Part shown: positions 1 to 61,496 of the stretch, piece after piece
Layout of the letters: each line of letters begins with the position of its first letter
How positions within the stretch are numbered: the first letter of the stretch is position 1
UHGV virus genome: UHGV-0350099
Origin: a virus
DNA length: 61,496 nucleotides
Reading direction: 5' to 3' (one strand)
Position numbers and translations under genes: made by a program
The notes under the pieces: model-generated
Database searches by the model: none
What the model saw: only the letters and a program-made list of their open reading frames with translations
What the model was told of the DNA's origin: nothing

Positions 1-3000
1 GCGTCGTCTGCCAGTGCCGCGTCAACAAGTGCCGGGCAGGCCTCAGCCAGTGCCACCGCCGCCGGAAAATCGGCAGAAAGCGCCGCATCATCCGCTTCAA
101 CAGCCACAACGAAGGCTGGCGAAGCCACTGAACAGGCCAGCGCAGCAGCGAGGTCTGCTTCCGCAGCGAAGACATCCGAAACGAACGCGAAAGCGTCGGA
201 AACCCGTGCAGAATCCTCAAAAACGGCAGCCGCATCGTCCGCCAGTTCGGCAGCGTCATCGGCATCATCGGCGTCTGCTTCAAAAGATGAGGCGACCAGA
301 CAGGCGTCAGCAGCGAAGAGCAGCGCCACGACGGCATCCACGAAGGCGACAGAGGCAGCTGGCAGTGCGACGGCGGCAGCTCAGAGCAAAAGTACGGCGG
401 AATCCGCGGCAACGCGCGCCGAGACAGCAGCTAAACGGGCAGAGGATATTGCATCCGCCGTGGCGCTTGAGGATGCAAGTACGACGAAAAAGGGGATAGT
501 ACAGCTCAGCAGTGCGACCAACAGCACATCTGAAACGCTTGCCGCGACACCGAAGGCAGTTAAAGCAGCGAATGACAATGCGAATGGCAGGGTACCATCT
601 AACCGAAAAGTTAACGGGAAAGCACTGACTGCGGATATAACATTAACACCGAAAGATATTGGCACTTTAAATTCAGTAACGATCTCTTTCTCTGGCGGGG
701 CAGGGTGGTTCAAACTGGCAACGGTTACCATGCCACAAGCGAGTTCCATCGTTTACATCGCATTGATTGGTGGCGCTGGTTACAACGTCGGCTCCCCACA
801 TCAGGCAGGCATTTCAGAACTGGTTCTACGAGCAGGCAATGGAAACCCCAAAGGGATTACAGGTGCTTTGTGGAAGCGTACAGCTGTCGGATTAACGAAT
901 TTCGCCTGGATCAACACATCCGGCGATACATATGATATTTACGTTGAGATTGGCAATTATGCGACTAGTGTAAATATCCATTGGGATTGTACTGCAAATG
1001 CGACAGTTTCTATTTATACATCGCCAACATATTCAGCGAGTAAGCCTTCCAGCGTTACCGATGGTGTTGTTTATACGATGTATAGCACACATCAGAAACC
1101 GACGCCGTTAGATATTGGAGCACTGCCAACAACCGGAGGAACAGTTTCAGGTCCGTTGTCTGTTACAGGTGGATTAACTGGTTCATTGAATGGTAATGCA
1201 AGTACAGCCACGAAATTGCAGACGGCAAGATCTATCGGTGGAGTTGTTTTCGACGGTTCTGCAAATATTAACCTTCCAGGTGTAAACACTACGGGTAATC
1301 AGAACACCACTGGTAATGCTGCAACTGCTACAAAACTACAGACAGCGCGTACAATCAACGGTGTTAAGTTTGATGGTTCTGCGGACATAACGCTGACTCC
1401 TGCGAACCTTGACGTATACAGCAAAAGCGAAATAGACAATAAAAAAGGGATGAGAAAATACACTTTTTCAGCGCCTGCAAATGCAGTAAGCGGTAAGTGG
1501 TATCCTATAGTCTTTCGCCGATCTGGAGGCAGTACCGATGAATTAGCCTCACGAGTTGTGATAACTACTTATTCCTCAGCTGGCGGATACGCCATGAATA
1601 ATTGTGAATTTAATGGGTTTGTTATGCCTGGCGGTTGGTCTGATCGCGGTTCATATGCGGCTGGTTTTTTCTCAATATATTCTACTGCTGAGCGAGCTAT
1701 ACACTCGATTATTTCAAGTGTGAAAGATGACGATTTGTGTAGTGTATTTTACGTTGAAGCCAGAGCATTCCCTATCAAGATATTTGCTGAGGAGGGCTTG
1801 AACGTAATTGTTCCAACGGCTGATTATGCAGTTGGTCAAACCACTTATAAGTGGGGGGCAACTGATCCTTTATCAGAAAGTACGAATGCACAGATAATTT
1901 TGGACTTTAAAAATGGACGAGGTTATTACTGTTCACATCCATTTATTTCAAGTCTTTCAGGAAATGCTGCTACAGCAACGAAATTGCAGACTGCAAGAAC
2001 TATCGGCGGCGTGGCCTTCGATGGATCTGCGAACATAAATTTGCCTGGTGTAAACACGGCAGGTAATCAGAATACAACGGGCAACGCGGCTACTGCTACG
2101 AAGTTGCAAACAGCGAGAAACATCAATGGTGTTAAGTTTGATGGCTCAGGCGATATCAACATTAATACACTGGTATCTCGTGGCCAAGTTACGGCGTTAA
2201 GTGGCTCTACTCAGGGTACTGCTGGTATTCAAATGTATGAAGCATATAGCAATAATTACCCAACATCATTCGGCAATGTTCTGCATATGAAAGGGGCGAG
2301 TGCTGCTGGTGAGGGCGAGTTGCTTATTGGCTGGAGTGGTACAAGCGGTGCTCATGCTCCGGTTTATGTTCGTTCACGCCGTGATACTTCGACAGCGAAC
2401 TGGTCTGGCTGGGCGCAGATCTACACAACTGCTCATAAACCCACAGCGAAAGATGTTGGGGCCGCGCAAGCGTTTAGCGCGTCTTACAGCACAGGGGCTG
2501 GCAATTGGACTACCGCTGAATTTATCGCATGGCTGAAGGAGCGTGGTGCTTTCGAAGTGCCGTACTGGATGATGAAGGGTTCCTGGTCATATGCCGACAA
2601 TAAAATTATCACTGATACAGGTGTCGGCAATATTTGTCTTGCTGGTGCGGTTATCGAGGTTTTAGGTCACGAAGGCGCAATGACCATCCGAGTTACTACG
2701 CCTACAACGACAACCGGTGGTGGGATTGCCAGTGCTCAGTTCACCTATATTAATCACGGTAGCGCGTATGCCCCTGCCTGGCGCAGAGATTACAACACTG
2801 CTCTCAAACCTACTGCGGCTGATGTCGGTGCGCTGCCGATTTCTGGCGGGACAATGAATGGTGTGCTGACGCTGCAAAATGTGAGTCAGCCTCTCAAGAC
2901 GCCGGGTGGCGGCATTCTGGCAAATGATGGAAATTTATACATCAATAAGTCAGGATTTGCAGGCTGGATTGATGCGCTGTTTTTGAAGAACAGCGGCGGT

Positions 3001-4026
3001 ACTCTGACTGGAAACCTGCGTTTGTCTGCTGACAATGCCTCCATTGTCTGCGGTAACAATGGGGATATTGGCTTCATCAAAAAACAGGGCTACCCAGGCG
3101 CAATCGTGACTGGTTCGGCAACTAAGTTCATGATTATGCGTAGTAATGCGGCCACGAATATTTCGGCTGCAAATACGCTCACGGAAGTAATGTCCATCCA
3201 GCCAACCTCAAATCGTGCCGACTTCGTAGGTGAGGTGGTTTCGCATTCGGCAAATGCGTTACGCGCGGTTTACGGGAACTACGGCTTCTTTATTCGCAAT
3301 GATGGCGGCACAACTTACTTCCTGCTGACTGCTTCTGGCGATAAATATGGCAGCTGGAACACGTTACGCCCATTGTCCATAAACAACGCAAGCGGTGCAG
3401 TTTCAATGGGGAATGGCTTGAGCGTTGGGGGAGGGGTGAATGTCACGAGCGGAAATATCCGAATCCCGACGTCGAGCACATCGTGGATCGACATGAGGAA
3501 CAATGCCGCTCTGTCTAACAGTTCTGCGGTTGCCACTTCCTCTGCATCGGCCATTATTCGTCAGGAGCACGCCGATCGTCATTATTTTGTTGGTGGTTTA
3601 GGTAACTCTCAGTTCGGATTCTACATGATTAACAAGTCACGAACTGCGAACGGCACGGATGCGAACGCATACCTCCAGAATGATGGCACTTGGGTTTGTG
3701 GCGGTAATGGCAACTTTAATGACGTTTATATCCGCTCTGACCGTCGTAGCAAACGCAATATTCGCAAGATTGAACGGGCGCTCGACAAGCTGGATCGGAT
3801 CGAAGGTGTTCTCTACGAGATTCAGGTCTGTGACCGGTATGAGCAGTCTGGCGGCCTCATCGCTCAGGACGTCCAGAATGTTCAGCCTGAACTGGTAACG
3901 GTTGACCATAACGATCAGTCAGGAGAGCCTCGTCTGCGTCTTAACTACAACGGCGTTATCGGCATGTTGGTCGAGGCTGTCAAAGAGCTGCGCGAGGAAG
4001 TGCGCGAACTGAAGGCAAAAATGTAA
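1..4026 (+). CDS. Tail fibre protein, 5'-partial (frame 1 is open from base 1); C-terminal S74-type intramolecular chaperone domain
   Basis: No stop in frame 1 from 1 to 4026; Ala/Ser-rich N-region with KTSETNAKASE-like motifs; repeated GNAATATKLQTAR blocks; C-terminal SDRRSKRNIRKIE...LVEAVKELREEV resembles autoproteolytic chaperone domain. Confidence 0.8.
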   Translation, partial: ASSASAASTSAGQASASATAAGKSAESAASSASTATTKAGEATEQASAAARSASAAKTSETNAKASETRAESSKTAAASSASSAASSASSASASKDEATRQASAAKSSATTASTKATEAAGSATAAAQSKSTAESAATRAETAAKRAEDIASAVALEDASTTKKGIVQLSSATNSTSETLAATPKAVKAANDNANGRVPSNRKVNGKALTADITLTPKDIGTLNSVTISFSGGAGWFKLATVTMPQASSIVYIALIGGAGYNVGSPHQAGISELVLRAGNGNPKGITGALWKRTAVGLTNFAWINTSGDTYDIYVEIGNYATSVNIHWDCTANATVSIYTSPTYSASKPSSVTDGVVYTMYSTHQKPTPLDIGALPTTGGTVSGPLSVTGGLTGSLNGNASTATKLQTARSIGGVVFDGSANINLPGVNTTGNQNTTGNAATATKLQTARTINGVKFDGSADITLTPANLDVYSKSEIDNKKGMRKYTFSAPANAVSGKWYPIVFRRSGGSTDELASRVVITTYSSAGGYAMNNCEFNGFVMPGGWSDRGSYAAGFFSIYSTAERAIHSIISSVKDDDLCSVFYVEARAFPIKIFAEEGLNVIVPTADYAVGQTTYKWGATDPLSESTNAQIILDFKNGRGYYCSHPFISSLSGNAATATKLQTARTIGGVAFDGSANINLPGVNTAGNQNTTGNAATATKLQTARNINGVKFDGSGDININTLVSRGQVTALSGSTQGTAGIQMYEAYSNNYPTSFGNVLHMKGASAAGEGELLIGWSGTSGAHAPVYVRSRRDTSTANWSGWAQIYTTAHKPTAKDVGAAQAFSASYSTGAGNWTTAEFIAWLKERGAFEVPYWMMKGSWSYADNKIITDTGVGNICLAGAVIEVLGHEGAMTIRVTTPTTTTGGGIASAQFTYINHGSAYAPAWRRDYNTALKPTAADVGALPISGGTMNGVLTLQNVSQPLKTPGGGILANDGNLYINKSGFAGWIDALFLKNSGGTLTGNLRLSADNASIVCGNNGDIGFIKKQGYPGAIVTGSATKFMIMRSNAATNISAANTLTEVMSIQPTSNRADFVGEVVSHSANALRAVYGNYGFFIRNDGGTTYFLLTASGDKYGSWNTLRPLSINNASGAVSMGNGLSVGGGVNVTSGNIRIPTSSTSWIDMRNNAALSNSSAVATSSASAIIRQEHADRHYFVGGLGNSQFGFYMINKSRTANGTDANAYLQNDGTWVCGGNGNFNDVYIRSDRRSKRNIRKIERALDKLDRIEGVLYEIQVCDRYEQSGGLIAQDVQNVQPELVTVDHNDQSGEPRLRLNYNGVIGMLVEAVKELREEVRELKAKM

Positions 4027-4092
4027 TCAAGGTGAATGGTGAGGGGCCACCCTCACCAATTCAGGATATTCACATCAAAAAGGAGATTAGAT

Positions 4093-4875
4093 GTGCCAAT
4101 TGTCGGTGTTCCCGGTTGGATTGGGTCTTCGGCTGTCAGTGTGACAGGCCAGAGATGGATGAGTGCGGCTCGAACGGCGGTGCAACTGCCAGCGGCTGGT
4201 TCAATGTCTCAAATGGCCGGGCGATCTAAAGAAGTTCAGTACAGCATCGGTGCGAATCATAACTACAACAAAGACACACTGATCAACTATTTAAAATCCC
4301 AGGGGGCGACGCCAGTCGTTGTTACCATTACAGGGGATCTGGTGTCGTCCAGTAGCGGCGTGCCATGTTTAGATTTCCCGAGTTCACTTACCAACTCTTA
4401 TATCAGCCTTGTAATCAACGCAGGTGTGACTGTCTATGGACGCGGTGGCAATGGTGGTAGTAACGCTGCCGGTGCTGCTGGTGGTAACGCAATTAATAAT
4501 GGCATCGGTACACGCTTGCGTATTACGAATAATGGTGCAATCGCTGGAGGTGGTGGCGGCGGTGGCGGCGGTAACAGGGGTCGACTAGTATTTGGTGGTG
4601 GCGGTGGGTGCCCATTCGGTGCTGGTGGGTCTTCCTCTCATATGAGTTCCGGTGCAACTGCTGGTACTATTTCCACTCCTGGTAAGGGATCTGTTGGTGA
4701 GGGGTCTCTTAGTGCATATACAGGCGGTTCGGGTGGTAATGTCGGTGCTGCTGGAGGAAGATGTAATACTCAAGGTAACGGTACAGAATATAACGGCGGA
4801 GCAGCTGGTAAAGCTGTTACTGGTAATGCTCCAACTTGGACTAAAGTTGGAGCAATTTACGGCGCTCATGTGTAA
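4093..4875 (+). CDS. Glycine-rich protein, possible tail fibre tip/receptor-binding or fibre-associated protein
   Basis: ORF frame 1; start moved to GTG 4093 after RBS AAGGAG (4079-4085) because ATG 4036 lies inside a hairpin; long poly-Gly tracts; position directly after tail fibre. Confidence 0.4.
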   Translation: MPIVGVPGWIGSSAVSVTGQRWMSAARTAVQLPAAGSMSQMAGRSKEVQYSIGANHNYNKDTLINYLKSQGATPVVVTITGDLVSSSSGVPCLDFPSSLTNSYISLVINAGVTVYGRGGNGGSNAAGAAGGNAINNGIGTRLRITNNGAIAGGGGGGGGGNRGRLVFGGGGGCPFGAGGSSSHMSSGATAGTISTPGKGSVGEGSLSAYTGGSGGNVGAAGGRCNTQGNGTEYNGGAAGKAVTGNAPTWTKVGAIYGAHV

Positions 4876-4949
4876 GTACTTACCTACCAAGTGTGGGCGT
4901 TTTATGATATAAATCCGCCATCCCGATTTGACTTTTCACGGAGGAAAAC

Positions 4950-5273
4950 ATGTCGAACGAGATGGCGGGCGTTACAACAGAGCAAGTTGAGCGTATTGCC
5001 GCGATCGTTGCTCGGGAGGTTGTTGGCAAATTAGGTAAAGAGCTACGTGAAGAAATTGGCCAGGAGGTCAATGATCAGCTGAAAACCTACTTTGGTGATA
5101 TGACCCCGGCGCAACATAGTATTCAACACTCCAATCTGGACAAACTCCTTAACCGGTTAGATTCCATCTCAAGTGGGTTCTTTGGCGGCATTGTTTCTAA
5201 AATAACGTCGTTCATTATTACCGCACTGCTTTTGGGGTTAGCCGCGTATGGCGTAAAAAGTGGACTGCAATAA
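4950..5273 (+). CDS. Small protein with C-terminal transmembrane helix; possible holin
   Basis: 107 aa, single hydrophobic C-terminal segment ITSFIITALLLGLAAYGV; sits immediately upstream of putative endolysin and spanins. Confidence 0.3.
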   Translation: MSNEMAGVTTEQVERIAAIVAREVVGKLGKELREEIGQEVNDQLKTYFGDMTPAQHSIQHSNLDKLLNRLDSISSGFFGGIVSKITSFIITALLLGLAAYGVKSGLQ

Positions 5274-5286
5274 CAGGAGATCAAGG

Positions 5287-5979
5287 ATGAAAACTCCGAG
5301 AGGCATTCGTAATAACAACCCTGGCAACCTCGACAAAGGTTCGCCGTGGCAGGGGCTAATCGACAACCCTGCCGAACCGCGCTTTTGCACGTTTAAAGAC
5401 CCTGTTTGGGGGATTCGTGCGCTGGCGGTGACTCTAATTACCTACCACGACAAACGTCGCGCAAAAGACGGCTCAAGTATCGATACCATTCGTGAAGTTA
5501 TTGAACGTTGGGCACCGCCGAATGAAAACAATACTGACGCCTACATTAATGAGGTGTCTAAAGCCGTTGGTGTAACCGCAGACATGATTATCGATCTGCA
5601 TGATTACGACATTCTTCGACCTTTGGTTGAGGCAATCATTCGCCATGAGAATGGGCGAGGTCCGCTAAAAACGCTGAACACCTGGTATGCGGCAGAAGTT
5701 ATTGAGGAAGGTCTGCGTCGAGCTGGCGTTGTTAAGCCGGCGAAAACCGTGAAGGCTGTTCCTGTAACTAAAGAAACCGCAGGCGCAACTGTTACAGCAG
5801 GTATTGGTCTGGCGCAGCTGGCCGATGTTATGCCGCAGGTTTCCGCTGCTATGGATAAAGCACAAGGTCATATCTCTAGCGGGGATACAGTACGCATCAT
5901 CTTCGGTATTGCCACTATTGTTGTGGCAGGATTCATTGCCTGGTCGCAGGTAAGAAAACACCAGAAAGGGATGGTCTAA
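5287..5979 (+). CDS. Putative endolysin / cell-wall hydrolase (by context), C-terminal hydrophobic segment
   Basis: RBS AGGAG then ATG 5287; lies between putative holin and Rz/Rz1-like pair; no catalytic motif recognised with certainty. Confidence 0.4.
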   Translation: MKTPRGIRNNNPGNLDKGSPWQGLIDNPAEPRFCTFKDPVWGIRALAVTLITYHDKRRAKDGSSIDTIREVIERWAPPNENNTDAYINEVSKAVGVTADMIIDLHDYDILRPLVEAIIRHENGRGPLKTLNTWYAAEVIEEGLRRAGVVKPAKTVKAVPVTKETAGATVTAGIGLAQLADVMPQVSAAMDKAQGHISSGDTVRIIFGIATIVVAGFIAWSQVRKHQKGMV

Positions 5980-5980
5980 T

Positions 5981-6232
5981 ATGCTAGGCAGCCTGATGAC
6001 AAAGCTAAAAGTTGCTTTGATTACGCTGGCTGCCGTTCTTTTCGTTCTTGTCGGCGCTTACACGATGGGCGGGAATGCGGCGCGACGAGCAATGGAAGAG
6101 AAGGCAAAACAGGAAGACAGAAAACGACTTCAAAACACAGTGAAAGTGGTGAATGAGACGAACAGTGAAATACGTCAGAAAGATGCTTCTGCCATTCATC
6201 GTGAGCTGCATGATAAGTGGATGCGTCATTAA
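5981..6232 (+). CDS. i-spanin-like (Rz-like) protein
   Basis: N-terminal TM helix LITLAAVLFVLVGAY followed by charged coiled-coil-like region; next gene overlaps in another frame. Confidence 0.5.
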   Translation: MLGSLMTKLKVALITLAAVLFVLVGAYTMGGNAARRAMEEKAKQEDRKRLQNTVKVVNETNSEIRQKDASAIHRELHDKWMRH

Positions 6233-6368
6233 GCCACAAACCGCTAGCGTGTTGTTCTGCGATGGCGCTGAACCTATTTATATCAGCAATGACGATGTAA
6301 TGACCGAAGAAACCGAACGCCAAATCCTTTTTCACAATACGATGGGAGAGAGAGTTTGCGGTTGGTGA
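6153..6368 (+). CDS. o-spanin-like (Rz1-like) lipoprotein, overlapping the i-spanin gene
   Basis: Signal peptide with lipobox MISGC; starts inside 5981-6232 in a different frame, classic overlapped spanin architecture. Confidence 0.55.
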   Translation: MRRTVKYVRKMLLPFIVSCMISGCVIKPQTASVLFCDGAEPIYISNDDVMTEETERQILFHNTMGERVCGW

Positions 6369-6400
6369 TGTCGAAGTTCCCCTCAAATGAGGGGGACACA

Positions 6401-6922
6401 TTATTCTTCGAACAATTTTTCGATAGATTTTGTTGGATAGAACAAAGAACGATCGTTGTTACCAACCAGCTGGATAAAGCCCAAACTTTTATAAAACGCC
6501 CTGGCTTTATCGTTCAACGCCTCAACGAAAAGCCCATGAATGCCTACCGCAAGAGATGCATTGTACACAACACGCATTGCGTGAGTTACAAGCATTGAGC
6601 CAAGCCCCTGACCTTGAAGAGATTTGTCCAAAGCCAGTCTGCCTAAAGTGATACTTGGGACATTCCGATAAGGCACTTTCTTTTGCTGACTCTTTGAAGG
6701 TAAGGTTTCTTTCTCAAAGCAGCTGCCTGACAAAGTGTAATAACCTAATACCTTTGGTATTTCTTCTTTAGTGCAAAGCACATAAGCGCGAAGAATTTTT
6801 CCTTCATGCTGTCTTTTTAAGTGGTTGGTCAAAAATGCGTTTAGTGACTCTTCGCCGCAATCAAAACCGTTTAGATCATAATCGTTCTCTCCAGAGAAAA
6901 TCTCGATCGTCGTATTGCTCAC
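6401..6922 (-). CDS. GNAT-family acetyltransferase toxin (TacT-like)
   Basis: 173 aa; acetyl-CoA motif LGRLALDKSLQGQGLGSML; immediately downstream of a DUF1778-type small protein on same strand. Confidence 0.7.
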   Translation of the reverse strand: MSNTTIEIFSGENDYDLNGFDCGEESLNAFLTNHLKRQHEGKILRAYVLCTKEEIPKVLGYYTLSGSCFEKETLPSKSQQKKVPYRNVPSITLGRLALDKSLQGQGLGSMLVTHAMRVVYNASLAVGIHGLFVEALNDKARAFYKSLGFIQLVGNNDRSLFYPTKSIEKLFEE

Positions 6923-6929
6923 GAGTAAA

Positions 6930-7199
6930 TTACTCCATGCTTTTCAGACGATTGGCAGCTCGTTTCAGCTTGTCGTTCGGTGCCGGAGGATTGCTTATAG
7001 CATCCATAACCAGATTCCAGGACTCTTCACTTAGAACCAGTCTACGGTGTTGCTCTATCACCTTCACGGCACGTTCGGATGCACTGCTAACCATGAACTG
7101 GGTAATGCTCTGGTTAGACATTGCGGCAGCTTCCTCGATGATGCTTTTATCGTCATCGGTTAATCTCAAATCGATGCGCTGCTTTTTCAGTGCGGACAT
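6930..7199 (-). CDS. RHH/DUF1778-type antitoxin (TacA-like)
   Basis: 89 aa; RIDLRLTDDDKSIIEEAAAMSNQSITQFM pattern typical of DUF1778 antitoxins; 7-nt gap to GNAT gene. Confidence 0.7.
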   Translation of the reverse strand: MSALKKQRIDLRLTDDDKSIIEEAAAMSNQSITQFMVSSASERAVKVIEQHRRLVLSEESWNLVMDAISNPPAPNDKLKRAANRLKSME

Positions 7200-7209
7200 G
7201 TGTACCCCC

Positions 7210-7290
7210 TGATGGCCGGTGATGTAGGAAGGCCATCATTGCTCTCTATTTAAACTGAGTTTTCGACTCAAAGGTTATTTAACTGGGCTA
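7210..7290. promoter_or_regulatory. Inverted repeats upstream of the antitoxin gene (candidate autoregulatory operator)
   Basis: GATGGCC-N13-GGCCATC at 7210-7236 and perfect palindrome TGGGCTATAGCCCA near 7275-7290. Confidence 0.3.
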
Positions 7291-7467
7291 TAGCCCATTG
7301 CGTATGTGTCATCAAATTGTGTACGGCAATTTACCGTACTCGTAATATAGAGATGATTGTCACTTTTTTCAACAGACAAATGAAAACAGTTACTAGCAAT
7401 AGGCAATAACAACCTACTAAATAACCTTTACACCGCAGCCGTAGGCATTTAGGCTATATCACATATA

Positions 7468-7484
7468 AGAAAACAAGTTGTTTC
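7468..7484. promoter_or_regulatory. AAACAAGTTGTTT palindrome upstream of parA
   Basis: AGAAAACAAGTTGTTTC about 35 nt before parA start. Confidence 0.5.
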
Positions 7485-7518
7485 AGACGATAATTATATA
7501 CGCAAAGGGAACTCTCCA

Positions 7519-8187
7519 ATGACCAAGATCTTTGTGGTTGGCGGCACAAAGGGCGGGCCTGGCAAATCCACTGTTGCCCAGCAAATTGCCGTTTGCCTGA
7601 AAGTCAAAAAGAAGAAGAAGGTTTATATCACTGATATAGATATTCAGCGCACGACAACGAGCTGGTGTGAAGACCGTCGACAGAACGAAGACCTTGAGCT
7701 GATTCCTTTTGCATACGTTCAGGATGACATCATTAAGCACCTAAAATCGCTTCAGGGTAGAGCTGAGTATGTAGTGGTAGATGCTGGTGGCTTCGACTCC
7801 GAAATTCAGCGACAAGCGATGCTGATGGCTGACGTTATCATTATCCCGCTGCGTCCTAAGCGTCGTGATTTGAAATCTTTACGTGACATCGATCCTATTA
7901 TCGACAATGTTCGCAATGTAAACGATAAAGTGAAGGTCCGCGCGGTCATGAACCAGTGCCCGGCTTTGCCATCACAAGTGTCTCGCATTCTGGCGGCTAA
8001 AGAGATTGTTGAGACGTTTGGCATCGAGTCTGCGCCAGTCAATCTATATAACCGCAACGTCTATGATGATGCGGAAGAGTCTGGTCGTTCTATCTTTGAA
8101 ATGACCGGTAGCGAGCGCGACAAAAAGGCGGAAGCCGAGTTTGAAGAATTTGTAGATTATCTGTTGAGTCTGGAGGAAGAAGAATAA
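7519..8187 (+). CDS. parA: ParA/Soj-family partition ATPase (small, type Ib-like)
   Basis: Deviant Walker A GGTKGGPGKST at N-terminus; 222 aa without N-terminal HTH. Confidence 0.8.
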   Translation: MTKIFVVGGTKGGPGKSTVAQQIAVCLKVKKKKKVYITDIDIQRTTTSWCEDRRQNEDLELIPFAYVQDDIIKHLKSLQGRAEYVVVDAGGFDSEIQRQAMLMADVIIIPLRPKRRDLKSLRDIDPIIDNVRNVNDKVKVRAVMNQCPALPSQVSRILAAKEIVETFGIESAPVNLYNRNVYDDAEESGRSIFEMTGSERDKKAEAEFEEFVDYLLSLEEEE

Positions 8188-8546
8188 TGTCCATGAAAAT
8201 GGGTGACCTAGCAAAGCGCAAAGAGCCTGATGCACCGGCTAAGAACACAACTCCTTTGCGCCAACCAGTCAGACCACAGGGACGCCCGACTCGTGGCAAA
8301 GAGAAAATTAAAAGCCGCACGATGTCACTGGAAGACGAATACTTCGAACTGCTGGAGATGATGAAGTTCATCCCTCGCTTCGAGAAGTTCACCCGTTCTG
8401 ACGTGATTCGCGCAGCCATTTTCCATCTGGCAGAGAAGTCACCGCAGGAAATCGAGGACATCGTGAAACTTAACGAGGCGATCACTGCTGCCGATGTCAC
8501 GATGCGTACCGATGAAATTAAACGCGAGTTAATGAAGAAAGGTTGA
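8187..8546 (+). CDS. Small partition/centromere-binding protein partner (ParG/RHH-like)
   Basis: 119 aa; start overlaps parA stop (TAATG); basic N-terminus, C-terminal region compatible with ribbon-helix-helix. Confidence 0.45.
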   Translation: MSMKMGDLAKRKEPDAPAKNTTPLRQPVRPQGRPTRGKEKIKSRTMSLEDEYFELLEMMKFIPRFEKFTRSDVIRAAIFHLAEKSPQEIEDIVKLNEAITAADVTMRTDEIKRELMKKG

Positions 8547-8558
8547 TATAAATCTCTA

Positions 8559-8594
8559 AGGCTGGTCTGCATTGGACAGCCTTAGAAATATTTC
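8559..8594. terminator. Hairpin between convergent genes (bidirectional terminator candidate)
   Basis: TAAGGCTG-N12-CAGCCTTA inverted repeat between parB-like (+) and 8607-9680 (-). Confidence 0.35.
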
Positions 8595-8606
8595 GTTCTA
8601 TGAAAG

Positions 8607-9680
8607 CTATTCGTAGTTAAGCTCACCGAACAGACTGAACATCAAGTCACCATCCAAAATTTCAAAGGGCAACTCGACATACTCATCCTTATGTCTCGGA
8701 ATTGCGTTGCCGTCGTTAGGGGCATTCTTGGTATAACCTTTTACATGTTTACCGTTTTCTTTTGTATACGGCAGCACGACAATTCGACCGTGATTTTTTG
8801 AAATGATAGTTCCTTCTTTCCAGAGCGTATTGCCTCTTGAGGTGGTTTCGCTTTCGCTAGCAACTTTAACACTCCAACCTACCTGATTTTTGTCCTCAAA
8901 CCAGAAAACAAAGTTGCCAACAACCAGTACCTTTTGCCCATTCCTGAGAGCTTCATCCAGCATTCTTTTTACGCTGGCGAGTTGCAGTAACCGGTTAGCA
9001 CGCGGCAGAAGCATTGAGCGAATAGTCGCTTTTGTTTTTCCCCAATGTGCAGCGCCTGATAAACCAAAACCTCTGGCTATGCGTTCTTGGTAGCAGATCT
9101 TCGCTGTCTTAGCTTTGTTGTTATATGAACATTCCCAAGTGTTAGGAGCAACGAGTTGAAGTGAAACTTGGAATTTGGGAAGAAAAACAAAATGTAAGTA
9201 AGGCATCTCGCTTAGCACGTCAAAAAGGGGTTGACGCAAAGTTTCGTAATCTGGGTTAATTATTAACTCATTTAATGTCACTCGCGGATCGTTGGCGTGT
9301 GCCTTAATTGCTTCGTTGAGCATTATATGCTCTTCATCCATGAGACGTGATTTGGCTTTGAGTGCTTTGTCAACTTTCAAACGCAATGACTTCTTTTGAA
9401 ACATAGATAGAGGAAGTTTTTCAATGTCAAAGCTCACGTTTTTATTCAGCTCTAATGCCGCTTTTCTTGCTTCAGGATAGTTATCGTAGTCGTCATCAAA
9501 AGCGTGGTTTGGCATACCACGATCAACATATCGCCGATACCAAGCAAGGGTTCCATCATTACGGAGTTTCAGACAGAACATCGACCATTTATTCCGTTCA
9601 TATTTAGGCTGAGGCCAAAAAGCCAGTTCGGGAAGGCCATATCCTGGAAGTCTATTCATGCGCATGGTGACAATATCCAC
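8607..9680 (-). CDS. Hypothetical protein in AT-rich accessory segment
   Basis: 357-aa ORF on minus strand; lower GC than flanking replication genes; no motif recognised. Confidence 0.5.
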   Translation of the reverse strand: MDIVTMRMNRLPGYGLPELAFWPQPKYERNKWSMFCLKLRNDGTLAWYRRYVDRGMPNHAFDDDYDNYPEARKAALELNKNVSFDIEKLPLSMFQKKSLRLKVDKALKAKSRLMDEEHIMLNEAIKAHANDPRVTLNELIINPDYETLRQPLFDVLSEMPYLHFVFLPKFQVSLQLVAPNTWECSYNNKAKTAKICYQERIARGFGLSGAAHWGKTKATIRSMLLPRANRLLQLASVKRMLDEALRNGQKVLVVGNFVFWFEDKNQVGWSVKVASESETTSRGNTLWKEGTIISKNHGRIVVLPYTKENGKHVKGYTKNAPNDGNAIPRHKDEYVELPFEILDGDLMFSLFGELNYE

Positions 9681-9922
9681 GAGGCTAAAACACTGATTCT
9701 AACATGATCTCCCTTGATAAATCTGTCAATGACATAGCATCTGGGGTTGGAGTCAAATTATGTTGTTCTTGGTATCCATTAGGAGCCTGTTTCTGTATAT
9801 AAATAATAAGTAACTTATTAAATATATACGGAAGCAGGTCTTTTAAAAGACACCACCAGACCAACTCCCTTCCGTTTTCACTTCCAAAAACTGACACCAG
9901 TCGCTATCATCCGTTCATTGTG

Positions 9923-9944
9923 ATAAGTAAGTAGCTACCTACCA
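9923..9944. promoter_or_regulatory. Palindromic intergenic motif GATAAGTAAGTAGCTACCTACC
   Basis: Member of dispersed TAAGTA/TACTTA family. Confidence 0.4.
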
Positions 9945-9954
9945 GGTGAGACAC

Positions 9955-10695
9955 ATGAGCCAAATCTTTTTCGATACCATCGACAACGACCAGTACGACT
10001 TCATGACAGAGTGGAATACCGCTGTTATGGACAAGTGGGTCGCTGAAAACATTGGTTTGTCGCGCTGTAAAGATGAGGCTGAACTCTTCGAGACGAAGTG
10101 GTTTGATTACCGCGACATGCATCCTCTGATGGCCACCTGTCTATTTACGGAGGCATACAAACGTCAGTACTCAAATATCATGCTGACGCACGGTCGCGAA
10201 CACTTTGAAACAGCTCCGTTCACCACCGGGTTAAAACGCCTGCCTTATCAGGAGTTGTCGACTGCCAATAAAACGTCGCTATGGAAAGCACGCCAGTTTG
10301 CTGACCGCTATTGCTGCTCATACGACTACTTTATCTCCACCGTTCTTTCCGCAGCTGCACGACGACTGTGGGACAAGCTGCCGCGTCCGCAGCATTTGTG
10401 GCAGCCAGAACTGATTGAGATATTTGAAGAGAAATTAGCCAGACGCGCAACAACCCGTCTGGATGACTCTCTCGTTAGCTTTAAGCATATGGGAGACATG
10501 CAGTTCAACCCGATTCAGGAAAGCTATTTTGGGTGGATTCTGGAGCGTTTACGCACCATCCCCCGCAGCAAGCGCATACGCGCAATTTTCTCCGCTATCT
10601 GGTTAATGGAAATCGTTCCAGAGCGCCTTATTTCCGCCCACTTTCCAGAAGAACTGGAAGAAGCACGGCGGTTTATTGATCCCCTATCTAATTAA
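9955..10695 (+). CDS. Hypothetical protein
   Basis: ORF frame with ATG 9955 after palindromic intergenic motif; no motif recognised. Confidence 0.5.
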   Translation: MSQIFFDTIDNDQYDFMTEWNTAVMDKWVAENIGLSRCKDEAELFETKWFDYRDMHPLMATCLFTEAYKRQYSNIMLTHGREHFETAPFTTGLKRLPYQELSTANKTSLWKARQFADRYCCSYDYFISTVLSAAARRLWDKLPRPQHLWQPELIEIFEEKLARRATTRLDDSLVSFKHMGDMQFNPIQESYFGWILERLRTIPRSKRIRAIFSAIWLMEIVPERLISAHFPEELEEARRFIDPLSN

Positions 10696-10703
10696 CTAAT
10701 ACT

Positions 10704-10723
10704 AGAAAACAATTTGTTTAAAA
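10704..10723. promoter_or_regulatory. AAACAATTTGTTTAA palindrome upstream of helicase gene
   Basis: AGAAAACAATTTGTTTAAAA followed by AAAGGAAAGCACATG. Confidence 0.5.
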
Positions 10724-10738
10724 AACAAAGGAAAGCAC

Positions 10739-12079
10739 ATGACCGAACTTTGCCATACAGGACGCGGGCTGTCCGAAGAGTTTGATGAAGATTTCCAGAA
10801 CAGACTGACGGCATATTTTTGTCGTGATCACGAGTTTCTTACTCGTGCGGGAGATCTGGTTGTGCCTAGCCAATTTGCCAATGCGGCCAATGCCATATTG
10901 GTTAATATGGTTTCGGGCTATTACCGTATGTACAAGAGCGCGCCCTCTTCATCTGCGATTCTGGATATGCTTAAGCGTGCGAAACGCGATAAGACTATCC
11001 GTGAGGAACTATTCGCCGATGTTGTTGCTGCGTTTAAGCGCATCCTTGCAGAAAAATTGTCTGATACCTCGTACATGGTTGACCAGGTATCAACCTTCGC
11101 AAAAAGCGTAGCGTTTGATGATGCTCTGATTAAGGCTGCTGAACTGAAAGAGAAGGGCGACTTTCAGGGGGCGATGGCAATCATGGCCAAGGTTCAGCAG
11201 ATTGGATCGAACGAAGCGACCGGAATCTATGACTACTACACCTCCGCAAGTGAGCGATTGAAAGCGCGTGAATATGAGGCTTCAGAGGAGTATGTGCCAA
11301 ACAGCATTACAACTGGACTCCCTCTGCTCGATAGGTTGCTGTACCAAAAAGGCTGGGCGAAGCGTGAAATGGTGCTCTTCATGGGGTTCGCTAAATCCGG
11401 TAAATCGACCGCAATGGGTGAGTTTTCCATAAACGCAACGCTTGCTGGCTACAATGTTCTGTATCTCTCGCTGGAGGTTCACACCACCATTTTATCCGAC
11501 CGTTTTGATGCAAGATTGTCGGAGACAGAAATGTCCAAGCTGGTGGAACGGCGCGATGAGGTTCATCGTAAGTTGGCAGAGTTGGGAGCCACGAAGGGGA
11601 TTGGTAGTTTGTGGGTTGTTGAGCGTCCGTCAGGAAGTATGTCACCGGCAGATCTGGATCGTATGCTTAACAGCATGAAAGCCAATGGCATGGTGCCTGA
11701 CATGGTTGTTGTCGACTATGCAGATTTGATGCGTGCCAGTTATGACCTTCGTGATGATCGCGCCAACATACGTAGTATCTATACCGACTTACGTGCTCTT
11801 TATGACAAACACAACGTTGCTGGTATCACGGCATCGCAGACAAACCGTGAAGGTGGCGCGTCAGAAGTTGCCACAATGATGCACGCTGCCGACAACATCG
11901 AAAAAGTACGTATTGCTGACCTGGTAATAACGATCAACAAAACCGAAGAAGAAGAAGCGAAAGGAGAGGCTCGTCTCTACTTTGCTGGTTCACGTAACCA
12001 GCAGGGAGGGATCAGCATTCGCGTTAAACAAAACCTCGAACAAATGCGCTTCATTGAGCGAATCTTAGACGTTACCTAA
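10739..12079 (+). CDS. DnaB-family/RecA-fold replicative DNA helicase
   Basis: Walker A GFAKSGKST, Walker B VVVDYADLM; conserved start context AAAGGAAAGCACATG. Confidence 0.65.
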   Translation: MTELCHTGRGLSEEFDEDFQNRLTAYFCRDHEFLTRAGDLVVPSQFANAANAILVNMVSGYYRMYKSAPSSSAILDMLKRAKRDKTIREELFADVVAAFKRILAEKLSDTSYMVDQVSTFAKSVAFDDALIKAAELKEKGDFQGAMAIMAKVQQIGSNEATGIYDYYTSASERLKAREYEASEEYVPNSITTGLPLLDRLLYQKGWAKREMVLFMGFAKSGKSTAMGEFSINATLAGYNVLYLSLEVHTTILSDRFDARLSETEMSKLVERRDEVHRKLAELGATKGIGSLWVVERPSGSMSPADLDRMLNSMKANGMVPDMVVVDYADLMRASYDLRDDRANIRSIYTDLRALYDKHNVAGITASQTNREGGASEVATMMHAADNIEKVRIADLVITINKTEEEEAKGEARLYFAGSRNQQGGISIRVKQNLEQMRFIERILDVT

Positions 12080-12161
12080 AAAATAAGCGTGGAGAACACC
12101 TCCACGCTTGATTCATTGGTGAAACAACTTTTCTTTTGCCAAACCACAAAAGAAAAACACA

Positions 12162-13342
12162 TGAGCCTTTATGTTATATCAACATTTAGGTTGGTCACAA
12201 TATTGCCTGTTAAAAGTGGAATTATCGTGAGCGAGCTGAAAGAGCTAATTACCGAATTAGATTTTGAACAATGGTTGGACACTGAAGGTATCGTTTATCG
12301 ACGTGGAGGCGTGAGTGCTCGCGGTCGTGAAGTGAATATCAAGGAGTGTCCGGTATGCGGCAGCTCCAACTGGAAGGTATATTTCAATCTGACCAGTGGC
12401 GTCGGTAAATGCTTCGCTGGTGATCATCCCGAAGAGATTCAGTTCAATAAGCTGGTCTTCCTCAAGCACTACAGCGGCAAATCACGACGACAGTTCGAGG
12501 AATATGTGCAGAACGCCCTTCTTTCCCAGGGGTGGGCACCAAAGAAAGAAGAGATAGTGCTTGCAAGCACAGTCGAGTTAGAGGGACCACTTGCACTCCC
12601 TCGTCATTACGAACTTCCTATAGATGGCCGTCTTCCAGACTATCTGGTTGAACGAAACATATCGCCTGAAATGGCAAAGTATTTTGACCTACGATACTGC
12701 GTCGAAGGCAAGCACGCTTATGTAGATCCGTATACAGATCAGGTTAAAGGACAGATATTCGATATGCGAATACTGATACCGGTTTACGATCTGGATGGGG
12801 TAATGAAGACATTTCAGGGGCGAGACATTACCGGTACAGCTGAACGTCGCTACCTCTTTCCTATGCAGCTTCCAGCTTCAGGTAAGTTTCTCTACAACGG
12901 CCATAATGCGGTCGGCAAACAGACTGTAGTTGTCTGTGAGGGGGCGTTCGATGTTATGGGAGTTAAACGAGCTATTTTTGATGAAGAAACATTACGTGAT
13001 TACGTGGAACCGATAGGAACGTTCGGGATGCATCTATCTGGTAACACCACTCAGGATGCAGAAGATCAGTTGGGCGCGTTCCTGACGCTCAAGGCGCGTG
13101 GATTACGTAATGTGATCATGATGTGGGATAGTGAAAAGCAAGCTATACGCAACACTATGGCCGCAGCCAGGCGACTGACCAGTATTGGTCTTAATGTCAA
13201 AGTAGCATGTTTGGGCGAGGAAGGACTCGACCCAGGCGATGCAACGCCAGAACAAATTATCAAAGCCTATTATCGGGCAAAACCGTATACCAAACAGTTG
13301 GAGTTGCAAAGCAAGGTTTTGGGCATTAAGGCGCTATCGTAA
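12162..13342 (+). CDS. DNA primase (zinc finger + Toprim)
   Basis: CPVCGSSNW...KCFAGDH zinc-binding motif; Toprim-like VVCEGAFDVMG and MMWDSEK; start chosen at ATG 12162 after AAAAACAC. Confidence 0.7.
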
Positions 13343-13354
13343 CAAGTGCCGCTA

Positions 13355-13377
13355 AAATAAGTAGATGATTACTTATC
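13355..13377. promoter_or_regulatory. Palindromic intergenic motif AAATAAGTAGATGATTACTTATC
   Basis: Member of dispersed TAAGTA/TACTTA family. Confidence 0.45.
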
Positions 13378-13417
13378 TTTCTGTAAGAATACTTTCATCT
13401 GTTAGCTAGGAGTTGGT

Positions 13418-14194
13418 ATGAAAGACGAAATTCAGAAATTAGCCTGCGACATCATTGATAAAACTGGTTTAGAAATCAGCGAGAGCAATCGACTAGACAT
13501 CATTGAAAAAGCGGTAAAAACAGCAATGGATCATATCGCCACTCGTTTGGTCGAGATCCCGCTACCAGGGCTACCTTATCTGAAAGTTGAGTTACACGTA
13601 TGGGGTGAACCTTCTTGTTCACGGCGTTCTGCATTAGTTGTTTTTATTAGCAAAGAAAACCCGCTCAGTCTTAAAGTGCAGGTTGGTGCATGGATGGATG
13701 GAAAAGTGATCTACACAAATACCGTTTTTTGTCTTTCAAACGACGAAACTATTGAAGCGGCCATTCAAGAAGCAGTTCTAGCAATGCGCAGCAGCGGTTT
13801 GATGAAGAATAACTACGAAGAGTACTTGCGTTCGATAAGTGGTGAAAAGACATTATCTCTGAAAGCAGATTTCGTTACCCCGAAAAATCTGTTGGAAGTC
13901 TTGCTTAATAAAGGGGCTAATGATGCCGTAAATGTAATCAGAGAGAGTGAGTATGCGTCTCTTTGCGACATGTGCAAAAGCCAGTTGGATCTGGTGCATA
14001 TCGTTATTGATGCTGGGAAGGCATGTGATGGCGTAATGGCGGAATTTGCTTGGAAGGTGGTCAGGATTGCTAACGAATTACCGATGATAGAGCAAGAGGC
14101 CAAATCATACGCCACCAATCATGTCACAGAGCTTCTTGTCCCCTATCGCTTAGAAAGCAATCAGCGCAAGATGGTTAGCTGGGGAAGTTGGTAA
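13418..14194 (+). CDS. Hypothetical protein
   Basis: 258-aa ORF, plus strand, preceded by palindromic motif at 13355-13377. Confidence 0.5.
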   Translation: MKDEIQKLACDIIDKTGLEISESNRLDIIEKAVKTAMDHIATRLVEIPLPGLPYLKVELHVWGEPSCSRRSALVVFISKENPLSLKVQVGAWMDGKVIYTNTVFCLSNDETIEAAIQEAVLAMRSSGLMKNNYEEYLRSISGEKTLSLKADFVTPKNLLEVLLNKGANDAVNVIRESEYASLCDMCKSQLDLVHIVIDAGKACDGVMAEFAWKVVRIANELPMIEQEAKSYATNHVTELLVPYRLESNQRKMVSWGSW

Positions 14195-14249
14195 TCTCTC
14201 CGCGCGTCGTTTTTTACGCAAATAACGATAGGTAAGTACAAGATTATTT

Positions 14250-14732
14250 ATGGCGGTAGTTGTGAAAGCTGATTTGTCAAAAATCCCTTCTATTTCAGGA
14301 AATAACGGTTATTCACTTCGTTGTGAGGAAGTAAAGATAAACGGTGAGTCGGCATATTGCAGCTATTCCGTTTGCCAGCACACCATTCTTGCCTTCAAAG
14401 AAAACCGTCTTCCTCGAACTTCTTTCCAGTCGTGCGCAGCCGCTATTAAAGCAGGCAAATGCAAGGCGTTAAAAATGATGGTTGAAGAGATTCGTAAAGG
14501 AGAATCTCTGTATTTCGAAGATATGACCGCGCTCATTAAGGAGGTTGAAGAACGGAATAAACAAGCCAGAACTATAAAACGAAAACGTGACAGTGTAACG
14601 ATTAATAGCATGGTTAAGAAGAGCACCACATCACAAACAGCGATCACTGACGTGTATGCGGCGTTGCTTGAAGAAACAACAAAAGAAACACATGAGCAAA
14701 TCGATCAACATATGGAGGCAAAACAACAATGA
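14250..14732 (+). CDS. Hypothetical Cys-rich protein
   Basis: 160-aa ORF with several Cys in the N-terminal half; no recognised motif. Confidence 0.45.
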   Translation: MAVVVKADLSKIPSISGNNGYSLRCEEVKINGESAYCSYSVCQHTILAFKENRLPRTSFQSCAAAIKAGKCKALKMMVEEIRKGESLYFEDMTALIKEVEERNKQARTIKRKRDSVTINSMVKKSTTSQTAITDVYAALLEETTKETHEQIDQHMEAKQQ

Positions 14733-16051
14733 AAAAGTTGATCGCACTTAAGCATAAGCTGGACGAAATGAAAGCTATGGGAACCAATGCAAAAAAAGAG
14801 GCATTGGCCAACATGGATGACTTCGAGCAAAGCATGGTTTCATTGATGCTCAACCCTTTCATCCGTTTTGGGGTAAAGAAATACAAAGTGGCAGAGCCGC
14901 TTAGTGAGTCCATCCCAAGTGACGAAAAAGCCATTGATGTACTGAATAAGCTGGCCTCTCGCGAGCTAACGGGGAACGCAGCAATAGCTGCTGTTGAGTC
15001 TATCGTGGCGTCAATGTGCGCCGATGGGCAGGACGTGTTCCGTCGTTTCCTCTTAAAAGATCCGAAAGCTGGCGTTGGGATTAGCCTATGCAACAAGGTT
15101 TTTGAAAATCCCATTCCGAAATTTGAGGTGCAGCTGGCGTCACCGTATAAAGAAAAAGGCGACAAATACCCCTTCAAGCCAAATCCTAAAGCCAAATGGC
15201 CGATGATTGGCAGCCTTAAGCTCGATGGTTTGCGAGTAATTTGTGAGGTTATTGTTGACGAGGAAGAGGTGAACTTCCTTTCTCGTACTGGTAATCCAAT
15301 CACGTCTCTCGATCACCTAAAGCCAGCCATGCTCGAATTAGGCAAACTTTCAGGCCACAAACACATCTTCTTCGATGGTGAAGGAACAGCCGGTTCATTT
15401 AACCAGTCCGTATCTGCATTGCGCAAAAAGAACGTGCAGGCAATTGGCGCTATTTATCATGTTTTCGACTTCTTCCTACCGGAATGGCGGGCACAGGCTA
15501 AATCCAAAGAGTATGCAAAGACAGGTATGAAGCTGAAAGAGCGCCTGGCTATTCTCGTGGCGTTGTTCAAAAACGATCGCAGTGAAGACTACGCGCAAGA
15601 CATTCACCTACATCCGTTCTACATCATCCATAGCCACGAAGACTTCATCGAACGCTTCATGAAACGCCTGGACGATAACGAAGAAGGGGAGATGGGCAAA
15701 GATCCGAACTCTGTTTACGAGTTTAAACGTACCCGCAGCTGGTGGAAGTTAAAAGACGAAGATTCAGAAGATGGTGAAATTATCGACTTTGAGCCGGGCG
15801 ACCCGGACTCTGGTTTTGCCAACACACTTGGAAAAATTGTTATTCGTCTTGAAAACGGCGTCATCGTTCGTGCGAGCGGCATTAAGCATAAATATCTGGA
15901 CGAGATCTGGAACAACAAAGAGAAGTACCGTGGTCGTATTGTCGAGGTTCATTGTCACGAGAAAACACCGGACGGCAGCTTACGCCACCCACGACTGAAA
16001 TGGCCGCGTTGCTTACGCGATACCGAAGATCGAATCGGAGATAAAGAATGA
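14729..16051 (+). CDS. ATP-dependent DNA ligase
   Basis: Adenylation motif KLDGLR (SLKLDGLRVI); size 440 aa; start overlaps previous stop. Confidence 0.8.
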   Translation: MKKLIALKHKLDEMKAMGTNAKKEALANMDDFEQSMVSLMLNPFIRFGVKKYKVAEPLSESIPSDEKAIDVLNKLASRELTGNAAIAAVESIVASMCADGQDVFRRFLLKDPKAGVGISLCNKVFENPIPKFEVQLASPYKEKGDKYPFKPNPKAKWPMIGSLKLDGLRVICEVIVDEEEVNFLSRTGNPITSLDHLKPAMLELGKLSGHKHIFFDGEGTAGSFNQSVSALRKKNVQAIGAIYHVFDFFLPEWRAQAKSKEYAKTGMKLKERLAILVALFKNDRSEDYAQDIHLHPFYIIHSHEDFIERFMKRLDDNEEGEMGKDPNSVYEFKRTRSWWKLKDEDSEDGEIIDFEPGDPDSGFANTLGKIVIRLENGVIVRASGIKHKYLDEIWNNKEKYRGRIVEVHCHEKTPDGSLRHPRLKWPRCLRDTEDRIGDKE

Positions 16052-16263
16052 TCGTATTAAGTAAAAGGGAGAAAGAAACGCTTCATGAAATCAGTAAGTG
16101 GCCGGAGTTCCCTGAGTACTGGAAGCCTAAAACGCGAGCTAAGTTAGAGCGTTTAGGGTTGGTTGCAAACGTTTCTGAAACGTGGTGCTCGGCCAACTAC
16201 CAGTTAACTGATAAAGGGAAAGTATTGCTACAGCAATTAGTAGAATCAGGAGTGTTAAAATGA
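16048..16263 (+). CDS. Hypothetical small protein
   Basis: 71-aa ORF translationally coupled to ligase (overlapping stop/start). Confidence 0.4.
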   Translation: MIVLSKREKETLHEISKWPEFPEYWKPKTRAKLERLGLVANVSETWCSANYQLTDKGKVLLQQLVESGVLK

Positions 16264-16412
16264 TTCCATACATCTCATTAGCTTTTATGGGTGGCTTCCT
16301 TATCGGCTTCGGCATCTGTCGTGATTTAATTAAGCAGGAACTTAAAACCAAAACACTGTGCATCGGAAAGCGTGTGTATCGGGTAGTTCATGAAATAAAG
16401 GTTAGAAAATGA
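16260..16412 (+). CDS. Small membrane protein (50 aa)
   Basis: Unlisted short ORF MIPYISLAFMGGFLIGFGIC..., ATGA-coupled to both neighbours. Confidence 0.3.
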   Translation: MIPYISLAFMGGFLIGFGICRDLIKQELKTKTLCIGKRVYRVVHEIKVRK

Positions 16413-16699
16413 GCAATTTAACTTCTTGGGACTGGTGGTTGGCCACCTATTTCTTAGCGGCCGGAGTCGCATTCGCCTTTTACGTAGGTCAGTTAGTCGT
16501 AAAACTGTTGCTGATTAAATTTGCTAGTCATAAACGTATCGATGATGGTCTGTGGCGTCTTGGCACACTGGTGGAAACTCGCTACGGGCAACTTAAGGAG
16601 AACGAAACCATTACTATCCAGGCGAAACGATTCACTGCCACCATCACAAGAACACCTAGTCGTAGAGTGGCCTTGATCAAAAAAGTCACAACCGAATAA
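16409..16699 (+). CDS. Small membrane protein
   Basis: 96 aa with N-terminal hydrophobic helix WWLATYFLAAGVAFAFYVGQLVV. Confidence 0.4.
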   Translation: MSNLTSWDWWLATYFLAAGVAFAFYVGQLVVKLLLIKFASHKRIDDGLWRLGTLVETRYGQLKENETITIQAKRFTATITRTPSRRVALIKKVTTE

Positions 16700-16708
16700 A
16701 AACATCAT

Positions 16709-16730
16709 GATAAGTATTTACTTACTTATC
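16709..16730. promoter_or_regulatory. Palindromic intergenic motif GATAAGTATTTACTTACTTATC (dispersed family)
   Basis: Near-perfect palindrome of TAAGTA/TACTTA half-sites; one of about 15 similar intergenic sites. Confidence 0.5.
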
Positions 16731-16895
16731 TTTTATGTATAAGATGACTTTGTTTTCGTTGAGACGCGACTGTTTGAACTTAAATACAAGTGCAAACGAA
16801 GAAGTCTATCTGGCAGTAGCCTAATAAGCCAAACACCAGCGAGGTCAGTTTCCAGCCTCGTTACCGAAATGGGACACACTGAGCGAGTGTGATTG

Positions 16896-17015
16896 CAGAA
16901 CGCAGGAGGGAACATTCATGTTCCCTCCGATGAAGTAACAGAATGGGCGGTTGGTATATTTTCAACTCCATATGACTCCCGGATTCTTAGCCACTGACCG
17001 CCCATTCTGTTACGT
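16896..17015 (+). other. Two strong hairpins in tRNA leader region (candidate small structured RNAs)
   Basis: GGAGGGAACAT-TC-ATGTTCCCTCC (16896-16921) and AACAGAATGGGCGG ... CCGCCCATTCTGTT (16936-17015). Confidence 0.35.
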
Positions 17016-17087
17016 CATTTTGTTCAATTATGTCGTTTATACTGGGTTAAAAAGCGGCGACGTAGCCCGGCTGGTATGGTTAGCCAG

Positions 17088-17271
17088 CACACAACGTTGA
17101 GGCCATTACATTTTTATCAATTCTAAGGTTCTATTCACAGAGATACCGGCGAGCGTTGATATGTAACATGTTGGGCAAACATTCAATCGGAGTAGTGGCC
17201 TCAACGTTGTGAAGACAGGATTGTTGTGTAGGTTTAACCACTGTTGCCATTGGTGCCTGTTTTCACAACAA
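17088..17271 (+). ncRNA. Long hairpins with CACAACG...CGTTGTG stems (structured RNA family, unknown function)
   Basis: CACAACGTTGAGGCCAT (17088-17104) pairs with GTGGCCTCAACGTTGTG (17195-17211); TTGTTGTG/CACAACAA at 17221-17271. Confidence 0.35.
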
Positions 17272-17477
17272 ATGATTCCATACATCACATTGTATAAATT
17301 TCAAAGTAGGTGCTGTCCTCAGAAACATCATCTACTTAAAGATTTTGCCTTCTACTATTGAGCGAAGTCGAAAGCGTCTGGCACTAACGAAAAGTGCAAG
17401 TAGCGGTGCGTTTCCTGGCAGAAACTAAACCGTCGCGATTGGCACTGTTGAGTAATAAATACTGGCAGTGCTGAATT

Positions 17478-17552
17478 GATGGTGTAGCTCAGCGGTAGAG
17501 CAGTTGGCTGTTAACCAACTGGTCGGTGGTTCGAATCCACCCACCATCGCCA
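17478..17552 (+). tRNA. tRNA-Asn (anticodon GUU)
   Basis: Hand-folded cloverleaf: acceptor GATGGTG/CACCATC, D-stem GCTC/GAGC, anticodon loop CTGTTAA, T-loop GGTTCGAATCC, 3' CCA. Confidence 0.8.
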
Positions 17553-17557
17553 ATTTA

Positions 17558-17644
17558 GGGGAGTTAGTCCGTAGGGGCAGCGGGGTAGACTGTAAATCTA
17601 CTGTCATTGCGACTCGGGTGGTTCGACTCCATCACTCCCCACCA
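17558..17644 (+). tRNA. tRNA-Tyr (anticodon GUA), long variable arm
   Basis: Acceptor GGGGAGT/ACTCCCC, anticodon loop CTGTAAA, T-loop GGTTCGACTCC, CCA end; architecture like bacterial tRNA-Tyr. Confidence 0.7.
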
Positions 17645-17648
17645 AATT

Positions 17649-17724
17649 GCCGGTTTAGCTCAGTTGGTAGAGCGCCTGCCTTGTAAGCAGGATGTCAGCG
17701 GTTCGATCCCGTTAACCGGCACCA
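17649..17724 (+). tRNA. tRNA-Thr (anticodon UGU)
   Basis: Acceptor GCCGGTT/AACCGGC, D-stem GCTC/GAGC, anticodon arm CCTGC-CTTGTAA-GCAGG, T-loop GGTTCGATCC, CCA. Confidence 0.75.
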
Positions 17725-17732
17725 ACACAACA

Positions 17733-17944
17733 GGTAAGAGCATTGGGCGAATCGGCGATACTGACCCACAAGCCCGTAAATCGATAGAGTCAGACCAGTG
17801 CTCTTACCGTTGTGAGGAAGTGCAGCTCTTTGAAGCAACCAGAAGATAAGCATCTGGCTTCACAACACAACGATAAGATCATTACGGTTAATCGTCGTTC
17901 ATGTGCACAATGACTGGTCGAAAGGTAGTGATCTTACCGTTGTG
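17733..17944 (+). ncRNA. Three further long hairpins of the same family between tRNAs
   Basis: GGTAAGAGCATTGG/CCAGTGCTCTTACC (17733-17807); GTTGTGAGG/CTTCACAAC (17809-17857); CACAACGATAAGATC/GATCTTACCGTTGTG (17856-17944). Confidence 0.35.
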
Positions 17945-18044
17945 ATGAATGCACAGGCTGATGTGCCGCAACTACAGTAGTGCGCGCTTTGCGGGGCTTG
18001 CTACAACCCTGTGTCGGAGTTCAGCACCGACCATCACAATAGCT

Positions 18045-18131
18045 GGAGAGTAGGGAGCATGGTGCTCAAGCGGTCTTGAAATCCGTCCCATTGTGCAAAC
18101 GATGATGGTTCGATTCCATTACTCTCCGCCA
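18045..18131 (+). tRNA. tRNA-Ser(UGA)-like, long variable arm, possibly degenerate
   Basis: Acceptor GGAGAGT/ACTCTCC + CCA, anticodon loop CTTGAAA, T-loop GGTTCGATTCC; anticodon stem has a T-T mismatch and D-arm is atypical. Confidence 0.45.
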
Positions 18132-18133
18132 GA

Positions 18134-18211
18134 CACAGCGTTGAGCGGTTTGGCCTTTTAATCACCCAGATTAAGACTCCGCTAACATAAACCAGACCGC
18201 TCAACGCTGTG
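18134..18211 (+). ncRNA. 20-bp inverted repeat hairpin following tRNA-Ser-like
   Basis: CACAGCGTTGAGCGGTTTGG ... CCAGACCGCTCAACGCTGTG, same CAACG/CGTTG stem signature as upstream hairpins. Confidence 0.35.
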
Positions 18212-18287
18212 ATAGACAATTACGGCAGACGTTCTTAACCATAGCTTGCTAACATCCTAGCAACACTTTTTTTCAGCGCAAAATTCA

Positions 18288-18309
18288 AAGGGGCTTCGGC
18301 CCCTTTTTT
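18288..18309 (+). terminator. Rho-independent terminator after tRNA cluster
   Basis: GGGGC-TTCG-GCCCC followed by TTTTTT. Confidence 0.6.
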
Positions 18310-18352
18310 GCAACTGAAAGAGTCAAGTCTACGAACTTTGTAGGAAGAAATA

Positions 18353-18703
18353 ATGACCAGCAAAGATAACACACCACTAAAAGTCACCCCTGAACACATT
18401 GAACAACTCATTCAAAGTGAACATTATTTCACTGCATATGATGCCAGCCACGGGGATAACTTCATCTCCGTTTACAATTCAAAAACAGATATCGACAAAT
18501 GTCATGAGTCGTTAAAACTCTTAACGTTCTGCGTTATGGTTCTCAAAAATGGATATACCGTAACGGGAAAATCTGCGTGCGTAAGACCAGAAATCTTCAA
18601 CTTTGATGTTGGTCGCGAGTACGCTCGAAAAGATGCTATCGATCAAATCTGGCCCCTGGAAGGCTATCTCCTGAAGCAAAAGTGGCATGAGGCAAAGCAA
18701 TGA
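18353..18703 (+). CDS. Hypothetical protein
   Basis: 116-aa ORF; no motif recognised. Confidence 0.45.
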   Translation: MTSKDNTPLKVTPEHIEQLIQSEHYFTAYDASHGDNFISVYNSKTDIDKCHESLKLLTFCVMVLKNGYTVTGKSACVRPEIFNFDVGREYARKDAIDQIWPLEGYLLKQKWHEAKQ

Positions 18704-18945
18704 CGATCACTATCTACGGACGAGATAACTGCTCATACTGCAAACGTGCGGTCGAGCTGGCGAAGCAACTAAAGGGACATGGCTACGGTGATTATGAGTA
18801 CATCGACATCACCACTGCCGGTATCGACAAGGAAAAACTAAGTGAAATTGTTGGTAAACCGGTAGAGACTATCCCCCAAGTGCTGATCGATGGCCAACCG
18901 ATTGGCGGATACACAGAACTGGCTGCATACGTCAGCACCCTCTGA
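18700..18945 (+). CDS. Glutaredoxin/NrdH-like redoxin
   Basis: 81 aa; N-terminal TIYGRDNCSYCKRA with CxxC active site. Confidence 0.65.
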   Translation: MTITIYGRDNCSYCKRAVELAKQLKGHGYGDYEYIDITTAGIDKEKLSEIVGKPVETIPQVLIDGQPIGGYTELAAYVSTL

Positions 18946-18949
18946 TTTT

Positions 18950-18976
18950 AACGGCTCACAGGAGCCGTTTTTATTC
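18950..18976 (+). terminator. Rho-independent terminator
   Basis: ACGGCTC-ACAG-GAGCCGT followed by TTTTTATT. Confidence 0.55.
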
Positions 18977-19155
18977 CCACCAAACTCACTCCCGTTTCCC
19001 TTAAAATTCAAAAAACAACGTCAAAATGATTCCATACCTACTATGTATGGAATCATTGCTGAAAATGAGTTACTTTTACTCTTGATCCTATAAGAATCTA
19101 TGCCTAATATACTGTTTACTTATACAGTACATCGGCGTAACTCGGTGATTGTCAT

Positions 19156-20259
19156 ATGAAAAATAGCTTTGACAGAGCACGCGCTGCGGAGAACACCTCA
19201 AAAGAGGCGATTGAGTATCTCGAAAGAGCATCTCAAATGCAGGCCGTTATGATCTCGCAGGTTAGCAATGACATGAGATTCTCGGACGCATTCATGTTAT
19301 TCACTCGCTTATCTCTGCTGATAACCAGACGTCGGCCAGAGATCGCTGTTCATTGTATTTTGATACATGTTTTTCCGCACATTGCCGATGTAAAAGTAAG
19401 TGATATTAATAGGTTCATGGTGAACCAACTGGTCAACCCACTAATACTGGATGGCAAAATTGTTATGGGCCGCCGCGTTTTCTCTCTGATGAAGCAGTTC
19501 CTTAGCTGGTGCGCCTTCCAGGGGATGATAGACGTGTCACCGTTAAACGATATGTCACTTAACAAAGTTGCCGGTGGCGCAAAGCCCACGCCCCGCGAGC
19601 GGAAGCTGACTGACGCAGAGGTATGGGTGTTCTGGAATATATGGGACTACTTCAATGTGTGCGCTGGTACAAAATGGGCGGCCAGACTGTGTCTTGTATC
19701 AGCAAGACGACCTGACGAAGTACTGCGGGCTAAAAAAAGTGAGTTCAATCTTAAGCGTGGAGTTTGGAATCAAGGCAAGAGAAACAAGTCAGCACGTGAG
19801 CATTCGCTGCCTTTAAGCACATTAATGCGCACATGCATTGAAGAGTTGTTCGAATACGGTAAAGACAGCCAGTGGCTCGTGCCTTCGAATAAAAAAATCG
19901 GGAAAGACCTTCCTATGTCTAAAGTGGCAATAGCCCAGGCATTACGTCGTATTCTGGAACGACCAGAACTGATGGAGCTTGAGCCATTTACACCCCGAGA
20001 TTTGCGCCGTACTGCGCGTAGTTACTTCCCAGCATTAGGCATAAGCCAGGAGGTATCACGCAAAATCATGAACCACAGTCTTGAGGGGATAGATCGGGTC
20101 TACGACCGGCACGATTATATGGACGAGATGCGAGACGCCTTAGAAAGTTTCTCGACGTACATCGCATCAATCGTAGAGCAACCGGATTTAGACGAAATTG
20201 ACCACAAATTTAAGGGAGATCGTCTATCAACAGAGCTTATTCGTGTAAATTTTTCATAG
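19156..20259 (+). CDS. int: Tyrosine recombinase / phage integrase family protein
   Basis: 367 aa; C-terminal catalytic-domain pattern ARRPDEV...HSLPL...RDLRRTARS...HSLEGIDRVYDRHDY consistent with R-H-R-Y integrase fold. Confidence 0.7.
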   Translation: MKNSFDRARAAENTSKEAIEYLERASQMQAVMISQVSNDMRFSDAFMLFTRLSLLITRRRPEIAVHCILIHVFPHIADVKVSDINRFMVNQLVNPLILDGKIVMGRRVFSLMKQFLSWCAFQGMIDVSPLNDMSLNKVAGGAKPTPRERKLTDAEVWVFWNIWDYFNVCAGTKWAARLCLVSARRPDEVLRAKKSEFNLKRGVWNQGKRNKSAREHSLPLSTLMRTCIEELFEYGKDSQWLVPSNKKIGKDLPMSKVAIAQALRRILERPELMELEPFTPRDLRRTARSYFPALGISQEVSRKIMNHSLEGIDRVYDRHDYMDEMRDALESFSTYIASIVEQPDLDEIDHKFKGDRLSTELIRVNFS

Positions 20260-20640
20260 AGACTTTATGGCCTCAACAACCTTTTGTGATGCGCCTTTCT
20301 CTTTACCGAATCGCTCGTTATATGCAGCAAGAACCTGTTTTTCGTCCTCGTTAAGAGGAGCAGTGCCTTCTTTGTATAAAAATGCTGCGAGTTCGGGTTG
20401 GCGTTCTTCCAGCACCATCATCATAAGACGACTTGGCTCAATACCCAGCGCCAGCGCCAACGGACGAACCTTATCGATAGGCAAAGGAATTTTGCCACTT
20501 TTAATTAAAGAAAGGTTGTTGGCATTTTTGTAACCAATAAGTCTGGCTATTTGGGCCTGACTCATAGGTGAGGATTCAATCAACCCTGCGATAAAAGCAG
20601 CGTAGCGACTTTCTATAAATTCAATCTTGTTATCAGACAT
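20254..20640 (-). CDS. XRE-family HTH transcriptional regulator (candidate phage repressor)
   Basis: 128 aa; N-terminal HTH MSQAQIARLIGYKNANNLSLIKSGK; convergent with integrase; palindrome GGTAAGTGCTTACC in its upstream region. Confidence 0.6.
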   Translation of the reverse strand: MSDNKIEFIESRYAAFIAGLIESSPMSQAQIARLIGYKNANNLSLIKSGKIPLPIDKVRPLALALGIEPSRLMMMVLEERQPELAAFLYKEGTAPLNEDEKQVLAAYNERFGKEKGASQKVVEAIKSL

Positions 20641-20671
20641 GGTTACAACCTTTGCGCGTTCAATTCTCTCT

Positions 20672-20685
20672 GGTAAGTGCTTACC
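20672..20685. promoter_or_regulatory. Perfect palindrome GGTAAGTGCTTACC in repressor upstream region (candidate operator)
   Basis: Same core as dispersed GGTAAGT..ACTTA motifs found before many replication genes. Confidence 0.45.
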
Positions 20686-20891
20686 GATATTACATCAAAG
20701 GTTAGGGTTGTAAAGCTATTATCATTTTTTTCGATAGGCACTTAAAAGACCGGTTAAAGGCCATTGCACGGAGAAAAATTAGCCCAAAATAGGTAAGAAA
20801 ATCAACTTGCATATGATATGAATGTATTCAGTATTGATACAAATTTTAGTAGTATTCCTTACCATAGTATAAGTTAGAATGGATTGATTGA

Positions 20892-21104
20892 ATGAAAACC
20901 ACTATTTCCAGCCTAATCGCTCTTGAGATCGGACACGTACAGAAATTAGCTGATGAGTGTGTAGCTGACATCCTCACCGATCTACCGAATGAGCAGATTC
21001 AGGTTGGTGTGAATGACACAACTGGATTTATATTCGAACTTAACAACAAACGCTTCACGCTTCTCAATACCGGCTCCGGGTCTTTAGCCGTCAGAATCTG
21101 TTAA
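20892..21104 (+). CDS. Hypothetical small protein divergent from repressor
   Basis: 70-aa ORF on opposite strand across a 250-bp AT-rich intergenic region. Confidence 0.35.
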   Translation: MKTTISSLIALEIGHVQKLADECVADILTDLPNEQIQVGVNDTTGFIFELNNKRFTLLNTGSGSLAVRIC

Positions 21105-21202
21105 CCCCTCTTCTCCCTGCGCGAATGGCTTAGTTCCCTGTTCGCGCAGTGCTACATTAAACACACTAGTAAATAATTTGTTTTCATAACAAAGGATTAG
21201 CC

Positions 21203-23311
21203 ATGTCTAAAAAACGTTCCATCAAAGAGGTTCAGGACTTCCGTGACAGTGTAAAACGAGTAGTCGCTCTCCTTTCAGGTAAAAACATCCCTGTTGCAGA
21301 ACGAGGGGACGACGCTTATGTACGCTATAACGATGATGGAGAGCCAATTCTCGTAAACATCCCATCAATCCCGGATAACGCAACACCGGCATTGATGAAT
21401 GCTGTGCGCGGATTTCTCGATCATGAGGTTGCTCACATTTTGTTTACCGATATTCGTGTGTCCAACAAAATGAGAGAAAAAGGACGCGTTCCTTCCTGGT
21501 CGCTATGGAATGCCTTAGAAGACGTGTTCATCGAGCGAAAAATGGGTCAGGTCTTTAACGGAACAAGACGTAATCTGATGGCAACTCAGCGCCTTATAAT
21601 CGAAAAAGTCTTTAAACCAAAGGCTTCAGAGGCTATTGCTTATTGTGGCAAAGATCAGCGCGCGCTTTTTCTAAACTTCTTTCTCTGTCCGGTTGTAAGA
21701 GCCTGGGATGGCCAAGCACCGTTCGTAGATTTCATGGATGAATATTGGCCTGTCATTGAGAAACCAATTTCATTATTAAAAGAACATGGTATCGATGTGG
21801 CCGTGCGTAACATGTCTTGCACCGAGGATTGTGTAAAGGTGGCTGCGACCATAGCTAAGATCCTCAAAGACACTGAAAGTGAAAGCAAAGGTAAGGAGTC
21901 AGCTCCGGGAAAAACTTCCGATCCTTCAGACGCTGACCAGACGGATGCCTCTGGAGAAAACAATGAAGACAACGAAGATCATGAGACACCCTCATCGTTA
22001 GATAATCACAAATCTATTAAATCAGAGTCACATAGTAAGCACAAACATGATAATAACGACAGTGATGATTCAGATAATCCTGAATCATCAGAAACAATAT
22101 TCGATGATACAGAAAATGATAAAGCGGTATCAGATTCTGATGCTTCTGATAACGCGGCGTCAGAATCATTAACCGCTGACCACGAAAAAAGAAAAACGAC
22201 AGAAGACGGCTCTTCAGACATTCCAACTCCGTCAAAAATGAGTCTGGAAGAGGCTTTAGAGGAGTTGGATAGCATGGAAGATGAAGTCGGAGGCATGACA
22301 GAAGATGCGCTATCCGAAACGATTAAAAGCGAGTTAACAGAAAGCTCGAAAAGCGAATACAGGCCATACAATCGCTCATACGACTTCATCGGCTCGATTG
22401 ATCAGGCAGAAGCCCATATCAAACGGCTTATTAAAACATTCTCCGATATTGATTTAGGTGGATATCCAATCAGCCGTTATCGCATCGTTCCTGAAGGCAA
22501 CCAACTCTTCGACAAATATATTGAAAAGCACCTTTCGTCAGGTGTTTCGTCGACGCTGGCAAAAGACCTGGAACGTGCAATAGCAAGCAGAAACAGAGTT
22601 CAGTTTATACCTGGCCAGCGTCGGGGGCGCATTCATGGTTCAAGTATCTACAGATTAACAATGAATGATGATCGCGTGTTTCGTAAAAAAGAAGAATCTA
22701 AAGCCGTTAACGCCTGTGTTCAACAAGTGATTGATTTATCGGGTTCAATGAGTGGCGAAACGATAAAACTAGCTCTTGCAAGTGCATATACCATCGCCGA
22801 TGCACTTGATCGAATAAATGTTCCCAACATTATCACCGGCTTCACTACATTTGGCAGTCATATGGCAGCAGGAGAACTTAAGGCTATCAAATATGAGTTC
22901 TCTCGCTTTGAATCTTTAATGCTACCTATCATCAAAAATTGGAATGAAAAAGCAAATTCTCGCGAAGTTCGCTCACGTATGGGGTGCGTAGGCTACACAT
23001 TCCCACTTCTTAATAACGTGGATGGTGAAAGCATAGCCAGCCTTGCATCGTTATTTTCCGGTCGCTTGGAGGACAGGAAGATCATGCTTGTTCTGAGCGA
23101 TGGCGCGCCGTGGGCTGTTGGGAGAGGTTTTGACGCCCATTTGCGTTCGGTTACGAAGCAAATTGAAACGCAGACTGACATTGATTTGATGGCAATTGGC
23201 ATCATGACTGATGCACCGGAGAGATTTTACGCAAATCATGCCCTGGTAACTAGTGTTGATAGTCTTGGTTCATCTGTAGTTACTGAACTATCTCGTATCA
23301 TTTTGAAGTAA
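21203..23311 (+). CDS. vWA-domain protein, CobT-like, with long acidic low-complexity linker
   Basis: 702 aa; MIDAS-like DLSGSMSG motif near C-terminal domain; Asp/Ser/Glu-rich linker around 21900-22300. Confidence 0.65.
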   Translation: MSKKRSIKEVQDFRDSVKRVVALLSGKNIPVAERGDDAYVRYNDDGEPILVNIPSIPDNATPALMNAVRGFLDHEVAHILFTDIRVSNKMREKGRVPSWSLWNALEDVFIERKMGQVFNGTRRNLMATQRLIIEKVFKPKASEAIAYCGKDQRALFLNFFLCPVVRAWDGQAPFVDFMDEYWPVIEKPISLLKEHGIDVAVRNMSCTEDCVKVAATIAKILKDTESESKGKESAPGKTSDPSDADQTDASGENNEDNEDHETPSSLDNHKSIKSESHSKHKHDNNDSDDSDNPESSETIFDDTENDKAVSDSDASDNAASESLTADHEKRKTTEDGSSDIPTPSKMSLEEALEELDSMEDEVGGMTEDALSETIKSELTESSKSEYRPYNRSYDFIGSIDQAEAHIKRLIKTFSDIDLGGYPISRYRIVPEGNQLFDKYIEKHLSSGVSSTLAKDLERAIASRNRVQFIPGQRRGRIHGSSIYRLTMNDDRVFRKKEESKAVNACVQQVIDLSGSMSGETIKLALASAYTIADALDRINVPNIITGFTTFGSHMAAGELKAIKYEFSRFESLMLPIIKNWNEKANSREVRSRMGCVGYTFPLLNNVDGESIASLASLFSGRLEDRKIMLVLSDGAPWAVGRGFDAHLRSVTKQIETQTDIDLMAIGIMTDAPERFYANHALVTSVDSLGSSVVTELSRIILK

Positions 23312-23327
23312 TTAAAACAGCCTTAAT

Positions 23328-23349
23328 GATAAGTAACTACTTACCATAG
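23328..23349. promoter_or_regulatory. Palindromic intergenic motif GATAAGTAACTACTTACCATAG
   Basis: Member of dispersed TAAGTA/TACTTA motif family. Confidence 0.45.
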
Positions 23350-23406
23350 TTAATGGTATATTTATATAAGAACTTGAACGCTCATTAGAGAACAAAGGAA
23401 AAGCGC

Positions 23407-24642
23407 ATGACTACTACTGCACTGCAAAATGATAAAAATCCTTCTGATTACCTTGTTTGCAAGTGGTGCGGCAAATCATTTCACTATTTTAAGTCCCATG
23501 TAGCCAATGGTAATTGCGAGGGCATTCCTGAGTCAGTAAAAGATGCCGATCCTGACACCGTACTGAAAATGTACACAACGCAGTTTCCAGATGAACCAAC
23601 GCTATCGAAAAAGGCACTTGATGCAATTCAAGCTAAACGTGCCGAGCAAAAAAGCGAAATGGCGAAATCTTCTGGCTTGACCAGTAGCCCAGGCTACACA
23701 GGCACAGTTGAGTACAAGACAGATCTGGTCGCAGCTCACGAACTGCTAAACGTAACGGTGGAAGAACTCGGAACAAAACGTGGGACGCCGCTCATGGTTA
23801 GCGTCAACGTCAATACGCCGTATCCAGAGTTCGTTCCAGAAGTGAAGAAGGGCTACGTATATGGCGACTTCGAACTGATCAAAGATATTTTCATGATGCT
23901 TGAACTTGGCATACCTGGCTATTTGTGGGGTCATGCAGGAACAGGCAAATCGTCATTGCCTACACAGCTATGTGCTTTGCTCAATCGTCCGTTGATCCGT
24001 GCCCAACATACAGCATCAATGGAAGAGGCACATGTTACGGGGCAAATTCTGGCGCGTGATGGCTCTACGTATTTCGAGCCTGGCTTGCTTGCGCTCGCAA
24101 TGAAGCATGGCTGGGTTTACCTCGCGGATGAATACGACTTTGCGTTTCCACAAATTCTTGGCGTGTATCAGCCAGTGCTGGAAGGTGAGGCGTTGGTCAT
24201 CAAAGAGGCAACTCCAGAATGGCGTCGCATTACTCCGCATGAACGGTTTGCTTTCATTGGCACTGGCAACACAAACGGTTCTGGTGATGAAACCGGCTTG
24301 TACCAGGGTACAAACATCCAGAACGCCGCGAACTTTTCACGTTTTGGCATCGTTTCGAATGTGAAATACATGAGCAAAGAGGCAGAGATCAACATGTTGA
24401 TAAATGCCGGCATCGTGGATGAGTACGCTGAAAAGATGGTTAAGTTTGCCGGTATCGTTCGCGATGGATATGAAGAACACCTTATCAGCCAGCCAATTGG
24501 GCCTCGTGAGCTTTTGTTGTCGGCCAAGATTGGAATGATGCGAGGCGACTTTGTGGCAGGTATTGAGCGTTCTTTCATTAACAAACTCCCTTCAGCTTCT
24601 GCGCAAGCGGCTCGTGAAGTTGTTCAAAAAATATTTGGTTAA
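23407..24642 (+). CDS. AAA+ ATPase, MoxR/CobS-like
   Basis: Walker A GHAGTGKSSL, Walker B-like VYLADEYDF; adjacent to vWA partner. Confidence 0.7.
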   Translation: MTTTALQNDKNPSDYLVCKWCGKSFHYFKSHVANGNCEGIPESVKDADPDTVLKMYTTQFPDEPTLSKKALDAIQAKRAEQKSEMAKSSGLTSSPGYTGTVEYKTDLVAAHELLNVTVEELGTKRGTPLMVSVNVNTPYPEFVPEVKKGYVYGDFELIKDIFMMLELGIPGYLWGHAGTGKSSLPTQLCALLNRPLIRAQHTASMEEAHVTGQILARDGSTYFEPGLLALAMKHGWVYLADEYDFAFPQILGVYQPVLEGEALVIKEATPEWRRITPHERFAFIGTGNTNGSGDETGLYQGTNIQNAANFSRFGIVSNVKYMSKEAEINMLINAGIVDEYAEKMVKFAGIVRDGYEEHLISQPIGPRELLLSAKIGMMRGDFVAGIERSFINKLPSASAQAAREVVQKIFG

Positions 24643-24822
24643 TCGTGCGTAAAGGATGTTTCGGCTCTCTTATCGCTGCTTCTGAAACTGGCAAGGCTTG
24701 TCTGGGGTGTCCAGACAAGCCCGATTGTCACCAATCAGCAAAAGAAGTTGCGATTTCGATGTATGGGAAGTTCGTAGGCTTCCCCAATGACAAAATCAAA
24801 AAAACCAGAAAGGTAAAAACAC

Positions 24823-27800
24823 ATGAAGGCACTGATGGTTCGAACTGACTTCTCACTTGGGGAGTCGGCTCTAAAAGCAGAAAACGCGGTGAAGATTGCC
24901 AGAGAAGCTGGCTACACCGCTGTAATTTCAGCAGATAGCATGAATATTGCGAGCGTTATTCCACTACAACGTGCCGCTGGTGACGACATGGCGGTTATTT
25001 GTGGTGTGAAACTAAACATTGTTGATGATCCCACATACGAGCACCGGGCTAAACTTGCTAAAGAATCTATGAGATGTATGGAATCATTAGAGCGGGGACG
25101 TAACTACTCGTTTACCGCTCTAATTAAAAATGAGCAAGGATATCGCGACATCTGCGAACTAATGACGGTGGCCAACACACGAGAACAGTTCTACTTTGTA
25201 CCGCGTCTCTCGCTCGAACAGTTGGTTTCTACATATGCCAAAGGCAACATCATCCTGCTTACTTCCGACATCGGTAGCGTGTTCCAACGCAACGATTTTG
25301 CAAAAATCATAAGCACACTGATTACAGCGGGTGGAAAAGACAACTTCTATAGTGTGGTTTATCCGCACCCTACCCCATTCTACGACCAGATTAACGTCCG
25401 AGCGATGAAAGTAGCCAGCGCACTGAAAATAGAGCCAGTAGCGTTCTATCCCGCTTATTACGAATCGATCGACGATGCAGACATTAAAGACATTGCGCAC
25501 ATGGTTACGAACAACATAAAAATCGACCAGCCGCATCGTCTGCGTATCCCCCACCAGCGAGATAACGCCATCAATGGTCGTCGCCATCTCCTTGAGGCGC
25601 TTAAAGCCTTCTCCGTTCGCATGGATGTGCCGGTAACAGCTGCAATGGCCTCAACAACGCAGGACTCCATTATCGATGCCTGCACATGGCGCTGGCATGA
25701 ATTGCCACCAGCACTGCCCAAGATGGCAGACGACGAACCTGCAACGCTGATGAAACTGGCTGTTGCAGGGCTGCGTAAACGTCTTACCACAAAAGAGTTT
25801 GGATACACACCACCTGCTTCTGAGAACAGGGTTTATGTTGAGCGGCTAAAGTACGAAATGAACACGCTGACTCGCCTGGGATTTTGTGGTTACTTCCTGA
25901 TGGTACGCGATCTGATGAATCACAGCCGTGAAACTGGCATTCCTGTCGGGCCTGGTCGTGGTTCCTCTGCCGGTTCTCTGGTGGCGTGGTGCATAGGCAT
26001 AACCAACGTCGACCCAATCCGTCACGGTCTTCTGTTTGAGCGTTTCATCAACCCTGAGCGTCTCGACTTGCCGGATGCGGACTTGGACTTCAGCCAGGCA
26101 CGTCGCCATGAGGTGATCGAGTATCTGAATGAACGCTACGGCGAAGATTACGTTGCAGGCATTCCGAACTTCACCTATCTGGGCGCGGCATCTGCACTAC
26201 GTGACACCGCTCGTATTTATGGTGTGGAGTCCGCAGATATGGCGGTATCAAAAGAACTGAAGAACGTCGAGGATGATAGCCTTCCATTGGAAGAGCTGCG
26301 CGAACAACTGGCAAGTCTCGACAAATACGCAACAAAATATCCTGATGCATTCAATGCAGCCTGCAAGTTACAAAGCCTTATGCGTGGCTTTGGTAGACAT
26401 GCGGCAGGGATGATTGTAGCAGGTGTTCCTCTGACAGAACGTACACCGGTTGAGCGCCGTGGTGACGCGCGTTGTATCGCATTTGACAAGCGTTACTGCG
26501 AGGCTATGGGCCTAATTAAGCTGGACGTGCTTGGCCTGGCAACTCTCGATTTGCTCGATAGTGCAAAACGCTACATAAAAGAGAACACAGGTGAAGATAT
26601 CAATCTTGATGCCATTTCTCTTGAAGATCGCAAGGTGCTGGATGGTTTTGCTGCAGGGTATACACAGGGCGTATTCCAGCTGGAGTCCGGCCCCATGCGC
26701 AAGCTGCTTAAAGATCTAGGCGGTGGCATTGAGCCAATGAGCTTTAAAACCGTTGTCGCCACGACCGCACTCTTCCGACCTGGCCCGATCCAATCCGGCA
26801 TGTTGGACGACTATGTTTCTGTCGCCAAAGGCTTTATGACGCCGGAATCATTACACCCCGTTCTTGATGAACTTACCGCGGAAACAAATGGCGTGATTCT
26901 CTATCAGGAACAGACGATGAACGCGACTCGATTGCTTGCCGGCTTCACAATGGCTGAAGCTGACGGTGTGCGTTCCGCAATCGGTAAGAAGAACATGGAA
27001 AAAATGAAGAGCATGGGCGAGAAGTTCATCGTTCAGGCTCAAGCTGGCTGGATAGACGTTGAGCTGGAAGATGGCACTACACAGCGCATTCACCGTGCGG
27101 AACATTTTAAATGCGAAGACGGAACTCTGAAAACTGTCGAAGAGGCACTTGAGCACGGCGCAAAACTACCTATAAACGCAGTACGCGTTACAGCGTCACA
27201 TCCAGGGCTATCAGAGATGAAAGCGAAGGAGATCTGGACCGCATTCGAAAAAAATGGTGCCTACCAGTTCAATAAATCACACTCCGTTGCTTATTCTTTA
27301 ATCAGTTATCAGTCTATGTGGCTAAAGACGCACTACCCTGCTGAGTTCTTCGCAGCTGCGCTCACCATTCTGGGCGAGGATAAGCATCAGGGGCTGGTGA
27401 AGGATGCGCTGACCTATGGCATTCGCGTATTGCCACCAGACGTTAATGTGTCATCTAACCGAATTGAGATCCGCACACTCGAAGACGGCAGTCAGGCACT
27501 GTATGCGCCATTCTCTGCTGTGAAAGGCTGTTCTGAAAATGGTTGTCAGGCAATTATGCGTGCGCGTGAGAAAGTTGGTGGCAAATTCGAGTCAGTGGCA
27601 CAATTCGATGAAGCGGTCGAGAAGCGTGCATGTAACAGTCGTGTACGCGAGTCGCTTCATAAAGTAGGGGCTTTTGCGTCAATTGAGCCAGGCAGTCTGC
27701 CAGCAACTGATCCTGAACGACTGCGCGACCAGGCTGAGCTGATGGGCAATCTCATCATTGACGCTGTTAAAGCATCACGTCCGTTCGAAATGAATCCTAA

Positions 27801-28341
27801 GCGTTCTGCCGAAATCAACGTACTCATGACACGTATGGCGGCTGAAATGGGCTTGGGTGAGGAGTTGATACGCCCGACTATTGGTATTAAACCCAAAATC
27901 ATGATCATTCTGGACAATGCGAACGGCAATGACGCTCGTACCGGCTACTTCATGGAGAACGGATACGACGACTTTAAGGCAAAACTACTGACAGTTGGAG
28001 ATCTGCGCATGGGCGATCTTTATGTCACGGGTGTTTGTAAGAAGGTTAAGGACAAAGAGAAAGACTATACCAAAGACGAGATAGGCCAGTTCACAGACTT
28101 TATGCGGGAAGAAATTAATCTTGTACGACCAACCTACATTTTGACGTGTGGTAGTCGTTCAACCGCACTATTTAACAATAAGAGTAAACCATCAGATCTG
28201 ATTGGTCGTAAGGAGTACTTCCCAGAGCTTGATGCAACCGTCTTCTACGGATTTAACCCGAATATCCTGTACTTCCGACCGGAAGAAGGAGAGCGACTGG
28301 AGGCCATTCTGGCTGATATCGCGGAGACAATAAATAAGTAA
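24823..28341 (+). CDS. dnaE: DNA polymerase III alpha-subunit-like (DnaE-family, C-family polymerase)
   Basis: 1172 aa; N-terminal PHP-like region; core GFCGYFLMVRDLM...GPGRGSSAGSLVAWCIGITNVDP...PDADLDF. Confidence 0.9.
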   Translation: MKALMVRTDFSLGESALKAENAVKIAREAGYTAVISADSMNIASVIPLQRAAGDDMAVICGVKLNIVDDPTYEHRAKLAKESMRCMESLERGRNYSFTALIKNEQGYRDICELMTVANTREQFYFVPRLSLEQLVSTYAKGNIILLTSDIGSVFQRNDFAKIISTLITAGGKDNFYSVVYPHPTPFYDQINVRAMKVASALKIEPVAFYPAYYESIDDADIKDIAHMVTNNIKIDQPHRLRIPHQRDNAINGRRHLLEALKAFSVRMDVPVTAAMASTTQDSIIDACTWRWHELPPALPKMADDEPATLMKLAVAGLRKRLTTKEFGYTPPASENRVYVERLKYEMNTLTRLGFCGYFLMVRDLMNHSRETGIPVGPGRGSSAGSLVAWCIGITNVDPIRHGLLFERFINPERLDLPDADLDFSQARRHEVIEYLNERYGEDYVAGIPNFTYLGAASALRDTARIYGVESADMAVSKELKNVEDDSLPLEELREQLASLDKYATKYPDAFNAACKLQSLMRGFGRHAAGMIVAGVPLTERTPVERRGDARCIAFDKRYCEAMGLIKLDVLGLATLDLLDSAKRYIKENTGEDINLDAISLEDRKVLDGFAAGYTQGVFQLESGPMRKLLKDLGGGIEPMSFKTVVATTALFRPGPIQSGMLDDYVSVAKGFMTPESLHPVLDELTAETNGVILYQEQTMNATRLLAGFTMAEADGVRSAIGKKNMEKMKSMGEKFIVQAQAGWIDVELEDGTTQRIHRAEHFKCEDGTLKTVEEALEHGAKLPINAVRVTASHPGLSEMKAKEIWTAFEKNGAYQFNKSHSVAYSLISYQSMWLKTHYPAEFFAAALTILGEDKHQGLVKDALTYGIRVLPPDVNVSSNRIEIRTLEDGSQALYAPFSAVKGCSENGCQAIMRAREKVGGKFESVAQFDEAVEKRACNSRVRESLHKVGAFASIEPGSLPATDPERLRDQAELMGNLIIDAVKASRPFEMNPKRSAEINVLMTRMAAEMGLGEELIRPTIGIKPKIMIILDNANGNDARTGYFMENGYDDFKAKLLTVGDLRMGDLYVTGVCKKVKDKEKDYTKDEIGQFTDFMREEINLVRPTYILTCGSRSTALFNNKSKPSDLIGRKEYFPELDATVFYGFNPNILYFRPEEGERLEAILADIAETINK

Positions 28342-28347
28342 TAAAGA

Positions 28348-28372
28348 AAACCCGCCTGTTGGCGGGTTTATA
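28348..28372. terminator. Bidirectional rho-independent terminator between dnaE (+) and cspA (-)
   Basis: AAAACCCGCC-TGTT-GGCGGGTTTAT, A-tract and T-tract on either side. Confidence 0.65.
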
Positions 28373-28644
28373 AAGAATTATGGCGCTTGTTGAGGAAGTC
28401 ACTCCTCTTACGCACTTTGTTTTGCCATGCCGGCAGTTAGCTTCTGCCTTTGACTATTCATGCGGCAACCCCGCATTTCGCCACAATGGGCAATTCACTT
28501 TTATGGAATAAACTGGCCGTTGTGTCGATTTAATTAGCATGGCCTTACCATGCTAATTTATTCAACTTGTACAATCCTACAAATCTATCCACTCAGGCTT
28601 ACACCGTCTTCGTTATTGTAGAAATGAGGATCATCAGCGTTGAA

Positions 28645-28860
28645 TCAGCTTAGAGCAACGACATTTGCTGCTGCTGGGCCTTTAGCACCATTCTCGATAG
28701 AGAATTCGACCTGCTGGCCTTCTTCCAAAGTGCGGAAATTATTACTCTGAATTGCCGAAAAATGTACAAAAACATCTTTACTGCCATCAGCAGGAGAAAT
28801 AAAGCCAAAGCCTTTATCAGAGTTAAACCATTTTACTAAACCAGTCATTTTATTAGACAT
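28645..28860 (-). CDS. cspA: Cold-shock protein, CspA family
   Basis: [38 protein letters not shown]... with RNP motifs KGFGFI and VFVHF; start trimmed to MSNK. Confidence 0.9.
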
Positions 28861-29075
28861 AGATATTACCTTCTTAATTTTGTGAGCCACATAGTGCGGC
28901 GAGAATTTGATCTGTATAGATTGGGACTTACTTAGGCACTTAAGGAGGAGACTCACGAAGAAGGGAAATCAGAAGATAACACTGAACTGAGACTGCTTTA
29001 CTAAAACTGCTTACATAAGGTCTGTCTTGCAAACCAACGATGCTATTAACGCATACCCCTTCTTTTCATGCAACC
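28861..29075 (-). promoter_or_regulatory. cspA-type promoter and long 5' UTR
   Basis: On minus strand reads TTGCAT -35-like, TTAAT -10-like and a cold-box-like TGCAAGACAGACC; about 180-nt leader as in enterobacterial cspA (recalled from memory). Confidence 0.5.
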
Positions 29076-29189
29076 TTTATTTTTCAAAGATAACTAATTT
29101 TTGTCACCATTGGTTTAGTAAACGTTAACGAACCAGACGATGCCAGACACCTTTACAGAGAACAGATGCCCGCCAATTGGCGGGCATCA

Positions 29190-29753
29190 TTATGCGCATT
29201 TCGCAATATCTTTGCGGCGTTTAATCAGTTTCTCCGCAATTTGCTCTATTTCGTTGAAATCTTTCGAGACGCTGTTTCGAAGCGCCAGATTCCATTTACT
29301 CAAAGTTCGGGCATTTTGGACAATTTGATCGCCCTCTTTAAGTCGTCCGTTATTCATGAGCCATTCAGCCACATCAGCCCAATCCCAGAGAGGAGACTGG
29401 CCTTTTATGCGTTGTACAGGGCAAGGGAAGTCGCCGCTTCCGCGCTTACCGTCTTTGAGCAACGCCACTGCCTGGCGAGACAGGTCTGTCAGTTCCGCGA
29501 TATCGCTTAAGCCCACAAGAGCCGAGTCGACGGATTCAACAATTGCACCGATACCGGCTGATTCAATATTGTCGACCGCAGATGCGATAGCTGCATCAAG
29601 TGATTGTGCTTCGCGGTCAAATTCTACATAGACGGAGTTTCCATATGCGCAAATTAGCGCATCGTCACAGCCGTTTTGGTACAGCGCGTCTTCCAGTCCT
29701 TCCGTCTCATACGATACGCCTGAGAGCGTCAGAGTGAAGTTATAAAGCGCCAT
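29190..29753 (-). CDS. Putative DNA-binding protein with HicB-like N-terminal fold (antitoxin-like)
   Basis: Start taken at MALYNFTLTL; N-terminal YxFTLTL...YVEF pattern and a C-terminal HTH-like segment; assignment is weak. Confidence 0.3.
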   Translation of the reverse strand: MALYNFTLTLSGVSYETEGLEDALYQNGCDDALICAYGNSVYVEFDREAQSLDAAIASAVDNIESAGIGAIVESVDSALVGLSDIAELTDLSRQAVALLKDGKRGSGDFPCPVQRIKGQSPLWDWADVAEWLMNNGRLKEGDQIVQNARTLSKWNLALRNSVSKDFNEIEQIAEKLIKRRKDIAKCA

Positions 29754-29813
29754 AGTTTTCCTTTGAAGATAGTTGGACAGTTTCTGCAAAAGGCGGCTAA
29801 TGCCGCCTTGAAA

Positions 29814-30038
29814 TCATTTACAACGATCAACCATTCGTTTGATCTGTTTGGCATGGTTTTCGGGATTACCCGGAGTCGACCATACGCTCATTTGGTGAGT
29901 TTTGTGTTCACCTTCTGGATTACCGCATCGCAGTCTGCAAAAACAATGTGCAGCACCACCAGCTGCTACCCAGATCCAGCCTTTACTTAATGCATAGTCA
30001 ATGGCTGCTTGAATATGCTTATTCGGATGTTGCTTCAT
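29814..30038 (-). CDS. Small Cys/His-containing protein upstream of the HicB-like gene
   Basis: 74 aa, HCFCRLRC...H..H motif; first gene of a two-gene minus-strand cassette. Confidence 0.35.
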   Translation of the reverse strand: MKQHPNKHIQAAIDYALSKGWIWVAAGGAAHCFCRLRCGNPEGEHKTHQMSVWSTPGNPENHAKQIKRMVDRCK

Positions 30039-30292
30039 TCGCCTCCGATAATAGTATTCTATTCACAGTGTTGACATCTGTCAACGGCGACTGAATTTCA
30101 TCCGTTCATGCCACACCCCCATCCATCTCATGTATGTGACCTAAAGATGGTCAGCACAGCTTACCAAAATAAGACAACTAATTATCTTCGGTGATCTCAA
30201 TATTTTCCCCTGAACAAAGTTGACATGACGCCATAAACCCGTTCTCTGTTTGATATAATTGATACAGATTTTATAAGTAGGAACCTATTAGA

Positions 30293-30724
30293 GTGAACAC
30301 TGATATTTTTTCTAAAATCATGGCCGATCTGGAGTTCGACCGCGACAACCTTGAGGAAGTATGGCGTAAACAGCCACGGCTTTTAATGGAGTATGGGTCA
30401 AAACTAGCGCAGGCAGATCGAGATGTCGCAGAGGCAAAACTTAACCTTGAAGCTGTTGAAGCAAAGCTATACGACACAGAGCGTAAGAACTTGAGTATGA
30501 ACGGCATTAAGTTTAACGAGTCTGTACTGGACGCTAAGGTTAAAACAAACCCACAGTATCTGTCTAAACGGCAGAAGTTGGATGAAGCACGGCACATCGC
30601 AGACATATACAAACATGCTGTCGCCGCCTTTTCGCATCGCCGAGACATGATCGTTCAGGCGTCAAAGATGGCCATCGTTGAATTAGAGCGATTAGGCTCT
30701 GAACGCTTTATTACTCCCCGTTGA
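30293..30724 (+). CDS. Hypothetical protein
   Basis: 143-aa ORF with GTG start; coiled-coil-like composition. Confidence 0.45.
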   Translation: MNTDIFSKIMADLEFDRDNLEEVWRKQPRLLMEYGSKLAQADRDVAEAKLNLEAVEAKLYDTERKNLSMNGIKFNESVLDAKVKTNPQYLSKRQKLDEARHIADIYKHAVAAFSHRRDMIVQASKMAIVELERLGSERFITPR

Positions 30725-30729
30725 TTTTT

Positions 30730-30758
30730 GATAGATAATAAGTAAGTACTGATCTATC
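30730..30758. promoter_or_regulatory. Palindromic intergenic motif GATAGATAATAAGTAAGTACTGATCTATC
   Basis: Member of dispersed TAAGTA/TACTTA family, upstream of SSB-like gene. Confidence 0.45.
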
Positions 30759-30841
30759 ATTTAACAGCTCGAAAGAGCCACGAATGAACGAAAGCCCAAC
30801 GCGCATAGCGCCATCGGCCAAATCACAACAAGGAGAAACAC

Positions 30842-31870
30842 ATGTCTAAGACATTACTTGATTTGCTTAACAAAACTCGTGAAGACATTGCCGCCAAACG
30901 TGGCAACAACGTTGATCTGACTCGCTTAAAAGACGGCGTCAACTATATCCGCATCTTCCCGAATAAAGACGACCCAAACGGTAAGTTCTTCCAGACTTTC
31001 GGTATGCACTACGTTAAGTATCAGAACGAGGAAGGTAAAGAAGCAACCAACGCTTATATTTGTGAGCAACATACTCACGGTCGCGCTTGTCAGCTATGCG
31101 AAATGGTTATGGAAGGTCGCGCTCGTCACAAGGGTAACAAAGCAATGGAAGAACGCATCGGTCAAATGCGTGCCACTCCTCGCTACCTGGTCAACGGCAT
31201 TCTTTCTGCTCGTGAGGATTTCGCAGATGCTGAGAAATGCCAGTTAATCGAGCTGCCGTCTACTGTATTCGATGATATCTGCAAAGCAATCACCGAAGAC
31301 ATCGCTGATGATATCGGCAATCCACTGAGCAAAGAGGAAGGCTACGCATTCCTGATTAAACGTACTGGCTCTGGTCGCGATACCAAATATGACGTCTCGC
31401 CTAAGCGTAAAGTCTACAAAGGCGATATCGAAGATAAATTCTGGAACACCCAGCATGATCTGATCGCATACGCAAATCAGGCTGATGAAACTCGTCTTCT
31501 GTCGACAGTTCGCACTATGGGTCGTCTGATTGGCATCGCTGCACCAACTGCCGCAGCATCTGCACCAGCAATTTCCTCAACCGCGAAAACATCGGCTGCG
31601 GCACTACCTGGATTTGGCTCTGTCACTGGTCATACGGAGGGTGCGACTGCTGTAGCAACCGCTCACACCCCAGCTTCTGAACCAACCAGTCTGGTTGATG
31701 AAGAAATCCTCCGTGCCGTTGAAACTGAATTTAAACCAGAAGCAAGTTCCGCTGCCGTTGCCGTATCAGTCAAAGAGTCTGAAGCAGTCGCAGCGACATC
31801 TGTAGCAGCCGCATCTGCGACGGAAGATGAAGGTCTGGATGACCTACTGAGAGAGCTGGACTCTCTGTAA
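30842..31870 (+). CDS. Single-stranded DNA-binding protein (gp32-like)
   Basis: Zn-binding-like CEQHTHGRACQLCE; Ala/Ser-rich linker and acidic C-terminal tail DEGLDDLLRELDSL. Confidence 0.55.
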   Translation: MSKTLLDLLNKTREDIAAKRGNNVDLTRLKDGVNYIRIFPNKDDPNGKFFQTFGMHYVKYQNEEGKEATNAYICEQHTHGRACQLCEMVMEGRARHKGNKAMEERIGQMRATPRYLVNGILSAREDFADAEKCQLIELPSTVFDDICKAITEDIADDIGNPLSKEEGYAFLIKRTGSGRDTKYDVSPKRKVYKGDIEDKFWNTQHDLIAYANQADETRLLSTVRTMGRLIGIAAPTAAASAPAISSTAKTSAAALPGFGSVTGHTEGATAVATAHTPASEPTSLVDEEILRAVETEFKPEASSAAVAVSVKESEAVAATSVAAASATEDEGLDDLLRELDSL

Positions 31871-31886
31871 TCCCATTACGTGACCA

Positions 31887-31915
31887 GTAAGGCGTCTACG
31901 GACGCCTTACTTTTT
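31887..31915 (+). terminator. Rho-independent terminator (AGGCGTCC/GGACGCCT family)
   Basis: GTAAGGCGTC-TACG-GACGCCTTAC followed by TTTTT. Confidence 0.65.
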
Positions 31916-31930
31916 GGAAGGAATGTACCG

Positions 31931-32875
31931 GTGAATTATCTCTTCGTAGATGGCAATAGCCTGGGTTATTACCACCAACAATCTGACAAATTGCACAACG
32001 GCGAAATGGAAGTACAGGCTGCTTTCGGCTTTGTTAAGAACGTCCGTCGTTATGCCTCCATCCTCCATGCCCGACCTATGATTCTTTGGGATGGATTTAG
32101 TGACAAGCGTCGCGACTTTTACCCGGACTACAAAGCAAATCGCGACGACGATCCTGATATGAAAAAGATGAAGGAAGGCTTTGCTGTCCAGAAGCCATAC
32201 ATCCTCAAAATGATGACCGCGCTTGGTGTTAACCAAATCATTGCAAAAGATGCAGAAGCGGATGATCTGGCCGGGCTGCTGGTATCCCGCATGGCACCGC
32301 AGCCAACCGTTGAACACATCTATCTGTTAACAGGCGATAGCGACTGGCTTCAGTTAGTTCGTGAAAACGTAAGCTGGGTAAGCCTGCGTGAAGACGCCAA
32401 AAACAAGCAGGTTAATTTTGAGCAATTTGCGGAGCTGACAGGATTCGCCACGCCTCGCGCATTTTTGGAAGCAAAAGCATTACAAGGCGATAACTCGGAC
32501 AACATTAGCGGTGTTGGAGGCATTGGTGCTGGCGGTGCGAAAGAGCTGCTGCATGAATGGGGAAGTGTCGCAACGATGGTACGCGGCATCAACGACGGCT
32601 CAATCGTGGTTAATAAAGGGCGTCATAAGACCGCCTTCAACAAACTAGCGAAGAATGCCTTCAACGAGAAAACAGGCTGTCGAATGCTCGAAGCGTTCAA
32701 GAGAAACATCACGCTAATGAACCTGATTGAGACGAAGTTTCCGCCTACCGAAATCGAAACAATCAAAGGCAATCGTGACGTGAAAGCATTCGAGCAACTG
32801 TGCTACGAGCTGAATTTCCGTTCGTTCCTTGAAGACCTTGAAGTGTTTGTTCTTCCATTCGAAAGGTATTGCTAA
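31931..32875 (+). CDS. 5'-3' exonuclease / flap endonuclease (Pol I 5' nuclease-like, phage RNase H type)
   Basis: LFVDGNSLGYY, AEADDLAG, LLTGDSDWLQLV and H3TH GDNSDNISGVGGIG motifs; start GTG 31931 after RBS GGAAGGA, since the longer ORF start lies inside the terminator. Confidence 0.8.
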   Translation: MNYLFVDGNSLGYYHQQSDKLHNGEMEVQAAFGFVKNVRRYASILHARPMILWDGFSDKRRDFYPDYKANRDDDPDMKKMKEGFAVQKPYILKMMTALGVNQIIAKDAEADDLAGLLVSRMAPQPTVEHIYLLTGDSDWLQLVRENVSWVSLREDAKNKQVNFEQFAELTGFATPRAFLEAKALQGDNSDNISGVGGIGAGGAKELLHEWGSVATMVRGINDGSIVVNKGRHKTAFNKLAKNAFNEKTGCRMLEAFKRNITLMNLIETKFPPTEIETIKGNRDVKAFEQLCYELNFRSFLEDLEVFVLPFERYC

Positions 32876-33141
32876 TGCTTAAATCGATTATCAATGGCGC
32901 TACAACCACCCCTGCCCAACTGGCAAAAGAGATTGTCTTTTATCACGGTGAGTACGCTGTCATCGCACTGCCGTCAATTCTAGGCGCTGCCGGAATGAAA
33001 GCGACAGATCGCGAGTTTGGATTAGTCAGCGAGCAGGTCGTAAAAATCCTCGCTCGTGTATCCAGACTCCTTAACCACGATGCGATTGTATTCGATGAAT
33101 CCGCCGCTTTAAAACGAATCAACGAAACAAAAGGAGCCTGA
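32875..33141 (+). CDS. Hypothetical small protein
   Basis: 88-aa ORF, TAATG-coupled to exonuclease gene. Confidence 0.4.
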   Translation: MLKSIINGATTTPAQLAKEIVFYHGEYAVIALPSILGAAGMKATDREFGLVSEQVVKILARVSRLLNHDAIVFDESAALKRINETKGA

Positions 33142-33143
33142 TC

Positions 33144-35483
33144 ATGGCAAAAGGAAAATCCGCACTGGCACTTGCTCTGAAAAAGAAAATCGGTAGCAAC
33201 GACGAAATTCAGAAAGTAACTCATTGGATTGATACAGGCTTTCCACCGTTAAACAAAGCTATTTCTGGTCGTTACGATGGCGGCTTCCCATGTGGTCGTA
33301 TCGTCGAAGTATTCGGTCCACCAAGCGCGGGGAAATGTGTTACCGCAGACACCATGCTGCTGACGGAGCGTGGAATGGTAACAGTGAAAGAGTTGTTTGA
33401 GATTGAAGGGTACAAAGCGACATGCACTACTCGCGATGTAGAGCATAACGTTGGACTCATCAATGAAAATGGCGTGATAGAGAAGACCTCACACCTGACA
33501 TGGAACAACCGTCGCAAATTCAAGCGTATTAAGCTGGCATCAGGCGGTTATATCGAGGCTACGTTCCGTCACCCAATCCGTGTGGTTGACGACTTAGGTA
33601 ATGTCGTCTGGCGACATGCTGAAAAAATCAGTGTAGGCGACACGATTCCTTCAATGGTTGGCACACATCAATTCGGCGATCAGCACCTGGATGCCAATAT
33701 CGCAAAACTGATGGGCTATTTAATTGCTGACGGATACGTGGCCTCTGAAAATTCAGTGAATTTTTCTAACACAGATCCTTTCATCAAGGATGAGTACTAC
33801 CGCCTCATTTCGCTGGTATCAGACAAGATGCCAGTTGCGAGAAAACATAACGGCTCGGAAGACCATGTGCTGTTTAGCAAAGAGGTGCGTTCGCTGCTTT
33901 TTAAAGAATATGGTCTGGAGTATGAGAAAGCTGCTGGCAAGCAGGTTCCGTTGAGTGTGCGTCGCGCCAATAGCGAGGCTCAAATTGCATTCCTTCGCGG
34001 CTACTTTGAGCTGGAATGCCACGTCAATGATGGTCGCTGCATTGAGGTTGTGAGCGCGAGTGGGCTGCTGCTACAGCAAATTCGCCTCATGCTCCTGAAT
34101 CTGGGGATTACGTCAACTATCTCTGAAAAACACGTCGCGGGTTATGAAAATACATATTACCGGCTGTCATTCAGTGGCTCTAATTACGACCTTTTTCTGT
34201 CAACGATTGGTTTCGAATCTCCGGCACGTTTATCAGTGGCAACCAAACGGGACATTGGTTTTGACCGCACTTACTCAGGCTATGTTCCGCACATCAGCGG
34301 CTTAGTGAAATCACTCTACGAGTCGCTCACCAAGACCACCCGTGAAGACTACGCTCTGGTAGACCACGTTATTGGCCGCGGCGATCGTGTCGGAATAGAC
34401 AAACTGCGAGAAATCTATGTCTCCTTCATTGGCAGAAAGAATCGTTTTAACGAGCATCTGTTTGCACAACTGGCAGCGGTAATTGGCTCTAACTTGTTCT
34501 ACGACGAAGTCGTGGCTATTGAGGAAGGTGAAGCACCAACGTTCGACGTAGCGATGCCGGAAACACACTCTTTCTGGTCTAACGGGATTATCAGCCACAA
34601 CACATTCCTTGCAACAGCAGCGATGATCTCCGCTCAAAAACAAGATGGTCTGGCGGTATTCCTCGATCATGAAAACAGTTTTGACGTTGGCCTGGCTGTA
34701 GCCAATGGCCTGAACGCAGATGAGGATGACGGTCAGTGGGTATACAAGCAGCCAGATACCTTCGAAGACTCTGTAGAGTTGATCGGCACAATACTTAAAT
34801 TGGTTCGTGATGAAGAGCTTATCCCCGAATCAGCACCTATCTGTATCGTGGCTGACTCTCTTGCGTCTATGGTTCCGAACTCCAAAGCCGAGAAGTTCGA
34901 AAAGATGGCTGAAGGCACAGCCAAAGACAAAGATCAGCTAAACATGAACGACAATACGGCACTGGCTCGTGCGACGAGTGCGAACTTCCCTACTCTGGCT
35001 TTGTGGGCACGCAAATACAACGCCTGCATCATCTTCTTGAATCAGGTTCGCACAAAAATCGGTGTAATGTTTGGCGACCCTACTACGTCGCCAGGTGGAG
35101 ATTCACCGAAGTTTTACGCTTCTGTGCGTATCCGTCTTGGTGCATCGGTGATGAAGGATGGTAAAGAGAAGATCGGCCAGGACGTAGGCGCAGAATGCAT
35201 CAAAAACAAAGTTGCACCACCGTATGGCAAATGCACCTGGAAATTCTACTTCGATCCTACTCGTGGCCTCGACGTTATCGAATCGCTCGTCGAGTACATG
35301 CTGGAAGAAGGATACCTGCCAAAGAACGCCAGCGGGCGAGTTGAAATTGGTGACAAGAAATACACCAAATCGCAGATCGTCGAGATGTATCGGGAGAAGC
35401 CACTGGCTGAAATCATTGCGGCTTTGCAGGCAATCGACGACCGAAGAGCAAAAGACAACCCCACCGAGTCAGTAGAAGAGTAA
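33144..35483 (+). CDS. recA: RecA-like recombinase interrupted by an intein
   Basis: Exteins: GRIVEVFGPPSAGK|...|TFLATAAM, AVFLDHENSFD, CIVADSLASMVP, IFLNQVRTKIGVMFGDPTTSPGGDSPKFYASVRIRLG match RecA core motifs. Confidence 0.85.
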   Translation: MAKGKSALALALKKKIGSNDEIQKVTHWIDTGFPPLNKAISGRYDGGFPCGRIVEVFGPPSAGKCVTADTMLLTERGMVTVKELFEIEGYKATCTTRDVEHNVGLINENGVIEKTSHLTWNNRRKFKRIKLASGGYIEATFRHPIRVVDDLGNVVWRHAEKISVGDTIPSMVGTHQFGDQHLDANIAKLMGYLIADGYVASENSVNFSNTDPFIKDEYYRLISLVSDKMPVARKHNGSEDHVLFSKEVRSLLFKEYGLEYEKAAGKQVPLSVRRANSEAQIAFLRGYFELECHVNDGRCIEVVSASGLLLQQIRLMLLNLGITSTISEKHVAGYENTYYRLSFSGSNYDLFLSTIGFESPARLSVATKRDIGFDRTYSGYVPHISGLVKSLYESLTKTTREDYALVDHVIGRGDRVGIDKLREIYVSFIGRKNRFNEHLFAQLAAVIGSNLFYDEVVAIEEGEAPTFDVAMPETHSFWSNGIISHNTFLATAAMISAQKQDGLAVFLDHENSFDVGLAVANGLNADEDDGQWVYKQPDTFEDSVELIGTILKLVRDEELIPESAPICIVADSLASMVPNSKAEKFEKMAEGTAKDKDQLNMNDNTALARATSANFPTLALWARKYNACIIFLNQVRTKIGVMFGDPTTSPGGDSPKFYASVRIRLGASVMKDGKEKIGQDVGAECIKNKVAPPYGKCTWKFYFDPTRGLDVIESLVEYMLEEGYLPKNASGRVEIGDKKYTKSQIVEMYREKPLAEIIAALQAIDDRRAKDNPTESVEE
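33336..34601 (+). mobile_element. Intein (422 aa) with LAGLIDADG homing endonuclease, inserted in the RecA P-loop
   Basis: Begins with Cys right after GPPSAGK, ends HN followed by Thr; LAGLIDADG-like LMGYLIADGYV and FLRGYFELECHV. Confidence 0.8.
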
Positions 35484-35487
35484 ACAC

Positions 35488-35513
35488 AAGGCGTCCACAG
35501 GACGCCTTTTTAT
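35488..35513 (+). terminator. Rho-independent terminator (AGGCGTCC/GGACGCCT family)
   Basis: AAGGCGTCC-ACA-GGACGCCTT followed by TTTATCT. Confidence 0.6.
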
Positions 35514-35524
35514 CTCTTGAAAAT

Positions 35525-35544
35525 ATATAAGTACTTACTTATAT
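35525..35544. promoter_or_regulatory. Palindromic intergenic motif ATATAAGTACTTACTTATAT
   Basis: Member of dispersed TAAGTA/TACTTA family. Confidence 0.45.
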
Positions 35545-35573
35545 TTTCGCATAACAACCACATAGGAAAACAC

Positions 35574-35774
35574 ATGATCAAAATCTATCTATTGGCAGTA
35601 GCCACAGGCCTTTCAGTGGCTCTCATCTACGGTTTACTGGTTCCGTCGCTGATTTCTACCAAGAGTGATTTAGCCGTCATGTTTGGAGTTATCGTTGGTT
35701 TTGGTGCTCCTGTAATCGGTCTTATTGCTGGTCGTAAGTTTATCAACTCATTAATCAAAGCAAAGGGGAAATAA
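35574..35774 (+). CDS. Small membrane protein (two predicted TM helices)
   Basis: Start at ATG 35574 after GGAAAACAC; hydrophobic segments LLAVATGLSVALIYGLLV and VMFGVIVGFGAPVIGLIAG. Confidence 0.4.
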   Translation: MIKIYLLAVATGLSVALIYGLLVPSLISTKSDLAVMFGVIVGFGAPVIGLIAGRKFINSLIKAKGK

Positions 35775-35777
35775 GTA

Positions 35778-36608
35778 ATGAAGAAAGGTTTACTTGCAGT
35801 TGCTCTGGCGGCTATTTGCACAATGGGTCTTACTGGCTGTGATCGCGTGGAGCCTGGATACGTTGGCATCAAAGTAAACAAATTAGGTGAAGACAAAGGG
35901 ATTGGTGAAGTGGTTGGCGTTGGTCGCCAATGGACAGGTCTTAACACCGAACTTTACGTATTCCCGACCTTCAAACAAATGAAGACCTACGACGAGCCGT
36001 TCACATTCCAGATGAGTGACGGTACTGCTATTGGTCACAAAATTGGCGTTGCGTATCTGGTTAATCGTGACAAGGTAACGACGGTGTTCCAGACCTATCG
36101 CAAAGGCGTAGACGATATCACCGAATCAGATCTGCGTCAGAAAATTGCCGACTCTCTAAACCGTTTGGCCAGCCGTATGACCACTGACTCATTTATCGAC
36201 GGTGGTAAGGCACAATTGCTGGACAACGCACTGAAAGATATTCAGAAAGAGATGTCTCCGGTTGGTATTGAGGTACTGAGCCTGTCATGGGTTGGAAAGC
36301 CTGATTACCCAAAAACTGTCATTGAATCTATTAACGCCAAAGTAACGGCTAACCAGCGTACTCTGCAACGTCAGCAGGAAGTTGAACAACGTAAAGCTGA
36401 GGCGAATATGCTACGTGAACAGGCTAATGGTGAAGCTGATGCTATCCGTGCTCGTGCGCAAGCAGAAGCAGACGCCATTCGTCTGCGCGGTGAAGCTCTG
36501 CGTCAAAACCCGAACGTTATGGAACTGGAAGCCATCAATAAATGGAATGGCCAGTTACCGCAGTACATGACTCAAGGGGCTAACACTCCTTTCATTACAG
36601 TGAAATAA
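35778..36608 (+). CDS. SPFH/band-7 (prohibitin/stomatin-like) domain lipoprotein
   Basis: Signal peptide with lipobox LTGC; SPFH-like core followed by Ala/Glu/Arg-rich coiled coil (EADAIRARAQAEADAIRLRGEA). Confidence 0.65.
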   Translation: MKKGLLAVALAAICTMGLTGCDRVEPGYVGIKVNKLGEDKGIGEVVGVGRQWTGLNTELYVFPTFKQMKTYDEPFTFQMSDGTAIGHKIGVAYLVNRDKVTTVFQTYRKGVDDITESDLRQKIADSLNRLASRMTTDSFIDGGKAQLLDNALKDIQKEMSPVGIEVLSLSWVGKPDYPKTVIESINAKVTANQRTLQRQQEVEQRKAEANMLREQANGEADAIRARAQAEADAIRLRGEALRQNPNVMELEAINKWNGQLPQYMTQGANTPFITVK

Positions 36609-36625
36609 CTCCCCTAAAAAGTTCA

Positions 36626-36649
36626 GGCGTCCAGTTGGACGCCTTTTTT
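36626..36649 (+). terminator. Rho-independent terminator (AGGCGTCC/GGACGCCT family)
   Basis: GGCGTCC-AGTT-GGACGCC followed by TTTTTTA. Confidence 0.65.
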
Positions 36650-36666
36650 ATCGCAATTATCTTATT

Positions 36667-36687
36667 AAGAAAACAATTTGTTTAAAA
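36667..36687. promoter_or_regulatory. AAACAATTTGTTTAA palindrome upstream of 36700 gene
   Basis: AAGAAAACAATTTGTTTAAAA followed by GGATAAGAAAACATG. Confidence 0.5.
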
Positions 36688-36699
36688 GGATAAGAAAAC

Positions 36700-37125
36700 A
36701 TGACAGCTATTAAGAAACTCTACGATGCCGCAAACGTGGCTCTGGATGTTATTGATGATGAAGTAGCAAAAGGCTTTCCTGAACCTGATTGGGCGCATCA
36801 GCTACGAAACGCTATCGCAGAAATGACCCCACCAGATCCAACCCCCGACGAGACAGACTGGCAGCGATTCATCCGTATGTACGCTCAGGAAATAGGTCCA
36901 ACGCCAACGGCAGAGCAGGCAATGCTGCTGAAATACTTCAAAGAGGCGGGAGAGGATTTACCAATTGATGACTCAGCATATTGGTTCCACTGCGCATGGC
37001 GTAAGTATGACGTGATATTCACACAAGGCATGGGAAGCAAAGATATGGTTGTGTGGCATCTACTCCATATAGACACAGCCGTTGACAGAGTTATTGAACA
37101 GTTTTTCCCTAAACAAGAAGATTGA
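36700..37125 (+). CDS. Hypothetical protein
   Basis: 141-aa ORF preceded by AAACAATTTGTTTAA motif. Confidence 0.5.
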   Translation: MTAIKKLYDAANVALDVIDDEVAKGFPEPDWAHQLRNAIAEMTPPDPTPDETDWQRFIRMYAQEIGPTPTAEQAMLLKYFKEAGEDLPIDDSAYWFHCAWRKYDVIFTQGMGSKDMVVWHLLHIDTAVDRVIEQFFPKQED

Positions 37126-37180
37126 TCGCCTATTCATAACTAACAAAATAAGTAAACACTAACCACAAAAGGAAAAACAC

Positions 37181-37456
37181 ATGAGAGTTTTAGTTCGAAT
37201 CGTTACCAGCACTGTCTATGACGTGTTTCCGCTTTTTATGGTCAAAGCCGATGGCCTTAACGACGAAGAAACTGACGCGCTGATCCAGCGTATTCTCGTT
37301 GAATATACAGGTCATGACGCTGATTCAGTGATGGTTGATGATGATGGTGTTTGTTGGCATAACGGCAACTGTTGGTACGTAGAAGAGACTCAACAAATCA
37401 GTGATGAAGATGCCGAACATCTTGAGCGTATTTTAAGCATCAGCACTTTTGAGTGA
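37181..37456 (+). CDS. Hypothetical acidic protein
   Basis: 91-aa ORF with conserved AAAGGAAAAACACATG start context. Confidence 0.5.
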   Translation: MRVLVRIVTSTVYDVFPLFMVKADGLNDEETDALIQRILVEYTGHDADSVMVDDDGVCWHNGNCWYVEETQQISDEDAEHLERILSISTFE

Positions 37457-37473
37457 GTTTACAGTAAAATTTA

Positions 37474-37495
37474 TATAAGTTAGTATCTACCTATC
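37474..37495. promoter_or_regulatory. Palindromic intergenic motif TATAAGTTAGTATCTACCTATC
   Basis: Member of dispersed motif family. Confidence 0.4.
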
Positions 37496-37675
37496 ATGAA
37501 GATTTTTATTGAATACTTGTTACTCATCGTTTCAATAGCTTTTGTCATCGACTGCATTTTCACTGGTGTCATTCGTAAAGTCTTTTCCCCGGTGCACGAC
37601 GTAGTCATAAACGCTTTGGCTATCGTGCTCGTATTTAATTCAGCATTTGATGTAATCAAAGAGGTGGCAGCATGA
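37496..37675 (+). CDS. Small membrane protein (about 59 aa)
   Basis: Unlisted short ORF MKIFIEYLLLIVSIAFVIDC...; ATGA-coupled to next gene; preceded by palindromic motif. Confidence 0.3.
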   Translation: MKIFIEYLLLIVSIAFVIDCIFTGVIRKVFSPVHDVVINALAIVLVFNSAFDVIKEVAA

Positions 37676-38007
37676 AGGCCATCCCATTCGCGCTGTTGTT
37701 CCTTTCTTCGATCGTTGTGGCCGACACCACTGTTTATCAGTGTGAAATGTCTGTAGCCGACGTTAAGAATGGCGCTCTTACCGACGTCATAAAAGCACCA
37801 TATGGAGCGATGGTCGTAGACAGCGGCGACCAGTTCTATGTTGTGCGTGACGATCGAGTGTTGTCATCCCCATATCTCACAAATCGTAATGGCAAATTAA
37901 CCGGCGTCGGAGAAGACCACTTCGTATACAACAAATACAAGGGCTTCTATGGCGTTCACGCTTCTCAGCAAAGCTACCTTTTCGATGACTGCAAGGAGGT
38001 TGGATAA
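37672..38007 (+). CDS. Secreted protein (signal peptide)
   Basis: N-terminal MKAIPFALLFLSSIVVA signal-like sequence; 111 aa. Confidence 0.45.
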   Translation: MKAIPFALLFLSSIVVADTTVYQCEMSVADVKNGALTDVIKAPYGAMVVDSGDQFYVVRDDRVLSSPYLTNRNGKLTGVGEDHFVYNKYKGFYGVHASQQSYLFDDCKEVG

Positions 38008-38219
38008 TGGCATTAACACTGGCAGGTCTGGAAATCGAGAAAACAAGCGGCTACTGGCGTGCTAAGGGTTTCAAGCAGCCTGGCATTCTTGAGCGTCTGG
38101 AACGTGAAGATGGGTATATCGTCCACCAGCGGCGTGAATGGCGTATGTACGATCCAGAAACAGGAAAACTGACTACAAAAGCCGGAACACTTTGGGGTCT
38201 GTTGAAGAAAATACACTAA
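38007..38219 (+). CDS. Hypothetical small protein
   Basis: 70-aa ORF, ATGG-coupled to previous gene. Confidence 0.4.
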   Translation: MALTLAGLEIEKTSGYWRAKGFKQPGILERLEREDGYIVHQRREWRMYDPETGKLTTKAGTLWGLLKKIH

Positions 38220-38224
38220 TAGCA

Positions 38225-38708
38225 CCAACCACTGCGGTGAGTAGTCTGCTCACCGCATTCGTATCCAGCTCATTATCCACTGTAGTCAGTAACAAAACCT
38301 TCCTACATATCTGCTAACCACTGTAGCGAGTAGACAGCCTTTCATTCGCATCAAACAACCACTATGGTGAGTATTGGAGTGAGATGTCCAGCGGGTATCC
38401 ACTATGGTGAGTAAGCCTTTGCTGTTTTCAGTGGATATCCACTCGCCACAGTGGATACGCTCAAAGATGAGGGCGACAACAACCACTATAGACAGTAAAT
38501 TTTCCAAGATACCCAGTGACCACTAACCTCGCAGCCCTTGTTTCATCAGTGTTAGTGATCACTAACATTTAATTCAGTATTTGCATTCTACTGCCTACAG
38601 TGGTTATCAACAGATAACGATACTCACTATAGTGGATAGCGAATTACAGATATAAGTAAGGCTCACTACAGTGGATAGTGAGCCTTACTACTAACTACAG
38701 TGGTTGGG
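38225..38708. repeat. Iteron-like repeat array downstream of repA (incA-like copy-control candidate)
   Basis: About 11 copies of CCACTRTRG(N)GAGTA / CTACAGTGGWTA at roughly 40-bp spacing, both orientations; core CACTATAGTG is palindromic. Confidence 0.6.
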
Positions 38709-39764
38709 CTATTTGCGAGTCTTTGCCTTGCGCAACTCTTCGAGAAGCGCCAGTTCTTCTTTACTCAACATGACCATTTTGCCTTCTTTTTCGTCAGGCA
38801 CAACGTCGATAATGTCATCTTGATTCTCATCTGGGAGGCTATATTCCGTCTCATCATTATCGATTTTTGTTGATATTTGTGCCTGGCGTAACTTTGGCCG
38901 CCTATAGTGGATGACGAAGTAGACCGAGTTTCCGCGCTTAACTTCCGTGTAATCGAGATATCCTATCTCTCGCAGCTGTTCCATAGCCTTTCTTACCGTC
39001 GCATTCTGAGTAATAGTGCGACTTGTCAGATTAAGTCTGGCGCGTAAACGGGCTAGTGATATTGGTGCCGGATCAGGCGGCAAACTTTCAATAAAAGTAT
39101 AAAGCGCCTGAGCGGATTCTTTTCTTGAGAGTTCGTTTATAGCCCGGAGTTGCAGAAGAACCTTTTTGTCGAACTGGTAGAGTTCGAAAATCTTGGGATC
39201 TGCTTTCAGTTCGACCGTATCGTGCTTGACACTATATTTTGCCGTTTGCACAAGATGCGTTACGTAAAACTCATCAGAGCCTTTGCTACGGAACGAGATG
39301 GTATTTGTGGCAATACGGCTTAGCGAACTGTCCAGGCGTTTGCGTAACTTCGCTGATGACCTGGCGGTCGGAATGCCACACAGCCTTACAAACTCAACGA
39401 ACGGCAACGTGACAGTATCGCCAACGACCTTGTGTTTGGCAAACGCGTGGATTATTCCCACCCACGTTTTAAAGTCGTTATCCATATCAAGCCGAAGGCC
39501 AGAGATCCTTATGTCTTCGTACCCTTCGGCTTTTGCCAGAGACAGCTGTTTGAGTTCAGCAGAGGCATCCATAGAGACCATTTGCCCCTTTCTTCCTCTG
39601 GATGTCGATTTCAGCGTCGGAACGAAGAGGCCCAGACGCATCAAAGCAACAGGCTGAACAGTGTTATTAGTGTTAGGAACCAACGTAACAACTTCGCCTG
39701 TCTTTTTATCTGTTTCTGAAAATGCTTCAACGATCGCTATGTTTTTATTGCCGTTTTCGCTCAT
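38709..39764 (-). CDS. repA: Iteron-type plasmid replication initiator RepA (P1 RepA / RepFIB-like)
   Basis: 351 aa flanked by iteron arrays; [47 protein letters not shown] segments recalled as matching P1-type RepA (no search run). Confidence 0.8.
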
Positions 39765-39804
39765 TCCAAATGTCTCTTGTTATTCGACGGCTTTGGTGGC
39801 CTTT

Positions 39805-39930
39805 GCTGATTACAGTGGATAGTAGCACTCATCACAGCGGTTATCCTACCGTCTATAGTGGTTTTTCTCCTCTCTATAGTGGTTGCTTTGCTCCCTATAG
39901 TGGATTATTCGCTCTCTATAGTGGATATCG
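39805..39930. repeat. Origin iterons (6 direct repeats, about 21-bp spacing)
   Basis: YTCTATAGTGGWT cores at 39811, 39833, 39853, 39875, 39896, 39917. Confidence 0.7.
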
Positions 39931-39964
39931 ATCATGTCTGAAGGCAGATGGCACAACGGTTTGA

Positions 39965-40050
39965 GGTGGGCGGGGATCTTATTGGGTCTTTATGGGTCTC
40001 TTTGGTTCTCTTTGTGATCTGAATTACTGGATCGGGCCTGTGGATAAAAA
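39965..40050. promoter_or_regulatory. Degenerate GATC-heptamer region plus DnaA-box-like TGTGGATAA
   Basis: GGGATCTTATT/GGGTCTTTAT/GGGTCTCTTT/GTGATCT repeats; TGTGGATAA at 40039-40047. Confidence 0.45.
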
Positions 40051-40204
40051 TCAGAGGATTTCAAGAACAGGTAACTCTACTCTTCTGTGGATATTTAAGG
40101 ACATAAGAATCATGACTAAGAGTAGAGTTTAAAATATATCTATGTATATCAGTATGTTAATGAAGAATTAAGTCATTAAGTTATCCATAAAAGACAATGT
40201 GCTC

Positions 40205-40310
40205 TACTCTCTACAGTGGATATATACAGCTCTCCAGAGTGGTTGTTTTACTCTTCATAGCGGTTATTCAGCTCTCTACAGAGGTTTCTTTGCTCTCCAT
40301 AGTGGATGGC
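40205..40310. repeat. Second iteron set (5 repeats), part of duplicated origin module
   Basis: CTCTACAGTGG, CTCCAGAGTGG, CTTCATAGCGG, CTCTACAGAGG, CTCCATAGTGG at 21-22-bp spacing. Confidence 0.6.
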
Positions 40311-40344
40311 AACACCCTTTCAGACCAGTAACCGCAACGGCTAG

Positions 40345-40420
40345 AGGCGATCGGGGATCTCTTTGGATCTTCTATTTGATCTTACTTGGGATCTCTTATT
40401 TGGATCTATCCAGTGGATAA
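40345..40420. promoter_or_regulatory. Cluster of six GATC sites at 11-13-bp spacing plus DnaA-box-like CAGTGGATAA
   Basis: CGATCGGGGATCTCTTTGGATCTTCTATTTGATCTTACTTGGGATCTCTTATTTGGATCTATCCAGTGGATAA. Confidence 0.55.
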
Positions 40421-40507
40421 CTGGGATAAGTAAAACAGGCAAATGCAGATTAAGGTATGCCTAATGAGTTATCGTAGCATCGGCCAATAACTACTGAAAA
40501 AACGATT

Positions 40508-41152
40508 ATGGATCTAAAACGCACGCGCTGGGTTCGTCGTCTTGAGGACGGCTCCTACACTATCGAATCAAATTCCAACCTGAATAAGCAGAAGTTACTT
40601 TGTGATATCTGCGGTATAGCGGCGAAGTGCCCGATCTACGAAACCAGAATTAAACTTGATAAGGCTGGTGTGAACTTTCATTTGAATAGTTGTATCAGGT
40701 ACGTTCCATTGCTCGCATTTCGTAAACCGATCATCGGATTGGATGCGCCCTACTTCAACACACTCCGTTCAGGAGTAACGTGGCGAGATCGTTTATCACC
40801 AGACAAACTGATTTGCCTTGTATCCGCAGATACAGGAAAAATCATTCGTTTTGGGAAAGTAGACAAGGTTTACTCAGGCCCAGTTGACGAGATGTTGCGG
40901 AAACACAGCCGGTTTAATCACCTCTGCATGGGTGGTGAGAAAATCGAGAAGGTTGAAGAAGTGATCCGCAAATCCTACGGACACTTCCTGACCAAAGATA
41001 GCCTGCTCACCGCAATCTACATCAGACATGTAAAACGTGAGTTCGACCTCGAATACCACAGCGAAGAAGAGCTTAACCTTGTTGACCCACGTCCAAAAGC
41101 TGGCGTCATAAGCATAAACGCAGCGCGTAAAAAGCCCACTGACGCGCTGTAA
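40508..41152 (+). CDS. Hypothetical protein
   Basis: 214-aa ORF next to origin region; no motif recognised. Confidence 0.5.
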   Translation: MDLKRTRWVRRLEDGSYTIESNSNLNKQKLLCDICGIAAKCPIYETRIKLDKAGVNFHLNSCIRYVPLLAFRKPIIGLDAPYFNTLRSGVTWRDRLSPDKLICLVSADTGKIIRFGKVDKVYSGPVDEMLRKHSRFNHLCMGGEKIEKVEEVIRKSYGHFLTKDSLLTAIYIRHVKREFDLEYHSEEELNLVDPRPKAGVISINAARKKPTDAL

Positions 41153-41276
41153 CCCTCCAGATCGTATATTGGCGTAGATAGAATCTACGCCCCCTCAAAA
41201 TAGCTCTCATAGCGTTCTACAGTGATCCTGTCTTATTTTTAGTCATACAGACAAGCAAAGTTGCGTCACAACAAAT

Positions 41277-41294
41277 AGGTATATACTTACTTAT
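41277..41294. promoter_or_regulatory. Palindromic intergenic motif AGGTATATACTTACTTAT
   Basis: Member of dispersed TAAGTA/TACTTA family, upstream of sbcD-like gene. Confidence 0.4.
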
Positions 41295-41406
41295 AAATTT
41301 TGTATATTAAGACGCTCGTTTCATTCCTAACATACCGTTATGCATAGTTGTTTACCTTCTCATTGCTCTTAAAATTTGTATCAAAATAACCACAAAGGAA
41401 AAACAC

Positions 41407-42492
41407 ATGACTTTGCCATACGGCGTCATTTCTGACTGCCACTACCACAAATGGGATGCGTTCTCCACGACGAACGCAGAGGGGCTTAACTCCAGACTTG
41501 AAATACAGTTGGAAGCAACGAAAGAAGCAGCCATCGCCATGAAGAAGGCCGGTTGTAAGTACATGTTGGTTGCCGGTGACACATTTCACGTCCGAGGAAC
41601 TGTGTCCCCTTCTGTTTTGCATTACGTAACTGAAACGTACAAGTGGATTATCAACGAGCTTGATCTGACAGTAGTAATGCTGGCCGGTAATCACGATCTT
41701 GAAACCAACGATTCAGTATATAGCGCCAACGCAGCAGCATCGCTGAGTTCTATCGGCGTGGTAATCGTATGTGGCAAGCGCCCACACTCAATAAAAATTG
41801 GTGATGTGACTGTCCACCTGATTAGCTGGCGTAACAATCATGCGGAGCTTATCAGCGATCTGAAAGCATTACGTAAGAGCGTAGAAGGTGATAATCATGA
41901 CGTTGTTATCCATACATCCATTAACAAAGCCATTCCAACAATGCCTGACGTCGGTATCGATGCGCAGGAGTTAAAGGATATCGGCTTTCGTCTCGTGCTT
42001 AGTGGGCATTACCACAACCACAAAGAGGTCATTCCTGGAGTTATCAGTGTCGGTGCACTGACTCATCAAAATTGGGGAGATGTTGGATCTCTGGCTGGCT
42101 ACATGATCGTAAACCCGGACGGCAGTTTCAGTCACTACGAAACCAGTGCGCCTAAATTCATTAACCTGGAAGATGATGTTGCTGATGACCAAATTCGCGG
42201 CAACTACGTGCGTTTCCGCGCCGTAATTGAGAACGATGAAGAAGGCATTAAGTACCAGAACATCCTCAAAACAATGGGTGCAAAAGGTGTCGTGTGCAAC
42301 TTCATCCGTAAGTCATCAATGATGGAAGGGACAGCCAGCACAACTGAAACCAGCAAAATCGATAGCCTGGGAGAGTCGGTATCTGCTTATTGCAAGATTG
42401 TCCACGATACTGACGGCGGATTTGATCTGAGCAAGTTGGATATTTTGTGTCAGGAAATCCTCACCGAAGCGGAGAGTTCGGAGGCTGTGTGA
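41407..42492 (+). CDS. sbcD: SbcD/Mre11-family nuclease (metallophosphatase)
   Basis: Phosphoesterase motifs SDCHYH, AGDTFH, GNHD, SGHYHN. Confidence 0.8.
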   Translation: MTLPYGVISDCHYHKWDAFSTTNAEGLNSRLEIQLEATKEAAIAMKKAGCKYMLVAGDTFHVRGTVSPSVLHYVTETYKWIINELDLTVVMLAGNHDLETNDSVYSANAAASLSSIGVVIVCGKRPHSIKIGDVTVHLISWRNNHAELISDLKALRKSVEGDNHDVVIHTSINKAIPTMPDVGIDAQELKDIGFRLVLSGHYHNHKEVIPGVISVGALTHQNWGDVGSLAGYMIVNPDGSFSHYETSAPKFINLEDDVADDQIRGNYVRFRAVIENDEEGIKYQNILKTMGAKGVVCNFIRKSSMMEGTASTTETSKIDSLGESVSAYCKIVHDTDGGFDLSKLDILCQEILTEAESSEAV

Positions 42493-42533
42493 GGCAAAGT
42501 CGTTATGGGAGCTTTCGAGACTTTGCCATCACG

Positions 42534-42725
42534 ATGAAAAGACTTGAACGAGGCCAGACGGTGATGTTTCACAAGCCCTACCCGCCACAAGGAAATCCCG
42601 TAGCGTTTTATCTTGGAAGGTTAACCAGAAAAGGCGTATTGAGGCGCAGATCCTTCCCGGCGCATACGGAGTTCAGATTGAAAGAAGGTCAAAAGCTAAC
42701 ACACGGTATCAAAGGTGTTATATGA
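42534..42725 (+). CDS. Small basic protein between sbcD and sbcC
   Basis: About 63 aa from ATG 42534; ATGA-coupled to sbcC start; preceded by hairpin GGCAAAGTC...GACTTTGCC. Confidence 0.3.
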   Translation: MKRLERGQTVMFHKPYPPQGNPVAFYLGRLTRKGVLRRRSFPAHTEFRLKEGQKLTHGIKGVI

Positions 42726-44638
42726 AGTTTTTAAAGCTCCAGGTTGAGAATTTTATGGCTATCGCCAGCGCGGAGGTCGAGTTAGATCAGCGTGGTTTAG
42801 TGCTCATTCAGGGTGTTAATAGTGATGATAGTTCCGCATCAAGTAATGGCTCTGGAAAGTCAACGCTAATGAATAGCCTGATGTGGTGTCTTTATGGCGA
42901 AACAGCTCATGGTGTGAAGGGTGACGATGTGTTGTCTACCGACCATGAAAAGAACTGTCGTGTTGCAGTAACCATCGAGGATGAAGGCAAGAGATATGCG
43001 ATCATTCGTCACCGTAAACACAAAGAGTTCAAAAATCGGCTTATCGTTCGTGGTGAAGACGGCGATATGACGAAAGGCAAAGATGCGCTGACGCAGGAGT
43101 TCGTCGAGCGTCTGATCGGTGCATCTAAAGAGGTTTTCATGGCTTCCATCTATGCGAGCCAAGAAGCTATGCCAGATTTACCTGGAATGTCCGACAAAAA
43201 CCTCAAAACCATCGTAGAAGAAGCCGCTGGCGTTGACAGACTGACACGCGCCTACGCTATTGCTCGTGAGCGAGCTAATGCAGCTGCCGCACGTATGGAT
43301 GTGGTTAAAACCAAATTGGAGTCGACAATCTCGACCATTGAGGCAACACAGTCAGAAATTGAGTCAGCGAAAGCCTCCTCTGAATCATGGGAGCAAGAGC
43401 GTTCTAAACGTTATGACGATGCCCTGGCTGGGCTGGCCAGTGCCGAAGTTGAGTTAACGGAAGTTGAACTTGAGATCCGCACTCTTCCCGAACAGATACG
43501 TGATACCGAGAAGGCAATCGAAAGTGAGCGCAAAAAGTTAGCCTCAAAAGAAGAACATGACGCCAAGTTGCTCAAAGTTCGTGGTGCGATAACTGATATT
43601 CGGGCAAGCATCAAAGCTACAGAAAATAGTCAGGCTGATGCAATGAACCGCGCGCGTAATTTTAAGACCAAAGCAGAAGAGGTTGGTACTAAAGTGGGAT
43701 CACCATGCCCTACTTGTGGCAAAGCCTACTGCGAAGAAGATCTATCAACGGTGAAGGAGAATTTCATTGAACAAGCACGTCAGGAAATTGGTCAGGCGAA
43801 GACACTTGCAGAGGCAATGGCTAAACACAAAACGAATCTTGAGAAAGCGTTAAGCATTGAGTCTGCCCTTGTTAAAACGACACCTGATGTAACGGCTATC
43901 ATTGCCCGGATTGAAGAGCTTACGAAACAACTCTCATCTTTGCGTCATCGTGAGAAGGAGGTTGTTGCTATTGAGTCTCTTGTGACTCGTGCTCGTACTG
44001 AGGTCGATCGTATATCAAAAGAGATTAATCCGTTTATTGCTCTTATCGCCAGACACGAAGATAACCTGGTATCCAGTAAGTCTACCTTCAAGTCCTTAAA
44101 AGATGAGTTGAAGGCTATTCAGGAACAAACGTTGCTATTGGAAAAAGCTCGTCAGGTCTACTCTCCTGCCGGGGTGCGTTCTCATATTTTGACGTCTGTT
44201 ACGCCTTTCCTGAATACACGCACTGCCGAGTATCTCAATACGTTGTCTGACGGGAATATTACTGCTGAGTGGTCGACGATGGATGTCACTAAAAAAGGTG
44301 AGTATCGCGACAAATTCAACATTAGTGTGCAGAAGAAAGGTTCAAGTAAGTCGTTCCAGACCCTCTCTGGTGGTGAGAAGCGGAAGGTTCGCATTGCGTG
44401 TTCTTTGGCATTGCAGGATCTGGTTAGTAACCGGGCGAGTAAAAACATCGATTTGTTTATCGGCGACGAAATTGACGATGCACTCGATACAGCCGGTCTT
44501 GAACGCCTCATGGGTATTCTGGAGTCCAAAGCTCGCGAGCGAGGTACTGTGCTGATTATCTCCCATAAAGAGATGAAGTCATGGTTCCGGGAAACTATTA
44601 CGCTGGAAGTTAAAGAGGGGCGCAGCTATGTCGTTTAA
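42722..44638 (+). CDS. sbcC: SbcC/Rad50-family ATPase
   Basis: Walker A NGSGKST, central coiled coil with zinc hook CPTCG, signature LSGGEKRKV, Walker B LFIGDEIDDALD. Confidence 0.8.
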   Translation: MKFLKLQVENFMAIASAEVELDQRGLVLIQGVNSDDSSASSNGSGKSTLMNSLMWCLYGETAHGVKGDDVLSTDHEKNCRVAVTIEDEGKRYAIIRHRKHKEFKNRLIVRGEDGDMTKGKDALTQEFVERLIGASKEVFMASIYASQEAMPDLPGMSDKNLKTIVEEAAGVDRLTRAYAIARERANAAAARMDVVKTKLESTISTIEATQSEIESAKASSESWEQERSKRYDDALAGLASAEVELTEVELEIRTLPEQIRDTEKAIESERKKLASKEEHDAKLLKVRGAITDIRASIKATENSQADAMNRARNFKTKAEEVGTKVGSPCPTCGKAYCEEDLSTVKENFIEQARQEIGQAKTLAEAMAKHKTNLEKALSIESALVKTTPDVTAIIARIEELTKQLSSLRHREKEVVAIESLVTRARTEVDRISKEINPFIALIARHEDNLVSSKSTFKSLKDELKAIQEQTLLLEKARQVYSPAGVRSHILTSVTPFLNTRTAEYLNTLSDGNITAEWSTMDVTKKGEYRDKFNISVQKKGSSKSFQTLSGGEKRKVRIACSLALQDLVSNRASKNIDLFIGDEIDDALDTAGLERLMGILESKARERGTVLIISHKEMKSWFRETITLEVKEGRSYVV

Positions 44639-45371
44639 ATTAAGCCGCTCGCAGTTTTTGCAGGTATTTGCAGTGATGCAGTCGATAAAACTGATCAATG
44701 GGCATACTTCCAATGGTGCGGCTCCACGTATTCTGTGGGGCAGCAACAATATTGACGGAGTACAATTCGCCGCGTTGCTTGGTCTAATATCCGAGACGCC
44801 ATTGATGCAAAGTTTGAAATCACTACCACCTGGATGTATTGCGCCGATCCTGATTAATCCTTTTGTTGAGGGGGGATATCTTCCCAACGTCGGGCCTGGG
44901 TTTATTGCATCCCATGAAACTGAAGATCTTAACATTAATAGCGAAGGGTTCTTTGGGGGAATGGGTGCGCATCACTGTATGGCTTTCACGAACCTTATTC
45001 GACTTGCCAATAAGCGGGTGGATAGTTTGGCATCGCCAGGTGATGCTTTTACTGGTTTCCTTATCCAAAGGAGGGATAAAAAGTACAGTGCGGACAAACT
45101 ACAGTTTGTTGGTAAGTATGGAGAAATGGTAGAAATCGAACTTCAGCTCCCTCATGTTTTAGCAAACGATAGTGCAGACAGTCGGAGGCTATTGGGCATC
45201 ATGCGTCATTTCATAGCAAGTGGTGTTAAACATGCCGCAGATAAACGTGTCACGCAGGAAAATGAGTATTCAGACTTTGCAAACTATCCCCAACCAACGT
45301 TGCAAACGGCAATAGTAGCCAATTCGTTGGAGGCGAGATTATTGGAAAACCCTATATGGGGAACATGGTAA
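44628..45371 (+). CDS. Hypothetical protein
   Basis: 247-aa ORF overlapping sbcC end; no motif recognised. Confidence 0.5.
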   Translation: MSFKLSRSQFLQVFAVMQSIKLINGHTSNGAAPRILWGSNNIDGVQFAALLGLISETPLMQSLKSLPPGCIAPILINPFVEGGYLPNVGPGFIASHETEDLNINSEGFFGGMGAHHCMAFTNLIRLANKRVDSLASPGDAFTGFLIQRRDKKYSADKLQFVGKYGEMVEIELQLPHVLANDSADSRRLLGIMRHFIASGVKHAADKRVTQENEYSDFANYPQPTLQTAIVANSLEARLLENPIWGTW

Positions 45372-45380
45372 GGAGACTAT

Positions 45381-45950
45381 ATGAGTAAAAAAATCAGCGT
45401 AGTTGGTGTTGATCCCTCAATGAGCAACTTTGGGCTTGCTGTGGGCACTTTAGACCTTGAGACGGACGAACTTGAGATTCACGGCCTTACTCTTGTTGAG
45501 ACTAAAGCGGGGAGTAACAAAAAGACCGTTCGTGTGAACAGTGACGATCTGCGCCGCGCCAGTGAAATATGGCGTGTTGCGAAGCCAATCATTGATAAGG
45601 CAAATATGGTTTTTTGTGAGCTACCGGTTGGGAGCCAAAACTCTCGTTCGCAGACGTCTTACGGTATTTGTATCGGTGTACTTGCGTGTGTGGATAAGCC
45701 ATTGATCCAGGTTACTCCAAACGAAATCAAGCATTTTGTCGGCAATAAACTTACTACATCGAAAGAAGAGATTATCCAGTGGGCTACGAAAAAACACCCT
45801 AAAGCACCGTGGCTGCGTCGTAAGCAATCTGGACAGGATGTTCTCGTGAACAAAAACGAACATTTGGCTGATGCGGTGGCTGCCATCCATACCGGTATGC
45901 AAACAGATCAGTTCCGCCAGGTGCGCGATGTTCTTAAGTCTCTCATTTGA
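45381..45950 (+). CDS. RuvC-like Holliday junction resolvase (RNase H fold)
   Basis: VVGVDPSMSNFGLAVG N-terminus, acidic residues in CELPVG, C-terminal HLADAVAAIHTG resembling RuvC catalytic end. Confidence 0.5.
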   Translation: MSKKISVVGVDPSMSNFGLAVGTLDLETDELEIHGLTLVETKAGSNKKTVRVNSDDLRRASEIWRVAKPIIDKANMVFCELPVGSQNSRSQTSYGICIGVLACVDKPLIQVTPNEIKHFVGNKLTTSKEEIIQWATKKHPKAPWLRRKQSGQDVLVNKNEHLADAVAAIHTGMQTDQFRQVRDVLKSLI

Positions 45951-45957
45951 TTTCATT

Positions 45958-45978
45958 GATAGGTAAGTGCTTATCTAT
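45958..45978. promoter_or_regulatory. Palindromic intergenic motif GATAGGTAAGTGCTTATCTAT
   Basis: Shares GGTAAGTGCTTA core with the palindrome upstream of the XRE repressor. Confidence 0.5.
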
Positions 45979-45984
45979 TAACAT

Positions 45985-46015
45985 GGGCCACTATATTTAG
46001 TGGCCCTCTTTATTT
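45985..46015 (+). terminator. Rho-independent terminator
   Basis: GGGCCACT-ATATTT-AGTGGCCC followed by TCTTTATTT. Confidence 0.55.
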
Positions 46016-46023
46016 GGTGATAC

Positions 46024-48339
46024 ATGATAAGCATCGTAAAACGTAACGGCCAAACAGAGCCGTTATCCGAAGAAAAATACAACCGCGTCGTAATGTATGG
46101 CGTAGAAGGCATTCGTGGTGTAAGCGCATCCGCTGTAGCAATGGGAGCTGCGGCCAGCATTTTTGATGGGATTACCACCAGCCAGTTGCATGAGGCTTTG
46201 GTTAAATCTGCCGCTGATTTGATCTCACCAGAAGCACCAAATTACTCACAGGTGGCTGCCCGCCTGAACATTTTTAAAATCCGCAAAGATGCCTTCGGTC
46301 GTTACGACTATCCGAACTTCTACCAACACATTGTCAAGAACGTTAACAAGGGCGTTTATGACAAGGATTTGCTGACACATTATTCGTTTGAAGAGATCGA
46401 AGAACTCGGCAATTACATTAAGCCGAAACGTGACGATCTTTTTGGCTATGCAGCTACGGTGCAGTTGCAAAGCAAATACCTCGTTCAAAACCGTGTTACT
46501 GGTGAGATTCATGAGGGGCCGCAACATATCTATATGCTGGTAGGCATGTGTCTGTTCCAGAATTGGGAAGACGACTGCGCTGGCAAAACACGTATGGAGA
46601 TGGTCAAAGGTTTCTATGACGTTACAAGTACGTTCAAACTGTCTCTGCCCACACCAATCATGGCCGGCGTCCGTACTCCAACCCGTCAGTTCTCCAGTTG
46701 TGTGCTGATTGAGTCTGGCGATAGTCTGAAAGGGATTAGTGCAGCTTCAGCCGCAATTATCGACTACGTTTCACGTCGTGCTGGAATTGGTATTGGTTTT
46801 GGCCGTATCCGTGCGCTGGGCAGCGAGATCCGCAATGGTGAAGCCACCCATACTGGAGTTATTCCATTCCTGAAGCATTTCCAGACGGCTGTTAAATCTT
46901 GTTCGCAAGGTGGTGTTCGTGGTGGCGCAGCAACAGCGTTTTACCCGATCTGGCATCTTGAAGTTGAAAGTCTGCTGGTGGTGAAAAATAACCGTGGTAT
47001 TGATGAAAACCGCGTTCGCCATCTTGATTACGGCGTCATGAGTAACCGTCTAATGTACCGTCGACTCGTCAGAAGCGAGAACATCACTCTGTTCAGCCCG
47101 CATGATGTGCCTGATATGTACGAAGCCTTCTTCACAGACCAGGAGCTGTTTGAAAAGCTGTACCATAAATACGAAGCCGATGATTCAATTCGCAAGAAGT
47201 CAGTACCTGCCATTGAGCTGTTCTCATCTCTGATGCAGGAACGAGCGTCCACGGGCCGAATTTATATTGCGAACGTCGATCATATTAATGAGCATGGCGC
47301 TTTCATTCCTGCTCTTGCACCTGTTCGCCAGTCAAACCTGTGTATGGAGATCACCCTACCCACCCGTCCACTGGCATTTACCGACGACCCGAACGGTGAG
47401 ATCGCGCTATGCACTTTATCCGCTTTTAACCTCGGAGCCATCCGTTCACTGGAGTCTCTTAAAGAGGTGGCGTTCTATGCCGTTGCTGCACTGGATTCGT
47501 TACTGGATTATCAAGACTATCCGATGGAGGCAGCCGAAGTGCCTGCCAAAGCTCGTCGTAGCTTGGGAATTGGTGTAACCAACTTTGCTTATTACCTGGC
47601 AAAGAATGGCGTTCGTTATTCTGATACCGCTGGCAATAAACTGGTGCATGAAACGTTCGAAGCTATCCAGTATTACCTTCTTGATGCCAGCTGCCGACTT
47701 GCTGAAGCAAAAGGTGAGTGTGACTGGTTTGAGCAGACCAAATACGCAATTGGTCAGTTGCCGATCGACCATTACCGTTCTTCATTAGACGAAAGTGGCG
47801 AAACCAACTTTGAGTTAAAGATGCCGTGGGAAGAACTGCGTGAACGTATTGCAAAATACGGCCTTCGCAACTCCACACTGACGGCACAAATGCCATGCGA
47901 GACTTCCAGCCAGATCACTAATTCCACCAACGGCATCGAACCGCCTCGTGGCCCGGTGTCGGTGAAATCTTCTAAGGACGGCATCGTTAAGATGGTCGTG
48001 CCTGAGTTTGAAAAACTGAAGGAACAGTATGAATACCTGTGGGATATGCCGGACAACCGCGGCTATCTGACAAAGGTGGCGATCATCCAGAAGTTCTTTG
48101 ACCAGGCTATTTCAGCCAATACCAACTATGACCCTTCTCGCTTTGAAGGCGATAAAGTCCCAATGATGACGCTACTGTCAGATTTGCTTCTCGCCTACAA
48201 GATGGGAGTTAAAACGCTTTACTACCACAACACCAGAGATGGGGCAGGAAAGCGTGATGACGACGAACCGCAGAATCCACTGACGCAAGCTGTAGCCGTC
48301 GAGCCAGAAGATGAGTGCGACGGAGCCTGCAAAATCTGA
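46024..48339 (+). CDS. nrdA: Ribonucleoside-diphosphate reductase alpha subunit (class I)
   Basis: 771 aa; N-terminal ATP-cone-like VVKRNGQTEPL; active-site NLCMEI; C-terminal Cys pair ECDGACKI. Confidence 0.9.
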   Translation: MISIVKRNGQTEPLSEEKYNRVVMYGVEGIRGVSASAVAMGAAASIFDGITTSQLHEALVKSAADLISPEAPNYSQVAARLNIFKIRKDAFGRYDYPNFYQHIVKNVNKGVYDKDLLTHYSFEEIEELGNYIKPKRDDLFGYAATVQLQSKYLVQNRVTGEIHEGPQHIYMLVGMCLFQNWEDDCAGKTRMEMVKGFYDVTSTFKLSLPTPIMAGVRTPTRQFSSCVLIESGDSLKGISAASAAIIDYVSRRAGIGIGFGRIRALGSEIRNGEATHTGVIPFLKHFQTAVKSCSQGGVRGGAATAFYPIWHLEVESLLVVKNNRGIDENRVRHLDYGVMSNRLMYRRLVRSENITLFSPHDVPDMYEAFFTDQELFEKLYHKYEADDSIRKKSVPAIELFSSLMQERASTGRIYIANVDHINEHGAFIPALAPVRQSNLCMEITLPTRPLAFTDDPNGEIALCTLSAFNLGAIRSLESLKEVAFYAVAALDSLLDYQDYPMEAAEVPAKARRSLGIGVTNFAYYLAKNGVRYSDTAGNKLVHETFEAIQYYLLDASCRLAEAKGECDWFEQTKYAIGQLPIDHYRSSLDESGETNFELKMPWEELRERIAKYGLRNSTLTAQMPCETSSQITNSTNGIEPPRGPVSVKSSKDGIVKMVVPEFEKLKEQYEYLWDMPDNRGYLTKVAIIQKFFDQAISANTNYDPSRFEGDKVPMMTLLSDLLLAYKMGVKTLYYHNTRDGAGKRDDDEPQNPLTQAVAVEPEDECDGACKI

Positions 48340-48382
48340 CATATGGTGGGGTATAACCCCACCTTCTCTTTGATTTGTAAGC

Positions 48383-48418
48383 CTTGTTTAAACAAATAAG
48401 ATAACAACTTGTTTAAAC
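48383..48418. promoter_or_regulatory. Two adjacent AAACAA/TTGTTT palindromes upstream of nrdB
   Basis: TTGTTTAAACAA and AACAACTTGTTTAAAC followed by AAAGGAAAAACACATG. Confidence 0.5.
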
Positions 48419-48444
48419 ACATCAAAAAGCAAAAGGAAAAACAC

Positions 48445-49587
48445 ATGTCATATTCAACGTTCCGTTTGGGTGCTAATGATGCAACCAAAGAGCCTATGTT
48501 CCTCGGACAATCTGTCAACGTGGCACGTTACGATCAGCAAAAATACCGTGATTTTGAAAAGTTGATTGAACGTCAATTGTCTTTCTTCTGGCGGCCGGAA
48601 GAAGTTGATATTTCGAGCGATCGTATCGACTTCAACACGAAGCTGCGGGACCACGAACGTCACATTTTTCTGAGCAATCTCCGTTATCAAACGTTACTCG
48701 ACTCAGTTCAGGGACGTAGCCCAAATGCAACGCTGCTGCCGCTTATCTCTATTCCTGAACTGGAAACGTGGGTTGAAACATGGTCTTTCTCTGAGACTAT
48801 CCATAGCCGCAGCTACACCCACATTATTCGTGGCATGGTGGACGATCCGAGCATTGTTTTTGACGGTATTGTTACGGATGAAGAAATCATCAACCGAGCG
48901 ATCAGTATCTCTGCTGAATATGACAGGCTTTATGGGATGACCTGCGAGCGCCAGTCGTTAGGTGAGAAAGAGTTTGAACGTCTGTACGTAAATGAATATG
49001 GCTGGGAGCCATACCCTTTGCATCGTCAGCTTTTCCGCACGTTGGTGTCCATTAATGCGCTTGAGGCGATCCGTTTCTATGTAAGTTTTGCATGTACGTT
49101 TGCCTTTGGCGAACGGAAGTTGCTTGAGGGTAACACCAAAATTATGCGCTTTATTGCCCGTGATGAAGCTCTGCATTGCGAAGGAACTGAACGCATGATC
49201 CGCTTCATGCGTACCGGTCGCGAAGGTTTATTGTGGAAAGAGATTGCTGCTGATGAAGAAAACGTCATTTACGACACCATGAAATCAGTCGCCGAACAAG
49301 AAATGAACTGGGCAGACTATCTCTTCAAAGACGGTTCGATGATTGGTTTAAACGCGGATATTCTGAAGACCTATGTAAAATACCGAACCAATCTGGCTAT
49401 GAATCGTCTTGGCCTGAAGGCTTTATTTCCAGAAGTTACCACTGATCCGCTGGTCTGGATGAACAAGTGGTTGTTAACCGACACACTGCAAATTGCACCA
49501 CAAGAGGCAGAGCAAAGCACATATCTGGTAGGTCAGATCGATTCTACCGTGGATAAGGCTTCTCTAAGCCAGTTTGCTGACCTGTAA
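48445..49587 (+). CDS. nrdB: Ribonucleoside-diphosphate reductase beta subunit (class I)
   Basis: Di-iron ligand pattern [13 protein letters not shown] and RDEALH; start at ATG 48445 in conserved start context. Confidence 0.9.
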
Positions 49588-49664
49588 ACCGATACAAAGC
49601 ATTATGTGGCCTGGCAACGCTGGTCCACAATGGATCACAAGAATTAAGAAGGAACAAAACTAGC

Positions 49665-50534
49665 ATGAACTTTACCAAACTGACTGACCACCTGAAACTT
49701 GCCACCGATCGACTCATTGGATTTAAGCCAGAACCATATGAGTTGCATGAAGGTCATGGTGTAGCTACTGAAAGTATTTACAAGATGGTCGATCAGTTTC
49801 ATGAACTCTTCCAGCATCCGAGACGCGTTATGCCGACACCAGAGCTGCTTCGTCTCCGTGCAAGCCTGATTCATGAAGAAGCTGTAGTGGAAGGTATTCC
49901 AGCCGCAATGAATGGGGATATTGAGCAACTGCTGGATGCAATGGCCGACTTTTTATACGTTGGTGTTGGTACGATGGTCGCCATCAAAGGTGGTATTTCT
50001 ACCGGCATGACCTATTACACGCAGGAACAGAGCATTGATCGCTTTATGCAGACAATTTTTGTGCCCGGTAACACTGTTTTCGATGATATGGCAATGCCAT
50101 TTCAGGAAGCTCGTGAGGCGTCATGTATGCTCGAAGAGCTGGCAGATAAACTTGAGAACAAGACTGTTAAGGATTCTGAGCTGATTCAGGAACTGCGCCG
50201 TGTCATGAACAAAATCTATGTGGCGTGCATGATGACCTATCGACTGGCTGATTTCCTCGGTATCAATGTAGTCGAGCTGGTTGGCGAAATTCATCGGTCT
50301 AACATGACAAAATTATGGCCTGCTGATGTTGAGGAACGTCGCCAGGCTGTGGCCAACTGCAAATACGACTCTTCAGACCTGGGATTTCGCCATGCTGATG
50401 GTACCGATAAGATGATCGGTTTTCGAATTTCCGATGGAAAGATTCTGAAGTCTCCAACCTATAGTGATGTCGATTTATCCTCCTTTGTTGAGCAAGCTAA
50501 AGCCTCAGCAATGTACGGAATGATCAAAAAATAG
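49665..50534 (+). CDS. Putative all-alpha NTP pyrophosphohydrolase (MazG/dimeric dUTPase-like)
   Basis: Glu/Asp-rich helical motif HEEAVVEGIPAAMNGDIEQLLDAMADF; context among nucleotide metabolism genes; weak. Confidence 0.4.
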   Translation: MNFTKLTDHLKLATDRLIGFKPEPYELHEGHGVATESIYKMVDQFHELFQHPRRVMPTPELLRLRASLIHEEAVVEGIPAAMNGDIEQLLDAMADFLYVGVGTMVAIKGGISTGMTYYTQEQSIDRFMQTIFVPGNTVFDDMAMPFQEAREASCMLEELADKLENKTVKDSELIQELRRVMNKIYVACMMTYRLADFLGINVVELVGEIHRSNMTKLWPADVEERRQAVANCKYDSSDLGFRHADGTDKMIGFRISDGKILKSPTYSDVDLSSFVEQAKASAMYGMIKK

Positions 50535-50536
50535 TT

Positions 50537-50557
50537 GTAGGTAGTTATCTATCTATG
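50537..50557. promoter_or_regulatory. Palindromic intergenic motif GTAGGTAGTTATCTATCTATG
   Basis: Member of dispersed motif family. Confidence 0.4.
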
Positions 50558-50603
50558 TATATTGTGTTGGCGCGTTAAATTCCTGAAACAACTATTCGTT
50601 TTT

Positions 50604-50628
50604 GGTGGCCTATGGCCACCATTTTTTT
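50604..50628 (+). terminator. Rho-independent terminator
   Basis: GGTGGCC-TAT-GGCCACC followed by ATTTTTTT. Confidence 0.65.
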
Positions 50629-50673
50629 ATCTATCTGGCCTTGTTCTCTCAATAAATGTAAACTCACGTAATG

Positions 50674-50691
50674 AATAAGTGGTTACTTATC
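50674..50691. promoter_or_regulatory. Palindromic intergenic motif AATAAGTGGTTACTTATC
   Basis: Member of dispersed motif family, directly upstream of thyA. Confidence 0.45.
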
Positions 50692-50705
50692 TTTGTGAGG
50701 TTTTT

Positions 50706-51809
50706 GTGTCACTCCTTTTGAATCGTGAGCATACGAACGGTCAGGTAACAAACGCATCGTATGCAAAAGTTATTGAGACGGTGCTTAAAAGCGGCGTGCA
50801 GGCTGATGATCGCACAGGCACTGGTACTTTAAGCACCTGCTACGTTCCCTCTTACTACATGCTTACTGGTGGGACTGTGCCGCTTATTTCTGGAAAGGCG
50901 GTAAATCTTAAGCCACTGCTTGTCGAACTTGAGTGGTATCTGAAAGGCACGGGCAACATCCAATTTCTCAAGGATAACGGCGTTAAGATTTGGGATGCAT
51001 GGGCCGATGAGAATGGCGATTTGGGGCCGGTTTACGGTAAGCAGTGGCGTCGATGGGAAGATACCCGCATCGTGAGCCATAGTGAATATCTGAGCAAGAT
51101 CGATACTTTCCGTGAACGCGGGTACAAAGTCGAGGGATACCTGGGTATCAGTGAAGATCGCGTAGTGCTGTCCCGTGAAATCGATCAGCTACAGCGTATT
51201 GTCGATACACTGCGCACGAACCCTACCGATCGTCGCATCATGCTTAACGCATGGAACGTAGGCGAGCTTGAGGATATGAAACTGCCACCTTGCCACTTTG
51301 TCTTCTCTTTGTGGAGTCGTGAGCTGGATTTTGAAACCCGTTTAACGATGGCAACTGACATTGGTCTTCAACACAGTCGCCTCGGTTACGAGTCTATCTA
51401 CACCAAGATGCTATACGATCTGGAGATGGACGGCAGTGTTACTGAAGCTGAACTGGATGAACTTGGAATCCCCAAACGCATCCTCAACTCCTGCCTCGTA
51501 CAGCGTAGCGTAGACACTTTTGTTGGTATGCCATTCAATATTGCTGGCTATGGCATTCTCACTCATTTTCTCGCGAAGATTACGGGTCACATGGCCGGTG
51601 CATTTGTGCATTTTGGCTTTGACGTGCATTTGTACAACAACCACATGGAAGGTGTGTGTGAGCTAATGAAACGACAGGCTCCAGAGCATTCAGATCCGGT
51701 CGTTATTTTCCCTCATGAATGGTCAGAGTTGGATGATTTCAAATGGGACGAGGTTTTAATTCTTGGCTATGACCCTCTACCGTGGATCAAGGTTCCAGTG
51801 GCGGTGTGA
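50706..51809 (+). CDS. thyA: Thymidylate synthase (ThyA family) with two insertions
   Basis: DDRTGTGTLS, IWDAWADENGDLGPVYGKQWRRW, RRIMLNAWNVGEL, LPPCH, GMPFNIAGY, C-terminal GYDPLPWIKVPVAV; start at GTG 50706 is tentative. Confidence 0.85.
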   Translation: MSLLLNREHTNGQVTNASYAKVIETVLKSGVQADDRTGTGTLSTCYVPSYYMLTGGTVPLISGKAVNLKPLLVELEWYLKGTGNIQFLKDNGVKIWDAWADENGDLGPVYGKQWRRWEDTRIVSHSEYLSKIDTFRERGYKVEGYLGISEDRVVLSREIDQLQRIVDTLRTNPTDRRIMLNAWNVGELEDMKLPPCHFVFSLWSRELDFETRLTMATDIGLQHSRLGYESIYTKMLYDLEMDGSVTEAELDELGIPKRILNSCLVQRSVDTFVGMPFNIAGYGILTHFLAKITGHMAGAFVHFGFDVHLYNNHMEGVCELMKRQAPEHSDPVVIFPHEWSELDDFKWDEVLILGYDPLPWIKVPVAV

Positions 51810-51810
51810 T

Positions 51811-52224
51811 ATGGCAAGAGGTATGTATGTCTTATGCGAAATTGAAGGTGTGCTGGCAAATGCCAGCCATCGTAAATCAGTATCTGACGCGGATGCAGGC
51901 CAGCTCATTGCCGGTGATGAACTCATTTTCCCCACCAGCCGTATGTTGCGTGGTTTTGCTCGCTCAGGGGCTGAAGTGGTGCTTATCAGTAGCCGCTCTG
52001 AAACTCTTGAAGCGCCAACTAAACGATGGCTGAAAGATTTTGGCGTTGATTATGACTGGCTTCATCTCGTACCGAATGGCACCAGTTATGAGAAGCATAT
52101 TAAGCGCACATTAGCGGAGCATAAAGGCGATCTGCTTATCGCTGCGCTGGTGCACGATCCTCGACTCCGTGCCGCTTTAGCCGACTCTCACCATCGACCG
52201 GTCATCTATGAGGTGAGCAAATGA
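51811..52224 (+). CDS. Hypothetical protein
   Basis: ATG 51811 overlaps thyA stop (TGATATG); 137 aa; no confident motif. Confidence 0.45.
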   Translation: MARGMYVLCEIEGVLANASHRKSVSDADAGQLIAGDELIFPTSRMLRGFARSGAEVVLISSRSETLEAPTKRWLKDFGVDYDWLHLVPNGTSYEKHIKRTLAEHKGDLLIAALVHDPRLRAALADSHHRPVIYEVSK

Positions 52225-52697
52225 AGATGATCGCTGCTGTTGGCCGTAACTATGAGATCGGCATAGCGAATGAACTCCCCTGGCGTTGTTCTACCGATCT
52301 GAAGCTATTTAAGAGACTCACCAAAAACGCCACTGTCGTTATGGGGCGTAAAACGATGGAAAGTCTCAAACGCCCTCTTCCAGAGCGTCATAACCTCGTT
52401 TTGACGCGCTCTCATGGCTTTGTACCAAATGGATTCTACCCTGCTGGTGTGGATGATGTGTTGCGATTACCAGAGCCTGTGTGGGTGATTGGCGGGGAAC
52501 AAATTTACTCGCTATTCATGCCGCATGTTGAAGAGATTTGGCTCTCCCACATCGGCGTTGATGTACCAAACGCCGATGCATTCTTCCCGGCAAGCATGAT
52601 GCGTAACTTAGGCTTTGTGCCTGTTGAAACAGCTTATACCCAACGAGCCAGCGAGGAAGAGCCTGGCTTTTCGCAGATCGTATACAGAAGGTCGTAA
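52221..52697 (+). CDS. Dihydrofolate reductase
   Basis: MIAAVGRNYEIGIANELPWRCSTDLKLFKRLTKNATVVMGRKTMESL matches DHFR N-terminal signature. Confidence 0.9.
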   Translation: MKMIAAVGRNYEIGIANELPWRCSTDLKLFKRLTKNATVVMGRKTMESLKRPLPERHNLVLTRSHGFVPNGFYPAGVDDVLRLPEPVWVIGGEQIYSLFMPHVEEIWLSHIGVDVPNADAFFPASMMRNLGFVPVETAYTQRASEEEPGFSQIVYRRS

Positions 52698-53341
52698 TGG
52701 ATTACCGGATTGGGATCACTGGTGCTCAGGGCAGTGGGAAAACAACCCTGGCTAAATATATCGACAAACATTACGGAATCCCTTACGTGGATGCTGGTGT
52801 CGGAAGTTTGATGAGCCGCCTCGGTGTTCGAGTAGGTGATTCTATGCCTCTATATGAGCGGCTTCAGATTCAAATGGAAATAGCAAAGCATATAGAGCTA
52901 CTTACGCGTGGAGTTGAAGGCTTTGTTATCGATCGCACACCTGCTGATGTTATGGCCTACACGTTGGATTTGGTCGGCCATACAAATGAAGATCGGTGTA
53001 TTGAGTTAGCCCTCGATATCGAAAAGTTTTGCCACAAAACTGCTATTTCAAACTTTAACGCCATTGCTGGCTTACGCCCGGGAGTCGCTCTCTCAGAGCG
53101 AGATTACTTGCGGTCACAACGAGCATCATTAGACCGTCTGTATGTCGCTCGTATTGATGCGTTGATGTGCGGGGAACTGACAAAAATTCACCTGCATCCG
53201 CAAAGGGGAGATCTGCAAACCTTCGTCGTTTCCAACCGGTATCGCACAGTTGAAGCAAGAGCCAGATCAGTGATGAGAATGCTAGATAACGCTGTAGAAA
53301 AGATAGAAAACCGGTTCTGTGGCCGAGTGACCGTTCATTAG
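52697..53341 (+). CDS. P-loop kinase, possibly deoxynucleoside monophosphate kinase
   Basis: N-terminal GITGAQGSGKTTLAKY Walker A; context; function inferred. Confidence 0.4.
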   Translation: MDYRIGITGAQGSGKTTLAKYIDKHYGIPYVDAGVGSLMSRLGVRVGDSMPLYERLQIQMEIAKHIELLTRGVEGFVIDRTPADVMAYTLDLVGHTNEDRCIELALDIEKFCHKTAISNFNAIAGLRPGVALSERDYLRSQRASLDRLYVARIDALMCGELTKIHLHPQRGDLQTFVVSNRYRTVEARARSVMRMLDNAVEKIENRFCGRVTVH

Positions 53342-53402
53342 AAATTGTTCGCCTCTTCGACATTGCGACAATAAAACTCTCAAAATGGGTTAAGGATAAA
53401 AA

Positions 53403-53822
53403 ATGTTTAGTGAAATGTTGCTTGAAGATGAACTGGATCGGAAAACAACAGAGGCTTTGATTCGTGTAGCGGACGAACATTCCCGGTCGCTTATGAGCGA
53501 TCGAGAGGCTCGTCTGGCTATTCGTGCCATATTCGAAACTGCGCAGGGGCTTGTTGGTACACAAGTGGGTGAAGCCATTAACATCGCCATGTCTCAGTTC
53601 AGTGAAGGCAGTAAAAAGCCTCTGTTTCCTATGCATTTGATGCTGGCTGGTGGCACGGTGCTTTATATCTCTGTTTGTCTGGATAGCAACCAAATCAATA
53701 TTCTCAACACTGTGTCAGGTAAGTGGAAAGATCCGATTGTCTGTGAAACCAGTGAAGAAACTTTGAAAAAAGCGGCTCAATTTGTACGTAGCGCACTACT
53801 TAAGGGCGCTAAGAAGTTGTAA
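53403..53822 (+). CDS. Hypothetical protein
   Basis: 139-aa ORF; no motif recognised. Confidence 0.45.
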   Translation: MFSEMLLEDELDRKTTEALIRVADEHSRSLMSDREARLAIRAIFETAQGLVGTQVGEAINIAMSQFSEGSKKPLFPMHLMLAGGTVLYISVCLDSNQINILNTVSGKWKDPIVCETSEETLKKAAQFVRSALLKGAKKL

Positions 53823-53831
53823 GGAGTTCTG

Positions 53832-54389
53832 ATGACAACGATTGTTGCAGGCATCGATATCGAGTCTACGGGACTGGATTTCCTTGCTGGTCATAAAATT
53901 ATTGAAATCGCAATTACCCGCTATGAACTGGAGACACAGAGACATATTGATAGTCTGGAGATGCGTTTTAACCCTCGCAGAAACATAGATCCGAAAGCTC
54001 AAGCCGTTCATGGCATTTCATTGGAACAGCTCGCAGCTGAACCTTTGTTGTCAAATCATGCCAGCGAAATTGGCGCTTATATGGGGGCATGTAGTGTGTG
54101 GGTTGCTCATAACGGCGAAGCATTTGATATACCATTTATTCGACACGAGTTTTCAGGGTATGGAGTAAGACTGCCAGAAGTTCCTGTTATAGATACTATG
54201 TTATCGGGATTGTGGGCCACAGAAGACGGTAAACGTCCCCGCCTTGAAGAGTTGGCCTTCTCTCTTGGCTTTATATACGATCATGCCAAAGCACATAGTG
54301 CCTTATATGACACAAACTTAATGATGCAATGCTTCTTTAAGGCACGTAATAAGTACGGATTTTTTAAATTACCCTCTGAAATTGTGTAA
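53832..54389 (+). CDS. DnaQ-like 3'-5' exonuclease (DEDDh family, epsilon-like)
   Basis: Exo I GIDIESTG, Exo II VAHNGEAFDIPF, Exo III HSALYDTN. Confidence 0.7.
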   Translation: MTTIVAGIDIESTGLDFLAGHKIIEIAITRYELETQRHIDSLEMRFNPRRNIDPKAQAVHGISLEQLAAEPLLSNHASEIGAYMGACSVWVAHNGEAFDIPFIRHEFSGYGVRLPEVPVIDTMLSGLWATEDGKRPRLEELAFSLGFIYDHAKAHSALYDTNLMMQCFFKARNKYGFFKLPSEIV

Positions 54390-54394
54390 AACAA

Positions 54395-54433
54395 AAGCCT
54401 ACTTTAAAAAGTTTAAAGTAGGCTTTCTTTTAA
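54395..54433 (+). terminator. Rho-independent terminator (long AT-rich stem)
   Basis: AAGCCTACTTTAAA-AAG-TTTAAAGTAGGCTT followed by TCTTTT. Confidence 0.55.
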
Positions 54434-54547
54434 AGAACAGTCGCCTTTCAATCATTTCCTGCCTGTATTTAATACTTTTCCGCCTGATAGGTTTAGTCAA
54501 AATGTAGCCATCGAAACGCAAATGTAACCAAACAGAAGGAGACTTAC

Positions 54548-55357
54548 ATGAGTTCGGTTGAAAATGTAATGACAAATGATGATCTGGACGAGCTGACAGC
54601 CATGTTGCAATCACTTGATGAACCAGTAAAAAAAGCTGCACAGGTTGAAAATACTGATGATATTGACGATCTGCTGCTCGGCCTAGATGCTGGCGTAGCC
54701 ATGAGTTCTGATGATGTTGCCGAAGAACTGTTCAATGAAGAAAAAGCAGGTGATTTCAGCTCTGCTTTAAATGAGTTGGAGTTAGCGCATGAGCCTATAA
54801 ACGTAATTAACGTTGAAAGTGTTGAAGCTGCCGAAAACGAGCCAGAACAATTGGGATTTATTGAGGTTGAAGAGTGTGTTGAGGTTAATGATGAATTAAA
54901 AGTTCAACAGTCAAATGATAGCAATACAAATAAAAAAGCTCGTACTGCAAGAGGTCCTCGTTTTACTTTAAGTGATAAAGATGATTCGTTTTTCAATAAA
55001 GCGGGCTTAGAAAAAGATATTTTCTTAGACGCTTACGATAACGCGCCTGTCAAAGCAAAGGATAAGATATTAAACCTTCTTAATTGGTTTAGCGGAGGTC
55101 CAGATATTAGTGTTTACACGGTAATTTCCATGAGACACCTTCTCACAGAAAAGAAGGCTACAAGTAATAGTATTAAGATTGCTTTAATGAGCAATCCAGA
55201 AAAACCGTATCCGCTTAACACTGCGTCAACTCAGGCTGGGCAAATGATGGCTGTATTTCCAGCGACAGGAATTGCCGTTAGAGACGGTGGAAATCTAACA
55301 TTGAACGAAGAATCACCGATCGTTAAGAAGTTTGTCGCGGAGTACACTATTGGATGA
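54548..55357 (+). CDS. Hypothetical acidic protein (AT-rich gene)
   Basis: 269-aa ORF, Asp/Glu-rich N-terminal half; lower GC than neighbours. Confidence 0.45.
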   Translation: MSSVENVMTNDDLDELTAMLQSLDEPVKKAAQVENTDDIDDLLLGLDAGVAMSSDDVAEELFNEEKAGDFSSALNELELAHEPINVINVESVEAAENEPEQLGFIEVEECVEVNDELKVQQSNDSNTNKKARTARGPRFTLSDKDDSFFNKAGLEKDIFLDAYDNAPVKAKDKILNLLNWFSGGPDISVYTVISMRHLLTEKKATSNSIKIALMSNPEKPYPLNTASTQAGQMMAVFPATGIAVRDGGNLTLNEESPIVKKFVAEYTIG

Positions 55358-55432
55358 CGTTCCCCTACTGAAAATAAAGCCCATAGAGAGCTTTATAGTG
55401 CTGGGTAAGCCAATCACATACCCAGCACCACA

Positions 55433-55480
55433 AAAACGCGCCAGAGAGCTTCTCGTTTGCATTTCTGGCGCGTTTTATTT
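55433..55480 (+). terminator. Rho-independent terminator (12-bp stem)
   Basis: AAACGCGCCAGA ... TCTGGCGCGTTT followed by TATTTGATT. Confidence 0.55.
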
Positions 55481-55509
55481 GATTGCCAGACATAAAATCA
55501 AATGCAAAA

Positions 55510-55530
55510 ATAGGTATTTACTTACCTATC
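55510..55530. promoter_or_regulatory. Palindromic intergenic motif ATAGGTATTTACTTACCTATC
   Basis: Member of dispersed motif family, upstream of methyltransferase gene. Confidence 0.45.
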
Positions 55531-55540
55531 GAGAAAGAAG

Positions 55541-56134
55541 ATGATTGCAGCCGAAAAAATCAAACAGCGAAAGCGCGACAACTCTCTTCGTGACCTCTGG
55601 AGAACACCTGACTGGCTGTTTTCTGCCATTCAACGTTATCTTGGAGTGACATTTGATGTTGACGTTGCCTGCAACAAGGACAATGCAAAGCTGCCTAATT
55701 TCATAGGCGTTGAGCGTGATGCTTTGAAATCTGAATGGGGACAGCCAGGTACAATTGCCTTCCTCAATCCACCCTACTCCAAAATCTCCCCCTGGATTGA
55801 TGCAGCTATACGTGAGCAGGCTCGCGGAGTTACAACAGTGATGCTAATTCCTCAATCCCTAGATACAAAGTGGTATGAGCGTGCAACAGAGTGTGCGAAT
55901 GAGACGATTATTCTGTCTGGTGGCCGCGTAGCGTTTGTCGAGCCTGACGTCAATCTGGGTCAGGTAGAAGTAAACATCAACCCCGGTGGCAGTATGCTCG
56001 TTGTTTTTCGAGGATTCTGTCAGGACGCTGGGCACTCTATAAGCAAGATCCCTTTGGACGTCATGAAAAGTCTGGGAGGGTATGATCCTGCGAATGTGGT
56101 CAGAAAAAAAAGACCATCAAAGAAGGCTGCTTAG
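55541..56134 (+). CDS. DNA N6-adenine methyltransferase (phage Dam-like)
   Basis: Motif IV AFLNPPYSKI (NPPY); 197 aa typical of small phage N6A methyltransferases. Confidence 0.6.
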   Translation: MIAAEKIKQRKRDNSLRDLWRTPDWLFSAIQRYLGVTFDVDVACNKDNAKLPNFIGVERDALKSEWGQPGTIAFLNPPYSKISPWIDAAIREQARGVTTVMLIPQSLDTKWYERATECANETIILSGGRVAFVEPDVNLGQVEVNINPGGSMLVVFRGFCQDAGHSISKIPLDVMKSLGGYDPANVVRKKRPSKKAA

Positions 56135-56320
56135 TTTGTTCTGGCGTCTGTAATTAGCCTGCTTCTGTATATATAAATAACTACATATTAATTATTAATA
56201 TACGGAAACAGGCTGTTTTGTATCAGAGACTCCAGACCTGAACATCACTACAGAATCCACTAGAACCCCTTCCCAGACGCTTTAAAATCGATTTTATGAA
56301 CCACTTTAAGGAAAACTAAC

Positions 56321-56551
56321 ATGCCATACCCGACCAATGTTGTTGCGCTCGTAGAGAGCGATTTTCTGGCTAAGGCTCGTGAAATGATGAAAGACCGCGA
56401 GCAGGCTTTCAACTTGTACGAATGGGCAATTAAGTGCTTGCATCTTGGGGAACATCGCGAACTTGTTGAACAGCTTTTAGGTGAGTTGATCAACGAGGTG
56501 TTTGCCTTGAATGTTCAACTACATGGTCGAGAAAATAATCAATCGAAATGA
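56321..56551 (+). CDS. Hypothetical small protein
   Basis: 76-aa ORF. Confidence 0.4.
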   Translation: MPYPTNVVALVESDFLAKAREMMKDREQAFNLYEWAIKCLHLGEHRELVEQLLGELINEVFALNVQLHGRENNQSK

Positions 56552-57135
56552 TAGATAAGTACAAACTATTCATAAAATGAATTGTAAGTGCTAAGATCTG
56601 ATAGTTTCCAGTCGTAGACTGGAGACTCGACCTGATGGGTGGGGGTAAGCGTCACTGGCGTCAGGTTTAAAAAAGCTCACTACCAGCGTAGAACCGGTGC
56701 CGTTTAGGTGTCGGGGAAGGGGGAACCAAAGTGAGCGGAGACAAGGGTCACTTTATGATTGTCGAGTCTGGGGTGTTTCGAGAGGTTGAATCCAGTACTC
56801 CCCTTCATAAAGTGTGGGAAGATCTCGGTTCTGGGGTGCTGTCATCCATAACTTCCCAAGTCTAAGCTGGCAGTAGACTTAGGCCATAACTTTTCAGGTT
56901 ATGAAACGACCAGGTTGGTGAGGGATTTTTATACTCACCTCCCTGGGAGAGTATTACCTGAAAAGACAACCTCTCACTTCGTTCGAGGTGAACTTCACTC
57001 ACTTCGTTCGTTCAGTTCAGGTTTATAAAAACCTGTTCTGGGAAGTAATTTGTTTATTTTAATAATTATTAACACGCACGCGTGTGCGCACGCGCGAGGA
57101 AAAAAATCGGCGCGGCGCTTGATTCAGGAGTTTAT
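56552..57135. other. About 580-bp non-coding region with direct repeats and a GC-rich double palindrome
   Basis: No ORF of 60 aa or more; CACTCACTTCGTTCG tandem repeat near 56985-57015; CACGCGTG/GTGCGCAC palindromes at 57073-57098. Confidence 0.4.
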
Positions 57136-57729
57136 ATGACGACGAAGACACCAGCCCGATCGCAAGACAAAACTCGCAAAAAAGCCAAAAACAAAAATTC
57201 TCCCCGCACCAATTCCACAACGCCTGTCGTAGAGTTCAATCCCCAGCTTAAAACCGTGAAAATCTTCAGTGATGGCTCTTGCCTTAAAAATCCGGGTGGC
57301 CCGGGCGGTTACGGTATAGTTCTCCAGTATCGTGGTGAGGAACGCGAGTTCTCAGATGGTTTTCATAGCACCACCAATAACCGCATGGAGATGATGGGGG
57401 CACTTATCGGGCTGGAGCGTTTGAAATATCCATGCAACGTTATTTTGCACTCTGATAGCCAGTATCTGAAAAACGGCATGACACAGTGGATGAAATGGTG
57501 GAAACGCAATGGATGGGTGACTTCTGACAAAAAACCGGTAAAGAATGTTGATCTGTGGAAGCGTCTGGATGAGGCTGCAAGTCGACATAATGTTCGCTGG
57601 AAGTGGGTTAAAGGTCACGCCGGGCATCGTGAAAATGAAATATGTGATCGACTCGCGAAGATCGCAGCTTTTTCCGCAGCAGATATGCCTCACAAGAAAG
57701 ATATTGGTTTTGTTTACAACAAGCAGTAA
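57136..57729 (+). CDS. rnhA: Ribonuclease HI with basic N-terminal extension
   Basis: [57 protein letters not shown]; start at ATG 57136 after RBS AGGAG. Confidence 0.9.
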
Positions 57730-57747
57730 GTAAGTGTTTACCTATCA
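57727..57747. promoter_or_regulatory. Palindromic intergenic motif GTAAGTAAGTGTTTACCTATC
   Basis: Member of dispersed motif family. Confidence 0.4.
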
Positions 57748-57874
57748 TTTTAAATCATGTATCTTATCGGCGTCAGGATGACAATGTGTCGGTAAGACAC
57801 AGTTCCAGGATGGAACGAGAAAGGCGGCTGGCAATCGCCAGCCGCAACTCTTTCTGACACTGGATGGAGTCCAC

Positions 57875-58369
57875 ATGGCACGTCAAACCTATTTCACTTC
57901 TGCAACTAAACGTCCTCGTTCACTACGTCAAATTTTGGCCGAATTATTTAGCGGTCGTGTTCTGTCACGTCTTGATGAACTAGAGACTGCCGTTCGGTTG
58001 CTGAATGAACGTTTAGATAAGCAAGCGTCAGTTGTTGCGAACGTGGGGGCGATTGTTACCTCTGGTTCTTCACGCGAAGCGAAAAGTACACGGCCTTTAG
58101 TGAAGGAGAAAAACAACAAGGACAGTTCGAATGGAAAATTTTCAAAGAAAGAGGCTGAAACCAATGGCCTACGTTCTCATTATAGTTTCACTGGCGACGG
58201 TAGCCGTTCCAGCCGGCCAGAGCCTTTTGATGCCGGGTTCATCCATCACCACACCTCCGTCGACGACAATTACCACCACTCCAGTAGAGCGTCCTGTCAC
58301 TCTGGATGGGATGACGGTGGATGCGATACCTCAAGTTCATCCAGTTACTCAGGATCATGCTGTGACTAA
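57875..58369 (+). CDS. Hypothetical Ser-rich protein
   Basis: 164-aa ORF; low-complexity C-terminus. Confidence 0.4.
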   Translation: MARQTYFTSATKRPRSLRQILAELFSGRVLSRLDELETAVRLLNERLDKQASVVANVGAIVTSGSSREAKSTRPLVKEKNNKDSSNGKFSKKEAETNGLRSHYSFTGDGSRSSRPEPFDAGFIHHHTSVDDNYHHSSRASCHSGWDDGGCDTSSSSSYSGSCCD

Positions 58370-58378
58370 GGCGGTTGT

Positions 58379-58576
58379 ATGAACTGGTTTTCAAATCACT
58401 TTGGAAAAACTTGGCTGGCGATTCTGGCTTTCATAGCTCTCATGGCCGCCGGTTGGGTATCGAACATTGTAAAACTCGTTTGCTCTGGTGATCTCCAGTT
58501 TCAGGCTGGTATGACCTTGGCTCGTGTTGTTGGGATTTTTGTTTTTCCAGTCGGTTCGGTACTTGGTTATTTCTGA
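58379..58576 (+). CDS. Small membrane protein
   Basis: 65 aa with two hydrophobic segments. Confidence 0.35.
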   Translation: MNWFSNHFGKTWLAILAFIALMAAGWVSNIVKLVCSGDLQFQAGMTLARVVGIFVFPVGSVLGYF

Positions 58577-58628
58577 CGGTTGTTAGTGCATATGCATTGC
58601 CCGTCTTTTCGTAAGCAATTCATGTAAC

Positions 58629-58651
58629 TAGAAAACAACTTGTTTTAACAA
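58629..58651. promoter_or_regulatory. AAACAACTTGTTTT palindrome upstream of TerB-like gene
   Basis: TAGAAAACAACTTGTTTTAACAA followed by AAAGGAAAGCACATG. Confidence 0.5.
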
Positions 58652-58669
58652 ATAACAAAAGGAAAGCAC

Positions 58670-59095
58670 ATGTTAGGTTTATTCAAAAAGAAAACTCGTA
58701 AAGCTGTTATCGAGGTCAAAAAAATGGAGAACCGAGATGCGGTTGAAGCCACCGTGTGGGGCGCGTACATGATCTCCTATGCCGATGGCACATGCGACGC
58801 AAAGGAAATTTCCATTCTTGAGAAAACAATTGCAGCTCTGCCTGCGTTTTCTCCGTTTGCTGGTGAGATTGCCCAAATGAGCGCCAATATCCGTGCTCAA
58901 TACGAAGCCTCACCGCGCCGCGCTAATGCCCAGGCTTTACGTGAGCTGGCTGATGTGGCCGGGACTAATGATGCAGTAGATGTACTGTGTCTGTGCCTTG
59001 ATATTGCCGACCAAGACGGTATTGGCGAACAAGAAGAGCTGGCCCTGAAAAAGATCGCACAGGCGCTCCAGTTGTCACTGGATGCTTATCTCTAA
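58670..59095 (+). CDS. TerB-like domain protein
   Basis: 141 aa; pattern AYMISYADGTCDAKEISILEK...CLDIADQDGIGEQEE resembles TerB/tellurite-resistance-like fold; weak. Confidence 0.35.
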   Translation: MLGLFKKKTRKAVIEVKKMENRDAVEATVWGAYMISYADGTCDAKEISILEKTIAALPAFSPFAGEIAQMSANIRAQYEASPRRANAQALRELADVAGTNDAVDVLCLCLDIADQDGIGEQEELALKKIAQALQLSLDAYL

Positions 59096-59255
59096 TGCTT
59101 GAGAGATTCCGGCTTGTGACCGTCATTGCTCTTCTGGTGATGGCGGTGTTGGTGGATTTTACGGGAAAGATGATGTCTGTCATTTCTGATGGCGTCCTCA
59201 TTGGTCTGGCGATCTACTTCGCTTATCCGCTAGTCCGTAAAGCAACGTGTTAATG

Positions 59256-59285
59256 ACAAGGGCCAAATGGCCCTTGTGTTTCGTT
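59256..59285 (+). terminator. Rho-independent terminator
   Basis: ACAAGGGCC-AAAT-GGCCCTTGT followed by GTTTCGTT. Confidence 0.5.
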
Positions 59286-59357
59286 GACCGAAATAGAGAG
59301 TTTGCACCTTTACGTTTAGCTTGCTCCCCTTTTATGCCACATCACAATAAAGCCAAT

Positions 59358-59378
59358 AAGAAAACAACTTGTTTAAGC
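59358..59378. promoter_or_regulatory. AAACAACTTGTTTAA palindrome upstream of 59393 gene
   Basis: AAGAAAACAACTTGTTTAAGC followed by AGGAAAAACACATG. Confidence 0.5.
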
Positions 59379-59392
59379 ATTAGGAAAAACAC

Positions 59393-59962
59393 ATGTGCAA
59401 GAAATGCAAAGCGATAGCTGATGAACAAAACGCCTTATTCGAAGAAATGGATGCTAATGAACTGGTCAAAATGTTAGCCATTCTTCGAGGAATAGAAGAC
59501 GTTTCCATATTTGAGAGAGTGGTTACAGCACTTAATTTTGAGTCCACCTTTGAAGAGCCAACTCAGGTTGTAGCTTTAGCACATCATTTCGGTGTTCATT
59601 ATCTTGCTGAAAAAGAGCGCGCTGATAAGTTGCAGGCGACTTTGGATATGGTGAGCGAGACTCAACGAACTGATGACACTAACAAGAGTGAGGCGATTAT
59701 TGCCAGCAAAGATCGTGAAATTGCTGGGCTTAAATCCTCTCTAACGATGTTGATGTCTGCGTTCAATCTTATGTCTTCTCAGGCGGGTTATAAAATGCCA
59801 TCACTAAACAGCGATGATCCGATGGCCGTTCGTCAGCTTTTGGGAGCAATGGCCGACCAACTCGACGACACAAAGAGTCGGCTTGAAGACATGATGCGTG
59901 AGTTAAGCCATCGACATAACCTCGCAACACAGCCACACAAAGCCTTTCAAAGCTCTAATTGA
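59393..59962 (+). CDS. Hypothetical protein
   Basis: 189-aa ORF with conserved start context. Confidence 0.45.
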   Translation: MCKKCKAIADEQNALFEEMDANELVKMLAILRGIEDVSIFERVVTALNFESTFEEPTQVVALAHHFGVHYLAEKERADKLQATLDMVSETQRTDDTNKSEAIIASKDREIAGLKSSLTMLMSAFNLMSSQAGYKMPSLNSDDPMAVRQLLGAMADQLDDTKSRLEDMMRELSHRHNLATQPHKAFQSSN

Positions 59963-60244
59963 TCTGATATGGCCGCATGATCGGCCATATTGTGTTGATA
60001 AAAAACAAGGATGAAAAATGGCATACGGTACAGGGATTTACAACAATAAAGGAATTAACGTTACTGGCTTCCTTACTCCTATTTTTTTTCTTGATCGATT
60101 TACTGCGTCATCAGGCTCTAAGACGTACTCCAATCCGCCACCGGGTAAATCGCTACATGCCGTGTGGTCATTGATGCCTCTTAACAACGACAACTACATT
60201 AATTTACCTGTTCCAACAGTTACTATTAATGGAAATACGGTTAG

Positions 60245-60916
60245 TTGGTCAAATTTATATACGGGGCTTGGTTCTTACATATACACATACTGGGGATAAT
60301 TATGTTCGGGATGTCAATTACTCAATCAGATGGAAGTTTGTGGATGAGTCCAGAATTTACTCCGCAAAATCTGATTAATAAAGGGACAATGTCTACATCT
60401 AAAGGTTCTGTTTTTCAAACATCAATCCCATCAAACAAATCATGCTTTTTCTTCATAAAAAGCAGTAATAAGGCGAACATGATGTTTATTCATGAGCATA
60501 GTAACGGATACAATGCTCTCAGATTGCATCAGGTAAATGGTAGCCCCGGAACAATAACAGTTTATGCTTTTTCTGATATGGTGTTACCACATTCTGGCTA
60601 TGGCATTGCCATGTATAACAGCGCAGGCGCAATGGTGTATCACGGTGAGATGATGCCCCTTGATGCGAAACTTATCACTATTTCTGACCCTCAATTTACA
60701 ATAGATATGGGGTATCCATGTGCGGTAATGCCTGCTATGGTTGGGGTATATAACTATAGACGAACCGATTACGACAGACCTGTCTATGTAACTATGACCG
60801 GTGCAACTGGAAACCAAGTATATAACGGTCAATGGTATTCCGGTAATGTCACATGGGATATTAAGAAGATTTATACAAACAAAATCCTGGTTATAAATAC
60901 CTCAAAGTATGATTAG
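60245..60916 (+). CDS. Hypothetical protein (AT-rich gene); true start may be internal ATG
   Basis: 223-aa ORF in low-GC segment; overlapping 60018-60299 ORF may be alternative/upstream gene. Confidence 0.35.
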   Translation: MVKFIYGAWFLHIHILGIIMFGMSITQSDGSLWMSPEFTPQNLINKGTMSTSKGSVFQTSIPSNKSCFFFIKSSNKANMMFIHEHSNGYNALRLHQVNGSPGTITVYAFSDMVLPHSGYGIAMYNSAGAMVYHGEMMPLDAKLITISDPQFTIDMGYPCAVMPAMVGVYNYRRTDYDRPVYVTMTGATGNQVYNGQWYSGNVTWDIKKIYTNKILVINTSKYD

Positions 60917-61019
60917 CAAATACCTTTATTTAAAGGATTGCCTGTTAATTTCTATTTAGCACCTTTTCATTTTTGAAATAATTGCACCATTAAACAAATC
61001 TTTTCTTAATGGTGCAATT

Positions 61020-61496
61020 ATGAATACAGCTCTTTCCATCATCGACGATGCCAACTCAAACACTGCTATCGATTATCGTCAGGAAATGAACGTCATCCAC
61101 GAAATTGTGGCCGAGTGCGAGAAAGAGATCGCCTTCATGTATCAGGTTCACGACTTCGTTTATGGAGACGAACGCCACAACATGATTAATCGCCTGCTGC
61201 AACTGAACCACCGACCAGATGAAGAACGCTCACGTTTGAATCGAGCTTGGCTGGATAAAGTCGATCTGGAATGGGTGAAACAGAATATTTGGGCCGAGTA
61301 CTGGAGGAAGGTCACGGATATGACTAACGTTCTGCTGATCATGCCAGCTTCCCGTCGTGACGAGTGGTATGAGCAATTTATCGAGGGCAAGCAGGAAGTC
61401 ATCAAAACTGACAGAACCGGCTATCAGATGAAGGTTAAAGAGTTCGTTGGTGTACCTGAGTTCAAAGTGGATACAGACATCCCTACGATGGCTTGA
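61020..61496 (+). CDS. Hypothetical protein
   Basis: 158-aa ORF ending with TGA at window end. Confidence 0.45.
   Translation: MNTALSIIDDANSNTAIDYRQEMNVIHEIVAECEKEIAFMYQVHDFVYGDERHNMINRLLQLNHRPDEERSRLNRAWLDKVDLEWVKQNIWAEYWRKVTDMTNVLLIMPASRRDEWYEQFIEGKQEVIKTDRTGYQMKVKEFVGVPEFKVDTDIPTMA

Follow-up and report, generated by a model that had tools for sequence, protein, structure and literature searches.

A cold-shock gene cassette with a structured 3' UTR RNA domain, a probable cold-inducible cargo of the phage-plasmid pLF82/Cyrano

The window (the whole 61,496-nucleotide stretch analysed, UHGV virus genome UHGV-0350099) carries a self-contained csp cassette that is probably accessory cargo of the phage-plasmid pLF82/Cyrano, specifying an RNA chaperone of the CspB/G/I clade which most likely acts like the class I cold-inducible csp genes. 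The cassette spans ~755 bp (window 29102-28348, minus strand). An initial annotation, made from the letters of the sequence, had placed a CspA-family gene with its own promoter and a long 5' UTR on the minus strand at 28645-29075; a gene for a cold-shock-domain (CSD) protein was found at these coordinates, whose limits coincide exactly with the -35 and the stop codon, and the product is of the CspA family as proposed, with a length of 71 aa and not the 72 aa given. Lying outside that range are the UP-like tract (29102-29074), a ~300-nt 3' UTR and the terminator (28369-28348). The features, listed in the direction of transcription, are as follows.

29074-29102, minus strand: A/T-rich UP-like tract AAAAATTAGTTATCTTTGAAAAATAAAGG, upstream of the -35
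29068-29073, minus strand: -35 hexamer TTGCAT, identical to the cspA -35
29045-29053, minus strand: extended -10 (TGc + GTTAAT), with a 17-nt spacer from the -35
28861-29038, minus strand: 5' UTR (leader) of ~178 nt, its start inferred from the cspA +1 alignment and the Rfam model start
29019-29035, minus strand: cold-box hairpin GGUUUG-CAAGA-CAGACC, with the cold box UGCAAGACAGA at 29031-29021
28886-28900, minus strand: extended "upstream box" hairpin GCCGCA-CUA-UGUGGC, which replaces GCC-GAAA-GGC of cspA, cspB and cspG
28869-28872, minus strand: Shine-Dalgarno (SD) AAGG, in the AAGGUAAUA context found in cspA and cspI
28645-28860, minus strand: csp coding sequence (CDS) of 71 codons and a stop (ATG at 28860, stop codon 28647-28645)
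28834-28848, minus strand: downstream-box region AUGACUGGUUUAGUA, codons 5-9, (nearly) invariant across the aligned csp genes
28516-28644, minus strand: proximal 3' UTR with the conserved block AUAACGAAGACGG...GCCUGAGU (alignment)
28377-28515, minus strand: structured RNA domain of ~140 nt with five helices (covariation, RNAalifold)
28515-28507/28499-28491, minus strand: helix P0 of the 3' domain
28487-28479/28385-28377, minus strand: helix P1, the closing helix
28476-28471/28465-28460, minus strand: helix P2
28448-28444/28436-28432, minus strand: helix P3
28418-28407, minus strand: invariant 12-nt single strand AAAGUGCGUAAG of the 3' domain
28407-28403/28396-28392, minus strand: helix P4
28348-28369, minus strand: intrinsic terminator, AAACCCGCC-AACA-GGCGGGUUU then UUCUUUAUU (terminator scan)

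Over 951 nt the window was 100% identical to OV696614.1 (phage Cyrano) and to NC_011917.1 (LF82 plasmid); as judged by sequence, the window is the E. coli LF82 plasmid pLF82, an SSU5-like phage-plasmid that has a second deposit as phage Cyrano. The csp gene sits within the replication/recombination module, between a uvsY-like gene (with hicAB) and dnaE. The upstream gene, hicB, ended at its own terminator (29188-29165) in the terminator scan, so that csp is a separate transcription unit; it is convergent with dnaE, and its transcript ends 7 nt from the dnaE stop codon (28341, plus strand). Upon alignment the terminator hairpin was kept in the Klebsiella, Buttiauxella and lambdoid cspB cassettes.

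The claim that the gene has its own promoter was borne out, the elements aligning column-for-column with those of K-12 cspA, cspB, cspG and cspI, and the arrangement of UP tract, TTGCAT-like -35 and TGn-extended -10 predicts a promoter of the cspA type. The AAAATAAA core of the UP-like tract aligned with the equivalent tract of K-12 cspA, cspB and cspG, and from this homology we infer its function. The column block TTGC of the -35 was invariant in 10 csp promoters. The -10 region TGCGTTAAT was identical in cspB, cspG, cspI and the phage-plasmid orthologues, with TGGCTTAAT at this place in cspA; a generic sigma-70 scan passed over the csp -10 because it has no A at position 2. A strong sigma-70 promoter assembled from the UP tract, TTGCAT and the extended -10 would fire independently of phage control.

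The long leader with a cold box was likewise confirmed, by its match to RF01766 (the cspA thermoregulator) and by alignment with the K-12 csp leaders. The match covered 29038-28620 with 187.6 bits (E=6.7e-50; curated gathering score 78 bits), above the scores of the K-12 copies cspB (158.8 bits) and cspI (112.8 bits), a full-length score that derives largely from the CDS. Likeness to cspA 5' UTRs, on which the initial annotation had staked its reading, was also seen with the leader alone (29038-28861), which matched model positions 1-159 with 28.4 bits (E=6e-6). Several consensus pairs were non-canonical in the cmscan alignment (NC line), and the match stopped short of the model's terminator, the real terminator lying ~280 nt further downstream. 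The cold box was identical at 10 of 11 positions to cspG and at 8 of 11 to cspA, and its hairpin is the first helix of the RF01766 consensus. Class I leaders measure about 145-160 nt with a 5' cold box; counted from its predicted start the window leader reaches this length, being 17-33 nt longer than the leaders of the K-12 paralogues. The canonical upstream box GCCGAAAGGC(A/C)CA is replaced by the longer hairpin followed by UCACA, so that hairpin and flank are kept and the sequence differs. The corresponding hairpin reads GCCGCG-UUG-UGUGGC in Klebsiella and Buttiauxella and GCCAUG-UUG-CGUGGC in an E. albertii plasmid, and by eye the pairing is preserved in all three versions through one- and two-sided changes.

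Minimum free energy (MFE) folds of the window, Klebsiella and Buttiauxella copies gave the architecture of K-12 cspG, cspB and cspI: a long leader-CDS stem-loop in which leader +33..+48 pairs with codons 5-9, that is, with the downstream box (identical to that of cspB, cspG and cspI), together with pairing of the SD to the upstream pyrimidine tract at +75..+79. The conformation determined by experiment for cspG, cspB and cspI at 37°C is the one predicted for the window, and the predicted OFF stem-loop would likewise sequester the SD and AUG (PMC13271884). When ViennaRNA partition functions were computed for the full mRNAs at 10-42°C, SD-AUG accessibility barely shifted and did not rise in the cold; the same flat profile was obtained for authentic cspA, cspB, cspG and cspI, showing the method to be blind to the switch. 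The csp transcript has a single bubble with more C than G (C/G up to 2.4), at +61..+150 in the leader, consistent with the Rho attenuation known for csp leaders (review PMC12360218). At 37°C the leader and first codons would form a long stem-loop hiding the SD and AUG, and the csp mRNA would probably decay quickly and be subject to Rho attenuation in its C-rich leader. Once the temperature drops, the leader would refold and the mRNA would be stabilised and translated, giving the lysogen an extra dose of Csp, with the likely pay-off that the host, and hence the phage-plasmid, survives better after leaving the warm gut.

The 71-aa translation matched the cold-shock domain CSD (PF00313) at residues 5-69 with 115 bits (E=1.4e-33; cut-off 27 bits) and contains the nucleic-acid-binding motifs RNP1 (KGFGFI) and RNP2 (VFVHF). 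Its identity was 82% to both CspB and CspG (58/71 residues each), 80% to CspI and 72% to CspA; the description "CspA-like" is therefore correct for the family and not in the narrow sense. RefSeq lists the window gene in NC_011917 as WP_000066497.1, "cold shock protein CspG". Chromosomal cspG does resemble it in protein (82% identity) and in having a cold-shock-type promoter and leader, but has no synteny with it; downstream of cspG in K-12 lie ymcF-ymcE-gnsA, and downstream of the window gene a cspB-type 3' domain. "CspG" would appear to be a nearest-name label rather than a statement of orthology, because the window protein is equally close to CspB.

Among the closest known systems is the cspB cassette of Qin-type lambdoid prophages (K-12 b1557; TRITO_45 of the LF82 prophage Tritos), with ~76% overall DNA identity to the window. 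The two share promoter elements (TTGC-T, TGCGTTAAT), the cold box, the leader-CDS stem-loop, a 71-aa CSD protein, the proximal 3' UTR block, the five-helix 3' domain and the terminator, and both are on mobile elements. They differ in that the window leader is ~17 nt longer with an extended upstream-box hairpin, in compensatory substitutions within every helix of the 3' domain, and in their location, the window gene lying in a phage-plasmid replication module and lambdoid cspB in the Q-S interval. In the same strain, the prophage-borne cspB and cspI of Tritos were expressed 59- and 93-fold above the prophage background (PMC9928086), which indicates that such cassettes are active in lysogens.

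The suggestion that csp is a moron, i.e., accessory cargo, stood up well. The gene appears insulated from the flanking phage genes by its own predicted promoter and its terminator, and it is confined to a sub-lineage of SSU5-like phage-plasmids. Among 781 PLSDB plasmids with an SSU5-type dnaE, the cassette was present at an identity of at least 99% in 63 and at ~78% in part of the Klebsiella, Enterobacter and Buttiauxella plasmids; it was absent from SSU5, CMS-2020a, PhiR41_1 and several E. coli and Klebsiella relatives that share dnaE. With this patchy occurrence among relatives, csp appears to be dispensable.

The companion claim, that the gene came from the host, failed as far as a recent capture is concerned: in a DNA search the best E. 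coli chromosomal match was only ~76%, to cspB, itself a Qin-type prophage gene (cspG gave ~73%), and synonymous sites are saturated. SSU5-like elements of Klebsiella, Enterobacter and Buttiauxella (e.g. pSZP4-9-2-109k, phage pJN2-26, p1WJP83) have orthologues in the same place, between uvsY and dnaE; these orthologues have the extended upstream-box hairpin seen in the window, and differ from the E. coli lineage, where hicAB has been inserted upstream of csp. The proteins of the Klebsiella and Buttiauxella elements were 92-94% identical to that of the window, and leader identity was 80% (Klebsiella) and 93% (Buttiauxella), as against 54% at third codon positions; relative to the Klebsiella orthologue, 34 of 45 synonymous and 4 of 168 nonsynonymous sites were changed. 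These substitution patterns show purifying selection on the csp protein and leader, and with protein and leader conserved over such divergent third positions csp is, on comparative grounds, therefore a long-resident, selected accessory gene. Synteny, saturated synonymous sites and a 3' domain common to lambdoid cspB together point to exchange among mobile elements followed by long residence on the phage-plasmid lineage.

The position of the gene also bears upon whether Csp serves the life cycle of the phage-plasmid itself, as an RNA chaperone/antiterminator keeping replication, recombination or late genes expressed in the cold. CspA-family proteins are transcription antiterminators, and one RefSeq product name reads "RNA chaperone/antiterminator CspA"; the position from uvsY-like gene to dnaE is kept in the E. 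coli, Klebsiella and Buttiauxella elements, and in lambdoid prophages the homologous cassette is flanked by the antiterminator gene Q on one side and the lysis genes on the other. We nevertheless regard this role as unlikely, considering that many SSU5-like elements, including SSU5, are viable phages without csp, and that the promoter and leader appear to be of the host, cold-regulated type and not phage-regulated.

Under the preferred reading of a cold-inducible accessory gene, the transcript would run on through the five-helix RNA domain to the intrinsic terminator. The proximal 3' UTR block was invariant in the window, Klebsiella, Buttiauxella and Qin/Tritos cspB copies; this portion (28516-28644) gave no predicted terminator in the scan, and the window copy has an 11-bp hairpin of its own at 28558-28532. 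Distal to it, the 3' domain folded with z=-5.4 relative to shuffles, and over 52 distinct sequences 94.3% of cells were paired, compared with 24-57% for slid controls, with 16 of 34 pairs altered on both sides. RNAalifold recovered P1-P4 independently from 8 sequences. An alternative helix, Px (ACAAYGG/CCRTTGT), was favoured by RNAalifold on 16 sequences; it was 77% paired over the 52 sequences with two positions mostly broken, and was set aside except as a possibility. The 5' arm of P1 can pair instead with the upstream ACAAYGG and its 3' arm with an invariant GUGC, and by these modelled pairings the domain may act as a two-state switch.

A csp ORF was located upstream of the domain in 257 of the 260 collected copies having enough upstream sequence. 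The domain was present in 1715 of 5426 E. coli genomes, at one to two copies per genome (median one), including downstream of cspB in E. coli K-12, and a metagenome scan gave 112 loci. Its carriers were lambdoid prophages, phage PHB10-like elements, SSU5-like phage-plasmids and one conjugative Klebsiella plasmid, with diverse csp genes. Other explanations of the region were rejected: candidate ORFs for a small protein, on either strand, were unconserved; two compensating 1-nt indels between the window and Tritos fall inside the best-conserved stretch; and one to two copies per genome is too few for a dispersed repeat or MITE. In Rfam, matches at E≤10 were weak, far below gathering scores and mostly to the terminator hairpin, and nothing covered the domain in five other lineages either. 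Literature searches for a cspB 3' UTR RNA, or for csp on SSU5/pHCM2-like plasmids, returned nothing relevant. We tentatively put forward, as a possibility to be taken seriously, that the 3' domain represents a type of structured RNA not described before and dedicated to the cold-shock genes of mobile elements. It could provide csp mRNAs with a second means of regulation, and probably tunes mRNA fate or yields a 3'-derived RNA; candidate roles could include control of decay by the cold-shock exonucleases, a Csp-binding feedback site, or a source of 3'-derived small RNA.

These structures raise the question whether the main product is RNA, with the leader (cold box) or the 3' domain acting in trans, either by titrating Csp proteins, Rho or RNases so as to de-repress the host cold-shock regulon, or as a 3'-UTR-derived small RNA with the invariant AAAGUGCGUAAG as seed. 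In favour of it, synonymous sites have diverged more than the leader, covariation supports the helices of the 3' domain, whose invariant 12-nt single strand is close to an intrinsic terminator, and over-expressed cspA leader reportedly de-represses cold-shock genes in work from the Inouye laboratory. We consider this quite improbable, however: the protein is under strong purifying selection (4 nonsynonymous vs 34 synonymous changes) and so must be more than a carrier, the Buttiauxella cassettes and some of those from Klebsiella cleanly lack the 3' domain while being intact in other respects, a complementarity search of the window with AAAGUGCGUAAG returned the element alone, and no internal promoter was predicted in the csp 3' UTR. 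That the cassette is a functionless leftover of lambdoid-prophage recombination, hitch-hiking neutrally, would fit its end-to-end homology (3' domain and terminator included) with Qin/Tritos cspB and its place in a variable region of the phage-plasmid, but this is already disfavoured and very improbable, as the ORF is intact in all copies examined, the protein is still 92-94% identical between the E. coli, Klebsiella and Buttiauxella elements with synonymous sites saturated, and promoter, leader and terminator are conserved at a locus syntenic across genera.

The gene itself adds little, since prophage-borne csp genes are familiar from E. coli and the window copy already has a RefSeq name. A modest point of interest is that strong selection maintains an entire cold-shock regulatory cassette on the phage-plasmids of several enterobacterial genera; its occurrence on lambdoid prophages as well suggests that mobile elements trade cold-shock capacity with one another. 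The only lead that merits further work is the 3' UTR domain, a candidate new RNA motif whose presence downstream of K-12 cspB makes it directly testable in a standard laboratory strain. Four cold-inducible csp genes are present in E. coli to begin with, and LF82 also has the prophage cspB and cspI, so that the marginal benefit of another copy is uncertain. The count of morons for the Crohn's-associated strain LF82 is incomplete because csp is missing both from the curated record of phage Cyrano and from the published LF82 prophage moron survey: the Cyrano annotation used for the LF82 transcriptome passes directly from CYRAN_49 to CYRAN_50, and the gene did not appear in the tables of the LF82 prophage paper when main text and supplements were searched (PMC9928086). 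In phage pJN2-26 the csp orthologue is labelled "putative portal protein".

The 951 nt around csp were identical (100%) to Escherichia phage Cyrano (OV696614.1) and to E. coli LF82 plasmid NC_011917.1 (108,379 bp, IncFIB, non-mobilizable); Cyrano/pLF82 is an SSU5-like phage-plasmid (Misson et al., PMC9928086). The CspA-family gene that the initial annotation had proposed on the minus strand is real and was correctly placed; its product has 71 aa, not 72. The cspA-type promoter and long leader proposed along with it were borne out by alignment with K-12 cspA, cspB, cspG and cspI, where the SD, leader, -10, -35, A/T tract, cold box and downstream box aligned position for position.

Features of csp and gene order around it. 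Promoter and leader elements were placed by alignment to K-12 csp genes; the last three lines follow the order read in the csp orientation.
28860 (ATG) to 28645 (stop), minus strand: csp coding sequence, 71 aa (Pfam CSD, E=1.4e-33)
28872-28869, minus strand: Shine-Dalgarno AAGG
Upstream of the csp coding sequence, minus strand: leader, ~178 nt
29031-29021, minus strand: cold box UGCAAGACAGA
29053-29045, minus strand: extended -10 TGc-GTTAAT
29073-29068, minus strand: TTGCAT (-35)
Upstream of TTGCAT, minus strand: A/T-rich tract
First in order, strand opposite csp: RecA (with homing endonuclease insert), exonuclease, gp32-like SSB, UvsY-like gene
Next in order, csp strand: hicA-hicB, then csp
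24823-28341, converging on csp: dnaE, Pol III alpha, 1172 aa

The Rfam model for the cspA thermoregulator, RF01766 (gathering score 78), matched 29038-28620 at 187.6 bits; with the same model K-12 cspB scored 158.8 bits and cspI 112.8 bits. As this model extends over the CDS, the leader was rescanned on its own, and it still matched model positions 1-159 (28.4 bits, E=6e-6). The csp gene forms a separate transcription unit, because hicB, upstream of it, ends at a separate terminator (29188-29165) and the sole other terminator-like site in the scan, 28369-28348, is that of csp. The gene is a further member of a very well-known kind, a class I cold-shock gene with an RF01766 leader, carried as a moron on a phage-plasmid; alone it is of low to moderate interest.

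Directly upstream of csp, the hicA-like (74 aa) and hicB-like (199 aa) pair (29190-30038, minus strand) is called toxin-antitoxin in the Cyrano annotation, and a Pfam search of both proteins returned no family at E<=0.001. Relatives from Klebsiella and Buttiauxella lack both genes and have csp right beside the uvsY-like gene; in the LF82 tables the values of the pair rank among the highest of Cyrano genes. In OV696614.1 the interval from CYRAN_49 (dnaE) to CYRAN_50 (hicB), where csp lies (28645-28860 of the window), is left without a feature, and for this reason the published LF82 transcriptome tables and moron list omit csp. Those prophage tables show cspB and cspI of the LF82 prophage Tritos as strongly expressed morons (PMC9928086). 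RefSeq plasmid records name the gene "cspG", the phage pJN2-26 orthologue is labelled "putative portal protein", and a literature search for csp genes on SSU5-like elements found no paper discussing them.

Judged by protein identity, csp belongs to the CspB/G/I clade, not to cspA: the window protein matched K-12 CspB and CspG at 58/71 residues each (82%), CspI at 57/71 (80%) and CspA at 51/71 (72%). Full-length cassette copies of at least 99% identity occurred in 90/5,426 complete E. coli genomes, the example listed being a plasmid. The origin from the host proposed initially stood only in part: csp is a moron, present in some SSU5-like elements and absent from others, but a recent host origin is not supported, the best E. 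coli chromosomal DNA matches being cspB (~76%) and cspG (~73%), in alignments spanning the -10 through the CDS. K-12 cspB itself belongs to the Qin cryptic prophage. The label "moron" is apt because the cassette is accessory on SSU5-like elements: SSU5-type dnaE was detected on 781 plasmids of PLSDB (221 from Escherichia and 313 from Klebsiella), whereas a near-identical csp cassette was found in only 63, and SSU5, CMS-2020a, PhiR41_1 and several Klebsiella phages gave a dnaE match and no csp match.

Closer cassette relatives were seen on other SSU5-like plasmids from Klebsiella and Enterobacter (78%, whole cassette) and Buttiauxella (83%), with csp in the same uvsY-dnaE interval as in the window; the proteins matched at 66-67/71 (93-94%) for the Klebsiella copies and 65/71 (92%) for Buttiauxella. 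Against the SSU5-like orthologues, synonymous differences reached saturation (34-35 of ~45 sites), whereas nonsynonymous differences numbered only 4-6 of ~168 sites; third codon positions were 54% identical, and the leader 80% (Klebsiella) or 93% (Buttiauxella). Saturated synonymous sites with a conserved protein and leader therefore show purifying selection on both, and long residence on this lineage. On these sequence comparisons, csp is taken to be no recent host capture but a gene of long residence that mobile elements have exchanged.

MFE folds of the leader plus 75 nt of CDS gave one architecture common to the window, Klebsiella and Buttiauxella copies and K-12 cspG, cspB and cspI: a long stem-loop with leader +33..48 paired with codons 5-9, and the SD paired with an upstream pyrimidine tract. 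By homology, this predicted architecture would correspond to the conformation of cspG, cspB and cspI detected by DMS-MaPseq at 37°C, in place of which a shorter register-shifted stem-loop forms at 10°C and frees the RBS (PMC13271884). Equilibrium folding at various temperatures did not reproduce the switch, even for cspA. The only C>G bubble in the csp transcript, at leader +61..150, fits the Rho-dependent attenuation at 37°C of csp leaders (summarised in PMC12360218), again as judged from homologues. The leader differs from those of the K-12 csp genes in its upstream box: GCC-GAAA-GGC gives way to the longer hairpin GCCGCA-CUA-UGUGGC, which the Klebsiella, Buttiauxella and E. albertii plasmid copies keep through changes that preserve its pairs. 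The E. albertii copy (p1RM10507, locus L011, 3001-3438) is a mosaic-looking csp adjoining fimbrial genes on an IncF plasmid, with a leader 77% identical to that of the window, extended upstream-box hairpin included, and a CspA-like coding sequence (73% identity to the window protein); this suggests that csp cassettes recombine leaders and coding regions.

The result of greatest interest falls beyond the interval of the initial annotation: a csp-linked, structured RNA domain in the 3' UTR, which appears to be undescribed so far. The terminator scan found none just after the csp stop codon, and the transcript should extend for ~300 nt as far as the 28369-28348 hairpin, which is separated by 7 nt from the stop codon of dnaE. 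Both Qin and Tritos have sequence homologous to the whole 3' region downstream of their cspB; therefore the cassette that lambdoid prophages have in common with the phage-plasmid reaches from promoter to terminator. In this 3' region a ~140-nt block (28515-28377, minus strand) is cleanly missing from the Buttiauxella cassette and some Klebsiella cassettes; its K-12 counterpart lies at ~3530-3700 of the Qin locus (L004), downstream of cspB. A protein-coding block was rejected, its most conserved stretch containing compensating 1-nt indels, and so was a dispersed repeat, the block being present at 1-2 copies per genome (median 1) in 1715/5426 E. coli genomes, where it was never annotated. An Rfam scan matched no family to the block in any lineage.

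The block folded at -74.7 kcal/mol compared to -51.7±4.3 for shuffles (z=-5.4). In viral and metagenome contigs, motif scans turned up 289 copies; 260 of these had 700 nt or more of sequence upstream, and in 257 of the 260 that sequence held a same-strand ORF for a cold-shock-domain protein. The 53 distinct Csp proteins found there include some that are, by eye, about half identical to that of the window, and the carriers include lambdoid prophages, phage PHB10, SSU5-like phage-plasmids and a conjugative Klebsiella aerogenes plasmid. A five-helix model (a P0 hairpin, and P1 closing P2, P3 and P4) was 94.3% paired over the cells of 52 distinct sequences, with both sides changed in 16/34 pairs; sliding the partners 1-3 columns as a control left 24-57% paired and 3-7 two-sided pairs. 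In P1, 5/9 pairs covary (e.g., A-U 31 vs G-C 21), and the G·U pairs of the domain make sense only on the csp-sense strand. Between P3 and P4, the strand AAAGUGCGUAAG (28418-28407, minus) is invariant, partly by construction since the bait was this strand or the P3 motif.

RNAalifold on the first 8 sequences recovered P1-P4 independently; on 16 sequences it preferred an alternative fold, with the P1 5' arm paired with upstream ACAAYGG and the P1 3' arm with the invariant GUGC. The GUGC helix was 99.5% paired, but through solely one-sided, wobble-compatible changes, and the upstream ACAAYGG helix was weak (77% paired). The domain may possibly switch between P1 and these alternative pairings. By the leading guesses, it would control mRNA decay in the cold, serve as a site for Csp feedback, or give rise to a 3'-derived small RNA.

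The motif AAGUGC-N-UAAG occurs in the same sense in the leader (UAAGUGCCUAAGUAAG, 28941-28926, minus) and in AAAGUGCGUAAG; this could represent a common protein-binding site, or it could be coincidence. A perfect 11-bp hairpin, AAUUAGCAUGG-UAAGG-CCAUGCUAAUU, in the proximal 3' UTR (28532-28558, minus) is confined to the version on the E. coli phage-plasmid. CCAUGC in the 3' arm of this hairpin is also complementary to GCAUGG at ~28430 in the 3' domain, a long-range pairing that forms in the single-sequence MFE. In the K. aerogenes plasmid (L138, 1692-1919) and PHB10 (L194, 3376-3603), a conserved ORF of 75 aa comes after csp and the 3' domain; it has the motif ...YPNGE...IMSAGFPSLTGDH..VYVASDRELTSQEILDAA.KYL and no Pfam match. 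These lineages show no canonical terminator after the 3' domain, and an Rfam STnc100 sRNA match lies further downstream.

Elsewhere on the phage-plasmid, four tRNA genes (Asn-GTT, Tyr-GTA, Thr-TGT, Ser-TGA) are clustered at 17478-18131 (plus strand). The window dnaE (24823-28341) is one unbroken 1172-aa ORF, whereas a NUMOD4/HNH homing-endonuclease gene splits the Pol III alpha gene in the Klebsiella and Enterobacter relatives (L008, 5381-6076; L010, 5220-5915). The neighbouring recA-like gene is labelled LAGLIDADG homing endonuclease in RefSeq, which suggests an intein or intron insertion.

Follow-up and report, generated by a model that had tools for sequence, protein, structure and literature searches.

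The two adjacent minus-strand genes at positions 29190-30038 of the virus genome UHGV-0350099 raise the question of whether they form a toxin–antitoxin (TA) module and, if so, whether that module is of the HicAB type. The window, i.e. the whole stretch of 61,496 nucleotides that was analysed, belongs to an SSU5-like Escherichia coli phage-plasmid with 99.7% identity to phage Cyrano/pLF82 (1.5 kb around the cassette compared), and the cassette region is 100% identical in 20 E. coli plasmids among the matches listed, which range from 106-324 kb and are mostly ~106-126 kb in size. On comparative-genomic grounds, we give slightly better than an even chance to the reading that the cassette constitutes an autoregulated toxin–antitoxin-like unit, complete in itself, on this SSU5-type phage-plasmid. 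Both open reading frames of the preliminary description lie at its coordinates and are co-oriented on the minus strand. Its 'small Cys/His protein' is the 74-residue product of gene A, with four cysteines and six histidines, and the toxin-first layout of a type II TA operon that it had read from the gene order, with the small gene A followed by B, was also borne out.

29814-30038, minus strand: gene A, candidate toxin (74 aa, Cys/His-rich; PADLOC PDC-M06A; phrog_5923).
29190-29753, minus strand: gene B, candidate antitoxin and autorepressor (187 aa; PADLOC PDC-M06B; phrog_2620).

The start codon of B is the ATG at 29753 (187 aa, MALYNF...), which is common to all homologues; the mechanically derived reading frame, with 199 aa, begins at TTG 29789, upstream of this conserved start. 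A and B are confirmed as real genes, and not chance open reading frames, by several lines of evidence. They match the PHROG families phrog_5923 (A, 3e-49) and phrog_2620 (B, 2e-105), have homologues in 55 (A) and 273 (B) clusters at 90% identity, with 722 representative clusters at 50% identity for the A family, and show median pairwise dN/dS values of 0.15 (A) and 0.10 (B). Both are also transcribed in the Cyrano/LF82 lysogen, with A at 30x and B at 14x the level of the prophage background (PMC9928086), the expression data being those of Cyrano, which is 99.7% identical to the window at the cassette.

The pair is present in public records under inconsistent names. The ENA entry OV696614 (Cyrano) lists the products as 'HicA toxin' and 'putative antitoxin HicB', PGAP lists A as 'hypothetical' and B as 'HTH/AlpA family regulator', and the labels in use across the family include 'HicA/HicB', 'AlpA family regulator', 'excisionase' and, once, 'RuBisCO small subunit'; these labels are not to be read as functional evidence. 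The adjacent genes match the two PADLOC PDC-M06 models (A, PDLC04383, 1.2e-19; B, PDLC04388, 1.3e-32) with equal gene order and strand, which makes the cassette a member by PADLOC's own criteria. PDC-M06 corresponds to CAS_00046 (FAM_01986>>FAM_01364) and is one of 145 bioinformatic candidates, with 497 RefSeq occurrences (Payne et al., bioRxiv 10.1101/2024.01.29.577857). A literature search for functional studies of PDC-M06, of the protein accessions or of the SSU5 locus tags found none, and a paper on Klebsiella SSU5-like plasmids ascribes defence to an RM system, not to the A-B pair. The proposal of a 'divergent or new TA/regulatory pair' therefore holds for the TA-like layout and fails on novelty, as the pair is already contained in ENA OV696614 and in PDC-M06. 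The cassette is uncharacterised, not undiscovered, and belongs most fittingly in the PDC-M06 family.

The cassette extends beyond 29190-30038, with a promoter/operator region (30056-30085) and a terminator (29165-29188) as further parts of it. The following elements flank or separate the two genes.

30056-30084, minus strand: sigma-70-type promoter of the A-B operon (TTGACA at 30084-30079, 17-nt spacer, TAGAAT at 30061-30056).
30070-30085, no strand assigned: putative operator, the perfect palindrome GTTGACAGATGTCAAC with 6-bp arms and a 4-bp variable spacer.
30042-30046, minus strand: Shine-Dalgarno sequence GGAGG of gene A, a strong site read from the sequence; GGAGG is kept in most related loci.
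29788-29809, minus strand: intergenic hairpin AAGGCGGC-ATTA-GCCGCCTT followed by UU(G), read from the sequence (8-bp, GC).
29165-29188, minus strand: intrinsic terminator-like hairpin GATGCCCGCC-AATT-GGCGGGCATC, directly after the B stop codon.

Two generic features of type II TA systems are thus present: a pair of adjacent, co-oriented genes organised as a single operon, complete with promoter and terminator, and a protein (B) with a predicted DNA-binding domain together with a palindrome, the putative operator, that overlaps the operon promoter. The promoter is near-consensus, with 11 of 12 matches in the consensus scan, and its -35/-10 pair lies at an equal position relative to A across related loci. 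The hairpin after B has ten pairs in the terminator scan, eight of them G-C. The palindrome, GTTGAC-N4-GTCAAC, overlaps the -35 element and is found exactly in 74 of 82 related loci (in two copies in one of them), in every case immediately 5' of A or, in loci that have lost A by deletion, of B (directly upstream of B in L012, L016, L039, L069 and L072). Its 4-bp spacer and flanks diverge between loci while the arms are kept, and the right arm, which is dispensable for promoter function, is conserved equally to the left arm. At up to one mismatch, the palindrome has a single match in the window, with 0.12 expected by chance, and a single match on the near-identical 111-kb plasmid NZ_CP020118.1 (identical across the cassette). 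We infer from this conservation pattern that a B dimer is likely to bind the palindrome and to repress its own operon. The occurrence of the operator once per locus or plasmid likewise points to self-regulation by B; since the copy on the 111-kb plasmid is the sole one, the predicted regulon of B is its own operon. No further B target was visible when this plasmid was scanned at up to one mismatch, and a role for B as a general phage-plasmid regulator was rejected because the operator is unique there.

Protein A is predicted by AF2 (pLDDT 88.7) to adopt an alpha-beta-beta-(short helix)-beta-alpha fold, with helices at residues 7-18 and 59-72, a short helix at 43-47 and strands at 22-25, 32-37 and 49-53. 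The model thereby shows the dsRBD-like alpha1-beta1-beta2-beta3-alpha2 topology of HicA. The cysteines are C32, C34, C38 and C73 and the histidines are H4, H8, H31, H45, H48 and H62. Among 89 diverse members of the family, the near-invariant positions are H4, W21, H31 (kept in 85), C38, C/H48, T55, P56, A63 and C73, and H62 is kept in 72. Position 48 is Cys in 73 of these sequences and His in ten, a swap that is typical of metal ligands and suggests such a role here. From strand register and topology alone, C38, C/H48 and C73 would be expected to lie close together at one sheet end, whereas H4, H31 and H62 would group at the end where HicA keeps its catalytic His. H31, which immediately precedes beta2, could alternatively be a metal ligand.

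The resemblance of A to HicA is loose. The HicAB systems are represented by Pfam PF07927 (HicA) and the structures 6hpb, 6g26, 4p78 and 5yrz. A 'GW' junction follows helix 1 in HicA as in A, and in each a conserved His immediately precedes beta2; an hhalign comparison of the A family with a 36-sequence PF07927 alignment covers this alpha1-GW-beta1-turn-His segment over 23 columns with a probability of 24.6%, which is not significant; in the register of this non-significant alignment, H31 is offset by one residue from the GSH His of HicA. Against a 5-sequence HicA alignment the probability is 12%. Homology of A and HicA as proven by hhalign was rejected on these values of just 12% and 25%. Pfam and NCBIfam scans of A gave nothing significant, NCBIfam HicA did not match A, and PF07927 had zero matches at E values up to 10 in A or in 44 close and 89 diverse family members. 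A profile search of PDB sequences and a Foldseek search against the PDB also returned nothing significant and no HicA. The preliminary description had found no clear HicA match for the small protein, and these searches agree with it: HicA shows no significant sequence or profile match to A and, according to its alignment, lacks the metal-ligand-like Cys/His set of A (C38, C/H48, C73, H4 and H62). Recurrent RuBisCO_small matches of A fall below the gathering score and were taken as spurious.

Protein B consists of three predicted domains.

29523-29753, minus strand: B residues 1-77, ferredoxin-like beta-alpha-beta-beta-alpha-beta domain (AF2 prediction), proposed A binder.
29349-29522, minus strand: B residues 78-135, AlpA/Xis-like winged HTH with the motif FPxPxxRxxGxSPLWxWxxVxxWL.
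29196-29327, minus strand: B residues 143-186, helical hairpin of two long helices (AF2 secondary structure).

HicB antitoxins have an N-terminal beta-beta-beta-alpha-beta, partial RNase H-like fold and a C-terminal RHH or XRE domain. In B, a predicted ferredoxin-like domain takes the place of the HicB fold, and an AlpA/Xis-like winged HTH, followed by a helical hairpin, that of RHH or XRE. Pfam detects no HicB, RHH or XRE domain in B and 43 members of its family, and AlpA matches only below threshold. The N-terminus had initially been likened to the HicB fold, which neither the predicted ferredoxin-like topology nor the Pfam scan supports, and the HTH assigned to the C-terminus is in fact central (~residues 78-135), with the helical hairpin as the C-terminus. 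Structure prediction of both proteins, which had been put forward as a check on the HicAB reading, gave a HicA-like topology for A and an N-domain of B that is not HicB-like. Support for a HicAB assignment is only weak in the case of A and lacking in that of B.

Structurally, the N-domain of B comes closest to the ligand-sensing RAM and ACT domains of Lrp/AsnC regulators. The HTH matches two PHROG families described as 'excisionase and transcriptional regulator' (phrog_66, 2e-4; phrog_2790, 1e-3), and Pfam Phage_AlpA (PF05930) gives sub-threshold matches in 10 of 43 B-family members, with a best E value of 0.025. The alignment of the central domain extends across the entire AlpA HTH and takes in the motif FP..(x)..G.S..W...V..W; in hhalign, the alignment with one AlpA-family protein spans 55 columns and the whole HTH (E 4e-4, probability 34%). 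Some B homologues are named 'AlpA family' by PGAP. B differs from AlpA/Xis proteins in lying below the Pfam threshold, in its two extra domains, in having no neighbouring integrase in the window and in a predicted binding site that lies only at its own promoter. Pfam and NCBIfam scans of B and a PDB sequence-profile search gave nothing significant. The two C-terminal helices (residues 143-162 and 166-186) are modelled with pLDDT 85-92 and possibly serve dimerisation; AF2 confidence is low at residues 105-122. In one locus (L148) a stand-alone 85-aa protein directly after A corresponds to the N-domain of B and is followed by a separate small HTH-like open reading frame; the N-domain is therefore the part of B that travels with A. 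The apparent in-frame stops in B of L051 and L142 are natural C-termini. The combination of a ferredoxin-like domain with an AlpA-type HTH in an antitoxin candidate is an architecture that has not been described before.

The two genes occur as a pair and decay unequally. A search with the B alignment, using one genome per species, gave 80 loci, in most of which A immediately precedes B in the same orientation; both genes are intact in 66, A is missing, truncated, frameshifted or interrupted by a nonsense codon with B intact in 12 and both are degraded in two. A search of viral contigs with a narrower A alignment gave 62 loci, all 62 of which have a B-type gene immediately downstream of A; the exceptions to the standard arrangement are a nonsense codon in A (L132), a 5'-truncated B with intact A (L107) and the split architecture of L148. 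The pairing extends to distant high-GC relatives of A, which are also followed by a B-like gene. Altogether, 13 loci keep B intact while A is inactivated. The inactivations are independent: nonsense mutations and frameshifts account for three each, deletions for at least four and absence of the gene for three; some are precise internal deletions that leave remnants such as MKK... or MKKHPNKEIQ.... B is disrupted with A intact in one locus (L107), although B is 2.5x longer than A. This excess of losses of the toxin candidate (13 loci) over those of the antitoxin candidate (one) is the asymmetric-decay feature of type II TA systems. It reads as a toxin–antitoxin signature and would be expected if free A were harmful and B protective; it also fits a role of A as a dispensable accessory to B. 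Orphan B genes remain intact in 12 of the 80 species and B may therefore have a function of its own.

The spacer between the genes contains a further conserved element. The intergenic hairpin begins 5 nt past the A stop codon and looks like a terminator or attenuator. Of 88 unique A-B spacers, 59 contain a stable hairpin (<= -8 kcal/mol), whereas the remaining 29, of 0-35 nt, lack one; many versions are followed by a U-run, and in an 18-sequence subclade compensatory changes occur at eight of 11 pairs. A promoter scan and the related loci gave no convincing candidate for an internal B promoter 3' of the hairpin, and this idea was dropped. Together with the RNA-seq values (A 30x, B 14x), the hairpin suggests that the A transcript exceeds that of B; if it is an attenuator, attenuation of transcription at this point would account for the 30:14 ratio. 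An excess of A over B transcript is unexpected for a toxin.

The mechanism that we propose is as follows. The strong promoter would drive transcription of A and then of B. B would dimerise, probably via its C-terminal helical hairpin, and its AlpA/Xis-like winged HTH would occupy GTTGAC-N4-GTCAAC at the -35 element; the operon would self-repress because the bound palindrome overlaps this element. The ferredoxin-like N-domain of B would bind and neutralise A. A itself would be a small protein that binds metal (probably Zn) and has a HicA-like fold; its free form is presumed to be harmful, possibly through RNase activity. Loss of the element or depletion of B, e.g. on infection by another phage, would leave A free to arrest the cell, and the outcome could be plasmid addiction, abortive-infection defence or both. 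Within this scheme, A-B binding, binding of B to the operator, and the toxicity, metal binding and cellular target of A are all inferred. The arrangement is like that of HicAB in that a small gene is followed by a larger antitoxin gene with a DNA-binding domain, and in that the promoter-overlapping palindrome suggests autoregulation. A bolder extension, which we regard as doubtful, is that A and B represent an experimentally unknown toxin–antitoxin superfamily, with a metal-binding toxin that retains only the HicA-like scaffold and an antitoxin in which a hitherto undescribed ferredoxin-like domain is joined to an AlpA-type repressor; the pair would then be a possible main determinant of stable inheritance or phage exclusion in the SSU5 group (including pMT1), and chromosomal orphan B genes would confer anti-addiction immunity.

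A role chiefly in anti-phage defence by abortive infection, as the PDC-M06 assignment implies, and not in plasmid maintenance, is compatible with the toxin–antitoxin mechanism and is a tentative possibility, well short of an even chance. Both PADLOC models match, and this cassette type, with its 497 RefSeq occurrences, was nominated because PDC candidates are embedded inside known defence systems (bioRxiv 10.1101/2024.01.29.577857). PDC systems are, however, bioinformatic candidates, and whereas PDC-M06 was nominated from within defence systems, the pair in the window lies on a phage-plasmid backbone and its relatives lie between core genes. The pair does occur in an integrase/primase island adjoining a RelE/HTH pair, and its expression from the prophage state is moron-like (PMC9928086), both of which would suit defence. 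The immediate neighbours in 75 species-level loci are nevertheless mostly housekeeping genes (epimerase/DUF1731, GNAT, ABC transporter and Hda), and defence-island enrichment was rejected on this basis. The plasmid records also weigh towards maintenance: 315 of the 347 with a B homologue are non-mobilizable and those listed are mostly ~95-115 kb, like SSU5 and pMT1, and addiction is an obvious benefit for low-copy elements.

A non-toxic regulatory pair is unlikely. B would then be an AlpA-like transcription factor of a mobile element with a RAM/ACT-type sensor, and A a Zn-binding co-regulator or anti-repressor that acts only with B. The AlpA/excisionase-type similarity of B, the proximity of its N-domain to the RAM/ACT domains of Lrp/AsnC regulators and the marginal likeness of A to HicA all suit this explanation, as do the intact orphan B genes and an A transcript at least as abundant as that of B (PMC9928086); dependence of A on B would also explain the invariable presence of a B-type partner alongside A. 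A precedent is Shi of ICEclc, a HicA-derived growth-arrest factor that is non-toxic alone and works with ParA (PMC6812849). By its description Shi is, like A, small and carried on a mobile element, with HicA-like secondary structure and a sequence diverged from the HicA family; unlike A, which is paired with B, it has no DNA-binding partner. Shi cautions against taking a HicA-like fold as proof of RNase toxicity and shows that HicA-derived proteins may be non-toxins. Against a regulatory pair, the sole operator on the 111-kb plasmid is the promoter of the pair itself, with no further regulon visible, and the bare two-gene insertions among unrelated core genes have no integrase or cargo to regulate. 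The recurrent nonsense, frameshift and deletion events in A alone fit counter-selection better than simple dispensability, and the cassette was nominated as a defence candidate from its embedding in known defence systems. A genuine divergent hicAB locus, in which A would be a ribosome-independent mRNA interferase of the HicA family using the conserved His before beta2 and B a HicB antitoxin, is very improbable, since the Cyrano annotation in ENA OV696614, the toxin-first gene order, the local hhalign match and the near-invariant H31 are set against the absence of PF07927 from the 44 + 89 A-family members and of HicA from the NCBIfam, PDB-profile and Foldseek results, the C38, C/H48, C73 (+H4, H62) pattern that HicA lacks, and a B protein that lacks both the HicB N-domain fold and an RHH/XRE domain.

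Returning to the favoured toxin–antitoxin-like module, its distribution indicates where such a function would matter. Cyrano and SSU5 are the only isolated phages with the pair, and the plasmids that carry B come from Escherichia, Enterobacter, Yersinia (pMT1), Citrobacter, Klebsiella and Cronobacter. In SSU5, Y. pestis pMT1 and the window, the pair occupies one backbone slot, between the dnaE side and a uvsY-like/ssb/exonuclease operon, with protein identities of just 57-80% despite the common slot. The pair thus has a fixed backbone position in phage-plasmids of Enterobacterales that carry resistance genes and in Y. pestis pMT1, and it could help to explain the persistence of these ~100-kb, low-copy, non-conjugative elements. 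The value of the cassette lies mainly in this conserved position on clinically relevant phage-plasmids and in its being directly testable. If A is a toxin, the pair would be a widespread TA or defence family for which Pfam has no model of A or B, in which the antitoxin has a new architecture (ferredoxin-like domain and AlpA-type HTH) and the HicA fold gains a metal-binding relative. On chromosomes the pair is a bare two-gene insertion between housekeeping or core genes; in Morganella, for example, it lies between a gene for an oppF-like oligopeptide ABC-transporter ATPase and a DUF440 gene, which is followed by a phospholipase D-type (cls-like) gene.

The split version of the cassette architecture is found in L148, a homologous locus on a high-GC viral contig. 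In this locus (positions 3998-4877), the gene for the A homologue (the Cys/His candidate toxin) is followed by a gene for a stand-alone ferredoxin-like N-domain protein and then by a separate small HTH-like ORF. Sub-threshold matches to the Pfam family RuBisCO_small were obtained for 33 of the 44 A-family members in alignment A1, the best at 1.2e-4, with all matches below the family cut-off of 27 bits. The NCBI name of one A homologue from Shewanella, 'ribulose bisphosphate carboxylase small subunit', is therefore probably wrong.

Upstream of A, the putative operator, the palindrome GTTGAC-N4-GTCAAC, is present twice in tandem in the Enterobacter pulveris locus L041 (positions 5651-5688). In loci L003, L004, L007, L008, L011, L013, L015, L017 and L019, the operator is preceded, at a distance of about 45-55 bp, by an extra conserved motif, GGCCGTAGACAG; it is similar to the left arm of the operator with its flank (GCCGTTGACAG) and could either serve as an auxiliary half-site or mark the edge of the cassette. 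Between A and B (the candidate antitoxin), L003-type loci contain a conserved tandem, GAATACT-CT-GAATACT, in the segment extending from the hairpin to the ribosome-binding site of B; this tandem may act as a weak promoter or be bound by a protein. Neither GGCCGTAGACAG nor the GAATACT tandem was found in the window.

Directly downstream of B, the window contains the following gene:

28645-28860, minus strand, cspG-like cold-shock gene

SSU5 and Y. pestis pMT1 carry a different gene in the same slot, a hypothetical one encoding 141 aa, and the slot adjoining the cassette is thus variable. On a larger scale, collinearity is incomplete between the window and the otherwise near-identical 111-kb plasmid NZ_CP020118.1. 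The following stretches of the window lack a same-place counterpart in that plasmid and are therefore variable regions of the phage-plasmid:

585-1398
8550-9778
18310-18687
33335-34599

A second toxin–antitoxin pair is located on the same element (window 6401-7199, minus strand):

6401-6922, minus strand, GNAT acetyltransferase toxin (173 aa)
6930-7199, minus strand, DUF1778 antitoxin (89 aa)

This pair is annotated as KacT and its antitoxin in the near-identical relative Cyrano and, like A-B, is also expressed in the Cyrano lysogen (PMC9928086).

Follow-up and report, generated by a model that had tools for sequence, protein, structure and literature searches.

An intein within the Walker A motif of E. 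coli RecA was listed in 2015 by Topilina, Novikova, Stanger, Banavali, and Belfort (Nucleic Acids Res 43:6631; PMC4513877). Their Table 1 places it at RecA site c2, residues 65 to 486, and the taxa given for c2 inteins are E. coli, Enterobacter, and Salmonella, including strain E. coli MS 145-7 (PMC4513877). Independent invasion of the site was inferred for this intein and the P. horikoshii RadA intein (PMC4513877). For the c2 intein, we found no mention of a prophage, a splicing test, or a homing test in that paper (PMC4513877). The element analyzed here is the same one. Both span residues 65 to 486 at the Lys/Thr site of Walker A, and E. coli MS 145-7 is among the matches with 99.6% DNA identity to our intein. 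Therefore, the intein is not new; it is already known (2015) and common in public genomes. Our literature search for a phage-plasmid, SSU5, or pHCM2 setting of this intein, or for a homing signature, found no report.

A class-1 intein splits the Walker A motif

The window is a 61,496-nucleotide stretch of viral DNA (UHGV virus genome UHGV-0350099). The precursor open reading frame lies on the plus strand at positions 33144 to 35483, as do all features described below, and encodes 779 amino acids plus a stop codon; the 779-position profile phrog_9666 is the same protein. The N-extein (33144 to 33335) has 64 residues and ends in GPPSAGK (amino acids 58 to 64), which are Walker A residues 1 to 7 and align to GPESSGK of E. 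coli RecA. The insert that follows (33336 to 34601) is exactly 1266 nucleotides, or 422 amino acids, and runs from Cys65 (Cys1 of the intein), encoded from nucleotide 33336, to His485-Asn486 (His421-Asn422), which ends at nucleotide 34601. Thr487, encoded from nucleotide 34602, is the predicted +1 nucleophile and the first residue of the C-extein defined by alignment (34602 to 35483; 293 amino acids and the stop codon). When the flanks are joined, they form GPPSAGKT, and the insertion point, GPPSAGK/T, aligns to K72/T73 of E. coli RecA. The first-pass annotation had described a Walker A motif split by a 422-residue insert with Cys first, HN last, and a Thr restoring GPPSAGKT, and these coordinates are exact.

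Splicing blocks are found at both ends of the insert. Block A (CVTADTMLLTERG; 33336 to 33374) contains the Cys1 nucleophile, is invariant in 27 unique alleles, and lies in the region covered by TIGR01445 (intein residues 1 to 83). Block B (GGYIEATFRHPIRV; 33543 to 33584) has Thr76-x-x-His79, and block F (APTFDVAMPETHSFWSNG; 34533 to 34586) has Asp404 and His411, each identified by motif and allele alignment. Block G (IISHN; 34587 to 34601) supplies the penultimate His421 and terminal Asn422. With Thr+1 and the precise empty homologues described below, these are the features of a class-1 intein. Between them is a putative nested LAGLIDADG homing endonuclease. Motif and allele alignments located LAGLIDADG motif 1 (block C; IAKLMGYLIADGYV; 33699 to 33740) at intein residues 122 to 135, with the core LMGYLIADG and acidic Asp132. 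They also located motif 2 (block E; QIAFLRGYFELECHV; 33981 to 34025), which Pfam detects as well, at residues 216 to 230, with the core LRGYFELEC and acidic Glu227. The two LAGLIDADG-like blocks proposed earlier are therefore in place. Motif 2 ends in Cys (ELEC) instead of the canonical Gly, and this Cys is conserved in the family. Block D (GKQVPLSVRRA; 33936 to 33968) carries Lys202, conserved in the family alignment, and block H (LLLQQIRLMLLNLGITSTI; 34065 to 34121), with invariant L253, L254, and G257, is the best-conserved stretch of the family.

Domain models agreed with this anatomy. On the intein, Pfam LAGLIDADG_3 (PF14528) scored E=5e-18, far above chance, and Intein_splicing (PF14890) scored E=4e-12 (46.6 bits; cut-off, 35.8). 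The N-terminal part reached 35.3 bits with TIGR01445 (cut-off, 24.5), and the C-terminal part reached 16.9 bits with TIGR01443 (cut-off, 15.6). Thus, the Hint and LAGLIDADG searches proposed with the first-pass annotation gave matches above the Pfam and TIGR cut-offs. C1, T76, H79, D132, E227, D404, H411, H421, and N422 are invariant in 27/27 unique occupied alleles; all 27 also keep K202, and none contains a stop codon.

An AlphaFold model of the intein, built on an alignment of 9 sequences, had a pLDDT of 79 and a pTM of 0.84. Its N- and C-terminal beta-rich parts match the mini-inteins GyrA (1am2) and RadA (4e2t) and hedgehog Hint (1at0), consistent with a Hint fold. The best whole-length Foldseek matches were full-length endonuclease-bearing inteins (7qss, 1dq3, 2cw7, and PI-SceI), and these matches covered their endonuclease domains; the match to I-DmoI was weaker. 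The sequence match to 7qsu and 2cw7 spans intein residues 117 to 283. The acidic residue that closes each of the two motifs and the predicted fold point to a LAGLIDADG endonuclease.

The intein's host is the RecA-like protein of an SSU5-like phage-plasmid

The joined exteins matched Pfam RecA (PF00154) with E=2e-42 and E. coli RecA structures with E values of about 1e-31, and the spliced extein compared more closely with RecA than with UvsX or RadA. The RecA-like host proposed earlier is supported by the Pfam match. However, the protein is below threshold for TIGR02012, the bacterial RecA equivalog (153.7 bits; cut-off, 325.3), and a search of the host recombinase for the RecA C-terminal domain (PF21096) found no match. 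We ruled out a chromosomal RecA orthologue as the host on these two grounds. The gene has a gp32-like SSB and a 5'-3' exonuclease as neighbors on a phage-plasmid. The interrupted gene belongs to an SSU5-like phage-plasmid and encodes its RecA-like recombinase; it is not the chromosomal recA gene. Phage-plasmids of the SSU5 type occur widely in Escherichia, Klebsiella, and Enterobacter.

The recombinase had also been called essential. This is unsupported because copies disrupted by IS1 or by an IS3-family element exist on complete plasmids. Database names for the gene vary. NCBI PGAP calls some copies "intein-containing recombinase RecA," and other records name the entire open reading frame just "LAGLIDADG family homing endonuclease" or "hypothetical protein."

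Alleles with and without the intein occur side by side

Complete E. coli genomes contained 114 occupied and 129 empty alleles, so the intein is polymorphic. Removal of nucleotides 33336 to 34601 yields a 357-amino-acid protein with 0 differences from the intein-less allele of phage CMS-2020a. This was the extein comparison proposed with the first-pass annotation, and the predicted spliced protein equals a natural intein-less allele. The empty alleles of SSU5 and Klebsiella encode 358 amino acids. Across the recombinase family, most alleles lack the intein, and among E. coli phage-plasmids that are otherwise nearly identical, about half do. Relatives that carry it include PhiR41_1 and Cyrano, and there are at least 736 plasmid alleles of the gene in all. 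The intein is absent from 63/63 Yersinia records and 41/42 Salmonella records; target-site resistance or ecological isolation may account for such lineages. A native domain present in all homologues, or an insert without Hint blocks, would look different from what we found, which is blocks A to H plus natural empty alleles.

The extein tree is mosaic, and in three of its clades alleles with the intein are scattered among alleles that lack it. With a slash at the insertion point, the empty-site junctions are GCAGGGAAA/ACGTTCCTT in CMS-2020a, GCTGGTAAA/ACCTTCCTG in Klebsiella, GCCGGTAAA/ACCTTTTTG in SSU5, and GCAGGAAAA/ACCTTCTTA in the uninvaded clade. The corresponding synthetic "occupied-flank" site, with the intein removed, is GCGGGGAAA/ACATTCCTT. 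No excised junction at 80/80 identity was found among the 129 empty alleles of complete E. coli genomes.

The intein has spread recently with very short flanks

Across three lineages, the intein is 96.8 to 99.8% identical in DNA sequence, whereas their exteins are 77 to 85% identical. Intein dS is 0.003 to 0.09 and extein dS is 1.2 to 2.2, so that the intein values are 14 to >300 times lower. By this synonymous measure, the intein is far younger than the host genes. It is also under purifying selection as judged by dN/dS, which is 0.16 to 0.25 for the intein and about 0.2 for the endonuclease part in pairs with enough substitutions.

The DNA next to the insertion point has a signature of its own. 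An upstream flank, GCGGGGAAA (33327 to 33335), and a downstream flank, ACATTCCT (34602 to 34609), form a half-site signature common to all occupied alleles. The full 17-mer, GCGGGGAAA/ACATTCCT, is present in 27/27 unique occupied alleles and 0/54 unique empty alleles. We considered position -7 (GCG versus GCA, GCT, or GCC) and the wobble base of the Thr codon (+3) as simpler markers. The second is nearly diagnostic. However, some empty alleles have G at -7 (L038 to L040), and 2/54 unique empty alleles have ACA, so no single flank base is fully diagnostic and the two classes are separated only by the full 17-mer.

The density of differences between occupied alleles and their nearest empty alleles is about 20-fold higher within 9 nucleotides of the junction than beyond 40 nucleotides (the alleles are related, so a Fisher P value for this contrast overstates independence and is no true probability). 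An empty-empty control had no comparable peak at the junction. The tracts that appear to have traveled with the intein are about 10 to 35 nucleotides long and are centered exactly on the insertion point. Short co-converted flanks carried by the intein argue for recent spread by homing, although the uniformity of the short flanks may owe something, beside co-conversion, to empty alleles that resist cleavage and so persist. The discordance in dS, the mixed clades, and the flank 17-mer all indicate horizontal spread. This population comparison bears out the suggestion that the intein is mobile.

DISCUSSION

The insert is very probably a class-1 intein with a nested LAGLIDADG endonuclease, lodged in the Walker A motif of an SSU5-like phage-plasmid recombinase and spreading by homing. 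As first proposed, it reads as a LAGLIDADG intein in Walker A of a RecA-like recombinase, and domain models, the predicted fold, and intein-less alleles agree on this. By analogy with characterized class-1 inteins, we infer that it splices and cleaves DNA. The 779-amino-acid precursor would be translated with its P-loop broken. An N-S acyl shift at Cys65 would be followed by transfer of the N-extein to the side chain of Thr487, and cyclization of Asn486, aided by His485, would free the intein. An O-N shift would then leave a 357-amino-acid recombinase with GPPSAGKT intact, plus the free 422-amino-acid intein. As a +1 nucleophile, Thr generally reacts more slowly than Cys or Ser. When a related phage-plasmid shares the cell, the free intein would cut its intein-less allele in a site-specific manner. 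With the occupied allele as the repair template, the intein and about 10 to 35 nucleotides of flank would then be copied into the empty gene.

A role as a conditional-splicing switch has been proposed for the P. horikoshii RadA intein and for mycobacterial RecA and DnaB inteins. Splicing that responds to redox state, temperature, or DNA damage, for example, might similarly gate the phage-plasmid recombinase, and this would be compatible with homing. The P-loop insertion point of our intein coincides with that of the P. horikoshii RadA intein, in which the exteins control splicing. Our intein also has a Cys1 nucleophile with N-extein Cys50 close by, and its splicing part is under purifying selection. 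However, the intein is dispensable, because about half of near-identical E. coli phage-plasmids do without it. The extein protein is the same with or without the intein, so nothing suggests that intein and extein have adapted to each other. Furthermore, Topilina et al. hold that docking between intein and extein of the P. horikoshii RadA type is unfeasible for the E. coli precursor (PMC4513877). We consider a domesticated switch unlikely.

Alternatively, the intein might still splice but have a dead endonuclease, with its patchy distribution due to ordinary homologous recombination and occasional loss instead of homing. Phage-plasmids recombine readily, and the mosaic extein tree fits this, as does the Cys in place of the canonical Gly in motif 2. 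Decay also occurs in the family, in that distant relatives in bacterial RecA proteins (P0007, P0012, and P0013) have lost LAGLIDADG motif 1. Even so, the endonuclease part of this intein has a low dN/dS and no stop codons, and D132, E227, and K202 are kept in every unique occupied allele. The tracts centered on the insertion point are much shorter than general recombination predicts, and the gap between intein and extein dS recurs in three lineages. Such a relic is quite improbable. Finally, a native, non-excised recombinase domain or a pseudogene, as the database labels for the full open reading frame might suggest, can be rejected with near certainty, since most alleles of the family lack the insert, a natural intein-less allele encodes an identical extein protein, a catalytic motif that is otherwise invariant is interrupted, every splicing block is present, and none of the 27 unique occupied alleles has a broken open reading frame.

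Homing therefore remains our preferred reading, and the intein itself adds no new discovery, as annotation pipelines already detect it. What may be useful is that the "E. coli RecA intein" can now be assigned to SSU5-like phage-plasmids, as part of their recombination module. Occupied and empty alleles that are nearly isogenic exist in nature, with the marks of recent endonuclease-type spread and very short co-conversion tracts. This is a natural setting in which intein homing and the splicing of a P-loop intein could be studied conveniently in a standard laboratory organism. The nearly 50:50 polymorphism may be an ongoing homing sweep in clinically common SSU5-like elements, and conditional splicing may also gate the recombinase, although we regard this combined reading as doubtful. 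If it is true, a native E. coli-hosted system would allow direct measures of homing, co-conversion, and any effect on phage-plasmid fitness. There is also a warning for annotation, because a "LAGLIDADG family homing endonuclease" on an SSU5-like plasmid conceals a recombinase gene.

Comparison with known inteins

Other RecA proteins, from phages and from bacteria, carry relatives of the intein (27 to 48% identity) at this insertion site; the protein homologue search returned 13 matches, mostly fragments, which made same-site relatives evident but did not suffice for a deep alignment. The P. horikoshii RadA intein (c1; PDB 4e2t) shares the Walker A Lys/Thr point, Thr+1, and a similar splicing domain (Foldseek E of about 3e-5). 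However, it is an archaeal, hyperthermophilic mini-intein without an endonuclease and has little sequence similarity to the phage-plasmid intein. The M. tuberculosis RecA intein (PI-MtuI) is also class 1, with a LAGLIDADG endonuclease and a RecA-family host. In contrast, it occupies point a (residues 252 to 691), outside the P-loop, in a chromosomal housekeeping RecA, and its splicing domain alone matches ours structurally, and weakly (E of about 3e-3). The model for the Mtu-type "intein-containing recombinase RecA" (NF007072) was rejected for our protein, with partial, weak matches of 24.8 and 99.9 against a cut-off of 1024 and a different site.

The archaeal inteins TliVMA (7qss), PI-PfuI (1dq3), and PI-PkoII (2cw7), all of solved structure, have the same two-part architecture (Foldseek E of 3.5e-19 to 4e-16; TM of about 0.6), but they are only 15 to 19% identical to the phage-plasmid intein and reside in a V-ATPase, a ribonucleotide reductase, and a DNA polymerase of other organisms. 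These inteins, PI-PfuI included, have an Asp/Glu pair in their two LAGLIDADG motifs, as does the phage-plasmid intein. Compared with the c2 entry of Topilina et al. (PMC4513877), our analysis adds the SSU5-like phage-plasmid host, the polymorphism, the age discordance, and the quantified co-conversion tracts.

An intein with a full set of conserved blocks splits a P-loop

The plus-strand ORF at 33144-35483 translates into a 779-amino-acid precursor in which GPPSAGK (amino acids 58 to 64) is followed by Cys65, the start of the intein, at nucleotide 33336. The intein ends with His485-Asn486 at nucleotide 34601, and the next residue is Thr487. The insert is exactly 422 amino acids long, and joining its flanks restores GPPSAGKT. 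The first-pass annotation, which had proposed a LAGLIDADG intein at this position, was right to the base. All of the canonical intein blocks were found (intein numbering): block A (Cys1), block B (Thr76-x-x-His79), block C, which is LAGLIDADG motif 1 (Asp132), block D (Lys202), block E, which is LAGLIDADG motif 2 (Glu227), block H, block F (Asp404 and His411), and block G (His421-Asn422, followed by Thr+1). Across the 27 unique alleles that contain the intein (occupied alleles), the catalytic residues are invariant and every frame is intact.

The Pfam RecA match was split in the precursor, and it reached E=2e-42 with the exteins, the flanking recombinase parts, joined. Pfam also matched the expected Hint and LAGLIDADG domains, as Intein_splicing (46.6 bits against a cut-off of 35.8) and LAGLIDADG_3 (E=5e-18). 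Both NCBIfam intein_Nterm and intein_Cterm were over their cut-offs, and there were partial NCBIfam matches to many archaeal and bacterial intein-containing proteins. By established intein chemistry, an N-S shift at Cys65, transesterification to Thr487, cyclization of Asn486, and an O-N shift would yield a 357-amino-acid recombinase and a free endonuclease. The endonuclease might then cut alleles without the intein (empty alleles) in co-resident phage-plasmids.

The intein is absent from close homologues and dispensable

The related gene of phage CMS-2020a is 1074 nucleotides long and has no intein. With 33336-34601 removed, the window gene matched it in length; 14 differences separate the two, all of them silent, and the encoded proteins are identical. 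SSU5 and a Klebsiella phage have intein-less genes encoding 358 amino acids. The insert is precisely absent from all three, and it is not a native domain of every family member.

Among plasmid records, 736 had the gene and about 240 to 248 of these had the intein. It was in 123 of 229 Escherichia records (54%), 71 of 269 from Klebsiella, 41 of 91 from Enterobacter, 1 of 42 from Salmonella, and none of 63 from Yersinia. Its scarcity in the last two could reflect either resistance of the target site or isolation of an ecological kind. Among records of complete E. coli genomes, 114 matched the intein-containing gene over at least 80% of its length, and an uninterrupted junction was present in 129. 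Because the intein is missing from about half of E. coli elements, with an identical extein protein, it is dispensable.

Recent spread and junction-centered tracts

Exteins of the E. coli-type, Klebsiella-type, and Enterobacter/SSU5-type genes are 77-85% identical in DNA, whereas their inteins are 96.8-99.8% identical. Synonymous divergence is 0.003-0.09 in the intein versus 1.2-2.2 in the exteins, and each lineage has an empty allele with exteins 97-99% identical. Three clades in a tree built from 81 unique alleles contained occupied and empty members intermixed. The intein has spread horizontally in recent times, and it is under purifying selection (dN/dS of 0.16-0.25; for the endonuclease part, about 0.2 from only those pairs with enough substitutions).

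The flanks GCGGGGAAA and ACATTCCT, together a 17-mer across the insertion point, surround the intein in 27/27 unique occupied alleles. The 17-mer was in none of the 54 unique empty alleles, and no empty allele of the complete E. coli genomes gave an 80/80 match to the junction left by precise excision. Between occupied alleles and their nearest empty alleles there were 0.19 differences per site within 9 nucleotides of the junction, dropping outward through 0.054 and 0.024 to about 0.01 at more than 40 nucleotides, a comparison of related alleles for which a formal P value is not meaningful. An empty-versus-empty control had no comparable peak. Repair initiated by an endonuclease, with short co-conversion tracts, would leave just such a junction-centered pattern. 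Part of it could come from empty sites that survived selectively because they resist cleavage, but that too would call for an active enzyme. The divergence gap, mixed clades, and junction-centered flanks all bear out the proposal that the intein is mobile.

The host is a phage-plasmid recombinase

In an alignment with the spliced exteins, GPESSGKT of E. coli RecA lies under GPPSAGKT, which places the insertion between the equivalents of K72 and T73. The host protein scored well under the RecA equivalog cut-off, and a domain-model search found no RecA C-terminal domain in it. This is the recombinase of a phage-plasmid, a member of the RecA family distinct from the cell's own RecA.

The first-pass annotation called this recombinase essential. 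Its family assignment stands, but essentiality is not supported because copies disrupted by insertion sequences exist on plasmids. In E. coli plasmid p2 (CP059946.1; locus L121), a 771-nucleotide IS1 with InsA/InsB domains (locus nucleotides 1124-1894) lies inside the intein at window position 33759-33766, approximately, with an 8-bp target duplication, AATTTTTC. The gene is otherwise 99.6% identical to the window gene, and this complete plasmid of 110 kb has a knocked-out recombinase. In a 62-kb Escherichia albertii plasmid (CP043243.1; locus L123), a 1162-nucleotide IS3-family element with an rve integrase domain (locus nucleotides 4077-5238) splits the C-extein of a copy that has the intein and shares about 95% identity with the window gene.

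Two other loci have partial genes. A conjugative IncF plasmid (NZ_CP075717.1, nucleotides 3001-4424), off any phage-plasmid backbone, carries a truncated remnant annotated as a hypothetical protein, with the last 584 nucleotides of the intein plus the C-extein (89.7% identity). In IMGVR_UViG_2724678972_000008 (about nucleotides 2450-2520), a break or rearrangement of the gene falls exactly at the P-loop codons; the C-extein, from AGK/TFLATAAM on, is preceded by an unrelated ORF in another frame ending in TFATGEAGCW. An assembly chimera could explain this, as could recombination of two genes with P-loops.

Genomic setting

The gene has counterparts of 98-99.7% identity in the Escherichia phages PhiR41_1 and Cyrano, as well as in many non-mobilizable E. 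coli plasmids of roughly 110 kb. These carriers are SSU5-like phage-plasmids. The gene was in 250 of 5,426 complete E. coli genomes, plasmid-borne in every case. Upstream are genes for a gp32-like SSB, a 5'-3' exonuclease, and a small conserved ORF; downstream are those for a small membrane protein and an SPFH protein. A 134-amino-acid ORF at 30320-30724 (plus strand) is named "UvsY recombination mediator" in Cyrano. It had no Pfam match and only unknown-function PHROG matches, so this label is unsupported by those libraries. The first 1000 nucleotides of the window (GC 0.55, AT skew 0.24) are clearly unlike the rest (GC about 0.46).

Relationship to known inteins

A survey of RadA/RecA inteins by Topilina et al. 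(2015; PMC4513877) distinguished five insertion points, of which c lies at the P-loop. It is called c1 in archaeal RadA and c2 in bacterial "RecA." In Table 1 of that paper, c2 (65-486) is recorded for eight strains of E. coli, two of Enterobacter, and one of Salmonella. One of these, MS 145-7, is among the 99.6% matches to the window gene. PGAP labels copies "intein-containing recombinase RecA," "hint domain-containing protein," or "LAGLIDADG family homing endonuclease." Therefore, the element was already known, and our analysis supports the intein interpretation of a published, widely annotated element. In the literature searched, we found no description of its phage-plasmid context or population-genetic homing signature, and these are the modest added value here.

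Distant relatives (27-48% identity across the set) occupy the same site in the phage RecA-like genes L036 and L037. Inteins with 27-31% identity also occupy the same GK/C...HN/T site in P0007, P0012, and P0013, which are true bacterial RecA proteins and have the RecA C-terminal domain. LAGLIDADG motif 1 has been lost from all three of these inteins, which leaves them with degenerate endonuclease domains. P0007 sits on a 550-kb contig. For the AlphaFold model of our intein (pLDDT 79, pTM 0.84), the best predicted fold matches were full-length, endonuclease-containing inteins (TliVMA 7qss, PI-PfuI 1dq3, PI-PkoII 2cw7, and PI-SceI), and mini-inteins, including that of P. horikoshii RadA, resembled its modeled splicing part.

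Follow-up and report, generated by a model that had tools for sequence, protein, structure and literature searches.

An SPFH-domain lipoprotein gene and a conserved two-helix membrane protein gene form a discrete cassette in an SSU5-like phage-plasmid

Introduction

Why would a phage-plasmid encode an SPFH (band-7) lipoprotein? Proteins of the SPFH class are found across all domains of life, but what they do is poorly understood, and their cage architectures have been solved only recently. According to a 2026 paper, the reason for the occurrence of the family in phages "remains unclear", a survey of SPFH proteins in P. aeruginosa makes no mention of phage or lipoproteins (PMC13086221), and a full-text search of the searchable literature yielded no study addressing the function of SPFH lipoproteins in phages. 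We addressed this question at a locus of UHGV-0350099, an SSU5-like phage-plasmid with E. coli as host; the window analysed is the whole 61.5-kb stretch of its DNA.

Results

In SSU5-like elements, the gene pair is located between a recA-like gene and repA. A cassette of 1.14 kb was delineated, which consists of a promoter with a palindrome, a gene for a 66-aa protein, the SPFH gene and a terminator. The features, including the terminator on the left boundary, are as follows:

35488..35513, + strand: intrinsic terminator T1, stem AAGGCGTCC/GGACGCCTT followed by a T-run, 3' of the recA-like gene
35517..35545, + strand: sigma-70-like promoter, TTGAAA-N17-TATATT (10/12 matches)
35526..35543, no strand assigned: palindrome TATAAGTACTTACTTAT, arms ATAAGTA/TACTTAT, between the -35 and -10 hexamers
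35574..35774, + strand: gene for the 66-aa two-helix membrane protein (PHROG 1130, alignment, fusions)
35778..36608, + strand: gene for the 276-aa SPFH lipoprotein (Pfam Band_7, PHROG 200, AlphaFold2, Foldseek)
36625..36650, + strand: intrinsic terminator T2, stem AGGCGTCC/GGACGCCT followed by a T-run

T1 and T2 are the left and right copies of a direct repeat of ~25 bp that flanks the cassette, with RNA folds of -14.7 kcal/mol (z -6.9) and -15.1 kcal/mol (z -5.9), respectively; the motif GGCGTCC-N3-6-GGACGCC occurs twice in the window, versus zero expected occurrences. In plasmid NZ_AP025838, which is without the cassette, recA is followed by a single terminator copy and then by the next gene. 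The cassette thus displays what characterizes a moron, namely its own promoter and terminator and flanking genes that are adjacent in a related genome. Some SSU5-like plasmids of Enterobacter and Klebsiella are without it, hence maintenance of the plasmid does not require the cassette. A scan of positions 35000-37200 against Rfam at E <= 1 identified no RNA element, the two small-RNA matches over the terminator being at chance level and far below the gathering scores.

The promoter was the best site of the 7 kb scanned, in which the total of 10 sites showed no excess over the shuffle mean of 10.0. SSU5 and Cyrano retain the -35 hexamer and the spacer at ~78% flanking identity, with TATCAT as the -10 hexamer. 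Allowing up to three mismatches, the palindrome gave eight matches at seven loci, versus 0.08 expected; each of the other six loci falls in a gap between listed ORFs or at an ORF end, and five immediately precede a + strand gene. The palindrome is probably an operator or a phage-specific promoter element. A candidate repressor is encoded on the minus strand at 20254-20640.

Published RNA-seq data for the close relative Cyrano (PMC9928086, S1 Table; values as log2(fpkm+5)) gave 2.3 and 3.7 for CYRAN_56 and CYRAN_57 in LB, and 7.65 and 7.33 at 6 h inside macrophages; expression of the flanking genes stayed low (RecA 4.05, CYRAN_58 4.07). At 6 h the pair reached ~15-fold over its flanks within macrophages. 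In the LB lysogen it was at background, and it is absent from the list of morons in that study, for which at least 5-fold expression above background was needed (PMC9928086). The Cyrano pair is transcribed as a unit of its own, which is silent in LB and switched on within macrophages, and the cassette would be under the phage's own regulation rather than constitutive. Background expression in LB does not support a constitutive prophage exclusion function.

The SPFH ORF starts three nucleotides past the stop codon of the 66-aa gene, in the same frame and with AAGGGGA as the ribosome-binding site ahead of it. The N-terminus of its product reads MKKGLLAVALAAICTMGLTG-C-DR and comprises a signal peptide (residues 1-20, MKK then a hydrophobic core) and a lipobox, L18-T19-G20-C21, that agrees with [LVI][ASTVI][GAS]C; the codon of Cys21 is at 35838-35840 and Asp22 follows. 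A search with the Pfam profile PF01145 (Band_7) matched residues 23-209 with an E-value of 2.6e-30 and 106.2 bits versus a cut-off of 23.6, which together with the lipobox LTGC bears out the sequence-only reading of this gene. PHROG 200, annotated "lipoprotein", matched residues 1-275 (E 3e-108). Two other common labels of the SPFH gene, "serine protease" and "transposase", are unsupported. A scan of both proteins of the pair against PADLOC-DB gave no defence-family match at E <= 0.1.

The AlphaFold2 model of the SPFH protein (mean pLDDT 93) displayed an SPFH alpha/beta domain of strands and helices (residues ~21-176), a 65-residue helix (179-243) and a short helix (245-255), with a conserved K-W-N-G-x-L-P motif at the C-terminus; in a 106-sequence alignment, G49 and W256 were invariant. 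When the model was submitted to Foldseek, the top matches were HflC, HflK, prohibitin and erlin, and all top PDB fold matches were protomers of SPFH cages. The HflC/HflK structures 7vhq_G and 7vhq_E came first (E ~5e-14), at an identity of 16-18%, and the QmcA-YbbJ complex 8z5g was among the matches, with QmcA at rank 38. By sequence profile, the order among solved structures was prohibitin (PHB1, E 9e-12), HflK (8e-7), HflC (4e-6) and QmcA (7e-5). The sole NCBIfam matches were sub-threshold: HflC at 30.2 versus 134.4 bits (TIGR01932) and HflK at 18.7 versus 159.4 bits (TIGR01933).

The 66-aa ORF has an ATG start with AGGAAA ahead of it. A longer version of 85 aa, from a TTG at 35517, was considered and rejected: this TTG lacks a ribosome-binding site and is part of the -35 hexamer of the promoter, and 66 aa is therefore the right length. 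The protein contains two hydrophobic helices (residues ~3-23 and ~32-52) followed by a basic C-terminal tail of 13 residues, and it matched PHROG 1130, "membrane protein", over residues 1-65 (E 2.1e-25); the two-TM protein that had been proposed upstream of the SPFH gene is thus corroborated. It had also been likened to the partner in SPFH/NfeD-type pairs. The pairing itself is conserved, and as a loose analogy the comparison holds; the partner, however, lacks the NfeD/OB-fold, for which 66 aa leaves no room. No Pfam match was obtained at E <= 0.1, and hence none to NfeD (PF01957), and none of 120 relatives collected by profile search carried a precomputed Pfam domain. All of these relatives are named "hypothetical" save for stray automatic labels (Holin, DUF3149, YeaQ/YmgE), which we do not trust. 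A word-indexed search with the 66-aa query alone returned close relatives only. Some reference genomes have been annotated without this gene.

In a 12-sequence alignment of the 66-aa family, Pro24, Ser28 and Gly38 were invariant. The protein is predicted to adopt an N-in/C-in arrangement in the inner membrane, with the P24-S-L-I-S28 loop in the periplasm and G38 in the second helix. A homologue was located upstream of the SPFH gene by HMM at 41 of 49 distinct loci and by inspection at four more (~45/49). Furthermore, the two proteins are naturally fused in 19 independent lineages, in the order two TM helices, linker, signal peptide and SPFH domain. The single-chain structure model of one such fusion, P0021, displayed three confidently predicted membrane helices at a pLDDT of ~73-88. 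The 66-aa and SPFH proteins are a real, conserved functional pair. The gene pair itself is common in phages, and its conserved small partner, which belongs to the unnamed family PHROG 1130, was previously unnoticed.

Three lines of evidence, namely the residue after the lipobox Cys, variants without this Cys and the fusions, would place the SPFH domain on the periplasmic side of the inner membrane, as in HflK/C. Asp at position +2 of a lipoprotein is the rule for inner-membrane retention, and Cys-Asp-Arg was present in 96 of 120 close relatives of the SPFH protein. The residue at +2 varies over the family (T, E, S, D), so the Asp argument is good for the enterobacterial members only. Of 144 cluster representatives, 128 retain the lipobox Cys, with L/[TSA]/[GAS] ahead of it, and the other 16 have a hydrophobic residue in its place, while 15 close E. 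coli/enterobacterial relatives have Tyr, Trp or Phe there; such Cys-less variants point to anchorage by an uncleaved helix. In the fusions, the order of segments is consistent with a single arrangement, an N-in/C-in hairpin with the SPFH domain outside. Since all 19 of them keep the lipobox Cys, they may undergo processing or internal initiation instead of persisting as stable fusions. HflK/C likewise reaches into the periplasm (PMC12048511). A periplasmic SPFH domain speaks against direct involvement in replication, and the membrane microdomains for replication that the sequence-only reading had envisaged consequently appear unlikely.

The SPFH lipoprotein had also been taken to be uncommon in phage replication regions, which proved incorrect. 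With tblastn, homologues were found in 413 of 50,697 phage records, from more than 40 host genera; ~14% of complete E. coli genomes (737/5426) carry one. Carriers of the two-gene module include virulent phages, prophages and phage-plasmids, as well as Salmonella Typhi-type plasmids and Yersinia pestis plasmids of ~101 kb, which we take to be pMT1. When related loci were sought from a 15-sequence alignment, the best 80 were all close enterobacterial relatives. The homologues and the pair were in an early or DNA-metabolism region in every annotated or examined phage, virulent as well as temperate, with DNA-metabolism genes beside the pair, and among all phages examined the pair was never beside lysis genes. 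In the present element, the endolysin (PHROG 873) and the ORF that precedes it, the counterpart of which is annotated as holin in Cyrano, are located at ~4950-5979, 30 kb from the pair.

Discussion

Our tentative preference, which may well have to be revised, is that the two-gene module is a scaffold on the periplasmic side of the inner membrane with an envelope-level role either at an early stage of infection or when the plasmid form is under stress. The SPFH protein is predicted to be exported, lipidated on Cys21 and held in the inner membrane by Asp at +2; with its SPFH domain beginning two residues past the lipid anchor, it would lie flat on the periplasmic face, in a topology like that of HflK/C and, in mitochondria, prohibitin. 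The 66-aa hairpin would provide the membrane-spanning helices missing from the processed lipoprotein and display the conserved Pro-x-x-x-Ser loop on the periplasmic surface beside the SPFH domain, where we infer direct contact between the two proteins. By analogy to every solved relative, the protomers would most likely use the 65-residue helix and the conserved C-terminal motif to assemble an oligomeric ring or cage, which might fence off a patch of the inner membrane from the periplasmic side. What such a fence would do is our guess: it might shield the inner membrane or exclude, for example, the entry of DNA from a superinfecting phage, or it might stabilize the membrane, while roles in replication or lysis are unlikely. 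Possible but doubtful, in our judgement, is the bolder proposal of a two-component periplasmic cage, a viral counterpart of HflK/C deployed early by many phage families, which would either bar competitors (superinfection exclusion or anti-defence) or seize FtsH-dependent quality control; in that case, the fused precursors may be polyproteins that signal peptidase II cleaves into the two subunits.

The resemblance to HflK/C raises the alternative of an FtsH-modulator mimic, a phage protein that imitates host HflK/C or interferes with it, forms or invades a periplasmic cage round FtsH and thereby alters the turnover of membrane and regulatory proteins of phage or host. HflC and HflK rank first by structure and are the sole NCBIfam matches, the predicted topology agrees with theirs, and the module is found in many temperate elements; however, 30 versus 134 and 19 versus 159 bits are far under the equivalog cut-offs, the identity is only 16-18%, and the module is as common in strictly virulent phages, in which lysogeny control is irrelevant. 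On balance we consider such mimicry unlikely. The induction of the Cyrano pair in macrophages would fit a lipoprotein of the outer membrane or cell surface that serves in lysogenic conversion or virulence, as Bor does or as does PM0222 of Pasteurella multocida, an HflK/C-like SPFH protein from a prophage island, likened here by its description, which is found in outer-membrane vesicles, acts through TLR1/2 signalling and contributes to virulence (PMC9872710). This explanation is improbable given that Asp at +2 favours retention in the inner membrane, that sorting to the outer membrane could not accommodate helix-anchored variants or proteins fused to an inner-membrane hairpin, and that virulent phages, which are never resident in the host, carry the family too.

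Still more improbable is a lysis-timing device in which the SPFH scaffold would gate the 66-aa protein, acting as a holin- or antiholin-like element. The 66-aa protein does have the size and two-helix topology of a class II holin, and one UniRef name, that of a Pseudomonas-phage member, is "Holin", but this name is automatic without evidence behind it, the endolysin and putative holin are 30 kb off, and proximity of the pair to lysis genes was not seen in any phage examined. We give very little credence to a membrane microdomain that organizes phage or plasmid replication: the neighbours recA, repA and DNA-metabolism genes would suit it, whereas prediction places the SPFH domain in the periplasm and leaves just the 13-residue tail of the partner in the cytoplasm, and the cassette-less SSU5-like plasmids of Enterobacter and Klebsiella are maintained. 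Least credible to us is a classical SPFH-NfeD operon with an NfeD-type partner enclosed by the cage. Gene adjacency, a membrane-protein partner and the presence of QmcA-YbbJ (8z5g) among the fold matches speak for it; against it are a partner that is no more than two helices and a 13-residue tail, without a Pfam match at E <= 0.1, and a QmcA match weaker than those to HflK/C or prohibitin. QmcA, moreover, faces the cytoplasm, the side opposite to that predicted for the phage SPFH domain.

The periplasmic scaffold that we favour can be set beside several known systems, among which the phage module is a compact, mobile version of SPFH that consists of one SPFH gene and a very small obligate partner. 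If the periplasmic cage is true, the module would offer a minimal and genetically tractable model of membrane fencing by SPFH proteins, and would imply an envelope function needed by many unrelated phages. The early envelope exclusion proteins of virulent phages, such as Imm and Sp of T4 and Llp of T5, are small inner-membrane, periplasm-facing or lipoprotein components; they resemble the module in build and early-gene setting, with no relationship of sequence or fold expected. The morons of temperate phages share with it a promoter and terminator of their own, presence or absence between conserved genes and transcription independent of the flanks, but the present pair is silent in the LB lysogen, its promoter bears the phage's repeated palindrome, and virulent phages carry the module as an ordinary pair of early genes.

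In QmcA-YbbJ and other SPFH-NfeD operons an SPFH gene likewise adjoins a gene for a membrane protein, and the partner is thought to be located with or inside the cage; in contrast, the phage partner is without the NfeD OB-fold and the orientation is opposite. Prohibitin 1/2 and erlin 1/2 are high fold matches, prohibitin being the best sequence-profile match among solved structures, and both face a non-cytoplasmic compartment. They differ in being eukaryotic, helix-anchored hetero-oligomers of two SPFH paralogues without a small hairpin partner. The best structural match is HflK/HflC, the FtsH-associated cage of E. coli, which has in common with the phage protein the SPFH domain, the long helix and the C-terminal segment, as well as an N-terminal membrane anchor and, by prediction, a location on the periplasmic side of the inner membrane. 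Whereas HflK/HflC uses helix anchors and two paralogous SPFH subunits, the module borne by phages and phage-plasmids combines a lipid anchor, one SPFH gene and the 66-aa hairpin.

Genomic setting of the SPFH gene pair

The window region shares 99% identity with 'Escherichia phage CMS-2020a', 94% with Cyrano (pLF82) and ~78% with Salmonella phage SSU5, with ~107 kb Salmonella plasmids, which we take to be pHCM2-like, and with ~101 kb Yersinia pestis plasmids, presumably pMT1. By these identities the window is an SSU5-like phage-plasmid. The features at and around the pair are given below; further neighbors are several small ORFs and repA.

Features of the SPFH gene pair and its surroundings
33144-35483, + strand, RecA/UvsX-like recombinase with a LAGLIDADG intein inside
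35488-35508, hairpin terminator ahead of the promoter (fold -14.7 kcal/mol)
35517-35545, sigma-70-like promoter TTGAAA-N17-TATATT (10/12 matches)
35526-35543, palindrome TATAAGTACTTACTTAT (arms ATAAGTA/TACTTAT), between the -35 and -10 and upstream of the 66-aa gene
35574-35774, + strand, partner ORF, 66 aa, basic tail after two hydrophobic helices
35778-36608, + strand, SPFH lipoprotein ORF, 276 aa, signal peptide and lipobox L-T-G-C21
36625-36644, hairpin terminator after the SPFH gene (fold -15.1 kcal/mol)
36700-37125, DUF7238 protein

The intein of the RecA/UvsX-like protein contains a LAGLIDADG homing endonuclease and is inserted directly after the Walker-A motif (GPPSAGK/C...HN/T); the SSU5 gene (358 aa) is intein-less, and the intein is present in some Enterobacter and E. 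coli relatives.

The SPFH lipoprotein

The sequence-only reading had called the 276-aa product an SPFH/band-7 lipoprotein, to be refuted if a profile search detected no such domain. The search against Pfam Band_7 detected it (E 2.6e-30), the signal peptide and lipobox agree with the assignment, and PHROG 200 was matched at E 3e-108. In the AlphaFold2 model (pLDDT 93), the SPFH domain (residues 21–176) is followed by a 65-residue helix (179–243), a short helix and a tail. A C-terminal K-W-N-G-x-L-P motif is strongly conserved in the family, and W256 is invariant in 106 sequences. The solved relatives ranked by profile were prohibitin (9e-12), HflK (8e-7), HflC (4e-6) and QmcA (7e-5); by fold, HflC and HflK came top, followed by prohibitin and erlin, and later by stomatin, flotillin, vault protein and QmcA. 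Orthology to HflK or HflC was rejected, the NCBIfam HflC/HflK matches being sub-threshold. Neither protein of the pair matched a catalogued defence system in PADLOC, and nothing was found in support of the 'serine protease' and 'transposase' labels in several phage records.

The gene had been thought uncommon, a view that the database counts overturn: tblastn of 50,697 phage records found homologues in 413, and among 5426 complete E. coli genomes 737 are positive, with chromosomal and plasmid copies about equally frequent (the full SSU5-type pair occurs in 195). The positive phages include P2-like P88, phiP27, Stx2 phages, P1-like RCS47, N4-like phages, rV5-like phages (PVP-SE1, 4MG), LUZ24-like Pseudomonas phages, Erwinia phiEa104, Caulobacter phiCbK, Lak megaphages and crAss-like phages. 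An exhaustive HMMER search gave 2816 clusters (50% identity) with E ≤ 1e-3; of these, 195 reach E ≤ 1e-30. In all annotated phages examined, virulent and temperate alike, the SPFH gene lies among early or DNA-metabolism genes.

P1-like phage-plasmids (RCS47, H152-H159; plasmid matches H114-H123) carry a 75%-identical SPFH gene with its own partner, located between plp/upl and a dnaB-like helicase gene with tRNA genes flanking. Classical P1 is not known to carry the module. Its presence in both P1-like and SSU5-like elements means that it moves between unrelated phage-plasmid families.

A small partner, sometimes fused to the SPFH protein

The small two-TM membrane protein proposed ahead of the SPFH gene was borne out as the 66-aa ORF, which matched PHROG 1130 (E 2.1e-25), with no hit in Pfam. 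The suggested likeness to SPFH/NfeD-type pairs is no more than a loose analogy: an OB-fold domain is missing from the partner, so this is not an SPFH-NfeD pair. The partner evolves fast: its identity is 59% to the SSU5 copy and only 25% to that of P88, whose SPFH protein is 77% identical. A 12-sequence alignment revealed invariant Pro24-x-x-x-Ser28 in the inter-helix loop and Gly38 in helix 2. We scanned 188 loci, representing 49 distinct SPFH sequences down to ~32% identity, with an HMM trained on known partners. It picked up the partner ahead of the SPFH gene, in the same orientation, for 41 of the 49, mostly 4–31 nt away; in rV5-like and LUZ24-like phages, one or two further genes separate the two. 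Inspection of the eight HMM-negative loci found a two-helix ORF with a recognizable motif variant in four. The partner ORF is unannotated in the reference records of phiP27 (NC_003356, 2316-2504 of locus L006) and RCS47 (NC_042128, 2238-2474 of L007). In phiEa104 (L092) a partner-like ORF spans 872-1081, of which the record annotates only a truncated 965-1081 ORF.

Single-ORF fusions, with the hairpin first and then signal peptide, lipobox and SPFH domain, were observed in 18 of the top 150 cluster representatives and in P0021, an enterobacterial close relative. Such natural fusions are strong evidence that hairpin and SPFH protein work jointly, probably in 1:1 stoichiometry. The two window ORFs share a frame and are separated by TAA-GTA only (35772-35780), so one base change is enough to fuse them. 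The lipobox Cys is kept in 19/19 fusions, which makes internal initiation, or cutting at the internal lipobox, conceivable.

A regulated cassette

The promoter is the top site of the 7 kb scanned, a scan in which sites were overall no more numerous than in shuffles. Both terminators consist of the stem GGCGTCC/GGACGCC and a T-run, with no third copy in 61.5 kb, and the layout in SSU5 is identical. NZ_AP025838, an Enterobacter SSU5-like plasmid, has neither gene, and exactly one terminator copy stands between its recA and the following gene; the pair is also absent from the aligned Klebsiella relative NZ_CP021714. Judged from the shared terminators and the single copy in NZ_AP025838, the pair is a 1.14-kb insertion/deletion unit with a ~25-bp direct repeat at both ends, which may have been gained by insertion or lost via recombination between the repeats.

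SSU5 and Cyrano conserve both the promoter and its palindrome. Allowing ≤3 mismatches over ~17 bp, we found eight matches at seven window loci against 0.08 expected; the six other loci lie between or at the ends of listed ORFs.

Other palindrome loci
4871-4887, just upstream of the + strand ORF before the endolysin (holin in the Cyrano annotation)
16709-16725, no listed gene close downstream
23329-23345, just upstream of the 23407 ORF, + strand
30738-30754, ~90 nt upstream of the SSB gene
45959-45975, just upstream of the 46024 ORF, + strand (ribonucleotide reductase by Cyrano synteny)
50674-50690, just upstream of the 50679 ORF, + strand (ThyX by Cyrano synteny)

The palindrome looks like a control element, operator or promoter, of a single phage regulon. 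In Cyrano lysogens, RNA-seq values (log2(fpkm+5)) of the counterparts CYRAN_56/57 were ~2.3/3.7 in LB and 7.65/7.33 at 6 h in macrophages, with the flanking RecA (4.05) and CYRAN_58 (4.07) staying low (PMC9928086, S1 Table); the two are absent from the list of genes expressed by the LB lysogen (PMC9928086). In Cyrano the pair is therefore co-transcribed as its own unit, repressed in standard lysogenic growth and conditionally induced. Just downstream (37496-38219, + strand), three small genes homologous to CYRAN_60-62 encode a 59-aa membrane protein, a 111-aa protein and a 70-aa protein, the last called 'P1 Cra' in the Cyrano annotation. The Cyrano genes are induced more strongly still in macrophages (log2 8.3–9.0 at 6 h vs 2.3–3.7 in LB).

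Predicted topology

Three observations concur in placing the SPFH domain, by prediction, on the periplasmic face of the inner membrane. The lipobox Cys is followed by Asp-Arg in 96/120 close relatives, and in E. coli an Asp at +2 is the classical signal for retention in the inner membrane. In 15 close relatives (P0002-P0012, P0075, P0076, P0081, P0082; 73–96% identical), single-base changes in the codon at window 35838-35840 have turned the Cys into Tyr, Trp or Phe, and 16/144 cluster representatives have a hydrophobic residue in its place; some of the former are E. coli plasmid variants, one found in up to 175 contigs. Lipidation has been lost repeatedly and its loss is apparently tolerated, and Cys-less variants could be anchored only by an uncleaved signal helix, hence in the inner membrane. 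Lastly, the order hairpin–basic linker–signal helix–SPFH in the fusions implies an N-in/C-in hairpin with the SPFH domain outside; the basic C-tail of the hairpin fits this orientation, and the model of the fused protein P0021 contains three confident helices.

QmcA has the opposite topology to this HflK/C-like orientation, which the ranking of prohibitin, HflK and HflC over QmcA fits. The predicted orientation is that of HflK/C, which 'extends into the periplasm' (PMC12048511).

Proposed mechanism and role

The SPFH domain starts two residues past the lipid anchor, so it would have to sit at the membrane surface, the same surface at which the conserved hairpin loop would lie. The processed lipoprotein would have no transmembrane helix, and the hairpin could plausibly supply a membrane-embedded 'fence'. 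We infer an oligomeric ring because all structural neighbors are ring or cage protomers and the C-terminal motif is conserved; such a ring would enclose an inner-membrane patch from the periplasmic side.

A membrane microdomain for replication, as the sequence-only reading suggested, is at odds with the predicted periplasmic SPFH domain and with a cassette dispensable for plasmid maintenance. The endolysin gene, like the ORF preceding it (annotated holin in Cyrano), lies 30 kb from the pair. Taken together, orientation, position, dispensability and conditional expression argue against roles in replication and lysis. We favor an envelope-level role, such as excluding incoming DNA or proteins or stabilizing the membrane, because of the periplasmic orientation, early-gene position, dispensability for plasmid maintenance and conditional expression; its main rival is interference with FtsH-HflK/C.

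The SPFH gene itself is ordinary in frequency and its labels are already in databases. No functional study of phage SPFH lipoproteins was found in the literature searched, and a 2026 phage paper stated that the reason for the gene's presence in a phage genome 'remains unclear'. PM0222, an 'HflK/C-like' protein of a P. multocida prophage and a possible member of the family, has been associated with vesicles and implicated in TLR1/2 signalling and virulence (PMC9872710). Three features seem to be new to the literature: the small obligate partner together with its fusions, the HflK/C-like orientation that we infer, and the clean cassette structure under regulation. Together they make a tractable problem. 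HflK/C and the prohibitins form the membrane fence from their own N-terminal helices, whereas the phage pair, as proposed here, would obtain it from a separate hairpin.
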